Shown here piece by piece: positions 1-34,828 of a DNA stretch of 34,828 nucleotides. The DNA is taken from IMG/VR virus record IMGVR_UViG_3300034815_000019, positions 1 through 34,828 of that record; one strand, 5' to 3'. Numbering within the stretch: position 1 is the first letter of the stretch; each line of letters opens with the position of its first letter. Origin of the DNA: a virus. Taxonomy: Duplodnaviria > Caudoviricetes. The translations under genes and the position numbers were made by a program. Below the pieces are notes generated by a model, which did no database searches, was not told the DNA's origin, and worked only from the letters and a program-made list of their open reading frames with translations.

Positions 1-171
1 GTGTTCGGGGCGCTTTGTCATGTCGCGGTAAAGCGCCATCTGTCCGTTCGCAAAGCGCAGGCATTCGCTTGGGTTCGCGCTTTCCCTGCCGTGCAGTCGC
101 CACCATTTTGCTATCCATCGGTAGCAGTCTGGTTTTGGTGCATGCGCAGCCATGTCGGCCACGTAAATCAT
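1..171 (-). CDS. Hypothetical phage protein, partial (runs off the left end; MIYVADMAAHAPKPDCYRW...)
   Basis: My translation: open from ATG 171 to the window edge, with GAGG just upstream. Confidence 0.45.
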   Translation of the reverse strand, partial: MIYVADMAAHAPKPDCYRWIAKWWRLHGRESANPSECLRFANGQMALYRDMTKRPEH

Positions 172-185
172 GGCCTCACGTGTCG

Positions 186-377
186 TCAATTTTCGTTTAT
201 CGTGTGGCATAACCCGGCACTCACATCCTTTACCACCACGCTCAGGTGGTAAAGGAACATCACGCCACCTTCTGGGTTTGGTATGTCCATCGCCCGAATT
301 TCCCTCTTTATCGCCGTCGCCAGATCGCCAACATCCATCTCGCCCAATTCGATCACTACCTCAAGTTTTACCTTCAC
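186..377 (-). CDS. Hypothetical phage protein
   Basis: 63-aa ORF with AGGAG upstream, co-oriented with neighbours. Confidence 0.6.
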   Translation of the reverse strand: MKVKLEVVIELGEMDVGDLATAIKREIRAMDIPNPEGGVMFLYHLSVVVKDVSAGLCHTINEN

Positions 378-395
378 TTCGTTCTCCTGTTCGCG

Positions 396-635
396 TCAAT
401 TCAATATCTTTTCCTCGCCGCACAACAATTTCCGCAGGTGGTCCTGCGCTCTGTCTGCCTCCTCTTGGCTGGCAAGTCCGTAAACCATCACCTCAACCCC
501 GTACTGATAAGAGTCTTCGTCCAAAAAAGTGCGCATGCTAATGGTCATTTCGTCGGTTGCTTTCATTGGTCGCGCCTCCACGCATAACACGTCGGTCGAG
601 CCGAGGGCTGCGAGCGTCTTTGGTCTAATGTTCAT
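396..635 (-). CDS. Hypothetical protein; first ATG lies in the loop of attC 582-667 (a later Met is possible)
   Basis: 79-aa ORF whose N-terminus is encoded by the loop/L''/R'' of the attC. Confidence 0.6.
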   Translation of the reverse strand: MNIRPKTLAALGSTDVLCVEARPMKATDEMTISMRTFLDEDSYQYGVEVMVYGLASQEEADRAQDHLRKLLCGEEKILN

Positions 636-667
636 TCCGTAAGCCCCGGCTCACCTAAGCGTTAGGC
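582..667 (+). repeat. attC site 1 (86 bp)
   Basis: GCATAAC-acgtc-ggtcgagccg...cggctcacc-taagc-GTTAGGC. Confidence 0.85.
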
Positions 668-846
668 AACATCGCCCGGTCTACCGCAGCATCGAACGCA
701 TCCTGCGGAATCGGCCATGTGCGTCGCCTCTGCACCAGTCCGAGCATTTCTCCGGCCATCTTGTCGTCTTGCCGCGCCGGTTGCCCGGCCCGCATCCATG
801 CCGAGAGTGCGCGGTATCTCGCTGCGTCTTGTGCGTTGTTGTCCAT
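655..846 (-). CDS. Cassette ORF: small phage protein with DAARYR...DAAVDRAM motif
   Basis: Motif typical of phage early-region accessory proteins; GGAG RBS; ends PNA* inside attC 1. Confidence 0.75.
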   Translation of the reverse strand: MDNNAQDAARYRALSAWMRAGQPARQDDKMAGEMLGLVQRRRTWPIPQDAFDAAVDRAMLPNA

Positions 847-868
847 ACGCCCGTCTCCGTAAAAAGTT

Positions 869-931
869 GCCTAACCCGGCGCTCAAGCGGGACCGTCCGC
901 AAGCGGCCGGCCCCTTAGCTCTGCGTTAGGC
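869..931 (+). repeat. attC site 2 (63 bp)
   Basis: GCCTAAC-ccggc-gctCaag...cttagc-tctgc-GTTAGGC; extra C in L''. Confidence 0.93.
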
Positions 932-932
932 G

Positions 933-1106
933 TCAAACCCATATCCCGCTACCTGATCTGCGCAGCGTGATTCTTGGAAGCCACCGTTTGATTGATACAG
1001 CCAGTTTGTGCGAGTATATTTTTGTCTCCCACATGATGCGAAAGAAACGAAATTGCCTTTCTTCCGGCGACCACCTACCAACCCATTTGAATCTTAAATT
1101 TTTCAT
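933..1106 (-). CDS. Cassette ORF: small basic, Trp-rich hypothetical protein (alternative start 1118)
   Basis: Fills cassette 926-1193; GGAG precedes ATG 1106. Confidence 0.6.
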   Translation of the reverse strand: MKNLRFKWVGRWSPEERQFRFFRIMWETKIYSHKLAVSIKRWLPRITLRRSGSGIWV

Positions 1107-1126
1107 TTTGTTCTCCATAAAACCCC

Positions 1127-1199
1127 GCCTAACCCGGCGGTCAAGTTCGCCCTTCGGGCTGGGACGGGCTATCGCCCGCCCCTTACCTTTGCGTTGGGC
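1127..1199 (+). repeat. attC site 3 (73 bp)
   Basis: GCCTAAC-ccggc-ggtCaag...cttacc-tttgc-GTTGGGC. Confidence 0.92.
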
Positions 1200-1528
1200 G
1201 TCAAAAAACTAGCTTCGCTTTGTTCCAACGCATATTGCAATTGTGCGTTGTATTGGCGCAGTTTTCTGTTCTCTTCGTGTAGTTCTGCGATCACCGCGGC
1301 CTTGTCGGCGAGTTGTTTCTGGCTTACTCTGAGATTGTTTCCTGCTTCTTGTAGTAATCCAAAGTTGTAGTCGAAAGCAAAATTTGTTTGTCTAACTAGC
1401 TCTTCCTGCGAATTTATACCTGCCTTTTCTGCATCATTCCAAAGATAGCGGCAGGCAGAGCGGTTAATCATGTCACTGGATGACAAATCATTTTCAGTCC
1501 ACCAGTCGTCAAATTTATCAATTTCCAT
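1169..1528 (-). CDS. Cassette ORF: coiled-coil hypothetical phage protein
   Basis: 119 aa; GGAG RBS; C-terminus PNAKVRGGR* read through attC 3. Confidence 0.75.
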   Translation of the reverse strand: MEIDKFDDWWTENDLSSSDMINRSACRYLWNDAEKAGINSQEELVRQTNFAFDYNFGLLQEAGNNLRVSQKQLADKAAVIAELHEENRKLRQYNAQLQYALEQSEASFLTPNAKVRGGR

Positions 1529-1551
1529 TTCTTTCTCCGTGGTTAAAATAC

Positions 1552-1610
1552 GCCCAACCCGGCGTTCAACGCGGAGCCGCTAAAGCGGCCCGGTTAACTC
1601 TACGTTGGGC
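1552..1610 (+). repeat. attC site 4 (59 bp)
   Basis: GCCCAAC-ccggc-gttCaac...gttaac-tctac-GTTGGGC. Confidence 0.93.
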
Positions 1611-1924
1611 GTCTTGGGCTTCGCCATCTCCGCAGCAGCTCGCACGATGGCGCGCCGAACCGATACACAAGGATCGTCGCCGAGTGGTTCCGTCCATGAC
1701 CAAACTTGACCGTTGTCCCAGCCTGGGCGCGGAGCCTCGAACCACACCACGACCGTTTCGCCTTCGTATTCGTGGTCAATCCGCAGTTTCACCGCCAGAC
1801 GCAATGCGTCGCCGTCGTCTTCGAGCGGGTTCCACCCCGCGCCGTCGTCCCATGATTCGGCCGGCACGAAGTTGGTTCCAATCGCATTCGCCGCCAGTTC
1901 AAGCAGCTCGCTGTCTGTCATCAC
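1580..1924 (-). CDS. Cassette ORF: phage protein with WNPLEDDGDALRLAVKL and RRAIVRAAAE motifs (NinX/DUF2591-like)
   Basis: Motifs recognised as a common phage nin-region family; ends PNVELTGPL* in attC 4; family name is tentative. Confidence 0.7.
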   Translation of the reverse strand: MMTDSELLELAANAIGTNFVPAESWDDGAGWNPLEDDGDALRLAVKLRIDHEYEGETVVVWFEAPRPGWDNGQVWSWTEPLGDDPCVSVRRAIVRAAAEMAKPKTPNVELTGPL

Positions 1925-1951
1925 AGTATCCTTTCGTTGTAGTTACAATCC

Positions 1952-2015
1952 GCCCAACCCATCGGTCGAGCGCGACGGGCGAAAAGCCGCCCGCGCCTCA
2001 CCTCAAGCGTTAGGT
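1952..2015 (+). repeat. attC site 5 (64 bp)
   Basis: GCCCAAC-ccatc-ggtCgag...ctcacc-tcaagc-GTTAGGT. Confidence 0.92.
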
Positions 2016-2623
2016 GCCTTTGGGTATGGCTCGGGCCGATAGCGCAAACTTGCGAAAATATCGGCCCTGCGCCGCCCCTTAGCGTTGATAAAAACATACC
2101 TGTGCTTCCGTGGCCTGTCCTGCAAACTGAACCTGTCGCCAAACTCTGCGCGTATTTCTGCCGCCGTGTATTTGTCGGCGAGCGTCTGGCAGTGCTTGCT
2201 CATTCCGTCAATCGTCCAGTTCGTGCGCTTCGCGGAAAGCCCTGTATAAATCCAGTTGGTCGCCTGATACACAATCCCGACATGCCCTTGCTGAATCTCG
2301 GCGAAAGAAACAACAATCTCTTTTCCGGCCTTACCAACGGTGCGCCCTATCAGGTAGCTTTCCCCGTTGCGCGGCACGCTGTCGCAAACCCATAGCCGCG
2401 TCAGCTCTGCCACGTTGCAGGCGTTCTCTGGCCCCGCAATGCCGCTGCGTAGTGGTGCGCTGCTCGGCGTCCCGTAGCAAACCACGCCTTTCAACTGGTC
2501 GCCGAGAAACAAACCAAACGCCACGCTGCAAGGTGCTTTCCGGTGCAGGTAGTGCTCTCGCACAATTACCGCCATCGCTGTTGCGTAGTCAATCTGTTGT
2601 ATCCGGTAATTCTCAAGCGCCAT
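2003..2623 (-). CDS. Cassette ORF: Mom-family (GNAT-fold) DNA adenine modification protein
   Basis: Motifs EHYLH, ELTRLW, PRNGES, VVSFAE, GHVGIVYQATNWIYTG match the Mu Mom-like pattern. Confidence 0.82.
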   Translation of the reverse strand: MALENYRIQQIDYATAMAVIVREHYLHRKAPCSVAFGLFLGDQLKGVVCYGTPSSAPLRSGIAGPENACNVAELTRLWVCDSVPRNGESYLIGRTVGKAGKEIVVSFAEIQQGHVGIVYQATNWIYTGLSAKRTNWTIDGMSKHCQTLADKYTAAEIRAEFGDRFSLQDRPRKHRYVFINAKGRRRADIFASLRYRPEPYPKAPNA

Positions 2624-2658
2624 CGTTTTTCCTTAAAAGTCGGCTCTGGCAACACGGC

Positions 2659-2725
2659 ACCTAACACGTCGCTCAACTCGGACTGGCGCAAAATGCCGCG
2701 CCAGCCGGTTAGCTAGGCGTTGGGC
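2659..2725 (+). repeat. attC site 6 (67 bp)
   Basis: ACCTAAC-acgtc-gctCaac...gttagc-taggc-GTTGGGC. Confidence 0.92.
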
Positions 2726-2729
2726 GTCG

Positions 2730-3026
2730 TCATTTGTCGCCACGCTTTACATGCACCCACTTTTTCGGCTCACCGTCTTTGTGAATCACAGGAGGCTCCA
2801 GCACCATGCCGGGTGGGATGATGCCGCCCGTTTCTGGCAGCGGCAGCAGGCCGGCTTGTGTCATTTCGTCCGCGATCTTTTCGAAGTAGAGCGTGCAGCT
2901 CTGGCCGTAGTCTTCGACTGGTTTGCCGTCCGCGTCGAGAATGTCGCTGAACTCGCCAGGGTTTGCCGCATAGCGCCGCGCCCACTCGTTGAAAATTGCC
3001 GTCATCCGCTGCTGTGTTGTGTTCAT
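2730..3026 (-). CDS. Cassette ORF: hypothetical protein
   Basis: 98 aa; AAGGA RBS; fills cassette 2720-3131. Confidence 0.75.
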   Translation of the reverse strand: MNTTQQRMTAIFNEWARRYAANPGEFSDILDADGKPVEDYGQSCTLYFEKIADEMTQAGLLPLPETGGIIPPGMVLEPPVIHKDGEPKKWVHVKRGDK

Positions 3027-3067
3027 TTTTTTCCTTTCGTTTCACAAGTCGGCTGTGGCGGTACGCC

Positions 3068-3137
3068 GCCCAACCCTGCATTGGAGATGGACCGTCCGCA
3101 TAAAGCCGCGGCCGGCCCCTCAATTTGAACGTTAGAA
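3068..3137 (+). repeat. attC site 7 (70 bp)
   Basis: GCCCAAC-cctgc-attggag...ctcaat-ttgaac-GTTAGAA; core similar to site 2. Confidence 0.88.
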
Positions 3138-3335
3138 CTCCAGAACATAAAATGAATGAATCCAATCTTCAAATTTCGCTTTGCTGGTTTCCATTCCTTC
3201 GCCGGATGAATGCCCAATCCAATAGCCACAGTTGGATGTGCGAGTAATGGTGTACTCTCCAACACACAGGCGTTCTAACCCGGCGTTCGAGCGGGAGCGC
3301 GCAAAAGCGTCTTTCGTTTCTTGTTCGTCGTTCAT
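3132..3335 (-). CDS. Cassette ORF: hypothetical protein starting inside the attC 8 loop
   Basis: 67 aa; ATG 3335 in the loop; TAA stop lies in the R' box of attC 7. Confidence 0.65.
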   Translation of the reverse strand: MNDEQETKDAFARSRSNAGLERLCVGEYTITRTSNCGYWIGHSSGEGMETSKAKFEDWIHSFYVLEF

Positions 3336-3365
3336 AGTGCGCGCCCCCTCAACTTCGCGTTATGC
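3273..3365 (+). repeat. attC site 8 (93 bp)
   Basis: TTCTAAC-ccggc-gttCgag...ctcaac-ttcgc-GTTATGC. Confidence 0.9.
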
Positions 3366-3527
3366 CCCTAGTCCGTCTGCCAGCTTTTCTAGGGCTTCTT
3401 CCAGCGTTTGGATTCGTGTCCACATCGCGCTCTTTGCGTGTTGCGGGATGGCTGGGTCTAGCGTCATACCGCGCAGCATGTTGGCGGTTTCATCAACCAG
3501 CGCGTAAATTTCGTCGTTGCTCATCAT
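3360..3527 (-). CDS. Cassette ORF: small hypothetical protein (MMSNDEIYALVDE...)
   Basis: GGAGAG RBS before ATG 3527/3524; TAA stop lies in the R' box of attC 8. Confidence 0.7.
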   Translation of the reverse strand: MMSNDEIYALVDETANMLRGMTLDPAIPQHAKSAMWTRIQTLEEALEKLADGLGA

Positions 3528-3550
3528 TCTCTCCAAGTAGTTGCACCGTG

Positions 3551-3614
3551 GCATAACACGTCATTCCACCGGACGGGCGATAAAGCCGCCCGCCTGTGAA
3601 TTCAAGCGTTGGGC
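3551..3614 (+). repeat. attC site 9 (64 bp)
   Basis: GCATAAC-acgtc-attCcac...gtgaat-tcaagc-GTTGGGC. Confidence 0.92.
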
Positions 3615-3952
3615 GCCCCGTACACCTTGTTGTAGTAGGAGAGAGCACGGATGATCTGCGCAGCGGTGTTGGAGTGGCCGCGCTTTTCGCGCCACCGCGC
3701 CGCCTCAAATTGCCCCTGTTTGAGTCGGTCGTATCCGCACGCGGCACAATTTTTCCAGCGGCTACCGGGTCGGTAGCCGTAACTACGGCTACTTGCCCCG
3801 CAACGCGGGCAACAAGCTGTCTTTTTCGACCCGCCGGATTTGCTTTTGCCAGCAAACGGCAGCCTGCAAATGAGGGTTGCTAGGACGCCCAACCCTACAT
3901 TCGAGCTGGACTGGCCGATAAGTGGCTCCGTTTGCGGTTCAGTGGTGTTCAT
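3602..3952 (-). CDS. Cassette ORF: Zn-ribbon protein (CPRC...CAAC) starting inside the attC 10 loop
   Basis: GGAGGA RBS and ATG in the loop; two CxxC motifs; ends PNA* in attC 9. Confidence 0.7.
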   Translation of the reverse strand: MNTTEPQTEPLIGQSSSNVGLGVLATLICRLPFAGKSKSGGSKKTACCPRCGASSRSYGYRPGSRWKNCAACGYDRLKQGQFEAARWREKRGHSNTAAQIIRALSYYNKVYGAPNA

Positions 3953-4009
3953 GGTGCATTTCCTCCGTTTTGGCTGGTGACGGCCAGCCCCTCAATTTGA
4001 ATGTTAGGC
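3887..4009 (+). repeat. attC site 10 (123 bp, long loop)
   Basis: GCCCAAC-cctac-attCgag..ctggccg-loop-cggccag..ctcaat-ttgaat-GTTAGGC. Confidence 0.88.
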
Positions 4010-4176
4010 ACGGCAAGTCCGGCCAATTTCGCAAAAAAATCCGCAGTCACCTCTGCGTATCTTCCGCCGTGATCGCATTTCACTTTTCCGCACTGCGGGC
4101 ATTTATACAACTCCGCAGAATCTTGTGGTAACGTCACCAGCAAAGACCCGCAGCACTCGCATTCCCAATATCTCAT
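3949..4176 (-). CDS. Cassette ORF: small Zn-finger protein (CECC...CPQC)
   Basis: GGAGGA RBS; Cys clusters; C-terminus read through attC 10. Confidence 0.7.
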   Translation of the reverse strand: MRYWECECCGSLLVTLPQDSAELYKCPQCGKVKCDHGGRYAEVTADFFAKLAGLAVPNIQIEGLAVTSQNGGNAP

Positions 4177-4188
4177 CTAATCCTCCAT

Positions 4189-4257
4189 GCCTAACATTTG
4201 CGTCAACGCGGACGCTCCGCTCCGCTTCGCTACGCGCCGGTTACGCCAGCGTTGGGG
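4189..4257 (+). repeat. attC site 11 (69 bp)
   Basis: GCCTAAC-atttg-cgtCaac...gttacg-ccagc-GTTGGGG. Confidence 0.9.
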
Positions 4258-4264
4258 TGCTCAA

Positions 4265-4453
4265 TGAAGAGGGCTGGTCGCTACTCCAGCACTGATAGCG
4301 GCTTCTCCCGGCCAGTGTCTCACTCACTGCCTGTGCGGTACTGGTTCAGACCTTTGATCTTTGGCGTCATCAATCCAGTATTTGCAGCGTTTCCCGCCTG
4401 TTGGCGCTGCTCCGATCATTTAGCCCGGCGTCTTGCTTCCCGCCTGCCTCTTC
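4265..4453 (-). ncRNA. Candidate tRNA-like structured RNA filling an ORF-less cassette
   Basis: 7-bp terminal stem GAAGAGG/CCTCTTC, D-arm-like GGCG/CGCC, T-arm-like GCTGG-8nt-CCAGC, and three further internal hairpins. Confidence 0.55.
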
Positions 4454-4461
4454 GTTCAACA

Positions 4462-4529
4462 CCCTAACCATACAATCAACCTGACCGTACGGATAAAGCC
4501 CCGCCCGTCAGGTTACTTCCACGTTACTC
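4462..4529 (+). repeat. attC site 12, terminal (68 bp; R' = GTTACTC, non-consensus after GTT)
   Basis: CCCTAAC-catac-aatCaacctgac...gtcaggttact-tccac-GTT. Confidence 0.85.
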
Positions 4530-4757
4530 AAACCTCAACCCGCTGCACATAAACCCGGCATCATCCCCGATGTTTTCATCCGTCATCACCCGCTCCATCC
4601 GCTCCCGGTGATGGCGGATCATCTGGCCGAAGCTGCGATTGCTGGATTCAATGGCTTCCTTGCAGGTCTTGCGAATGTCCATCTTGGCGGATTCGGTGAA
4701 AAGTTCGATTGCGAAGTGACGATCGATCCTGGTGTGGTCTGGTAGTGGGGTGATCAT
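4524..4757 (-). CDS. Hypothetical phage protein; its TAA stop overlaps the terminal R' crossover
   Basis: 77 aa; AGGAG RBS. Confidence 0.65.
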   Translation of the reverse strand: MITPLPDHTRIDRHFAIELFTESAKMDIRKTCKEAIESSNRSFGQMIRHHRERMERVMTDENIGDDAGFMCSGLRFE

Positions 4758-4820
4758 GCTGCGTAACTCCTTGCAATCATCAACAGTAAGTCTCTAAATT
4801 CTGGCGGGTTACTTTTGCGA

Positions 4821-4973
4821 TCATTTCATCCTCAAAAGATGCGCTGCAACAGCCCTGCGGATAATCTCAGCAACCGGCGCTCCAGTCTTTTCTGATAGTT
4901 CGCGCAACTTTGCATCCATGTTTTTAGGCATGAATAGGTTAACTCTAGTCATTGGTTTGTTTTGTGTAGTCAT
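4821..4973 (-). CDS. Ribbon-helix-helix (CopG/Arc-like) regulator, 50 aa (not in ORF track)
   Basis: MTTQNKPMTRVNLFMPKNMDAKLRELSEKTGAPVAEIIRRAVAAHLLRMK: beta strand, helix, G-x-x-x-x-E-I-I-R-x-A helix. Confidence 0.85.
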   Translation of the reverse strand: MTTQNKPMTRVNLFMPKNMDAKLRELSEKTGAPVAEIIRRAVAAHLLRMK

Positions 4974-4978
4974 GTGTA

Positions 4979-5008
4979 ATTATATGTATAAGTTACCAGG
5001 AATGTCAA
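4979..5008 (-). promoter_or_regulatory. Consensus sigma70 promoter pointing into the RHH gene and cassette array
   Basis: TTGACA (5008-5003), 18 bp, TATAAT (4984-4979); ATG follows 5 nt after the -10. Confidence 0.8.
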
Positions 5009-5048
5009 GTATTTTATACGCCTGCCCCTGAGCTGAAAATAATAATTT

Positions 5049-5570
5049 TTATATCAGAAAACCCCTATGCTGCATAAAATCTACTGGATGTTTTACGCTC
5101 TTCTGCATATTGCAGACTGACCTCAATAATTGCATATTGCTGTCCACGTTCTGATCTCCAAGAGCAAAACCACAACAAATACATTTACCACGTTGCAATT
5201 TAAACAATTTTTCTGCCAATCCTTTTGACAAAGTTCCTCCATTGTTGAGCTTGCGTGCTCTCCTATTTTGCCTATGAATTCTTCTTGCATCTGGGTTATT
5301 TTTTGACCATGAATTTGTTTGTTCTTTTTGTTTTTCTGTCCGTGTATTTTTAGATCGCCACATTGCGTTAGCTTTCTTCTTTTTTTCTGGATTTAATTTT
5401 GCCCACTCCAATGATTTTACTTTTACTTTTTCTGGATTTAATTTTGCCCAAGATGCTGATTTTTCACTACAGCATTTTTTACAATGTGATTTTAAATATG
5501 GTTTCCCGCGTTCTTTTACGGAAAACGCTTCGAGCGATTTTGTTTCGCCACATCTAGTGCATGATTTCAT
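5049..5570 (-). CDS. HNH homing-endonuclease-like protein with the DH catalytic segment deleted (alternative GTG start 5585)
   Basis: N-terminal CxxC...CxxC; C-terminus paralogous to 33580-34335 but lacks YHMDHIVPLSLGG. Confidence 0.8.
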   Translation of the reverse strand: MKSCTRCGETKSLEAFSVKERGKPYLKSHCKKCCSEKSASWAKLNPEKVKVKSLEWAKLNPEKKKKANAMWRSKNTRTEKQKEQTNSWSKNNPDARRIHRQNRRARKLNNGGTLSKGLAEKLFKLQRGKCICCGFALGDQNVDSNMQLLRSVCNMQKSVKHPVDFMQHRGFLI

Positions 5571-5601
5571 TTTGATGCCCTTCACGGCAAGTTGAATTAT
5601 T

Positions 5602-5653
5602 GCCAGTAATCCGATTGTGAAGAATCGGAAAGGATTGCAATCCCTGTCCTAGC
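5602..5653 (-). ncRNA. C4-antisense-like structured leader upstream of HNH copy 1
   Basis: TATAAT at 5665-5660; closing stem with two hairpins; loop CTTCAC complementary to GTGAAG (5585-5580) at the translation start region. Confidence 0.5.
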
Positions 5654-6132
5654 TTTTTAATTATACTATTAACATTAGAAAGATAACATCAGGATGTTTG
5701 AGCAAGCCAAGCCCATCCTAGAGAAAGGCCTCGCTTACAATATGCGTCAGTCTGTCGTCGCGTATCGCCATTTCAGCCTTTTCGCGTCAGGGTGCTAAAA
5801 TACGCCCGCCCAGTTGAGTGTTTCAACGCTATCCCACAGTTCTCAAATCTTCCTTGACCGCTGCTGTTACCCGACCAGTCAAGTGCTCAGAACCTTTACG
5901 CAACCAGCTCAGGGTCTGCCCCCTCGCATCAGTTTCGATACGTCAGCCTTACGGGCAACCGTGCGAACTTCGACGCGGTGCGTGTTGTTTCAGCCCTTAT
6001 CCCCCCGGTACACAAATCCCCCATAACCGCCGGTCTTTATCCTCCCCGGCTATGGCGTTTTACCTGGCTGCCTTCTGAGTGGCACTTTATATCCAGCTAA
6101 CTTCGGTCTGGATTCCATTTGCTACAGGCAAT

Positions 6133-6168
6133 AAAAAAGCCCCCTGCAACTTTCGTCAGAGGGGGCTT
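6133..6168 (-). terminator. Rho-independent terminator
   Basis: AAGCCCCCT...AGGGGGCTT followed by a T-run on the - strand. Confidence 0.75.
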
Positions 6169-6259
6169 GGTGCTACTTGCTCGCCTTTGACTTGGTTCAA
6201 CAAGCTGCCACTTGTTAAACCAAGCTGGCAGGCTTGCATGTGTTCAAAGTATAGTAAAT

Positions 6260-7126
6260 CTATTTATGAATAGCAAGCCCTTGGTAGAATTTTCTCATCA
6301 CCATAGCCGCCTTGAGCGTTCCAACCTCTCGCCAGTAGTCGTTAAAATCCGTTCCAACAGTTGGCGGCATCCAATAAGGCAGGCCCGATTCAATGGCGGC
6401 TTTCTCGCCGGTTTTTGACTCGTCATTGTCCGCGATAACGAAGCCGGCCCCAGCCTTCTTCGCGGTCGCCTGCAAGTTGCTGGCGCTAAAACAGATGCGC
6501 ACCCGATGCTTGATTAGCGCAGCCCTGAGAGCAACGCTAACAGCAAGACCCGTGGTGTAGTCGGTGACGAATACGTCGATACCGCCACCGTCAATCAGGA
6601 ATTCCGCGCCAACTGTCCGCGATCCGTCGAGAAACTTTTTTTCTCCATCGCGGCTGATTAGCTGTACCCCTGTCAGTTCTTTGCCAACCCGCATCGGGAT
6701 CGCCAGCAGATTGGTGTTCTCGTCTGGGTACCACACCATGCCGCGCACGTCTGGGAATCCCTTTTTGTCCAGGTGGGCGTGTTGCTCCAGTTTGCAGGAT
6801 TTGAGTATTTGTGTGGCTGTCAGCGCGGCACTTTTCTCTGTGGCTGGGTCTGCTTTCTTTCTGTCCCCGCCACTATCCAGCATACGCAGATACGCCACCA
6901 TTGCCTCAGAATCGCTCGGCAGCAGCTCCAGCTCGCCGCGCACATATACGGATTGGGTGAGGTTGTAGGTTACGGGGTCTAAAAAACCGACGGTTACAAG
7001 CGGGTCAAATTCGCGTGTTAGCACAATGGAGCGAATGGTTCCGATGGTGCCTGAATACTTCCCGACCACGATCTTGACCAGCCGTCCAACCTTGAAGAAG
7101 AGGCACGCAGGCTTCCGGTGGGTCAT
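6260..7126 (-). CDS. Toprim-domain primase-like protein (atypical)
   Basis: VQLISRDGEKKFL, IADNDES (DxD) and GTDFND motifs; ATGA-coupled to the helicase. Confidence 0.75.
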   Translation of the reverse strand: MTHRKPACLFFKVGRLVKIVVGKYSGTIGTIRSIVLTREFDPLVTVGFLDPVTYNLTQSVYVRGELELLPSDSEAMVAYLRMLDSGGDRKKADPATEKSAALTATQILKSCKLEQHAHLDKKGFPDVRGMVWYPDENTNLLAIPMRVGKELTGVQLISRDGEKKFLDGSRTVGAEFLIDGGGIDVFVTDYTTGLAVSVALRAALIKHRVRICFSASNLQATAKKAGAGFVIADNDESKTGEKAAIESGLPYWMPPTVGTDFNDYWREVGTLKAAMVMRKFYQGLAIHK

Positions 7127-8607
7127 GCCTTGGCACCCTTGGCGAAGCGGATCGCCCGATGCTTAATCCAGTTCAGCACCTCAACTCCTGGCGTCACTGG
7201 TTCTGGTGTTTTCATGGACGGGCCTACCCCAAATTTTTCCTTGTATCTGTAATAAGCTGCTCCTGGCTTCTGTCCGTGATCGCGGGCATACCCAAGCAGC
7301 TCAGCATAGAAGCGCGTCTTGTATTCGATAGAGAATTTCTCAGCCTTCGGCTGCTCTCCGAGTTCCTTCATTTCTCCAGGGACGGCCGCAACCATATTAC
7401 GCACTGGCCGGACATGACCGCAATTAGGGCAAGTATCGGCGTATGGCGGCATGACCATTCCGCAGGCTGGACATTTGGCTTCCTTTTTCTCTTTTTCGGT
7501 CGGCTCTTTGCGTTTCTTCATGTCCTCGTCGGACGCCAGCGTATTCACGCCGTTTCCAAACAGATCATTCCATGAGTCCAAAAACCTTAGCCAATTTCCA
7601 GAATTATCCTGAATCACGCAAAAGGACTTGGAGTCATGTGGCCTTGCTCCACGTCCACACATCTGGACGTGGCTGGAAAAACTCTTTTTGAGTGGCCGCG
7701 CCAAAATGACGTGCTCTATATCCGACTGATCAAATCCACGTGTTAATACATCGGTCGATATGAGCATTTTAATTTCCGTATCGGGCTTGGCGAACTCCAT
7801 CAGCACATCGGCCTTGTAATCATCATCATCCTTGTAGCTGATCTGGATAGCCATGACCCCGGATTCGTTGAATTGCGCCGCCAGCTCCGCGCCGTGGGCA
7901 ACGCCAGAAGAAAAGCAGATCGTCTTGCGCGGTCCCCCGAATATTTCAGCGGATAGGCGCAGGTAGTCGGTCACAATATCACCAACCACTTTTAATCCCC
8001 TATCTTCGAGGTCGTCTTTTTTCCATTCACCGGCCACCGTCTTGAGTCCTTTGGTGTCGATTTCATGCGCAACGAATACTCGGAATGGCGCAAGATGCCC
8101 ATCATTTACCAGTTCGCGCATGGTCGTTACGTTGACCACGTTTGAAAAGTGCTGGGCTATGGCGGGGTGAAACGGCGTAGCAGTAGCCCCGACTATGCGC
8201 ATATTTGGCCTGTTCTTTATCATTTCTAGCACAGAGGCCCGGCAGCAGGCGTGGAGCTCATCAATAAAGATGATGTCGTACGCAGGCCATGATTCCATGC
8301 GCTCCAGCGTTTGGATGCTGGCAACATGGATATTCGCGTCAGGGCGATGCCGCCATGAATTAGCCATGATGATGCCGTGATCGATATCATGCGCGTCAAG
8401 GTGCTTGGAAAATTGATTGACCAGAATACGGCGCTCGCAGATGAACAGGGCTTTTGAGCCTTTGTTGATTATGCCGTTAATCATGGACATCATGATTATG
8501 CTTTTTCCGGCACCAGTGGGGGCGCACAATACTTGCCGAGTATGCCCATCCCTGATGCCGCCTCTCAGCTTCTCGATGGATTGCTCTTGATATGGCCGCA
8601 ATTTCAT
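7123..8607 (-). CDS. SF2 DEAD/DEAH-box helicase with C-terminal Zn ribbon
   Basis: MKLRPYQ start, PTGAGKS, DELH, TATP, RGFD, QMCGRGAR, CPAC/CPNC; true start 8607 rather than 8838. Confidence 0.92.
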   Translation of the reverse strand: MKLRPYQEQSIEKLRGGIRDGHTRQVLCAPTGAGKSIIMMSMINGIINKGSKALFICERRILVNQFSKHLDAHDIDHGIIMANSWRHRPDANIHVASIQTLERMESWPAYDIIFIDELHACCRASVLEMIKNRPNMRIVGATATPFHPAIAQHFSNVVNVTTMRELVNDGHLAPFRVFVAHEIDTKGLKTVAGEWKKDDLEDRGLKVVGDIVTDYLRLSAEIFGGPRKTICFSSGVAHGAELAAQFNESGVMAIQISYKDDDDYKADVLMEFAKPDTEIKMLISTDVLTRGFDQSDIEHVILARPLKKSFSSHVQMCGRGARPHDSKSFCVIQDNSGNWLRFLDSWNDLFGNGVNTLASDEDMKKRKEPTEKEKKEAKCPACGMVMPPYADTCPNCGHVRPVRNMVAAVPGEMKELGEQPKAEKFSIEYKTRFYAELLGYARDHGQKPGAAYYRYKEKFGVGPSMKTPEPVTPGVEVLNWIKHRAIRFAKGAKA

Positions 8608-8858
8608 CAATTCACCTTCTCCACCATCTCTCGTACCTTGACCGGTGTAAACGTCCATCCCAGTCCTTCGCTGAATTTGCGGCGGTTCCTGCACCACTCG
8701 CGGGCCTGCTCCCTGGTGCAAAACAACAGCGCCCGCGTCGGCTCTCCTTCGTATTGGTGCTGCGGCGGTCCGTTCCAAGCCGAACCCAATATCATCGGCG
8801 GGTCTTCTTTCATTCGCCCCTTGAATTCGACGCCCCACAAATTTCTATTCCAAGACAT
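8607..8858 (-). CDS. Hypothetical phage protein
   Basis: 83 aa; TGATG overlap with the helicase start. Confidence 0.7.
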   Translation of the reverse strand: MSWNRNLWGVEFKGRMKEDPPMILGSAWNGPPQHQYEGEPTRALLFCTREQAREWCRNRRKFSEGLGWTFTPVKVREMVEKVN

Positions 8859-8940
8859 GATGTGTTACCCATCTGATTATTCTCGTGTTAGGTTGAGAAG
8901 GTGACGGCTAAATTCTAGCGGAGCTTCGCCAATCGCAGCC

Positions 8941-9195
8941 TTAGCGAATCGGCCTCCAATACGTAACGCAGCACCATCTTTTTTCGGGTGGAAGTTTCGA
9001 TCCTGGATAAAAAGCTGCCATTCTGTCCATCCCTGGTGCCGTGCTGCACCACTCATCGCCATGATGCCAATATCACCCGATTGTGGGCGTTGACGAATAA
9101 CTGACTTTTACCAAAACACAAACGCAATCATCAGGAAGCGAATCTTCTACACTGATCCATCCTGTATCAGCTTTGTTAATGCCGCATGGGTTCAT
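8941..9195 (-). pseudogene. DUF551-like phage protein interrupted by an in-frame TGA (9075-9073)
   Basis: WISVEDSLPDD...VLV...TIG*YWH...VTYWRPIR*; ATGA-coupled to the upstream gene. Confidence 0.75.
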
Positions 9196-10094
9196 GGAGC
9201 CGCCTCCAACTTCTTGATTTCCTTGACCTGCATAGCCAATTGCTTCTTCATCTGTGCATTTTCCAGCATGAAGGCGTCCCGTGATTGGGTGATAGCCTTG
9301 ATGTTGAGGTGAGCAATTCGCAGTTCTTCGCGCAGACCGGCGATGATTTCTGCGGTTGTCTTGCGCTCGTCTTCCGGCAGATCGGACAGGGCGATGCCAT
9401 CGCGCAGCTTGGTATTCTCTTCGGCCAGGGCGATGACGGCACTGTGCGCTTCGGCCAGTTCATCATCTTTTGGGTCGTATGGCTCGACGGGAGTTTCGTC
9501 TTGAGCCTTTTTGCCTGTGGATAACTCGGCCTTTTCTGGTTGTTTCCCTGTGTTTTCAGCCCGTAATGCTGTCGTCATATCGGCCACAGGCGCGGCTTCT
9601 GGCTGCGAAGTGCCAACGGTTGGCACCCCTGCCTCTTTTTTATGCAATGCAGGTTTTTCGTTGATTTCGTTTCTGATTTTATCGACCATCGCTGGTGTGA
9701 CGTGGCAGTGCTTTGCGATGTCTCTGTTGCTCCACTGCGACCACTCCGAATCAAGCATCAGCACCATGACAGACTTTCGTTTGTCGGCGTTTGTCAGCCT
9801 CATCCCGTGAGAACCATTGGCGCTTGCCGAAAAAAGCAGGGCATCGCGCTTCGTGCCGTCGCGCACCTCGGCCAGCATATCCGGTATCTCGGCGGCGCGG
9901 TGGGCGTGGTAGCGGTGGAAGCCGTCGGCCAGCCAGTGGATCGCACCGTCAAAGAACAGGGTGGCAGGCGGGAACTGCGACCCGCAGCGCATGGCCTCGG
10001 CGTAGGCTTCCACATCTTCAACACTGATGGCCTGGCGCTGCTGAGTGCCGCCGTCGATGGCGATTTCTGATAGTTTGACCCTCTTGGTTTTCAT
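9192..10094 (-). CDS. ParB N-terminal-like domain protein with HTH and C-terminal coiled coil
   Basis: IDGGTQQR, FPP, WLADGFHRYHA, WSNRDIAKHCHV motifs. Confidence 0.82.
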   Translation of the reverse strand: MKTKRVKLSEIAIDGGTQQRQAISVEDVEAYAEAMRCGSQFPPATLFFDGAIHWLADGFHRYHAHRAAEIPDMLAEVRDGTKRDALLFSASANGSHGMRLTNADKRKSVMVLMLDSEWSQWSNRDIAKHCHVTPAMVDKIRNEINEKPALHKKEAGVPTVGTSQPEAAPVADMTTALRAENTGKQPEKAELSTGKKAQDETPVEPYDPKDDELAEAHSAVIALAEENTKLRDGIALSDLPEDERKTTAEIIAGLREELRIAHLNIKAITQSRDAFMLENAQMKKQLAMQVKEIKKLEAAP

Positions 10095-10372
10095 GATTTC
10101 CCCTTATAGCGTTCTGGATAAAAAATGTGCAGTTCGGATATGCGCAGGAATCTCGCCAGCCTCTCCGCAACATCGAGGGATGGCACCTGTGCGCCTTTCT
10201 CAACGCGGCTTATGTTGGCGGCTGTGATGCCGACCAGCTCGCCCAGATCGCGCTGGCTAATCTTCTTGCGCTTCCTAGCGTAGTACATGGGGGTCATGCC
10301 GGTTGGTGGCGCCGGATGGGCTTTTACTGGCTTTCTGCCGTGCGCCCTCGCTCGCGGCTTGGTGTGGTTCAT
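10091..10372 (-). CDS. XRE/Cro-like helix-turn-helix regulator
   Basis: RKRKKISQRDLGELVGITAANISRVEKG...PSLDVAERLA; start placed downstream of the leftward promoter. Confidence 0.85.
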   Translation of the reverse strand: MNHTKPRARAHGRKPVKAHPAPPTGMTPMYYARKRKKISQRDLGELVGITAANISRVEKGAQVPSLDVAERLARFLRISELHIFYPERYKGKS

Positions 10373-10405
10373 AGTCTCAATTCCTTGTGTGGTATGGGTT
10401 TTGGG

Positions 10406-10435
10406 ATTGTGCGCCAAACGATTAAACCATGTCAA
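10406..10435 (-). promoter_or_regulatory. Leftward early promoter (pR-like)
   Basis: TTGACA, 18 bp, CACAAT. Confidence 0.55.
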
Positions 10436-10459
10436 CAAATATTTATTTAGAGTTATCGC

Positions 10460-10488
10460 TTGACGAAACATGATATGCGTAGTAAATT
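10460..10488 (+). promoter_or_regulatory. Rightward early promoter (pL-like)
   Basis: TTGACG, 17 bp, TAAATT, followed by AAGGAGG RBS. Confidence 0.6.
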
Positions 10489-10515
10489 TGAATCTGGATG
10501 GAATAACAAGGAGGC

Positions 10516-10632
10516 ATGAAAATGAAACGCAACCCGATGATTGATTACAAAGACCACCAGACCGGAACCGTAAGGTCGGCGATCTACGCGGTGTTGGCCA
10601 TGCTGGCAGTGCTGGTTTATTTTATTTTGTAA
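10516..10632 (+). CDS. Small membrane protein, 38 aa (not in ORF track)
   Basis: AAGGAGG RBS; C-terminal hydrophobic stretch AIYAVLAMLAVLVYFIL. Confidence 0.6.
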   Translation: MKMKRNPMIDYKDHQTGTVRSAIYAVLAMLAVLVYFIL

Positions 10633-10656
10633 TGAACGCGAAAAGGAGGTTACGCC

Positions 10657-10773
10657 ATGAAAATCAGATATGATGGATCGTTCAAGTGCTGGCTCTGCGG
10701 TAACGCCGGCCTGTGGCAATCGGGCGCGACGCCTCAAGAGGCTGTCGCCAACTGGAAGCGGGGGCTGCAATGA
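10657..10773 (+). CDS. Small hypothetical protein, 38 aa (CWLC; TPQEAVANW; not in ORF track)
   Basis: AAGGAGGT RBS; ATGA overlap with the next gene. Confidence 0.65.
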   Translation: MKIRYDGSFKCWLCGNAGLWQSGATPQEAVANWKRGLQ

Positions 10774-10976
10774 CCACCGAAAACACAGGTGGCCCGGCTT
10801 TCCCAGAGGACGTGAATCCTGGCATGACGCTGCGCGATTACTTCGCGGCGAAGGCGATGCAAGGAATGCTAGCCGGATGGCCAAACAGCGATTCCTGCTT
10901 CGAGCACATGCCAACTATCTGCAAAAAATGCTACCAATGGGCCGACATGATGCTGAAAGCGAGGGTGAAAAAATGA
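10770..10976 (+). CDS. Conserved phage protein (GGPAFP...GMTLRDYFAAKAMQG family)
   Basis: Recognisable phage motif; ATGA overlaps on both sides. Confidence 0.85.
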   Translation: MTTENTGGPAFPEDVNPGMTLRDYFAAKAMQGMLAGWPNSDSCFEHMPTICKKCYQWADMMLKARVKK

Positions 10977-11281
10977 GTAGATTAGCGGTAATAACCGGGC
11001 TTGAAGCCCCGAACATGGCCGGATCATGTTCGTCCAACGAGGATGCCAAGGCCAAGGACACCGATGACTTTAACGAGTCGGTGGCATTACAGATTCAAGT
11101 TTACCTTGCGACCGATCCGGCCACATTCGTAGGTGATCACATTGCCGACCCTGTTGCCGATCTTGTCGAGGTCTACCGACTCATGCAGCGATACGGCACA
11201 GCAGCGGAAATTGGGCAAGCCGTCAGGCGCATGTGCCTGAACCGGATGCGCGAGGCCGCAGAGGCCGAGGTGACGCCGTGA
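10973..11281 (+). CDS. Hypothetical phage protein
   Basis: 3' part of track ORF 10670-11281; ATGA-coupled start. Confidence 0.65.
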   Translation: MSRLAVITGLEAPNMAGSCSSNEDAKAKDTDDFNESVALQIQVYLATDPATFVGDHIADPVADLVEVYRLMQRYGTAAEIGQAVRRMCLNRMREAAEAEVTP

Positions 11282-11356
11282 AGTGGCTGTACGGATTGCT
11301 GGCGGTTGAGGTGTATTTTGCCGCCATTTGGTTTCTTGGATATATAGGAGGGTAAC

Positions 11357-12118
11357 GTGAACATTCATCAGCGCATCAACGAAGTACGCAAGAAGATCGA
11401 CTACATCAAAAAAGAAAAGGTCGTGCAGACCTACAAAGCCGTCACCCATGACCAAGTAACTGCGATGGTTCGTGATTACATGGTTGAATTCGGGATCGTT
11501 ATTTACCCTGATCTGGTCTCAACTGTCACTGTAGATACTGGCGAGAGGACATCTAAGGGCACCCCGATGATCCGCGTCGAGGCGGTGTACGACTTCGATT
11601 TCGTCAACATCGAGGACGGCGCAGACCGCGAAACCGTGCGCGTTTCGGCTCATGCCAATGACACGGGCGACAAGGCACCAGGAAAGGCACTGAGCTATGC
11701 CAAGAAAATGGTGGTCCTGAAGGTGTTCGAAATTGAAACTGGCGAGGATGACGAAAGCCGCTACGACGAGTTCGATACTGATGCCGCCGTTGCCAAGCTC
11801 GCAGCCGCCAAAACGATTGATGAGCTAAAGGTGCGGTTCCAAGAGGCGTTCGACGCATCTAGCAAGGACTCTACTGCGCAAAAAGCCATCATTCTGGCAA
11901 AGAACAAGCGGGCGAAGGAGCTGGAAGATGAAAAAATTACCCATGACGAGGAAGCTGAGTGGGGGCGGAAATTTGTGGAATGTACCAATGATGTTGACTT
12001 AAAAAATGTGTGGAGCCTGTGTCTAGCGAGGATTAAAGAAACGAATTGCCGTGAAGCTGGGGATAGGATGAAAAATGTCATGCTTGCCAAGCACGAAGCG
12101 CTAGGAGAAAAAAAATGA
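11357..12118 (+). CDS. ERF-family single-strand annealing recombinase
   Basis: DTGDKAPGKALSYAKK...FEIETGEDDES motif; GGAGG RBS, GTG start. Confidence 0.85.
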   Translation: MNIHQRINEVRKKIDYIKKEKVVQTYKAVTHDQVTAMVRDYMVEFGIVIYPDLVSTVTVDTGERTSKGTPMIRVEAVYDFDFVNIEDGADRETVRVSAHANDTGDKAPGKALSYAKKMVVLKVFEIETGEDDESRYDEFDTDAAVAKLAAAKTIDELKVRFQEAFDASSKDSTAQKAIILAKNKRAKELEDEKITHDEEAEWGRKFVECTNDVDLKNVWSLCLARIKETNCREAGDRMKNVMLAKHEALGEKK

Positions 12119-12618
12119 GCGTGAGCCTGTATAGCATTGCGGCTGACTACGCCGCAGCCATGAACAGGCTGCTGGAGTCTGGCTTGCCAGATGAGGTCAT
12201 CAAGGACACCCTGGATGGTATGGATGGCGAGGTCGTGGCGAAGGCTAGGAACGTAGTCGCCTATATGCTCAACTTGGAGGCCGAGGCCGCGATGATCCGC
12301 GAAGCCGAAATAAAAATGGCGGAACGCAGAGGAAAGATTGAAAAGTCTGCCGCAAGGTTCCGCGAATACCTGAAAGAAAACATGGAGAAGTGCAAAATCA
12401 CGGAAATATCCGCTATAGATGGCAGCTTCGTTGCAAAGTTGCTGATAGATCGAGATGAGTCTGTGGTGATTGATGATGACCTGCTGCTTGACCCTGAATT
12501 TCTTACAGTAACAACTACGGCCACTCCGCGAAAGGCTGATATTAAGCGAGCCATCAAGGCCGGCAGGGATGTGGCAGGCGCTCGTATCCAGAAGAGTAGC
12601 AGATTGGAAATCAAGTAG
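12115..12618 (+). CDS. Siphovirus Gp157-family protein
   Basis: SLYSIAADY...DTLDG...coiled coil...IKRAIKAGRDVAGA...LEIK; adjacent to the recombinase. Confidence 0.85.
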   Translation: MSVSLYSIAADYAAAMNRLLESGLPDEVIKDTLDGMDGEVVAKARNVVAYMLNLEAEAAMIREAEIKMAERRGKIEKSAARFREYLKENMEKCKITEISAIDGSFVAKLLIDRDESVVIDDDLLLDPEFLTVTTTATPRKADIKRAIKAGRDVAGARIQKSSRLEIK

Positions 12619-12680
12619 CAGAGGATTAAACCGCCTAAAGGCATAACTACGGAATAAGACAAACGTAAAATGGAAACTCG

Positions 12681-13073
12681 CTATTTCGTCCCATCGTTCA
12701 TACCCGTAGATTGCCCTGTGTTTGCAAAATCCATTCCCTTCGCGCTGGACTCGTCTGTTTGAAATCTGAACAATACAGCGAACCTACCATTACCCTTCCA
12801 GCCAATTCCAGTCTGAAAATATTTCTTGGTAAAGGGCCTGATATGAACTCCAATCCAGAAGGGCAAACGTATCTGAATGAAGAAAACCCCATTCATGAAT
12901 AGGCTGGGTGGATCACGATAAATGAGTCTGGCAAGCGTGAACCCAACATGATCGAAGAATCCACATTGCAGACTCAGAAGATGAATGGACCATGATTCTG
13001 GAATAGCGGTATGATCGCCTAACCAGTCAATGATCTTCCACAGGGTTTTAAGGTTTGCAAATGGTCTGCTCAT
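12681..13073 (-). CDS. Hypothetical aromatic-rich protein at the end of the late operon
   Basis: 130-aa ORF directly after the tail fibre gene. Confidence 0.65.
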   Translation of the reverse strand: MSRPFANLKTLWKIIDWLGDHTAIPESWSIHLLSLQCGFFDHVGFTLARLIYRDPPSLFMNGVFFIQIRLPFWIGVHIRPFTKKYFQTGIGWKGNGRFAVLFRFQTDESSAKGMDFANTGQSTGMNDGTK

Positions 13074-13078
13074 CGCGC

Positions 13079-14134
13079 TTACCCTCTTGAAATTACTTTT
13101 AGGGTGGTTCTGGACCCAGCAGATACGCTACCGGTCCAATTTGCAGTGCCAGCAGATGAGGCAAGACCGATCAGTGTTGCGTAGTGGTATCCTTCCGCAA
13201 TATGCTTTGTATGGGATAGAGAGAATGATGCCGGACTCCCCCCCGCAGGGTCATAATTGCTACAGTACACATCCTCTGGGGTAATACCATCTATACCGAT
13301 GGAAGAAACGGAATAGCCCGGCGCACCTGATTGATAGGAGCTTCCTGTGCTATAGATGTGGATGGCTTCATCCGCAAACGATATAAACGGAACCCTGATC
13401 TCTGCATTTAGCTCAACATAGGTGGACGATGCGGTTGAGCGTACAGCCGAGAAAACGCCCCCAGATGAGCGGTTGCGTCGGTTAAACCACGATACTACCA
13501 GCAGCGGATCAGACGACCACGCCGGCCCGGCAACACAGTAAGCCATTCCGACCAGTGTTCGCGTTGCGTCAGCACTCTTTATTTCGACTCCCGTGGTGGC
13601 GTCGGTCGCGTGACCCGTCGCACTTGCCTCCAGCGTCATTGTAGCGCCAGACATGTATGCGTAGATGTAATACAGCGTGGACGGGGTTAATGCTGTTGCA
13701 GCGATAGACACCCCCGCCGATGGGATTGATTCCTGCACGCCATTGATGACAATATTATTTCCGTCTAATGGGCTTAATTTCAGATTCCCCGCTGAATATT
13801 CAAGCCTGCATTGCCCATGAGTCAGATACAGCGTATCAAAATACGCTTTTAGTGTGGCTTTCCAATTCGCACAAGTGAGCTTTTTAAGCGCACCAGATGC
13901 CGCGCTGTCTGAAATCGGGATTAAATCAGCATCCACTGGCGTAGCTTTTGACGTGGCTGCAATTGTCTCGGTAATCGCCCTGGAACCTGCGGCATCCGAC
14001 TCCTGTTTGATGATAGCACCAAGCGCACGAATATAATCATCCGGGCCGGTCGTAGATGTTACAGCATCAGTTCCGGCAGGGCTGTTGCTGGAGGCTGTAG
14101 TGCTAAGGTCTGCGATAGTTGACGGAACAGGCAT
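13079..14134 (-). CDS. Tail fibre / receptor-binding-type structural protein
   Basis: Ser/Thr/Ala-rich; N-terminal DLSTTASSNSP...DDYIRA anchor; follows the ejection genes. Confidence 0.7.
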   Translation of the reverse strand: MPVPSTIADLSTTASSNSPAGTDAVTSTTGPDDYIRALGAIIKQESDAAGSRAITETIAATSKATPVDADLIPISDSAASGALKKLTCANWKATLKAYFDTLYLTHGQCRLEYSAGNLKLSPLDGNNIVINGVQESIPSAGVSIAATALTPSTLYYIYAYMSGATMTLEASATGHATDATTGVEIKSADATRTLVGMAYCVAGPAWSSDPLLVVSWFNRRNRSSGGVFSAVRSTASSTYVELNAEIRVPFISFADEAIHIYSTGSSYQSGAPGYSVSSIGIDGITPEDVYCSNYDPAGGSPASFSLSHTKHIAEGYHYATLIGLASSAGTANWTGSVSAGSRTTLKVISRG

Positions 14135-14162
14135 GGTGTGTCCTTTGTGATATCATTGCTAG

Positions 14163-14312
14163 ATGGAAAACAATATATTTTTCGTAATGTTGGCAAAAGG
14201 CTTTGTATTGCTGGCTATGCTTCTAATCGCTTTGCCTTTCAAGATAGCAGCAAAACGCTGGCTTCCAGAAAGTAGAATTAAGCGCATTCTACTTAGACGA
14301 ATTGACCCCTAG
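14163..14312 (+). CDS. Small antisense membrane protein, 49 aa (moron / superinfection-exclusion candidate; not in ORF track)
   Basis: MENNIFFVMLAKGFVLLAMLLIALPFKIAAKRWLPESRIKRILLRRIDP; TATCAT -10 six nt before ATG. Confidence 0.6.
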   Translation: MENNIFFVMLAKGFVLLAMLLIALPFKIAAKRWLPESRIKRILLRRIDP

Positions 14313-15923
14313 CAAGCCACCGCCATACATGCCTGCATACGGCAAATAAGGCTGTAGTTGACGCCCTAGTGTTGGCGCCAGCCCGTTAGCGTAGGAAGAT
14401 GCCATATTCACAACTGGAGCGCTTGTATATGCCCTCGTTGCGATATTGAACGGCAATGAAAGAACAAAGTCTGTCGGCGAAGGTAACGCCGATCTTGTGG
14501 CCGTTCCTGAATCTCCAACAATTGGCTTAAATGCTTGTGCAAATCTTGCGGCTTCGTACATTGGCGTTTTGTTCTTGCCGTATAGAAACCCTTTTTTGTC
14601 CTTTTGCTGCAACAGTCTGGCTAGATTTGCACCGCTTACTTCACCCGAAGTAGGATTAACAACACCTTCACGCTGAGTTAATAGCATTAAATTTCTATAT
14701 TGCCCGCGCGCCGTATCAAATGCTTTTTTTGTTTCCCCTTTAAGGCCAGATGCAAGTAAATCATCAGCATGGTCTTTAATCTGGAATAGTGCCATTCCTA
14801 ACTGCCTATCACCGTTAGCGGTAGTCATCTGGTTATTCGCAGCCTTTCCAATCTTGGACGCGATATTTTGCAACTGATCTCCGGTTGCATGGCCTTGTTC
14901 GGCGTATCTAAACAGTCGTTTTACAAGCGGATTATCAAGCACGCCTATGGGTAGTTGTCCTTCAAATTCGCTCTCGATTCCAGCCAACCGATTAACGAAC
15001 TGGTCAGGGTCAATCTGTCTTGGTGTTTTGTCAGCAACCAATTTGTAGACTTTTGAAATCCTGTCATGCGCACTTGATAACACGGACGAATCTACAACAT
15101 CAGAAGTCTCTCCGACCGCGTTCGCAGCGGCACGATTCAAGACTGCCTGATTATTCGCTTTGATCGCATTGAATCTTCCGCTGGTCATTGGCTGCGATTC
15201 CAGTTTTGCCTCGAACTGCTGCAATGCGCGTGAGCCACTTGCTTGGCCTGGGGTCAATTGCATCCCGAGCTTCTTTCCTGCCGCCATTGCTTGCCGTCTT
15301 GATTCGTTCAATCCTGCCGATACATCATCTCCTACAGTGCCGAAATTATATCCACCGCCTGTACCTCTTGCCGTAGCAGAGCCGGAAGCCGTTGAACTGG
15401 CCGACGATCCGCCACCTGTAACATTCACGTCAGTAGTGGGTGCACGCCCGGCAATCGCCCTGCCGAATACGTCAAACAGTTTCTTACCAGCCGCGCCACC
15501 TGCCGCGCCCATCAAAACGCCAGAAGTGTTTTCTTCGTCAGTTAATGTTGGTTGCAATGCGCCCATCCCGCCGCCCATCAGTGCAGAACCGACCAACGTG
15601 TTAGCACCTGGGATAAATGCCGCCGGCGCTGCAATAGCCCCTTGTCCGATCAAATTACCAGTGAAACCTGCGCCAGTGTCAACAAGTGGCGCATCAAGGC
15701 GACGAGATTCTTCTATTTCCTGCTTTAGCGCCTCTTGATCTCCAATATTAAGCAGTTGCTTCCCGCCCCTGTACACATCAGTCATCCCTTTACCGATTCC
15801 AGCCAGCAGCCGTTCTCCTGTACCCATTTCGCTGATTACGTCTGGCGTCGCGTATCTCCCCCATGGTCCTGCCTGCTGAGCAGCTTTCTGCGCTTTTGCG
15901 TATGCTTCCCAAGGCGCTGCCAT
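14289..15923 (-). CDS. DNA ejection / internal virion protein (large)
   Basis: PWEAY/PWGRY N-terminus, Gly/Ala-rich hydrophobic segment, synteny; GGAGGAG RBS before 15923. Confidence 0.75.
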   Translation of the reverse strand: MAAPWEAYAKAQKAAQQAGPWGRYATPDVISEMGTGERLLAGIGKGMTDVYRGGKQLLNIGDQEALKQEIEESRRLDAPLVDTGAGFTGNLIGQGAIAAPAAFIPGANTLVGSALMGGGMGALQPTLTDEENTSGVLMGAAGGAAGKKLFDVFGRAIAGRAPTTDVNVTGGGSSASSTASGSATARGTGGGYNFGTVGDDVSAGLNESRRQAMAAGKKLGMQLTPGQASGSRALQQFEAKLESQPMTSGRFNAIKANNQAVLNRAAANAVGETSDVVDSSVLSSAHDRISKVYKLVADKTPRQIDPDQFVNRLAGIESEFEGQLPIGVLDNPLVKRLFRYAEQGHATGDQLQNIASKIGKAANNQMTTANGDRQLGMALFQIKDHADDLLASGLKGETKKAFDTARGQYRNLMLLTQREGVVNPTSGEVSGANLARLLQQKDKKGFLYGKNKTPMYEAARFAQAFKPIVGDSGTATRSALPSPTDFVLSLPFNIATRAYTSAPVVNMASSYANGLAPTLGRQLQPYLPYAGMYGGGLLGVNSSK

Positions 15924-17248
15924 TATTTTCTCCTCCAATTAGTTTTCTGCGCAGGGTCGCCACCAAGATATACATAGCCCTGTCGCACAGCGCCAATTTT
16001 CAAATTGGCTGGCTGGTTGGCATTTATCTTTTCCATTGCCGGACCTGCGCCCACTTCAAGTGATTTAATGGCGTTTGCCCTGCTCTGCGCTTTTTGCTGA
16101 ATAACTCGATCAGAATCACCAGGCTGCGGAAAGTATTTTTTCCTCTCTTTCTGCATTTCTTCCGTGCCGATAACGGCACCAGACTCAAGCCTCAAATTCG
16201 CAGATACAAAATCATTTTGCGCCTGCTCTATTTGCTGCTGATCTGTGCTTTGCGTAATGTTTGCCATCGTTCCAAGACCTTCTCCGACTAATGGGATAGT
16301 CTCTAAAGAGCGTTTTATGAGACCCGGCTGAACCCTTCCTGCGTTTCCGATATTCTCAATAATTGCGTTGGCATCTCTTGCACGATTTGCGAAACCGGCA
16401 GACTTCGCTTGTACTTCAGTAAGCGGCTTATTCGTGTTCACCTCCATTGCTCGCTGATTAGTCAGATCTTGACCACGAATTGTTACGCCTCGATTCAATG
16501 CACCCTCAGACCTCGCACGTGCATCAGCCAAGAAAGCCTCTGGTGATGCTGTATGCTGCGCACTTCCAATCGGTGAAACAGAATATTCTCCACGGTAAAT
16601 AGTTTTACCACCAAGGTTATCAGTCACAATCTTTTCCGCTTCTGTTCCACCAAACTGACGAATATCGTTAGGATTATTCTTATCATAAATCACTTTTTCT
16701 TTGCGACCGGTTTCCGCATTGAAGCGTTCGCCGATTTCCCATGATGGTGCCTTCGGCATTAGCGTACTATCCACGTACTTATCAAAATACGGGTTGTTCG
16801 GACTAATCATGTAATCCTGAATTGCATTCGGATTGCCTGGTCTAACGTTCGCCATCCCGCTGCCTACCTGTTGACCACCTACGCCCTCACCGAATGCTGC
16901 CGCGCCCTGGTTGAAAGGATCGTCAGGCTGGAATTGCGATACTTGAGGCTGTGTGCCATATATCGCCGCTGGCAATCCAGCCCGCCACGCATCCTGCTTC
17001 ATCTGCGTATCGGCCTGCCGTTGCATTTGCCCCATTTGCAGTGCCTTGAACTGCTCCTCAAGCGCGTTTTTCTTTTCGTTTCGAGCCAATTCCTGTGCGC
17101 CGGAATAGCCCATCAGCCCGGAAGCAAGTCCTCTGCCAATATTATTAACCGGCGTACCGCGTTGCGCCCCGGTCATCCCACCCGCTACCATCGATAGCAG
17201 CCCGATGCCCTCTGGACTTTGCATAAAATCGAGTAGGCCAGCCATCAT
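15923..17248 (-). CDS. DNA ejection / internal virion protein
   Basis: KPLTEVQAKS...LRLESGAVIG...KYFPQPGDS motif; synteny. Confidence 0.75.
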   Translation of the reverse strand: MMAGLLDFMQSPEGIGLLSMVAGGMTGAQRGTPVNNIGRGLASGLMGYSGAQELARNEKKNALEEQFKALQMGQMQRQADTQMKQDAWRAGLPAAIYGTQPQVSQFQPDDPFNQGAAAFGEGVGGQQVGSGMANVRPGNPNAIQDYMISPNNPYFDKYVDSTLMPKAPSWEIGERFNAETGRKEKVIYDKNNPNDIRQFGGTEAEKIVTDNLGGKTIYRGEYSVSPIGSAQHTASPEAFLADARARSEGALNRGVTIRGQDLTNQRAMEVNTNKPLTEVQAKSAGFANRARDANAIIENIGNAGRVQPGLIKRSLETIPLVGEGLGTMANITQSTDQQQIEQAQNDFVSANLRLESGAVIGTEEMQKERKKYFPQPGDSDRVIQQKAQSRANAIKSLEVGAGPAMEKINANQPANLKIGAVRQGYVYLGGDPAQKTNWRRK

Positions 17249-17841
17249 CTGCCTCCGATCTGGTTAATATACGCTTGCATCATCTGCCTACGGCGCATTT
17301 GCTCCTGCATGTCTCCCTGCATGTTCTGCTGATTCTGTTGCATGATGCCATCAAGGTTAATCGGAATACTCCGCATTTGTGACTGTGCTACAGGCATTTG
17401 TGGTTGCTGTGGGCTGCCGAATAGCCCCTTGGCTGCGTTTGCTGCGTTCATTGCTTGACCTACTGGCCTCATGGCGCTGTTGGCGGTATTCATGGCCTCC
17501 AATCCTGCCCCCATCGCTCCGCCCGTGCTTGCGCCTGCTTCTGCACCCAGCAGGCCGTTCATACCACCCTGTAGCCCTGTGGTTGCGCCGCCCCAGCCGA
17601 GCGAACTTGCGCCCAGCCCTGCCTCTTGCGCAGCCAGCATTTCGGCTGCGGTAGTAGCGCCAGCTCCGCCCGCCGCCGCTGCTCCGGCTCCTTCCGCGGC
17701 ACCCAATGCAGCCAAACCTTCAGCGCCAAGCAATCCACCAGCGCCTGCTGCCCCAGCGCCACCAGCCGCAACAGGCGCAAGCAGCCCACCAGTAGCCGCA
17801 ATCCCGGCCCCCAATAATGCCAATTTCCAGAAATCGTTCAT
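17245..17841 (-). CDS. Gly/Ala-rich ejection (pilot-like) protein
   Basis: Hydrophobic GA-rich N-terminus, Gln/Met-rich C-terminus. Confidence 0.7.
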   Translation of the reverse strand: MNDFWKLALLGAGIAATGGLLAPVAAGGAGAAGAGGLLGAEGLAALGAAEGAGAAAAGGAGATTAAEMLAAQEAGLGASSLGWGGATTGLQGGMNGLLGAEAGASTGGAMGAGLEAMNTANSAMRPVGQAMNAANAAKGLFGSPQQPQMPVAQSQMRSIPINLDGIMQQNQQNMQGDMQEQMRRRQMMQAYINQIGGR

Positions 17842-18638
17842 TTTCCACCCCCGCCAGATTGAGTTCCGGTTGTCGTTGATCCCATGTTCTGCCCGACTAC
17901 GCCGCCCGTCGCGGCAAGCTGCTTGTATGGATTATTCTGCGCTTCCTGGAATTGCTGATAATTGAAATCCAGCCCCTGCTGCGCTTGGTTCTGCTGGATT
18001 CCACCCGCGTTGAGCAGTTGTGCCGCATCCTGATACGCCGCATTGCCGAAGGTTGGAGCCATGCCGATTGCCTGCATTCTGTTGGCTTGATCGGTATTGT
18101 AGGCGTTGCCGTACATATCAGTCGCGATATCGGCCATTTGCTGGCCCGCTGCCTTTTGCTGGTTCTGCATCAACTGCTGGTAGCCGGAGTTGCCGAAGCT
18201 GCCGCTGTTCTGCATTGCCATTTCAGTTTGTGGCTTAACCATGTTGTTGAAATTGTCTACCACAGACGTTTGAGCCTTGTTTACCATCTGGTCAAGATAG
18301 GGATTGGTGTTTCCTCCGCCAATGAGTTTGTTCAGCGAGTTTTCCGCATTGCTCATCGTGGCCGATCCACCCAGGGCGCGATTTTGCACCATTCCGAGGC
18401 CAAGATTCTGCGTCTGGTTCAGGTCGGCGAAACGCTGCCCGCCGTAAGGCTGAAATGGGGTGTTTCCGATGGCTGTAGCCTGCTTGACGTACAGGTCGGC
18501 AAGTGGCTTTAGTTCCGGCGCGATAGATGCGGTTGTGGTAGAGGTAGATTGCCCTCCGCCGCCGCCCCCGCCCGTGTAGTGCTTGCGCTGGTTGTCCCAT
18601 GATTGAGGTGTGCCGTGTAAAAGTGCGTTGTATCTCAT
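17838..18638 (-). CDS. Gln/Asn-rich internal virion / pilot-like protein
   Basis: GGGGGGG-STSTTT, NPYL, GSFGNS, NPYKQL motifs; synteny. Confidence 0.7.
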   Translation of the reverse strand: MRYNALLHGTPQSWDNQRKHYTGGGGGGGQSTSTTTASIAPELKPLADLYVKQATAIGNTPFQPYGGQRFADLNQTQNLGLGMVQNRALGGSATMSNAENSLNKLIGGGNTNPYLDQMVNKAQTSVVDNFNNMVKPQTEMAMQNSGSFGNSGYQQLMQNQQKAAGQQMADIATDMYGNAYNTDQANRMQAIGMAPTFGNAAYQDAAQLLNAGGIQQNQAQQGLDFNYQQFQEAQNNPYKQLAATGGVVGQNMGSTTTGTQSGGGGK

Positions 18639-19039
18639 AGTGTCACCTCTAAAATTTCATAAATTGGTTTGAATTGGCATTTCATGCGGTAAAGCCTCGC
18701 CTGCGATGGTGGTGCAGCGCAACGAATCCGGCTGCATCCCATCTGGCAGGCAACCTGCTTCAGTTCGGCAAAGAAGGTTTCAAAGTGGGCGTTATGCGCT
18801 ACAAGGTCAGTGATGTGCAGGACGCGCATGTTCGGCAACTGGTCTATTCGGAACGTCCCCCAGCCCACTGTTTCGTCGCCTTCACGCAAAGCAACCAGGG
18901 TGCGCTCGCCACGGGACAAAATCATCTTGAGCTGGCTGCCGGTGATTTCGTCAACGAGCTTGCACGCTTCTTCCAGACATGCAGCCCCGTCCTTCCAAGC
19001 ACGATCAACGTGTGAAGGCGATACGGTCAGGAGTTGCAT
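18635..19039 (-). CDS. GNAT-fold-like morphogenesis protein
   Basis: LHITDLV...GCSRIRC...ARLYRM pattern; located between hub and ejection genes. Confidence 0.6.
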   Translation of the reverse strand: MQLLTVSPSHVDRAWKDGAACLEEACKLVDEITGSQLKMILSRGERTLVALREGDETVGWGTFRIDQLPNMRVLHITDLVAHNAHFETFFAELKQVACQMGCSRIRCAAPPSQARLYRMKCQFKPIYEILEVTL

Positions 19040-19605
19040 CAAGCAAACGCCATCACGGTGGCTCGCCATGTTGCGCTGGCAGGGTCAAGCGTGCCGCCGC
19101 TTCCGTTATGCAGCCTTACCGATACTGTATCGGCTGCGCTCACAAAACTGAAAGATACCAATCCAGATTCTAGTGTAGAAGGTGGCGCAAGTAATACCGT
19201 GTCACCAATCGCTGCGCCGGTTACAGTAATCGTCAAAACCTCACTTCCATTAGCCGCGATGCTGCCAAAATTAAGCGTTGCCGTGGCAGTAAGCAGCTTG
19301 GTTATATCCACTCCGCCGCCGGTCAGGGTGCGAACTTCGACCCATGTTCCAGGTGTTCCAGCGGTTACACATTCCCATCCGTAGATGATGTATTTCATGC
19401 CGCCCGTGCCAGATTCAGCCGGTGTGCTGTTACGCACAAAATCGCCTTGCGCCCAGCTACCAGTTGTCGGAGCTGCGGTCAGCGCGGCATGGTGCTGGGA
19501 AATGCGCCCCTCGGTGATACCGTTGAGCTGTTGCGCGATGTCGCGTAACAGGCGGATTAGCTCAGTTGATGCGTTGGGGATGGCCGGGTTGATGGGGAGT
19601 TTCAT
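19039..19605 (-). CDS. Tail needle/plug-like structural protein
   Basis: N-terminal helix then APTTGSWAQGD...GWECVTAGTPGTW motif; follows the hub gene. Confidence 0.6.
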   Translation of the reverse strand: MKLPINPAIPNASTELIRLLRDIAQQLNGITEGRISQHHAALTAAPTTGSWAQGDFVRNSTPAESGTGGMKYIIYGWECVTAGTPGTWVEVRTLTGGGVDITKLLTATATLNFGSIAANGSEVLTITVTGAAIGDTVLLAPPSTLESGLVSFSFVSAADTVSVRLHNGSGGTLDPASATWRATVMAFA

Positions 19606-21045
19606 TTAAAACACCCCATCCGGTTCAGTCGTTGCAGCAGCAGCGCCGCTAATCTCAAAATCCCCCGTGAAGGTGAATTTCACCCGATGCCATACCGATG
19701 ATCTGAGCACATCAAAGCGCCCGCTCGATTCTGTCGTAGTTACGTCCTCAGTCCATGCTCCACCGTGCTGCTCTTGGTAGTAATTCGTCATCGTGGCGCT
19801 GGTCGGAGCGTTGAGGTAGCGCAATGTCACTCTCGACAACAAGGAATAATTGTCCTCCATGCCGTAGTCGCCTGTCGTCATGGTGGCGCTTGAGCTTGCG
19901 CCAGTGAGCGAATAAACTTTGTGATCGGTGCCAATGTAAGCCACGTATTTTGTCGATGCCGTCCAGAATTGGGAATCCCATTGCACAGCAGGCCACGAAT
20001 CCCAAGTCGTGATAGGCAAGGTGTTCCATGTATATCCGCCTGTCACATACTCCACCGTCGCCTCTATGCTGCGGTGCGCCACGCCCCAGCGATCAGCCTT
20101 GTAGTTGTAGACGATGCAACCATTCAATCCGCCGCCGTTTCCGGTGCGCGGATAGTAGAAATACACAAGCGAGTTTTGCCGATCATGGGAAGAGCGGATG
20201 CGGTAACGGTAAGCCGGGTCGAGGTCTGCAAAGAACCATTCTCGCAACGGGGTTCCAACTGATTTAGGCGAGCTTCCATCAAACAGGTAAATATCTTCAA
20301 AGCCGATGAATACCAGCGCCACGCCGATATCTGCAATGGCTTCCTGTGACGAGCAGCCAACTTCTCCAGGTATCAGCGCGAAATCCCATACCCCCGGCGC
20401 ACCGACATAGCGCCCCAGATACATTGAGCGGTCTTTGAACGCCACTACATCATTACCCAGCGTTCTCATGCCGGTAATCGCTCCAGGTGTTGCGATCAGC
20501 CTACCGGTCGTGCATTGGGTTGAAATAGCCGGTGTCCAACCGGTATGCACCAGATATTCAGAGCACCACCAGCGGTCAACCGAATCGCCATAAGTGGCCT
20601 CGTTGGTGTTAGCGATCATGACGAAATTCGACGCTACGCACATAACCGCAGCCTTTGGCGCGGTGAGGTCTGCAAATGCGCCAGAACTAGATGACTGGAT
20701 CACGTCGCCCTTATTTACTGCAAGCGAGACATTGCCGAACTGAGCAAAGCGCCAAGGGTACGATGTGCTGGCGTTATAGGCTGTTGCCCTGGAAACATCC
20801 GCCCACGTTGCCGAGGATTTCTCGTATAGCTTGGTTGCGCAGCCGACAAAAGTACGGTTGGCGCCATCCAATTGTGTCATAACTGCGCCTGTGAGTGCCG
20901 CGGCTGCCAGCGCGTCCATGCCCACATTCACACCGGAAGGCGCGCCCACGTAGCCGCGCAAGGTCGGAACAAGGTTGGTGCAGTCGGTGATTACGCCGGG
21001 CGCGGTAGGGTCGAGGTCCGGCGCAAAGCCGGTGAACTGGATCAT
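19606..21045 (-). CDS. Tail hub / nozzle (P22 gp10-like, beta-propeller)
   Basis: 479 aa; WRFAQFGN and GEVGCSS motifs; synteny after the adaptor. Confidence 0.8.
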   Translation of the reverse strand: MIQFTGFAPDLDPTAPGVITDCTNLVPTLRGYVGAPSGVNVGMDALAAAALTGAVMTQLDGANRTFVGCATKLYEKSSATWADVSRATAYNASTSYPWRFAQFGNVSLAVNKGDVIQSSSSGAFADLTAPKAAVMCVASNFVMIANTNEATYGDSVDRWWCSEYLVHTGWTPAISTQCTTGRLIATPGAITGMRTLGNDVVAFKDRSMYLGRYVGAPGVWDFALIPGEVGCSSQEAIADIGVALVFIGFEDIYLFDGSSPKSVGTPLREWFFADLDPAYRYRIRSSHDRQNSLVYFYYPRTGNGGGLNGCIVYNYKADRWGVAHRSIEATVEYVTGGYTWNTLPITTWDSWPAVQWDSQFWTASTKYVAYIGTDHKVYSLTGASSSATMTTGDYGMEDNYSLLSRVTLRYLNAPTSATMTNYYQEQHGGAWTEDVTTTESSGRFDVLRSSVWHRVKFTFTGDFEISGAAAATTEPDGVF

Positions 21046-21653
21046 TCCGCGCTCATGCTGAGAGTTGAGCCGCTTAATTCTTCAACGTCGTTCTCGTGCT
21101 GGATGCGGTCTTTTACCTGCAAATACTTGGCATCCCACTTCACCAGCGCGGCATCGTTGCTCACATGGTCGGCGGCCTCCACCAGCGCGGCATAGAGCAG
21201 GATGTCTGGCGCGTTCGCGGTAAACCAGTTTGTCGTGTTGCTGTCGCTGAGTGCGGACAGGCGTTTGTAATAAATACCCTTCACCGTGTAGCCGGTGTCT
21301 GGATAGGGGCCAAAGACGAAATTATCCCCTTCCCTAGCCATGAATACCGGGCAGCTTGAGGATGATCGGGTCGGGTAGTTGGTGTAGATGTAGTCGAGCG
21401 ATTTCCGGGTCAGCTTGCGCGTGGGAGACCCGTCGATATACGCGCTCTTGAGTTCAATGTAGCCGGCAGGCAATGCCAGCACCCCGGCAGAAATGGCGCC
21501 GGATAGTGCGGTTTCCATGCAGCGGATGCGCAAATCGCGGTAAATTCTAGCCTCGCCAAGCGCGATAAAATCAGGCACAAGCGCCGTCAGTCCGGCGCGG
21601 TGCAGTCGATTTATGACCGCAGTTTGTAATTCGGAGTAGTTTGCAATGCTCAT
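21042..21653 (-). CDS. Head-tail adaptor protein
   Basis: MSIANYSELQTAV...PDFIALGEARIYRDLR...NWFTANAPDILLYAAL. Confidence 0.82.
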   Translation of the reverse strand: MSIANYSELQTAVINRLHRAGLTALVPDFIALGEARIYRDLRIRCMETALSGAISAGVLALPAGYIELKSAYIDGSPTRKLTRKSLDYIYTNYPTRSSSSCPVFMAREGDNFVFGPYPDTGYTVKGIYYKRLSALSDSNTTNWFTANAPDILLYAALVEAADHVSNDAALVKWDAKYLQVKDRIQHENDVEELSGSTLSMSAE

Positions 21654-22207
21654 TAGCCTAACCATCCATATCTATTGTGATAAACCGGAACATGGTTATA
21701 AAACCGGATTCCGTAAGCATTGAATTTGCACAACGGGCTTTCTTCAGGGATATGCACCTTGATTCCCTTGCCCCTTGCGAGTCCGACAAGGTATTCCATG
21801 TTCGGCTTCTGATATCCGAATTCATCGTCGGCTTTCATATCCACGCCATAAATGCCGATTTCTTCCGCGCCTTCGTGAATCGCCAGCGCCATTGCGTAGG
21901 CGATTGAACTGTTCCAGTAATAGCCGGTCGTCTGCGCGACTTCCTCGAACGGGTAGCGCATGGCGTTGTTCCATGCTTCCTGCATGTATAGCGGTACGCC
22001 GCAATCTTCCAACTGCTGAAAATAGCCCGGCTTGCGCTTGCTGTGCTCGCCGACTAACAGCCGCATATCGTGCATTTCAAACAGCCGATCCATCTGTGCG
22101 TGGTGACCGTCCCACGGGAGTCCCCACTTTTCCCACTCGTTGTCATTCCACGGCGCGAGGTGGTGCGTGGTGTCGGATAGACCTACTATGGCGACTTTCA
22201 AGACCAT
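21653..22207 (-). CDS. Sialyltransferase/Maf-like fold protein (putative glycosyltransferase-like)
   Basis: KVAIVG...WGL...SSIAYAMALAIHEGAEEIGIYGVDM pattern. Confidence 0.55.
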   Translation of the reverse strand: MVLKVAIVGLSDTTHHLAPWNDNEWEKWGLPWDGHHAQMDRLFEMHDMRLLVGEHSKRKPGYFQQLEDCGVPLYMQEAWNNAMRYPFEEVAQTTGYYWNSSIAYAMALAIHEGAEEIGIYGVDMKADDEFGYQKPNMEYLVGLARGKGIKVHIPEESPLCKFNAYGIRFYNHVPVYHNRYGWLG

Positions 22208-22524
22208 TTCTTGTGCTTCTTGGCAAACGGGTTGCCGGGTACGGTCAGCAGGTGCGGCTCGTTGCTCTGTATATACAGCAGACACCGCCGCCACTCGTCT
22301 TTGTCAGGAGATAACAGGTTATAGCCGAGATTCCTGAGCCGGATTACGTCACCCTCTGAAATGCTGGCTACACGCACCAATCCGCTGGCGTCAGCCTTGT
22401 ATCTTGCTGTCTCGCTGGCCGCGTTACGGTCTGCTAAATTCGCCGCCAATACATCGGTATTGTCATAGGTGGTGCGGGTGATGATTGCGTTCTTTTCTTC
22501 GCTGTAGAAGTCAGTCTCAATCAT
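22198..22524 (-). CDS. Hypothetical protein (head module)
   Basis: 108 aa; GGAG RBS. Confidence 0.75.
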   Translation of the reverse strand: MIETDFYSEEKNAIITRTTYDNTDVLAANLADRNAASETARYKADASGLVRVASISEGDVIRLRNLGYNLLSPDKDEWRRCLLYIQSNEPHLLTVPGNPFAKKHKKWS

Positions 22525-22535
22525 TTATTGCTCCC

Positions 22536-22563
22536 AAAAAAAAGGGCCACCGAAGTGGCCCCT
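22536..22563 (-). terminator. Rho-independent terminator with UUCG loop
   Basis: GGGCCAC-TTCG-GTGGCCC followed by T8. Confidence 0.85.
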
Positions 22564-22581
22564 GTAATTGCTGCTTAGTGC

Positions 22582-23160
22582 TTAGTAATCTCCCAAATCA
22601 ATCCAGGTAATAACTACCGTTCCTGAAATGGTTTGGGTTGCATCTGCGTCCACTTCGGCAGTGGTTGCGTATGCCGTGTTCAGGTACACATCCTTGGCCG
22701 TGGTGGTGCCGTCAAACTGCGCCGATGCCGCCAGCGCAGCACTTACTGCCGTGCCTGCTACGTTGATGGTTGTAGACGAAGCGAAGGCCGTAGACGGGAG
22801 CAGGTCAACCATTGTACCAGTCAAAGATACGTTAGAAGCCGTGGCCGTGCCAAGAGAGATCGCGCCAGTTGCGCCAGCGTTCAGCGTGGATGCGATGGCG
22901 GAGGTGGTCTTTTGCTGGAGCGTGGCAGTAACGCCAAGAACCAGAATGCGACCAGCAGGAAAGTCGAATATCTTGGTGCCCTGATACTCGGTGCCGTTGA
23001 CTACGGCTTGCGCCACGTTGTCGAGGCGGAGGATGGTTTTACAGATCGGGCCAAACTGTTCATGACGTGCCGAGACGGTAGACCCGTTAGGGAATCCCGC
23101 CTTCGCGATGTCGTCAGTGAACTGTACGCCCCCATTGATTTGATGGATGTCGTAACTCAT
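22582..23160 (-). CDS. Putative capsid decoration / minor structural protein
   Basis: Thr/Ala-rich beta protein right after the capsid gene and before a terminator. Confidence 0.6.
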   Translation of the reverse strand: MSYDIHQINGGVQFTDDIAKAGFPNGSTVSARHEQFGPICKTILRLDNVAQAVVNGTEYQGTKIFDFPAGRILVLGVTATLQQKTTSAIASTLNAGATGAISLGTATASNVSLTGTMVDLLPSTAFASSTTINVAGTAVSAALAASAQFDGTTTAKDVYLNTAYATTAEVDADATQTISGTVVITWIDLGDY

Positions 23161-23172
23161 AGGGTGTTCTCC

Positions 23173-23202
23173 AAAAAGAAAGGGGAAGCAGGAGCCTCCC
23201 CT
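23173..23202 (-). terminator. Probable terminator after the capsid gene
   Basis: AGGGGAGGC...GCTTCCCCT followed by TTCTTTTT. Confidence 0.55.
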
Positions 23203-23221
23203 GTTAAGCGGTTACGACTGA

Positions 23222-24166
23222 TTAGCTGGTTGTCAGATCGTAAATGCCTGCATGCGCTTTCTCATTGCGAACTTCCAGCGTGTATTCAACCAGAATCTGC
23301 TTGCGCTCAGAATCGCCGGTTTTCGCCAAGTCGTTGGTGCTGAAATCGCGCAGCACGGCAAAGGCCGCGTATTCAGGATCAACGAAGTAAACCACATCGG
23401 TTGGAACTTGACGGCAAGGAACCAGACGCACCTCAGAACCAAGCGGGTCGATATACACGTCCACCGTGTTGCTCACCTTGTTGGTGTCGTTGGCAATGCG
23501 GGTAGCATTGCCGGAAAACGCGCCAGCCTTGCGCTTCTGGAAAGCGTTCATGATGCCCAGCGAAGGGGTGCCGCCGTTAGTCCATGCCAGAGACAGCGCA
23601 TTGTCGAACATGGATTCGGTCAGTACGCGCGCGGTGCCGTCGGTGTAAGCATCAGAGCCGGTTCCGCCTGCGGCAGTGCCGTCAGATGCCTTGTCAATGT
23701 TGGTCTTGATGTACGACTGCATACCGGCGCACTCAGAGGCCAAGGTGTCGTTACCGACGACCCATGCATTGTTTTCAAGCAGGGCCGCTTCCACGTCCTT
23801 CTTGATTTCCTTCATGCGCTTCTTCATCTGGTAAGCCATTTCAGATTTGCGGCCTGCCTTGCTGACGGCTTCCTGGGTTCCGGTAATGCGTGCCACCTTG
23901 TCAGAGATCGCGCGGTAGTTGTACAACCGAGTAGTCGCAGTGATGGCGTCCGTGGTCGCGTCGTCGCCCTCAATCACGAAGTTTGTCGCGCTAACTGCTG
24001 CCAGTGCGTCGATTTGCCATTCGTGCTTGGTGCCGGTCGCCTTGACCTTGGGGATGGCAGACAAAAACGGGGTTTCAGTCGGGGAAATGTCGTAGATGAT
24101 GTCCGACAAGTCCTCGCGGTTGCCGATTGCATCGTTTGTTGCAAATGTATTGGTGGGTTGTGCCAT
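23222..24166 (-). CDS. Major capsid protein (DUF5309/SU10-like)
   Basis: GNREDLSDIIYDISPTETPF...HEWQID...LAKTGDSERKQILVEYTLEVRNEKA. Confidence 0.92.
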   Translation of the reverse strand: MAQPTNTFATNDAIGNREDLSDIIYDISPTETPFLSAIPKVKATGTKHEWQIDALAAVSATNFVIEGDDATTDAITATTRLYNYRAISDKVARITGTQEAVSKAGRKSEMAYQMKKRMKEIKKDVEAALLENNAWVVGNDTLASECAGMQSYIKTNIDKASDGTAAGGTGSDAYTDGTARVLTESMFDNALSLAWTNGGTPSLGIMNAFQKRKAGAFSGNATRIANDTNKVSNTVDVYIDPLGSEVRLVPCRQVPTDVVYFVDPEYAAFAVLRDFSTNDLAKTGDSERKQILVEYTLEVRNEKAHAGIYDLTTS

Positions 24167-24178
24167 GGTTGTTTCTCC

Positions 24179-25204
24179 TTAAACTTTGCCGGTGGCAAGC
24201 AGGTATTCTTCAACACCCAATTTGCCACCCGATTTGCGAACATTGGCCCGAAGGTTGTTCACGCTGGTTTCGTTGCTGTTACGTGGTGTGGTCTGGCCGG
24301 GCTTGACCAACTTAGGCGCGGAAACAACTTTCTTTTCCATTGCCGTCTTGCTGGTTTGCATCCGGTCATAAAGCATTGCCTTGCGCAGAATGGCGACGTG
24401 TGTAGCGTGAGAAATCGAATCCACATCATCCTTTGGAATACCCAAGCTGATAGCGAAATCACGAATCTCGCCGCGTTCCTTGTCTGCAACAACCGGGTCG
24501 CTCCATTCAGGTATCAGCGTCGGCAATGCCTTGGCTTGCTCCTGTAGGAATGCGGCCTGATCCTGCTGCTGCTTTGCGCTGAACTGCTGGCGCTGCTGGT
24601 TTGCCTGATTGGCAATGTTGTTGATATGTGCCTGCCGTGCCTGATAGTCCTGCAAACTGGCCGCGTATTCAGCCGGGTCGGTAACTCGCAACGTCTGCCA
24701 ATCCACGTTCTGAAACTCTCGGTTCAGTTCGTGCTGTGCAGCAGCTACCAAGTCCTCGACCTGCTGTGCTCTTGCTGCGAGTTGCTGGTGGTACTCGTTG
24801 ACCTGTGCTTCAAAGGCTTTGCGCTGGTCGGCAACGGCACGGCTCTCTTTGTCTACATGCGCCCTCAGTTGATAGGAAGCGATCAAGTCGGATAGCTTGG
24901 CTTTGCCTTCCTCACCATCAACCTTAGTCTTCAGGTTCAATGCTCCCAGCTCGTCAACATCCAGCAAGCTCTCGTCAATACCCAAATACTTGGCTAAATC
25001 GGTGGTAGACAACTGCGGCTCAGACTCGGAATCGCTTTCGTCGCTCTCGGGTTCATCGTTTGTTTCTGGTGCGGCCTCGGCTTGTGGTGTTTCCTGTTGC
25101 GCCTCGGCTTGTGGCTTCTTCGGCTCATCCGGTGAGAGATAAGACTCCAAACGCTCTTGGATACTGTCGCCCGATTGGGTAGGGTTCTCCGCTTGCTCTG
25201 CCAT
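24179..25204 (-). CDS. Capsid scaffolding protein
   Basis: Acidic N-terminus, KVDGEE, DWQTLRVTDPAEY, IPEWSD, KAMLYD; directly upstream of the capsid gene. Confidence 0.85.
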   Translation of the reverse strand: MAEQAENPTQSGDSIQERLESYLSPDEPKKPQAEAQQETPQAEAAPETNDEPESDESDSESEPQLSTTDLAKYLGIDESLLDVDELGALNLKTKVDGEEGKAKLSDLIASYQLRAHVDKESRAVADQRKAFEAQVNEYHQQLAARAQQVEDLVAAAQHELNREFQNVDWQTLRVTDPAEYAASLQDYQARQAHINNIANQANQQRQQFSAKQQQDQAAFLQEQAKALPTLIPEWSDPVVADKERGEIRDFAISLGIPKDDVDSISHATHVAILRKAMLYDRMQTSKTAMEKKVVSAPKLVKPGQTTPRNSNETSVNNLRANVRKSGGKLGVEEYLLATGKV

Positions 25205-25272
25205 GTTGTGATACTCCTGTTGAATTGACGTAAAAAACCGGTTCTAGGCCGGTCGGTTTGGGTTGCTCTTGG

Positions 25273-25560
25273 TTAGCGGCGCATCACTCGCTGCAACATA
25301 GTTTTCTTCTGCTCCACTTCGGCAAGCTGGAAGTCAGCCATGACGCCATCTTCAACAATGCGCTCGATCTCGCGGCGGATACCGACCAATATCTGCTTGG
25401 CGATCACTACGCGTTGCGCCTTGTCCTTGTCATCAGGATTGCATGTTAGTGCTTGCGCTTCCAATGAGTTGGCCATGTGCTCGAAGGCCATTTTAAACAG
25501 CTTGTTTTCCAGCAGTTGCCGCGCATCTTCAGAGGCAAATTTACGTGTTTGCGGTGTCAT
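25273..25560 (-). CDS. Conserved hypothetical protein between portal and scaffold
   Basis: ARQLLENKLF motif; synteny. Confidence 0.75.
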   Translation of the reverse strand: MTPQTRKFASEDARQLLENKLFKMAFEHMANSLEAQALTCNPDDKDKAQRVVIAKQILVGIRREIERIVEDGVMADFQLAEVEQKKTMLQRVMRR

Positions 25561-27644
25561 TAACCATCTCCCAATCCAGCGCCTAAACCTGGCTGTCCTA
25601 TGTCTACGTTATAACCGGCAATCAATGCCTGAAACTCCAATTTTGCGGCCTCGATTGCCTCGCGGCTGGCGCGGTCTGCCCGCGCCTCGCTGGCTTTCTG
25701 TTGCAGTTTCATGATTTCTCGCTCATGCTCGAACTGAGCTTTCATCTGCTGAACCTGTCCGTCAAACTGGACTTTCTGCTGCGCCATCTGTAATTGATAC
25801 TGACCCTTGACCTGTTCCGCTTCGGCCAACTGGTTACCTTGCTGCCCCTGCTGTTTCTGCTGCATGGCCTGGGCGAACTCAGGGGTGTCAGGGTCAAGCG
25901 CGTATTTATCCGGTGTCTGGAATCCGAGCGTTTCAGCCAGGTCGGTGAACATGGCGAATGCCTGCTTAGGCCCAACCATACCGAATGATGCCAACTGCGC
26001 TTGTCCTTGTGCGAGCAGCATCAGCTTGGTACGTTTATCCTCTTCGTTGCCGGTGCCGATGCCTACTTTAACCACAAGATCAGTGCGTTCCTTCCATTCC
26101 TGCGGGTTGATCTGCACATACTTGCCGCGCATCCTCACCACCCGCGCTTTGTCCTGATGCTTGATCAGTAGGGAATGGACTTGTTGCACCATTTCCTTAA
26201 CACCGGTTTCCGCAAGCATCCGGCTGATCATTTCAATCTTCTGGCTGGCGCGGTTGAGGTTTTCCATGTACGCGCCCTTGGTGCTCTGCTTGAGCACGTC
26301 AGGATCAAGGCCGGTCGTTGATTTGTTGATTCCGGTGCGGTTTTCTTTGATGTTCTCGATAAAATCCACGACCGGAAGTATCTGCCCGACAATCGGCGTC
26401 GTCATGATCGGCTCATACGATCCCATGACAGGTTCAAGCCCTTTAACGCGCTTGATTCCTCCCGGTGTCGAGGTCATGAAGTCAGCCAGGTTGACGCGCT
26501 CATTAACGGCATACTGCTGATTGTTGGTCAGGTACACGTTGTCAAACAGTTGCCGCATCAGGACGGTCTTCATTTCCTGTAAGTCGCTAAGATCATCATC
26601 CAGCGATTCTCCAACATGCCGATGCGGCACGCGCTTGGAGACGAATCCTGATATCGGAACGGCGTCGATTACTTCGTTCCATTCTTCGCCCTTTGGCAGC
26701 TTGTCGCTGACCGTTACAACCTTGCGCAGCTCTGCGATGCCATCGCCGTCCCAATCCACCTTGAGATAAGCCTCGCAGTATTGAATCTCATCCATGGATT
26801 TGTCATAAATTGACGCGCCGTAAGTGTCGGATTCGTCAATCATAGAATCGCGACTACGTACCTGCGCATCGTTCTCGGTTGCGTCCCACGCTGTAAGGCT
26901 GTAAACAAAATCCTTATCCATGCCCATTTCGATCAAGTCGGAACGAGTCTTGCTGGTGACATGCTCAGTGAATGGCGACGACTGCAAGGAACCGCGACAA
27001 CGCTTGGAAACGCGAATTTCTTCTGGCGGAACAGCTTCAATGCAAACCTTTCCGGTTTTGCGCTTGATATGCAGCTCAATGTCTATCAATTGAGACGGCA
27101 TGCCATTGACAATATCTTCCCGGATTTCCTGCCCCTTGATATTAACTTCAGCACCATCTGCTTCGAGGTATGCAACCATATTGGTTAGTTCTTCAATGGT
27201 CAGGCCGCTGTATTCCTCTGTCGTGATCTTTTCGGACTCTTCCCAGAAATGTTTAACATAGCCATTCTTGAGCAGCAGCGCGTCCTTAATGGCGTCATGC
27301 AGCAACATGAAACCGTTGTTGTCGCGCATGATAACCTGATTGGTGTAGTCGCTCTCCTGCTCTGCGGCCTCTTCGTCATCCGGGCCTATCGGATCAAACT
27401 CGGCGATGTTCCCGGACTGAGTGAATATCCGCATAATGGCCGGCATCGCCCAATCTACGGTCTCAGACAGGTCTTTACTGACTACCGCGCTGCGTCCTTC
27501 CATCTCGTTGCCGTAGGGCCGCCCATGATAGTGATCCATTGCCGTGGCCCTATCGTTGGATAGGTCGCCATCTGACACGCCGAGACTATCTCGCCGATGC
27601 GCCTTGATGATGGCAAGCAGTTCTATTTCAGTGATTTTGTTCAT
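25560..27644 (-). CDS. Portal protein (P22-like, Gln-rich C-terminal barrel)
   Basis: 694 aa; GRSAVVSKDLSETV, DALLLKNG, DWDGDGIAELRKV motifs; follows TerL. Confidence 0.92.
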   Translation of the reverse strand: MNKITEIELLAIIKAHRRDSLGVSDGDLSNDRATAMDHYHGRPYGNEMEGRSAVVSKDLSETVDWAMPAIMRIFTQSGNIAEFDPIGPDDEEAAEQESDYTNQVIMRDNNGFMLLHDAIKDALLLKNGYVKHFWEESEKITTEEYSGLTIEELTNMVAYLEADGAEVNIKGQEIREDIVNGMPSQLIDIELHIKRKTGKVCIEAVPPEEIRVSKRCRGSLQSSPFTEHVTSKTRSDLIEMGMDKDFVYSLTAWDATENDAQVRSRDSMIDESDTYGASIYDKSMDEIQYCEAYLKVDWDGDGIAELRKVVTVSDKLPKGEEWNEVIDAVPISGFVSKRVPHRHVGESLDDDLSDLQEMKTVLMRQLFDNVYLTNNQQYAVNERVNLADFMTSTPGGIKRVKGLEPVMGSYEPIMTTPIVGQILPVVDFIENIKENRTGINKSTTGLDPDVLKQSTKGAYMENLNRASQKIEMISRMLAETGVKEMVQQVHSLLIKHQDKARVVRMRGKYVQINPQEWKERTDLVVKVGIGTGNEEDKRTKLMLLAQGQAQLASFGMVGPKQAFAMFTDLAETLGFQTPDKYALDPDTPEFAQAMQQKQQGQQGNQLAEAEQVKGQYQLQMAQQKVQFDGQVQQMKAQFEHEREIMKLQQKASEARADRASREAIEAAKLEFQALIAGYNVDIGQPGLGAGLGDG

Positions 27645-27859
27645 GCTGGAATAATCAACCCGTCGAAATCAGTGTAACCCTGTCCCTCTAGCGCCTTGAT
27701 GATCAATGCGCGGCTTTCTTCCTTGCCCATGCTGGAACTTTGACCAACACGAACACGCGCGGCGTAATCGTTCATCGCTTCGAGCCTGCCGCATATGGCC
27801 GGTTCCTTCTGATTGATCACACGACGTATTTTAAGTTTTGCTTCAGCGGTTTTGACCAT
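27641..27859 (-). CDS. Small hypothetical protein between TerL and portal (start uncertain)
   Basis: 72-aa ORF; ATGA overlap with the portal start. Confidence 0.5.
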   Translation of the reverse strand: MVKTAEAKLKIRRVINQKEPAICGRLEAMNDYAARVRVGQSSSMGKEESRALIIKALEGQGYTDFDGLIIPA

Positions 27860-29043
27860 GATTCCTCATTCTTGCTGATGCGCCTGGCCCCTTCACAGGC
27901 GTAGCGCAAAGCATCTATCAAGTGATTGTCCTTATCTGCCAGAATAGGCAGTACCTTTGAATCGTCAAACGGGTCAGTCTTGTAGCTGTACAGCGAAAGC
28001 TCATCTATCAGATGCGTGCAACGGGGATGCACGATAATGTCGAAGCTCTTCAGGAACTCGACGCCCTCTTCCAGTGACTTGGCCCCCTTGATTGCGGCCA
28101 TGATCTTTGGAAATCCGTTGTTGCGCATGTGGCTGATGGTTTCTGGCCTGGCGCTATCCGCAATAATAGGCCACTTTTCAGACTCAGGAACGGACAGGAA
28201 CAATGCAGGGAGATTTACGATCTCGCAGCCCACCATGTAAGCCTCATAATCCACATAGAGGCGGTTCTTGTCTATGTCGCAGCGCACCAGTACAGAAGGG
28301 TCAACGCTAAATCCCCAATCTGCGCCCAACCGGTGAAGCGTGCCTTCCGGCCTCTCGAACTCTTCAATGCGCCAGTTGTTGAATACCCGCGCCTTGCTGT
28401 TCTGCTGATACTGACCGAGCCAGATATGCGCGTACTTGTCCGGGTCGCGTCGCTTGTCGTACTCGATCTCGTCTATCAGCTCCTTGGGTAGCCAAGGGTT
28501 ATCTGTGTAATTTGCCTCAACTACTATCGCGCCAGGCGGAGGCGTAGCGCCCCGCAGTAGCTGGTCAACAGGGTCAGTAGGGAAACGTGGATTCCAGCTA
28601 AACCAAATCTCGCTACCAGGTGAGCGTATCGTCGGCCTCAATAAATCCAGGCTGCGCTGGCTGGCGCTCTGCGCTTCCTCGAACCACGCTATGCCAAAAT
28701 CTTCCAACGATTTTATAGACTCGCTGGTATGGTCTTGCATCCCCTGGAAGATGATGTTTCCGCCATGCTTGGATTTGATCTGCTCTTGCTGCACCTCGAA
28801 GTATGCCCCGGCGTTCATAGCCTCGATCTTGTTCTCGATGAGCTTCTTGACGGAAAACTTGAGCGATTTCTGCACTTCCCGAAGGCAAACAATATCGACC
28901 TTCCTCCGGATGGATTCTTCCACCACGCAAGAGGCGAAGAAGTGTGATTTTACGCTGCCCCTGCCACCATATGCACCTTTGTAACGGGCTGGTTGAAGCA
29001 ACGGCTCAAACACTTCTGGCGTTTCAATCGTTAGCGAAGACAT
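27817..29043 (-). CDS. terL: Terminase large subunit (PBSX/Sf6-like)
   Basis: GGRGSVKS Walker A, WFEEA Walker B, LRPTIR, GADWGFSVDP, NHLIDALRYA. Confidence 0.95.
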   Translation of the reverse strand: MSSLTIETPEVFEPLLQPARYKGAYGGRGSVKSHFFASCVVEESIRRKVDIVCLREVQKSLKFSVKKLIENKIEAMNAGAYFEVQQEQIKSKHGGNIIFQGMQDHTSESIKSLEDFGIAWFEEAQSASQRSLDLLRPTIRSPGSEIWFSWNPRFPTDPVDQLLRGATPPPGAIVVEANYTDNPWLPKELIDEIEYDKRRDPDKYAHIWLGQYQQNSKARVFNNWRIEEFERPEGTLHRLGADWGFSVDPSVLVRCDIDKNRLYVDYEAYMVGCEIVNLPALFLSVPESEKWPIIADSARPETISHMRNNGFPKIMAAIKGAKSLEEGVEFLKSFDIIVHPRCTHLIDELSLYSYKTDPFDDSKVLPILADKDNHLIDALRYACEGARRISKNEESWSKPLKQNLKYVV

Positions 29044-29125
29044 AAGTTTTATTTATTGATATCGACTGGTGATTGGATGCCAAGCCGTGATTTTTGACAC
29101 TTCACACATAAGCCCATTAACTAGG

Positions 29126-29584
29126 TTAATCAGCTTTGACAATTTTTCGCACGATTTCTGTTATCTGGACGGGCGGCAAATCATCTGCCCCGCCAATAGC
29201 CATCTTGTCTCCGTATTTCTTCGGAGCCATCTTTGAGGCCAGCCACTTACGCGCATCAACTCGCAGCCTGGACCGTGCTACTACATCATGATCGGTGCGC
29301 TCGTTGCCGTCATCATCGGTGTAGGTGTCGTTCAGCCCATCGTCAGCGATAGCAAGAATGTCCTCTGCCATCTTGTCTGCCTGAGCCTCGCGTGCGCGTG
29401 CGTATTGCTCAGTATGTTCTGGCCGGGATAGATATTCGGCCAGTTTCGCAAAAGAAACCCCGCATTTACGGGCTATTGTGCGCAATGGAACACACTCGCA
29501 AACGTCAGTGCAAATAGCATCGATTCCTACGGCGTTTAACTTATCTTGCGCTGGTGTTGCTGGGTTCTTCCTCGCAGCCATCAC
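29126..29584 (-). CDS. terS: Terminase small subunit (Sf6 gp1-like)
   Basis: QYARARE...ILAIADD...RSRLRVDARKWLASKMAPKKYGDK. Confidence 0.92.
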   Translation of the reverse strand: MMAARKNPATPAQDKLNAVGIDAICTDVCECVPLRTIARKCGVSFAKLAEYLSRPEHTEQYARAREAQADKMAEDILAIADDGLNDTYTDDDGNERTDHDVVARSRLRVDARKWLASKMAPKKYGDKMAIGGADDLPPVQITEIVRKIVKAD

Positions 29585-29883
29585 GCCATCACCAACTTAA
29601 TCATCGCTACGCCCATCATGGATAACCCGCCGACTACTCCAGCGATCACCCAGCCCTTGATGAGCTTTGTAGTCGGCTGCTCCTGCTCGATTACCCTAAC
29701 TCTGGCCTCGTGATCTGCCAACTCGCCAAACGCTCGCTCAAGACCGTCCCTGGTCTCTGCGTGGCGCTGCTCTAGGCGCGCTAGAATTTGCAATGACCCA
29801 TCGATTGATCTGACGGCTTGGCGTATCTCAGAGACGCTTGATTCAAGCGCAGTAATTCGATAGTCGATAACCTCTGCGGTCAT
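29581..29883 (-). CDS. Coiled-coil protein with C-terminal TM helix (lysis module)
   Basis: Heptad pattern, RVRVIEQEQP, hydrophobic C-terminus. Confidence 0.7.
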   Translation of the reverse strand: MTAEVIDYRITALESSVSEIRQAVRSIDGSLQILARLEQRHAETRDGLERAFGELADHEARVRVIEQEQPTTKLIKGWVIAGVVGGLSMMGVAMIKLVMA

Positions 29884-30299
29884 TTTGCAGCCCCCTTAAC
29901 TTTTTCCCACGACCGCCCCGCTACGTATCCCGTCATCACGACTCCGAACAATTGCAGCACCGGTTCCGGTAATGCCGTCAGCCAGCCCTGAAAACCTACG
30001 GTAAATGCCGCGGCTTTGTCCGGCGCGAACATCGACAACATCCCCATCGGGATAGACCACAGCAGCAGGATATAAACCACGTACAGGAATGACGGCCTTG
30101 CTCTGCTTGTCCATGGGTCTGCGCTCTGCGAGTCTGCAATAATTGCGCTGAGTTGCACTTTTATTCCGTCCAGCTCACCGGCTGCTTGCGCCTTGATCAG
30201 CTCCAGCTTTGCCGCATCGCGCTGTGCTGGGTCTGGGAACAGTTTGTCGATCAGTTTGCCACCGATATCAATGACTGCGGTTAATGGGTCTAGGCTCAT
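29880..30299 (-). CDS. Holin (3TM / GTA-type)
   Basis: MSLDPL..GKLIDKLFPDP, DPWTSRARP, GYVAGRSWEKVKG; true start 30299. Confidence 0.85.
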   Translation of the reverse strand: MSLDPLTAVIDIGGKLIDKLFPDPAQRDAAKLELIKAQAAGELDGIKVQLSAIIADSQSADPWTSRARPSFLYVVYILLLWSIPMGMLSMFAPDKAAAFTVGFQGWLTALPEPVLQLFGVVMTGYVAGRSWEKVKGAAK

Positions 30300-30300
30300 T

Positions 30301-30726
30301 TTACTCCCTCTGAAACTCAATAGTGACTTCATCGCCACGATGCAACGCGGCTTGTACTGCTCCGAACACCCTGACGAGTGCCGGCCTGCTGTTGCTGATA
30401 AAATCGTCGCCCTTGATGTCCCCCACCAGCAAGCATCCTTCCGTGTCTGCGCTGGTGTTTCCAGCATGAATACGGATGCCAGAGAATCCCGGCACGTCCA
30501 TCACTTGCAGCATGTCCTTCTTCCACCTGGTGGAGCGTGTAATTTCCAACTGATAGGCGCCGTAAGGGATGGCTGTCTCACCTTTGATCTTCCACGACTC
30601 GACCGGCTGGCCGTCCACCTCTCTGATGGCGTCCTCCAACCCGTAGCAAACTCGGTCGCCGTTGATGCGCACCTCGCTTATGGTGGATTCTGGGGTGAGC
30701 CACTTGCGGATTACAGCGATATGCAC
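30301..30726 (-). CDS. DUF5675-like (L,D-transpeptidase fold) putative endolysin
   Basis: KIKGETAIPYGAY...VPGFSGIRIHAGNTSADTEGCLLVG; adjacent to the holin. Confidence 0.85.
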   Translation of the reverse strand: MHIAVIRKWLTPESTISEVRINGDRVCYGLEDAIREVDGQPVESWKIKGETAIPYGAYQLEITRSTRWKKDMLQVMDVPGFSGIRIHAGNTSADTEGCLLVGDIKGDDFISNSRPALVRVFGAVQAALHRGDEVTIEFQRE

Positions 30727-30876
30727 CGGATCACACTCCTTTCGTCAGGCATTAAAAAGCCCACCGGATTATTCACAGTGGTGAAGGAGATTAGTTTGTT
30801 CATGGTTAGTTACTTCGCCGAAGCGGGTTAGTTTGTTATGCGTGGAAGCGGGTTACTCACAGTGGGTGGTAAAAGG

Positions 30877-32898
30877 TCATGGCCTTGACGTTCTCGCTAT
30901 CGGACAAGCATCACCGCTGCTAGGCTCATACGCCCCTATACTGGGCGGAACTTGTCTGCGCCGTCCACGAACGTCCGTTTTCATACTTGAGTTATACACA
31001 CCAGATCGGTAGCACGGCGATCCAGTGGACAGTGAAAAATCATAACCGGCTGGATTAGCAAGCAGCGGGTCAGCAATCTTATTGCCAAAGGAAGCATGTG
31101 TCGGGTAGTAACCGGACGCCGGAGAAGCAGCAGAATCAGCATAAAGATTGCTCTGCGTATCCAATTCACCGATGCAGTTATTCGAGCAGTTCGCCGTGGT
31201 CGCCTGACCCACAACCTTGAAGTCTGTGTAGCCTCCGGCATTGTTGACGTTGTTCCCGTGGGACACACAGTTTTTAACGATGACCGTGCCAGTCCCGCTG
31301 AAGTCAGCGTTGATTCCAATATTCAGGTTGCCGTAAGAGGTGCAGCCATATAGCTCCATCCCGGTGTTGGTGCCCTCGTTAGAGAATCCGTCATTTGCGG
31401 TTTTGCTACCCCACCCGTTGCTGTGTGCGATGCAGTTTATCGCCACGAAGGACGCGGCACTTGTCACCGCAGTGGACTGGAACCCATCATCCCCATTGTG
31501 GTGAGCCACAGTACGGACATATACGGGCTTTGTACCAGTAACGTCCGAGCCCATGCCATTTTCTTCGTTGTAGGCCAGTTCGCAATCGTTGAATAAACCC
31601 GTACCGCCGACAGCAGAGTGGCCCTGATAACTGGAATTTCCAGCGCACCGATTGAACACTGTGGCAGAGGTTGCCCCTGTAGCAGTGCGTAACCCGTTAT
31701 GGCAAGCAGCAGTATAGATGTCATTGATGGTGCACGGACTCGTTGCGTTGATGCCGTACACAGTGGATGGCGCGATAGCCACGCCGATCTGTGTTATATC
31801 CAGATCACCGAAGTTCACGTACAGGCGTTGCGTTGTTGCATCATAAAATCGGGACAAACTGTTCGCTACCACCTCAGCAACGGTGGTTGTATCAACTGCA
31901 CCGACAGTCTGGATTGGCACCTGCTTGTGCATGGGTCGCCATGTTGATGCGCTGATCCCACTCTGATTGTAGAATACCAAATCAGGAGTATACAGAGCAT
32001 TATTAACTAACGGCAAGTACCAGACATTGCCGCTGTAATTTACCCATGTATAAGTGGGATCAGTGACATCGATCAGGCTTAAATCATCAATATTATAGGT
32101 TCGGGTAGCAGAGGGGGAGATTATCGAAATCGTCAATCTTCCTTCTGATGGTACTGTAAAATCCTGATGTGTTCTGACAAAACTCGTTGAAGCAACGCTC
32201 CCAGTATTAGCGTCATTCCACCCGTAATTACTCGCCCCACCAGCGCCCCACGTACCAGCAGCAGCTTCTGATGCTCCCTGTGTAAAGTAAGTCGTCGCAC
32301 CCGCCGTACTGATATGAGTAAGCGCATATTTAACTCGGTAGTCAGCGGCGGATGATTCTTTATGGTAAAACTCAAGACGATATGTTCTGTTTGGATAAAC
32401 ATCAACCTGTCTGGTATGGTCTACGGTTGCCGTAGCTGCCGCAATCTGGAGTGAATATAATCCGCCTCGCCCAGTCCCTCGATTTACTCCACCGCCTGCC
32501 GATTTAGTCCATCCATACATTACACTTGCATCTGCTGTTGCATCTGTCCATGCTTCGCAGGTTGCGTTGTCCAGCAAGTTTCCTTTAGCAAGTCCGTGCG
32601 AGACAATCCGCCCACCAACAATGTGAGCACGGCAACCGCTGTTATCAATCTGGCCGGTGCGACCATTACGTAAATCCAGCAGGGGATCGTAATTGCGCGT
32701 GGTATAACCTTGGATGGTCACATTCTTTGCAACAGTCAAACCCTCATTTAGCGGTGCAGCATCAGAGGCAATGACATTGATGGTGTCTGCCACGCTGGAA
32801 ATGGCATAGGCGAAACCCAGCGTTTTAAATGCGGTCGCAGCAGCGGTGCCGTTGTTTGAATCAACGCCGTTTACAGGATCAACGAAGTAAGTAGTCAT
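30877..32898 (-). CDS. Right-handed beta-helix (pectin-lyase-like) protein with a carbohydrate-binding-like insert; putative depolymerase
   Basis: TTYFVDPVNGVDSNNG...AFKTL start, N-x-x-x-G beta-helix repeats, DFSLSTGSPC...PSIGAYE end. Confidence 0.75.
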   Translation of the reverse strand: MTTYFVDPVNGVDSNNGTAAATAFKTLGFAYAISSVADTINVIASDAAPLNEGLTVAKNVTIQGYTTRNYDPLLDLRNGRTGQIDNSGCRAHIVGGRIVSHGLAKGNLLDNATCEAWTDATADASVMYGWTKSAGGGVNRGTGRGGLYSLQIAAATATVDHTRQVDVYPNRTYRLEFYHKESSAADYRVKYALTHISTAGATTYFTQGASEAAAGTWGAGGASNYGWNDANTGSVASTSFVRTHQDFTVPSEGRLTISIISPSATRTYNIDDLSLIDVTDPTYTWVNYSGNVWYLPLVNNALYTPDLVFYNQSGISASTWRPMHKQVPIQTVGAVDTTTVAEVVANSLSRFYDATTQRLYVNFGDLDITQIGVAIAPSTVYGINATSPCTINDIYTAACHNGLRTATGATSATVFNRCAGNSSYQGHSAVGGTGLFNDCELAYNEENGMGSDVTGTKPVYVRTVAHHNGDDGFQSTAVTSAASFVAINCIAHSNGWGSKTANDGFSNEGTNTGMELYGCTSYGNLNIGINADFSGTGTVIVKNCVSHGNNVNNAGGYTDFKVVGQATTANCSNNCIGELDTQSNLYADSAASPASGYYPTHASFGNKIADPLLANPAGYDFSLSTGSPCYRSGVYNSSMKTDVRGRRRQVPPSIGAYEPSSGDACPIARTSRP

Positions 32899-32908
32899 GG
32901 CTTACCCC

Positions 32909-33373
32909 TTAACTGAACCGGCCAATACATGTCACAGTACCGGCACCAGAGGCGTGTAGTGTTACCGCAAAACCAGCTCCGGTAGCAATCGCCTTAACCT
33001 CGCGCACAGTACCTACCGCATCTGTGGTTAAAAATACAGCCAGTACGGTGCCGGATTTATCTTTGACTTCGAGCGCAGCAGTAGTTACTGCAACGGTAAG
33101 CACGACACGTTCAAGGTAGTCGCCAGCCGCCCCAGTTCCTACTGAGGCATCTGCTGTCGTTCTTGCTACGGATATGGACTCGTTCTGCGATTCGACAGCC
33201 AGCACATCAGCATTTACGCGCTCGCCAGACAGCAATACGATGGCTTTTACATCGACATGCTTCGCCCCACCCGTGCTCTTGTCTGCTACAAACGTGTCCG
33301 TCGAGGAATCGTAGCTCTGATCTATCAGATTTCCCACCGAGTCGGTGAGCATACGGGCGGTTTGTGCGGTCAT
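32909..33373 (-). CDS. Hypothetical beta-rich protein, first gene of the late operon
   Basis: 154 aa; GAGGT RBS. Confidence 0.7.
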   Translation of the reverse strand: MTAQTARMLTDSVGNLIDQSYDSSTDTFVADKSTGGAKHVDVKAIVLLSGERVNADVLAVESQNESISVARTTADASVGTGAAGDYLERVVLTVAVTTAALEVKDKSGTVLAVFLTTDAVGTVREVKAIATGAGFAVTLHASGAGTVTCIGRFS

Positions 33374-33387
33374 GGTCTACCTCTGGG

Positions 33388-33480
33388 AAATAAAAAGCCC
33401 CGCGCAGTGGCAGGGCAAAGCAGCGACGACTTAACGCGCTGCGGTGAATATGGGCAATAAAAAAGCCGCCCAATGGCAGC
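33388..33480 (-). terminator. Tandem terminators in the late leader (tR'-like)
   Basis: GCTGCC-ATT-GGGCGGC-T6 and GCCCTGC...GCGGGGC-TTTTATTT. Confidence 0.65.
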
Positions 33481-33523
33481 TAATTTGTGTTTCTTTAGGG
33501 CGAATAATGCCCCGGTATTTGGA

Positions 33524-33552
33524 AGGTTACTAAATTTTTTAGTAATTGTCAA
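33524..33552 (-). promoter_or_regulatory. Late promoter (pR'-like) with palindromic spacer
   Basis: TTGACA, 17 bp, TAACCT; TTACTAAA-AAA-TTTAGTAA inverted repeat. Confidence 0.65.
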
Positions 33553-33579
33553 TCAAATCAATATTCCATTTCGTTTTAG

Positions 33580-34335
33580 TTACAATAGAAATCCGCTTTT
33601 CCTCATAAAATCTATTGGATGGTCGGTATGTTTTCTCATATTACATACCGCTCTTAGTAGCTGAATATTATCATCGGTATTTGACCCGCCAAGTGATAGC
33701 GGCACGATATGATCCATATGGTAATCAGATCCAAGTGCGTGTAGGCAACACGGACATTTACCTTTTTGAAGCTTAAAAAGCTTTTCTGCTAGTCCGTGAG
33801 AAAGAATGCCGTTGCTTTCTTTTTTCCTGGCCCTTCTGTTTTGATTATTTATTATCACTCGATCAGGATTATTTTCCCTCCATCTATTTGTTCTTTTTAT
33901 GGCCGACTCTGGATTTTTACGCCGCCACTCCGTCTTAGTAGCCCTGCGCTTATCTGGGTTTTCTTTGGCCCACTTTGAGGATCGATCTTTAAACTTTTGT
34001 GGGTTCTTTAAATACCTTATGGCAACCGCATCCCTTATCTTTTCCTTGTTTTCAACGTAACGTTTTGCCGCAGATATTCGCACCTTTTCTTTATTTTCTT
34101 TTACATATTTTGCGCTATATATTTTCGAGCACTCTGGACAATTTATTTTACTAAACTCCGCCCCACATTTAATGCATGTTTTTGTTTCTGCACAATCTTT
34201 TATCAACAAATAACGCTTCGCGTCTCTTTGCTTGGTGCATACCTTACAGGCGCTATTCAAACCGTCTGCTGATAATGCTCGTTTATTAAATTCGTGGATT
34301 GGCTTGCTGATCTTGCAATTAGAGCAAGTTTTCAT
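33580..34335 (-). CDS. HNH homing endonuclease
   Basis: MKTCSNC start; CPCC...HMDHIVPLSLGGSNTDDNIQLL...CNMRK; AT-rich. Confidence 0.9.
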   Translation of the reverse strand: MKTCSNCKISKPIHEFNKRALSADGLNSACKVCTKQRDAKRYLLIKDCAETKTCIKCGAEFSKINCPECSKIYSAKYVKENKEKVRISAAKRYVENKEKIRDAVAIRYLKNPQKFKDRSSKWAKENPDKRRATKTEWRRKNPESAIKRTNRWRENNPDRVIINNQNRRARKKESNGILSHGLAEKLFKLQKGKCPCCLHALGSDYHMDHIVPLSLGGSNTDDNIQLLRAVCNMRKHTDHPIDFMRKSGFLL

Positions 34336-34364
34336 GATGTGTCCTAACCGACATTGAGTGAGTG

Positions 34365-34420
34365 TGTCGGCTATCTGGTGAGTTAGCACCTTCAACTTGC
34401 GCGCTCTCCAGCGACCGACA
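34365..34420 (-). ncRNA. C4-antisense-like structured leader upstream of HNH copy 2
   Basis: TGTCGG/CCGACA closing stem, two hairpins, loop CTAAC complementary to GTTAG (34348-34344) at the RBS; TAAAAT upstream. Confidence 0.5.
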
Positions 34421-34440
34421 ATTCAATTTTACTACTAAAG

Positions 34441-34785
34441 TTAGAGCAAAACACCTTTTCTTTTCAGTGACAAAATCAACATATCATGGGCATCATCTAA
34501 TGCTTGTTGGTAGGTATAATTAGCCCTTGGAAATCTCCATACACCACACAATTCATAATTTCGATAAATCGCCGCCTTGTTGATCGGCGGGAGGCTGTCT
34601 ACGCTACCGTCTACCGCCCTCATTGCCACGCTGTCTACCTGCTCTAGCAGTTCCTCAAATGTGCTGCTGCCCATCCCTGTTGAGAATATTGGAACCCTTG
34701 AATTGAACCCTATGCGCGGATCGTGTCTCATCCATTCAGACCAGTCTGTTAGCAAATTTTCGACCCTTTTATGGAAATCACACAT
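34441..34785 (-). CDS. Putative Q-like late antiterminator
   Basis: LLTDWSEWMR...AVDGSVDSLP...AAIYRNY pattern; located upstream of the late promoter and terminators. Confidence 0.7.
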   Translation of the reverse strand: MCDFHKRVENLLTDWSEWMRHDPRIGFNSRVPIFSTGMGSSTFEELLEQVDSVAMRAVDGSVDSLPPINKAAIYRNYELCGVWRFPRANYTYQQALDDAHDMLILSLKRKGVLL

Positions 34786-34828
34786 AAATTCACCTTTTCA
34801 CAATTATTATTTTCAGCGCAATATTTGC

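Follow-up and report, generated by a model that had tools for sequence, protein, structure and literature searches.

The window analysed here, the whole of the 34,828-nt contig IMGVR_UViG_3300034815_000019, derives from a P22-like phage whose early region hosts an array of 12 attC sites with minus-strand cassette genes. The contig is linear, without an end repeat, and 92% complete; the ~8% of the genome that is absent (~3 kb) adjoins position 1, which truncates a gene, and this is the side where a phage intI would be expected. Its gene products include an ERF-like annealing protein and one that is Gam-like. GC skew is negative across 1-10 kb, where it is confounded by the coding strand and unusable for origin placement.

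The original prediction described 12 palindromes, each built from R'', a 5-nt spacer, L'', a loop, L' and R'. All 12 are present at the predicted starts, with lengths of 59-123 bp, and each has this layout. With the plus strand as top strand throughout, they are attC 1 (582-667, crossover G661|TT), attC 2 (869-931, crossover 925), attC 3 (1127-1199, crossover 1193), attC 4 (1552-1610, crossover 1604), attC 5 (1952-2015, crossover 2009), attC 6 (2659-2725, crossover 2719), attC 7 (3068-3137, crossover 3131), attC 8 (3273-3365, crossover 3359), attC 9 (3551-3614, crossover 3608), attC 10 (3887-4009, 123 bp, crossover 4003), attC 11 (4189-4257, crossover 4251) and attC 12 (4462-4529, crossover 4523). 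R'' ends in AAC and R' begins with GTT in every site; the outer R-box bases vary, as expected after shuffling, and the R' of attC 12 is degenerate and overlaps the TAA stop of the backbone gene at 4524-4757. The 8-nt L'' pairs best (6-7 of 7 bases) when its fourth base is omitted, the fifth tying in two sites; the R''-L'' spacer measures 5 nt, the L'-R' spacer 5-6 nt and the middle 20-83 nt. A half site at 207-226 was rejected as a thirteenth attC, its matching right arm not being seen by eye.

As attC criteria we used RYYYAAC/GTTRRRY cores, L boxes 5-6 nt away, extrahelical bases G16 and T23/24, and a length of 57-141 bp. The extrahelical G16, part of the attC definition in PMC5027507, is found on the bottom strand in 11 of the 12 sites (attC 7 has C at this position), and the second extrahelical T (23/24) in all except attC 3. 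The bottom strand folds more stably than the top in 11/12, and the canonical hairpin is not the minimum-energy fold for several sites. A matrix trained on 28 bacterial attC sites oriented solely by gene strand (C16 in 27/28) gives the 12 sites scores of +7.9 to +19.7 when the plus strand is taken as top and of -0.2 to -15.0 when the minus strand is. Box anatomy, extrahelical bases and this matrix together support the attC identity first proposed. A family-free rule applied to positions 1-4600 returned 12 starts with the plus strand as top, ten of them sites of the array and two additional, and none with the minus strand; 200 dinucleotide shuffles averaged 0.6 starts and reached at most 3.

The sites were thought to lie one gene apart, which holds for 10 of the 11 intervals; 4252-4523 contains none. 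All genes of the array are on the minus strand, and ribosome-binding sites precede them. The leftmost cassette carries an orphan gene of 79 aa (396..635) that starts in the loop of attC 1. It is followed by orphans of 63 aa (655..846, stop codon within attC 1; cassette 662-925, closed by attC 2) and 61 aa (933..1118; cassette 926-1193, closed by attC 3), a 119-aa gene with a weak phrog_5915 match (1169..1528, stop codon within attC 3; cassette 1194-1604, closed by attC 4), and a phrog_5086 gene (1580..1924, E = 7e-22, stop codon within attC 4; cassette 1605-2009, closed by attC 5). The next cassette (2010-2719, closed by attC 6) encodes a Mom-family DNA-modification protein (2003..2623, PF25680 at E = 1e-40, phrog_1384, stop in attC 5), which is predicted to act in anti-restriction. 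Beyond it lie an orphan gene of 98 aa (2730..3026; cassette 2720-3131, closed by attC 7), a 67-aa gene (3132..3335) that starts in the loop of attC 8 and takes its stop from the TAA in the attC 7 R', a phrog_13384 gene (3360..3527, E = 5e-11) whose stop is the TAA in the attC 8 R', a Cys-rich gene of 116 aa (3602..3952) that starts in attC 10 and stops in attC 9, and a zinc-ribbon-like gene of 75 aa (3949..4176, weak matches only) that stops within the attC 10 loop. This loop holds a ribosome-binding site and a stop/start overlap (ATGA, 3949-3952) linking the two cassette genes. In all, six genes end inside a neighbouring attC, three start within their own attC loop, the TAA inside R' serves as stop for two cassette genes and the backbone gene, and at each of the 12 sites the AAC frame reaches a stop within the site or shortly after it. 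AttC 8 is 89% identical to a site in an IntI-bearing locus (L243), where it likewise precedes a homologous gene.

The ORF-less cargo (4252..4468, minus strand) is predicted to be a structured RNA, with no Rfam family matched. It has ~85% identity to stretches of the phage MW202573 and of locus L168; alone, the cassette folds no better than shuffles (z = -1.32). A 17-mer search from it found 24 loci, of which the RNA model was matched by L473 only, on the same contig as L168.

An orphan backbone gene of 77 aa (4524..4757, minus strand) leads into the array, preceded by an Arc-like repressor gene (4821..4973, minus strand), the first after a predicted sigma-70 promoter at 4979..5008. This 'reverse Pc' is the only 12/12 consensus match; it is a minus-strand element that faces the array from its far end, and no top-strand Pc upstream of an attI was found. 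A terminator scan stayed at chance level (8 vs 9.2). The array would then be transcribed as a single operon from 5008-4979, each attC riding at the 5' end of a gene and the stop coming from the R' TAA or the next attC or attI.

A chimeric join at 4524-4760 had been feared, but single contigs span the region in two runs from different studies (X1, 4224-5922; X2, 4327-4958), X1 being possibly the source sample. The main X1 contig diverges from the window left of 652. Among backbone relatives, many with short flanks, attC was found in none of 18 helicase loci (44-64% identity) and none of 80 terL loci, the latter also without attI or IntI. No relatives of gene 4524-4757 were found in viral contigs, nor of gene 396-635 in metagenome contigs, and a primase search returned distant short contigs only, without the missing genome end.

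The original prediction of a cassette array stands as regards the attC sites and left unstated its defining feature, the reversed gene polarity. All array genes are antisense to the attC top strand, so the classical layout, with genes on the top strand and attC 3' of the gene, is absent; the family scan covered minus-strand ORFs. As controls, the Shewanella M16-3 integron gave 8 sense, 0 antisense and 2 unclear cassettes and TJE1 was sense, while the four sites of MW202573 are antisense to its annotated genes. Among 234 distinct viral cassettes, 89 have antisense ORFs only, 12 sense only, 83 both and 50 neither; the same scan of 112 bacterial cassettes gave 74 sense only, 4 antisense only, 13 both and 21 neither. 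For 70 of 141 viral cassettes with ORFs on both strands, PHROGs matches are antisense in 19/70 and sense in 0/70. Polarity and PHROGs counts thus support the phage-side cassette pool that had been proposed, and its phage-type cargo is supported by ordinary phage homologues of phrog_5086 and Mom. The phrog_5086 homologues have no nearby attC in 11 of the 12 loci matched, the array is absent from 76/80 Mom loci, and the Mom gene is associated with three different attC types. None of the window's cargo proteins matched any of 80 bacterial IntI loci.

No integrase is in view, as first noted: PF00589 (tyrosine recombinase) gave no match at E ≤ 1 across the contig, and the 12 sites form a CALIN, defined as at least two clustered attC sites with no intI nearby. 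The window lacks the intI of a complete integron; IntI is present in relatives that have a cassette in common with it. With an attI matrix built from 27 hand-picked loci, no phage-type attI was detected in the window (best score 6.8, versus at least 19.9 in the training set), including the ~580 bp on the left side of attC 1. For a host-type attI, G365 scores 12.1, under a background site at 13.4; it is also the best candidate for the left crossover of the leftmost cassette, again not above background.

Three IntIs of relatives (L020, L132 and L160) pass TIGR02249 with 450-479 bits (cut-off 265). In a tree of 120 distinct sequences of at least 270 aa, 33 of 40 viral IntIs group in a single clade (FastTree support 0.94), whose exclusivity is biased because one of its members served to retrieve the viral set and 4 of 64 collection parts were scanned for bacterial IntIs; 4 of the 53 IntI loci were dropped for a partial IntI. 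Most viral-clade IntIs have co-oriented cassette genes and a shared attI motif, which in 20 of 28 loci is located 61-63 nt away from the start of intI, and the same attI is followed by different first cassettes in three pairs (L247/L248, L249/L250 and L252/L255). In these phages attI and intI lie on the array side that matches the missing end of the window. A LexA-like box, searched upstream of intI, occurs in 2/27 viral-clade and 10/63 bacterial loci and is uninformative. Arrays without an integrase are common: of 38 array-bearing records, 2 have an IntI above the cut-off, none of the 8 that are at least 90% complete does, and the circular MW202573 has no IntI. A host IntI acting in trans, as first read, is possible; the same cassettes are used by a clade of phage-encoded IntIs that has its own attI.

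Cassette-precise sharing, as had been claimed, is found for the Mom cassette, which is common with another phage from G|TT to GTT and there occupies the first position at attI, beside IntI; its similarity runs over 2009-2721 to L020 and 2006-2714 to L019. The ORF-less RNA-like cassette is common to MW202573, similarity starting at 4250, and cassettes with G|TT borders are common to unrelated phages. The expectation that breakpoints fall at G|TT was partly borne out: 47 of 109 viral pairs, which are non-independent, start within 10 nt, and 62 have left ends outside, many at the L' box or across a whole neighbouring attC. In an X1 contig, a joint (2717->3130) skips 412 bp (3131-2719), exactly one cassette, that of the 98-aa orphan. 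About 4-5 exact bases are shared at this joint; its short side is 26 nt with 88% likeness, and contig depth does not equal copy number, so that cassette-precise loss is suggestive only. Of the predicted gain, loss and reordering through attC, precise sharing and a probable loss were thus observed, while no order changes were seen at the array locus, for which the helicase and terL loci included no array-bearing backbone relative.

Taken together, these data are best explained, with a probability of roughly 0.8 on sequence evidence, by a reversed-polarity, integrase-less integron cassette array whose cassettes are likely moved at G|TT by an IntI that the assembled sequence does not itself encode. 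The integrase would fold the bottom strand, which in this array is the coding one, and excise or insert cassettes, new ones entering at the promoter-distal end, opposite to the classical layout. It would most probably act in trans, from a host chromosome or a co-infecting IntI phage, and with much lower probability be encoded in the missing ~3 kb. That the array is instead a complete phage integron, its attI and intI lying beyond position 1 where the contig was cut, is unlikely. The linear, 92% complete contig with its truncated gene, the side on which IntI phages carry attI and intI, and the departure of X1 left of 652 would suit such an arrangement; the ~580 bp without a phage-type attI and the lack of IntI in eight near-complete records and in MW202573 argue against it.

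Distinctly improbable, in our view, is that the sites are relics captured once, and that present variation stems from ERF/RecA-type recombination or replication slippage and not from IntI. The boundary sequences of lambdoid phages are an analogue for repeat-based recombination, and the encoded ERF-like and Gam-like proteins, a mean arm identity of 65% and shared blocks that end at L' or cover a whole attC are compatible with this process. Loot 2017 observed that cassettes of 60 and +400 bp were lost independently of integrase, and ascribed this to slippage. The longest exact run between any two sites is, however, 15 nt, and far shorter at the X1 joint; extrahelical bases and bottom-strand stability are each kept in 11/12 despite primary-sequence divergence, and the same cassette is found at an attI. 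Capture of a bacterial CALIN en bloc, with incidental orientation, is largely refuted: although a window-trained scanner finds arrays in 35/80 bacterial IntI loci, the sites sharing a sequence family with proteobacterial chromosomal attC, cassettes in bacteria run sense (74 vs 4), the cargo is unmatched in those loci and has ordinary phage homologues mostly free of attC. It is also very unlikely that the hairpins act mainly on mRNA, in processing, stability or translational coupling, with DNA recombination secondary. The mRNA does bear the more stable bottom-strand fold, and starts, stops and one stop/start overlap are located in the sites, but G16, T23/24 and GTT/AAC are IntI-contact features (PMC5027507) and the exchange of units takes place at G|TT; a role in RNA may well exist alongside recombination.

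Returning to an array moved by IntI, there are two likely reasons why its reversed polarity is kept. Host cassettes, often anti-phage, would stay silent in a phage that acquires them, as would phage cassettes taken up by a host; and, provided that replication forks and transcription share a direction, the strand that recombines would be the template for lagging-strand synthesis. It is likely that phages maintain a separate cassette pool with this mirror-image layout. Whether phages of Proteobacteria possess an entire mirror-image integron system, with their own IntI clade and attI, early-gene and RNA cassettes, a counter-defence pool tapped in trans by phages that, like this one, lack an integrase, a polarity firewall and ongoing cassette genesis, is a tentative proposal to which we give slightly less than even odds; genesis is suggested because cassette and non-cassette versions coexist and Mom has three attC types. 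Counter-defence genes named for the shared pool are Mom, methyltransferases and Lar-like genes. In integron theory, attC asymmetry serves sense insertion behind Pc (PMC5027507), and a large, oppositely built pool with its own integrase clade would put this chemistry to use in a phage operon. Such a pool would offer a site-specific mechanism for mosaic phage early regions and perhaps, on the phage side, the counterpart of chromosomal integrons viewed as anti-phage banks (10.1101/2024.07.02.601686). The origin of cassettes also becomes testable, as phage genes that occur both free and in cassettes allow the two forms to be compared.

The premise that integrons normally reside in chromosomes, plasmids or transposons overlooks published phage CALINs. 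Qi et al. 2023 (PMC9892861) describe those of TJE1, PH101, P12002L and MW202573 and report that 5 of 6 tested phage attC sites recombined with IntI1. Like the window, they are attC clusters without intI and with DNA-modification cargo, and MW202573 has one cassette in common with it; the window has 12 sites versus 2-4 in the Table S1 entries. Window genes are antisense to attC, as in MW202573, whereas those of TJE1 are sense; the available text does not remark upon the polarity of MW202573, and the phage-specific IntI/attI clade, seen here in relatives, is absent from it. Phage CALINs were therefore already known; for reversed polarity and for the phage IntI/attI platform, a literature search, thin on subscription journals, found no account. 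The R' of attC 12, a degenerate GTT in a backbone stop, is a likely founding landing site: it fits the GWT of attG/SALINs (10.1101/2022.09.11.507474), whose insertions are described for bacterial chromosomes and single cassettes, the phage case being read from sequence.

With classical integrons (class 1 and the sedentary chromosomal ones of Proteobacteria), the array shares the attC family, anatomy and G|TT crossover, and the IntI of the relatives scores above the TIGR02249 cut-off and has the usual orientation, directed away from the attC top strand. The window differs from them in having no intI and no clear attI. Classical cassette genes point away from attI/intI, whereas those of the reversed arrays point towards them, with the promoter at the far end and attC at the gene's 5' end; in most viral-clade loci the ~60 nt between attI and intI leave little room for a Pc. 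Shewanella M16-3 and Vibrio Va_90-11-286_p16 (PMC9892861) hold intI, attI and an array inside a temperate phage genome. M16-3 has canonical polarity and looks host-derived, whereas the viral clade is reversed and carries phage genes.

All 12 attC sites of the original prediction were recovered between 582 and 4529, at the same positions. Their L'' and L' boxes pair at 6–7 of 7 positions once the fourth base of L'' is omitted; read on the minus strand, this base is a G in 11 of the 12 sites, a second unpaired T lies at position 23/24 in 11, and the minus strand forms the more stable fold, likewise in 11. Unpaired bases and a stabler strand are defining features of the recombinogenic bottom strand (PMC5027507). 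A family-free rule applied to 1–4600 gave 12 starts, where 200 shuffles gave 0.6 on average and never more than 3; in the opposite orientation of the same interval it gave none. A matrix trained on 28 bacterial sites, which were oriented solely by the strand of the upstream gene to guard against circularity, scored all 12 window sites positive with the plus strand as top and negative with the minus strand as top. The chimeric join feared at 4524–4760 can be set aside, since the region is spanned by single contigs in both X1 and X2, two metagenome runs from different studies. A left half of an attC (R'', spacer, L''-like box and internal hairpin) is also present at 207–255, where no matching right arm was seen and the end of gene 186–377 overlaps it; this is possibly a decayed 13th attC.

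The array is thus of integron type, as predicted, but the prediction had missed that all of its genes lie on the minus strand, opposite to the attC top strand, and that each attC is therefore placed at the 5' end of its own gene. Clear family matches were obtained for three array genes, Mom (PF25680, E 1e-40), phrog_5086 and phrog_13384, and a ribosome-binding site precedes most array genes. A sigma-70 consensus match (12/12) at 5008–4979 faces into the array, and between this predicted promoter and the array lie an Arc-like gene and then gene 4524–4757. Six genes read through the crossover (G|TT in the right arm of each attC) and have their stop codons inside the neighbouring attC, the TAA inside R' is the stop of two cassette genes and of the backbone gene 4524–4757, and three genes start within the loop of their own attC, one loop holding a stop/start overlap.

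The controls of the polarity method came out as expected: the complete integron of the temperate Shewanella phage M16-3 scored 8 sense, none antisense and 2 unclear, and TJE1, a published integrase-less phage array, scored sense. Among 234 distinct viral cassettes, 89 were antisense-only, 12 sense-only, 83 both and 50 neither, while 112 bacterial cassettes comprised 74 sense-only, 4 antisense-only, 13 both and 21 neither. ORFs occur on both strands in 141 viral cassettes; in the 70 of these that were compared with PHROGs, matches fell on 19 antisense versus 0 sense ORFs. The viral loci fetched with the attC motif together with their flanks (n = 80) had at least two sites in 48 cases and none in 22.

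In the working that we propose, the predicted phage promoter would drive transcription of the array along the bottom strand, the strand that IntI would recombine; cassettes would leave by attC × attC recombination and, in IntI-bearing phages, would enter at an attI located at the promoter-distal end. A candidate reason for the reversal is that host and phage cassettes silence each other; another is that the bottom strand would be the lagging-strand template if forks follow transcription, a placement reported to increase excision (PMC5371416).

No integrase was detected in the window contig, in agreement with the original prediction; a search of the window for a phage-type attI found none, and a host-type candidate at G365 does not score over background. 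In the viral locus L020, an attI 63 nt from intI has the Mom cassette as its first. The IntIs of L020 and of two further viral loci, L132 and L160, pass TIGR02249, and a scan with the L020 protein returned 53 viral loci. In 30 of the 49 viral IntI loci examined attC sites lie upstream of intI; 111 of 113 sites have the orientation usual for integrons, pointing away from intI, yet the cassette genes run toward it, with 43 antisense, 11 sense and 25 unclear. Most of these loci have a common attI ending in GAATTTAAG|TT. The same attI is followed by different first cassettes in L247/L248, L249/L250 and L252/L255, and this sequence pattern implies recent cassette insertion. In a tree of 120 IntIs, 33 of 40 viral proteins group in a single clade (support 0.94) that lies among proteobacterial IntIs. 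The sampling on both sides is biased, as the query itself belongs to the clade and the bacterial sequences come from 4 of 64 parts of the collection. The viral IntI of L264:5062–8951 lies outside this clade, with Gallionella- and Thiobacillus-type IntIs, and its cassettes are mostly antisense, so that the reversed layout may have arisen a second time. At L020:1906–4254 and L160:4569–6778, a second integrase gene, of phage type, comes after intI, and in L020 a small excisionase-like gene separates the two; this suggests temperate phages whose intI closes the early operon.

The window is a linear contig of 34,828 bp without an end repeat, with an estimated completeness of 92%, and an intI could lie within the missing ~3 kb. 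Since IntI occurs in only 2 of 38 array-bearing records, and in none of the 8 whose completeness reaches 90%, supply in trans is favoured (about 80%), with about one chance in five that the missing segment holds an intI.

Evidence of exchange at G|TT comes from several cassettes. Similarity to the Mom cassette (2010–2719) spans 2009–2721 in L020 and 2006–2714 in L019, at 87% identity, and beyond the cassette the DNA of both is unrelated to the window. The similarity of MW202573 to the ORF-less cassette begins at 4250 and continues onward; MW202573 is a published phage CALIN whose four sites are likewise antisense to annotated genes. In 47 of 109 viral cassette pairs (which are not independent) the left border is at most 10 nt from the crossover, and many of the remaining borders are at the L' box or across the neighbouring attC. 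A 1045-bp cassette with borders at G|TT is 99.8% identical between the IntI phages L245 and L252, which by this identity is a very recent exchange. In one X1 contig, 2717 is followed directly by 3130; the 412 bp left out equal the distance between the crossovers at 2719 and 3131 exactly, and CGTT are the only bases shared at the joint. Depth is 5.2 for this contig, 7.6 where the cassette is intact and 12.2 on the left flank. We regard this apparent cassette-precise loss as suggestive only, because the short side of the joint has 26 nt, the likeness is 88% and small cassettes can be deleted by slippage without an integrase (PMC5371416).

The phage character of the cargo was borne out. Among 80 Mom relatives only the four closest (85–96% identity) are in arrays, with three different attC types. 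At L022:7899–7958, an attC antisense to the Mom gene precedes it and is, judged by eye, nearly the same as the class 1 aadA7 attC, the sequence of which is in Table S3 of Qi et al. (PMC9892861). The phrog_5086 gene has no nearby attC in 11 of 12 matched loci, several of which are terL or helicase relatives of the window phage, and the window cargo proteins had no match in 80 bacterial integron loci; for these reasons the cassettes look as if made from phage genes. DNA methyltransferases, Lar-like proteins, an exonuclease and an RNA ligase are among the families matched in viral cassettes elsewhere. No array was found in the closest backbone relatives (0 of 18 helicase and 0 of 80 terL loci, many of them with short flanks), so its acquisition was probably confined to a narrow lineage. 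A possible founding site is the GTT within the stop codon of gene 4524–4757, which fits the secondary-site consensus GWT (10.1101/2022.09.11.507474).

The ORF-less cargo (4252–4468, minus strand) is predicted to be a structured RNA with a long closing stem, a short 5' stem, a conserved 3' hairpin and a variable middle. Similar sequences occur at L099:3187–3404, L168:7703–7919 and L149:1665–1836 and in L001, L460, L462, L463 and L465; the second member, in L149, is another ORF-less cassette flanked by two attC. Both-sided changes were observed in 21 of 55 pairs across the nine sequences, against 0 of 500 shuffles, in an alignment fitted to the model. An Rfam search gave no match, and the cargo looks like an undescribed structured RNA.

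The phage is a P22-like podophage, with terminase, portal, scaffold, capsid and ejection proteins at 14–29 kb and ERF, Gam, repressor, a ParB-like protein, helicase and primase at 6–12.6 kb. With the array placed downstream of the replication genes, it is fair to describe its location as nin-like. Two tandem RF02932 (Betaproteobacteria-1 RNA) motifs, at 5768–5885 and 5938–6056 on the minus strand between the primase and HNH genes, score 64.7 and 48.4 bits, one over and the other just under the gathering score of 49.4, and from these matches we infer a betaproteobacterial host. In a circular genome, two HNH/endonuclease VII-like genes (5049–5585 and 33580–34395) would flank the array region. 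At least half of the array's words were present in two runs, both sediment metagenomes. The population in X1 seems variable at the left end of the array, since depth at 1–651 is low (about 2–3 versus 12) and the main contig diverges from the window left of 652.

Neither antisense cargo nor a phage IntI clade is mentioned in the available portion of Qi et al. 2023 (PMC9892861) or elsewhere in the literature searched, and the portion of PMC13676570 available reports no CALINs. The array falls within the definition of a CALIN; it departs from the classical cassette layout and, as assembled, is not a complete integron. Phage CALINs are also known from Qi et al. 2023 (PMC9892861), where phage attC sites were recombined by IntI1, and the array described here would probably work like an integron array.

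Follow-up and report, generated by a model that had tools for sequence, protein, structure and literature searches.

Integrons are usually regarded as belonging to bacteria, with cassettes that point away from attI. According to excerpts of Nivina 2016 (PMC5027507) and ACID (PMC2674596), attC sites carry R'', L'', L' and R' boxes and an extra-helical base, crossover takes place in AAC, and a cassette extends from the first T of R' through the G of the next R'. Phage attC clusters have already been published by Qi 2023 (PMC9892861), which, in the parts of the paper available to us, reported 17 CALINs and recombination with attI1 for five of six phage attC sites assayed; genes antisense to attC and a phage-specific IntI or attI are not among the results reported in those parts. 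Here we describe an array in which phage genes are packaged oppositely. It is this layout that matters; a literature search covering few subscription papers did not find the reversed polarity in print.

The window, i.e. the whole stretch of 34,828 nucleotides analysed, is a 35-kb phage contig (92% complete) that carries 11 gene cassettes and 12 attC sites, all co-oriented, in an array running toward its broken left end. An attC site has R'' (RYYYAAC) and R' (GTTRRRY) boxes spaced 50–150 bp apart. The 12 sites measure 59–123 bp, with AAC and GTT invariant and certain cores deviating from RYYY/RRRY. Shuffled sequence yielded about 0.1 sites per 35 kb at the same detector score versus the 12 found, with a detector that produced chance matches in AT-rich loci and, at the Mom-like gene, overlooked sites in L010, in L252 and, on the attI side, in L009. 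With at least two attC sites and no nearby intI, the contig as assembled is a CALIN. The extra-helical base at L'' position 4 was C in 10 of 11 sites and G in one, and bottom-strand folding relative to shuffles gave z values of −2.4 to −5.0 in nine of 11 sites and about −1 in sites 9 and 10.

The leftmost site (attC site 0, 582–667, plus strand) closes a unit whose own 5' core lies outside the contig, and its body is 90% identical in an IntI-bearing phage locus (L243). It is followed, on the plus strand and with ORFs on the minus strand, by cassettes 1 (662–925; attC 869–931; ORF 655–846), 2 (926–1193; attC 1127–1199; ORF 933–1106), 3 (1194–1604; attC 1552–1610; ORF 1169–1528) and 4 (1605–2009; attC 1952–2015; ORF 1580–1924, phrog_5086). 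Cassette 5 (2010–2719; attC 2659–2725) carries a Mom-like DNA modification gene (2003–2623, minus strand; phrog_1384, PF25680). Next come, in the same arrangement, cassettes 6 (2720–3131; attC 3068–3137; ORF 2730–3026), 7 (3132–3359; attC 3273–3365; ORF 3132–3335), 8 (3360–3608; attC 3551–3614; ORF 3360–3524, phrog_13384), 9 (3609–4003; a long attC, 3887–4009; ORF 3602–3952) and 10 (4004–4251; attC 4189–4257; a small Cys-rich ORF, 3949–4176). The ORFs of cassettes 7 and 9 possibly start within their own attC sites. Cassette 11 (4252–4523, plus strand; attC 4462–4529) is conserved and likely non-coding, because its homologs in MW202573 and L251 (~85% identical, same borders) carry frame-breaking indels.

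The right anchor of the array is a 77-aa ORF (4524–4757, minus strand) whose stop codon lies within the last R' core; no matching R'' was found anywhere in the contig, nor was any relative of this ORF found. The GTT at 4523, which anchors the array on the right, falls on the stop codon of this fixed gene, a point of resemblance to insertion at genomic attG sites. Beyond it lies a gene for a ribbon-helix-helix (Arc-like) regulator (4821–4973, minus strand; PF01402, phrog_876, phrog_582). At the other end, a possible decayed half attC (207–257, plus strand), read by eye and absent from the detector's calls, has R'', L'' and a stem and lacks L' and R'. No terminal repeat was detected at the contig ends. 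At gathering score, no Rfam family covered the array, the sole match being Betaproteobacteria-1 at 5768–5885, and cassette 11 gave only a chance match at E ≤ 1. Neither the primase relatives (seven loci, ≤64% identity; none of the seven with sites among the matches listed) nor the helicase relatives (18 loci, ≤64% identity; one with a single site) revealed a sibling genome or an array.

An earlier note on this DNA had matched the R'' of each unit to the unit's own 5' end, and all 11 matches were confirmed at the same coordinates and scores. Over core positions 4–8, with R'' and R' in register, the unit's own 5' end matched at 54 of 55 bases; the R' of the in-array site matched at only 30. None of 200,000 permuted pairings reached 54 (mean 34.2, maximum 52, p ~5e-6), and among the seven units whose cores differ from one another the actual pairing ranked first of all 5040 (p = 0.0002). 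The match loses significance past about position 9 (p = 0.09 for positions 10–14). When units were circularised in silico, the circular-form attC folded at least as well as the in-array attC in 11/11 cases with 7–8 flanking bases and in 10/11 with 10. The same end-match test scored 4.52/5 in bacterial integrons and 4.35/5 in phages. Matching ends are the ordinary cassette rule, as strong in bacterial integrons, and are unsurprising by themselves; the end match alone confirms the units as real cassettes and nothing further.

In a canonical array the ORFs lie on the attC top strand and Pc, on the attI side, drives their transcription. The arrangement here is different: in 10 of the 11 units the ORF is on the minus strand, antisense to attC, and has an RBS-like motif. 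Family matches were obtained for three of these ten ORFs versus none of eight plus-strand ORFs. Across phage cassettes, PHROG matches were found for 53 of 145 reversed ORFs versus one of 103 non-reversed ORFs. Units were canonical in 58 of 72 cases in bacterial controls and reversed in 111 of 161 cases in phages; against this, a crude length test put the longer ORF of 42 of the 161 phage units in canonical orientation. A first orientation count, based solely on ORF length, had given 93 reversed, 16 canonical and 30 unclear cases and was replaced as too coarse. The polarity, absent from the earlier note and lying outside the end-match finding, was the main surprise.

A 12/12 match to the sigma-70 consensus (4979–5008, minus strand) is directed into the array from its far end and is the predicted cassette promoter. 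Transcription would proceed from this element via the ribbon-helix-helix gene and across the attC sites; since the array would be read from the far end, a Pc at the attI end would be unnecessary. Six of the ten ORFs would take their stop codon from the adjoining attC. A LexA-box test was uninformative, with matches at 0/16 phage loci and 2/28 bacterial loci.

Homology to other loci stops at the crossovers. Cassette 5 aligns over 2009–2721 in L009 and over 2006–2714 in L008, with different neighbours on both flanks in these loci, and the homology of cassette 11 begins at 4250 in MW202573. Cassette 6 has homologs in three loci (L371–L373), cassette 9 is followed by other DNA after its core in metagenome run X3, and the attC body of cassette 1 is 98–100% identical in three other viral loci with different flanks. 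No metagenome contig was found carrying a cassette 1 motif. In run X1, possibly the window's own sample, a contig lacks exactly cassette 6: its joint leads from 2717 to 3130, skips 412 bases (3131 − 2719) and has only four shared letters. It was recovered at both 90% and 95% likeness, as one contig in one of the four runs examined, with 26 letters on its short side. Depths were 12.2 before the cassette, 7.6 with it and 5.2 without it; depth just right of the joint was 6.1, below the expected sum. These comparisons indicate that cassettes 5, 6 and 11 move with breakpoints at G|TT, and they argue that the array is still polymorphic in the natural population and that cassettes are exchanged between phages. 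The earlier reading of the units as real cassettes moving at G|TT is thus supported, by the homology stops as well as by the variant. Its further statement that all 11 units were once independent circles fits units that move at G|TT; single entry of each unit into the phage does not follow from the matching ends, other contexts in stored loci being found for three of 11 units (5, 6 and 11), with loose-end hints for two more.

Movement might instead proceed without IntI: the units would be cassettes by origin, but their present gain and loss in this phage would be due to homologous recombination or hairpin slippage. The contig encodes an Erf-like protein (11357–12118), near-identical attC bodies occurring in different phages offer potential homology, and IntI is absent or below cut-off in nine of ten near-complete records with sites. 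We consider this improbable: the cassette 6 joint has just four shared letters, cassette homology stops at the core and not within attC bodies, and slippage would be expected to delete a site rather than one whole unit.

No tyrosine recombinase was found in the contig, nor the phage attI-like motif (13 two-mismatch matches versus 15.8 expected, the left end being missing). In another phage (G002), cassette 5 adjoins an attI-like site and an IntI gene (450 bits, cut-off 265) directed away from attI, the usual layout. An IntI match lies 65–173 nt downstream of the motif at 24 of 66 distinct sites, and 17 phage IntIs, chosen by the conserved attI-like motif, fall in one clade of a quick tree with SH-aLRT support only. 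The integrase is probably supplied in trans, by the host or by a co-infecting phage with IntI; less likely, though possible, it is encoded in the 8% of the genome missing on the left, the side on which related phages have attI and intI.

Absence of an integrase would also fit a frozen block copied from a bacterial chromosomal integron; the end match would then date from recombination in the bacterium, and nothing would move in the phage. IntI occurs in 118 of 301 genomes sampled from the order around a Nitrosomonas MAG, with cassettes showing the same end match, and phages with captured host integron pieces are described in the available parts of Qi 2023 (PMC9892861). Such an origin is very unlikely, given that bacterial cassettes are canonical (58/72) and longer (median 498 versus 316 bp), the cargo is phage-type and a variant without exactly one unit exists; cassette 5 was in no bacterial integron among 65 genome matches, the one close match being a 2.6-kb MAG contig of reversed polarity. 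That the units are terminal-inverted-repeat elements (MITE- or REP-like) or the hairpins terminators, which an 8–10 bp inverted repeat at both ends of every unit might suggest, is scarcely credible and was rightly rejected in the earlier note: L boxes and fixed spacers are recognisable between the units, together with an extra-helical base, no target duplication is visible in the alignment, no terminator-like site coincides with a whole attC, the terminator count equals that in shuffles (eight versus 8.7), and the same units adjoin attI and intI elsewhere. The locus is very probably a phage array of 11 integron-type cassettes with genes antisense to attC. Their excision and insertion at G|TT is likely the work of an integron integrase not encoded in the contig; recombination would use the folded bottom strand, as in any integron, and in this array that strand is the coding one.

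How a cassette first arises has long been an open question. The Mom-like family consists mostly of attC-free phage genes, and the cassette clade is nested within it (a quick tree with SH-aLRT support only, in which the cassette label of L263 is probably false), so the same gene can be compared before and after it became a cassette. The idea that genes swap attC bodies in phages specifically was rejected, near-identical bodies with different cores being found in 17/18 pairs in bacteria and 30/41 in phages. The reversed polarity limits any model of attC attachment to a gene. We tentatively propose, at somewhat less than even confidence, that phages of Betaproteobacteria have an integron system of their own. 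IntI enzymes of a phage-specific clade, acting with a dedicated attI, would turn the phages' native accessory genes (DNA methylases, Mom-like and Lar-like genes) into reversed cassettes, which phage operon promoters would transcribe. Phages without an integrase, such as the window, would exchange cassettes from the same pool, and ordinary phage genes would be the source of new cassettes, a traceable case of cassette birth.

With sedentary chromosomal and class 1 integron arrays, as far as the excerpted descriptions go, the window shares the boxes, the extra-helical base, the AAC crossover and the end match, but its genes are antisense to attC, its predicted promoter is at the far end and its ORFs enter the adjoining attC. 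Genomic GWT (attG) insertion, with SALINs and CALINs (bioRxiv 10.1101/2022.09.11.507474, in part), is a possible seeding route for an integrase-less array; as described there it accounts for one or two cassettes, not for twelve co-oriented sites with reversed phage genes. The phage-borne CALINs in the available parts of Qi 2023 (PMC9892861) are likewise attC clusters without an integrase in the phage, and one example, MW202573, has cassette 11 in common with the window and is reversed too. TJE1, another phage CALIN, is canonical, unlike the window, with three sites and its annotated ORFs on the plus strand. In Treponema-type 'reverse integrons', intI and the cassette genes lie on one strand, as in the IntI-bearing phages G002 and G026. 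What is flipped differs, however: in the Treponema type it is intI, and the genes keep the canonical orientation relative to attC; in G002 and G026 it is the genes, with intI canonical to attC.

An R- and L-box detector located 12 sites at 582-4529 of the window, all having their top strand on +, and none elsewhere in the window; shuffled sequence yielded about 0.1 sites per window at the lowest score of the 12. In the site alignment, AAC and GTT were invariant, L'' and L' boxes were present, spacers were fixed, and the extra-helical base was C in 10 of 11 sites. The window array had the attC features tested, and its sites share the anatomy of attC sites described in Nivina 2016 and ACID. The twelve sites are attC. 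Attachment site bodies 98–100% identical between AAC and GTT occurred on unrelated genes with different cores (window 869-931; viral loci L107, L128 and L228), and near-identical bodies on different genes were found in bacterial arrays too.

The earlier note had claimed that the R'' of each of the 11 units matches its own 5' end while often mismatching the in-array R'. All 11 matches were present, and core positions 4–8 of R'' agreed with the in-array R' in 30/55 bases versus 54/55 with the unit's own 5' end. Permuted R''/R' pairings gave a mean of 34.2, and 54 was reached in none of 200,000 trials. Since four units share one core, GTTGGGCG, the test was redone on the 7 distinct cores, where the observed pairing was the best among 5040 orderings. 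In folding, circular-form sites equalled or surpassed the in-array ones in 11/11 units; ACID counts the circular form as the cassette's own attC. The mean end match was 4.52 of 5 in bacterial cassettes (81 units from 20 regions adjoining IntI genes, drawn from 20 of the best-scoring among 118 IntI-positive genomes out of 301 searched) and 4.35 of 5 in viral cassettes (188 units), with permutation means of ~2.65 of 5 in both sets. The bacterial IntI tally includes G334 and G073, both marked unpublished, and nothing else depends on these two. The end match in the window is the ordinary, already-known cassette footprint.

Cassette 5 (2010..2719), whose protein is Mom-like (PF25680), was 87% identical to viral loci L009 (over window 2009-2721) and L008 (2006-2714), where its neighbours differ from those in the window on both flanks; in L010 and L252 both cores are unlike the window's, yet agree with each other. 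Cassette 11 (4252..4523) was found again with identical borders in phage MW202573 and L251. Homologs of cassette 6 (2720..3131) were flanked by attC in three of five loci, including L371 with an end match of 10/10; L374 (67%) had no site, and L375 matched weakly over 24 residues. In sequencing run X1, a contig joined 2717 to 3130 with 4 shared letters, the 412 missing bases being exactly cassette 6. X1 depth was 12.2 before the joint, 7.6 with cassette 6 and 5.2 without it. Against the deletion count the depth of 6.1 just beyond the joint, the 26-letter short side, and its presence in a single contig from only one of the four runs. Other loose ends comprised another attC arm left of 652 (X1 and X2) and other DNA after cassette 9 (X3) and before cassette 11 (X2). 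The junctions and the one deletion variant indicate that the array units move and, together with the attC anatomy, support the earlier reading of them as cassettes that excise and integrate.

On the minus strand, antisense to attC (reversed polarity), 10/11 window units had an ORF with an RBS-like motif; six of these ORFs stop in the neighbouring attC past the crossover, two at the crossover and two before it. Of the viral units, 156 matched at 4 or more of the 5 core positions; in these, ORFs having an RBS-like motif were reversed in 124 and canonical (on the attC top strand) in five. PHROG matches, counted with the window's own units, were obtained for 53/145 reversed versus 1/103 canonical ORFs. 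By ORF length, phage units (n = 161) were reversed in 111 cases, canonical in 42 and without ORF in eight, and bacterial units (n = 72) canonical in 58, reversed in seven and without ORF in seven. The one canonical-strand ORF to have a family match is HTH/CII-like and lies at 2048-2401 of locus L243, in an otherwise reversed array. A sigma-70 consensus (12/12) at 5008-4979, directed into the array, from which an RHH gene and a 77-aa ORF separate it, is a candidate cassette promoter. In 4973-5008 (-), the ATG of the RHH gene lies 5 bases past the -10 box, so its mRNA would be leaderless; the array may be autoregulated.

The window record is a linear IMG/VR phage, 92% complete, with terminase, portal, capsid, primase and helicase genes and no tyrosine recombinase in the contig. 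The array follows the replication genes, heading for the broken left end. A Betaproteobacteria-1 RNA (RF02932, 64.7 bits) at 5768-5885 (-) hints at the host group. X1 and X2 contigs joined 5038 to 5893 with 32 other letters in between, lacking the HNH-type gene and this RNA region, which suggests that 5039-5892 is an optional insert. Window 1-581 holds a possible half attC (207-257) and, on the minus strand, three ORFs; X1 depth was ~3 there versus 12 over cassettes 1–5, and to the left of 652 the X1 contig with these cassettes had a different attC arm. As assembled, the left end may represent a minor variant.

IntI exceeded the cut-off in 2/47 records with attC sites of this kind or the Mom-like cassette, and in 1/10 near-complete ones. 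Genome G002, a temperate phage whose terminase is shared by the window (69% identity at the DNA level), has cassette 5, an adjoining non-attC junction and then intI, with intI and the cassette genes on one strand and no promoter consensus around the junction. In its locus L160, a complete phage integron (attI-like site and intI, 1842-2940) lies directly ahead of an excisionase-like ORF and the phage integrase. G026, with its 11 sites, is arranged in the same way. An attI-like motif built from these two junctions matched in 86 viral stretches; an IntI match began 65–173 nt downstream in 24 of 66 distinct sites (including the two motif sources), 16 of the 24 had attC upstream, and many of the remaining sites came from an unrelated AT-rich family. 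Loci L176, L183 and L191 share IntI score and attI sequence with differing first cassettes, as do L169 and L186. The motif was absent from 50 bacterial IntI loci. Seventeen phage IntIs formed a single branch (SH-aLRT 99) against 30 bacterial ones, both sets having been selected with bias; the nearest named relatives were in Rhodocyclaceae, Thiobacillus and Sulfuricella. In L172, two attI-like sites (74 and 976), separated by 900 bp, enclose a truncated intI match. L317 (KX853513, Virus Rctr41k) encodes at 4680-5678 a long-branch IntI-like protein, 45% identical to G002 IntI, and its first 10.6 kb had no attC by the detector.

As in other integrons, an IntI would most likely recombine the bottom strand in its folded form, and because it would cut in AAC, each unit would keep its matching ends. 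The cassette genes are encoded on this strand, so their transcription would start at a phage promoter beyond the array's far end. What the analysis observed is the anatomy, the junctions, the polarity and a single deletion variant; the enzyme, the promoter and the circles are inferred.

Among 102 Mom-like proteins, a tree placed the window, L008–L011 and L252 on one branch (support 86), nested in a family whose other members had no flanking site by the detector; 96/101 homologs were unlabelled, a set containing L252, whose site the detector missed. This quick, unrooted tree is consistent with a single conversion of a phage gene into a cassette. DNA methyltransferases and Mom-like and Lar-like genes were frequent among the named cargo of the viral cassettes, possibly with anti-restriction functions. 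The MW202573 and L251 copies of cassette 11 (4252-4468) were ~85% identical to it and carried frame-breaking indels. Cassette 11 had a long closing stem, no Rfam family and both sides changed in 3/59 predicted pairs among only three sequences; it looks non-coding and is possibly a structured RNA or regulatory cassette.

The window array works like an integron cassette array but lacks the canonical polarity. Phage CALINs, MW202573 among them, were published in Qi 2023, whose accessible text makes no mention of genes antisense to attC, and our literature searches found no report of reversed phage cassettes. It is this reversed, phage-run variant, rather than the already-known footprint, that deserves attention. 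Of the phages in Qi 2023, MW202573 is reversed by its own annotation, like the window, whereas TJE1 is canonical, unlike it.
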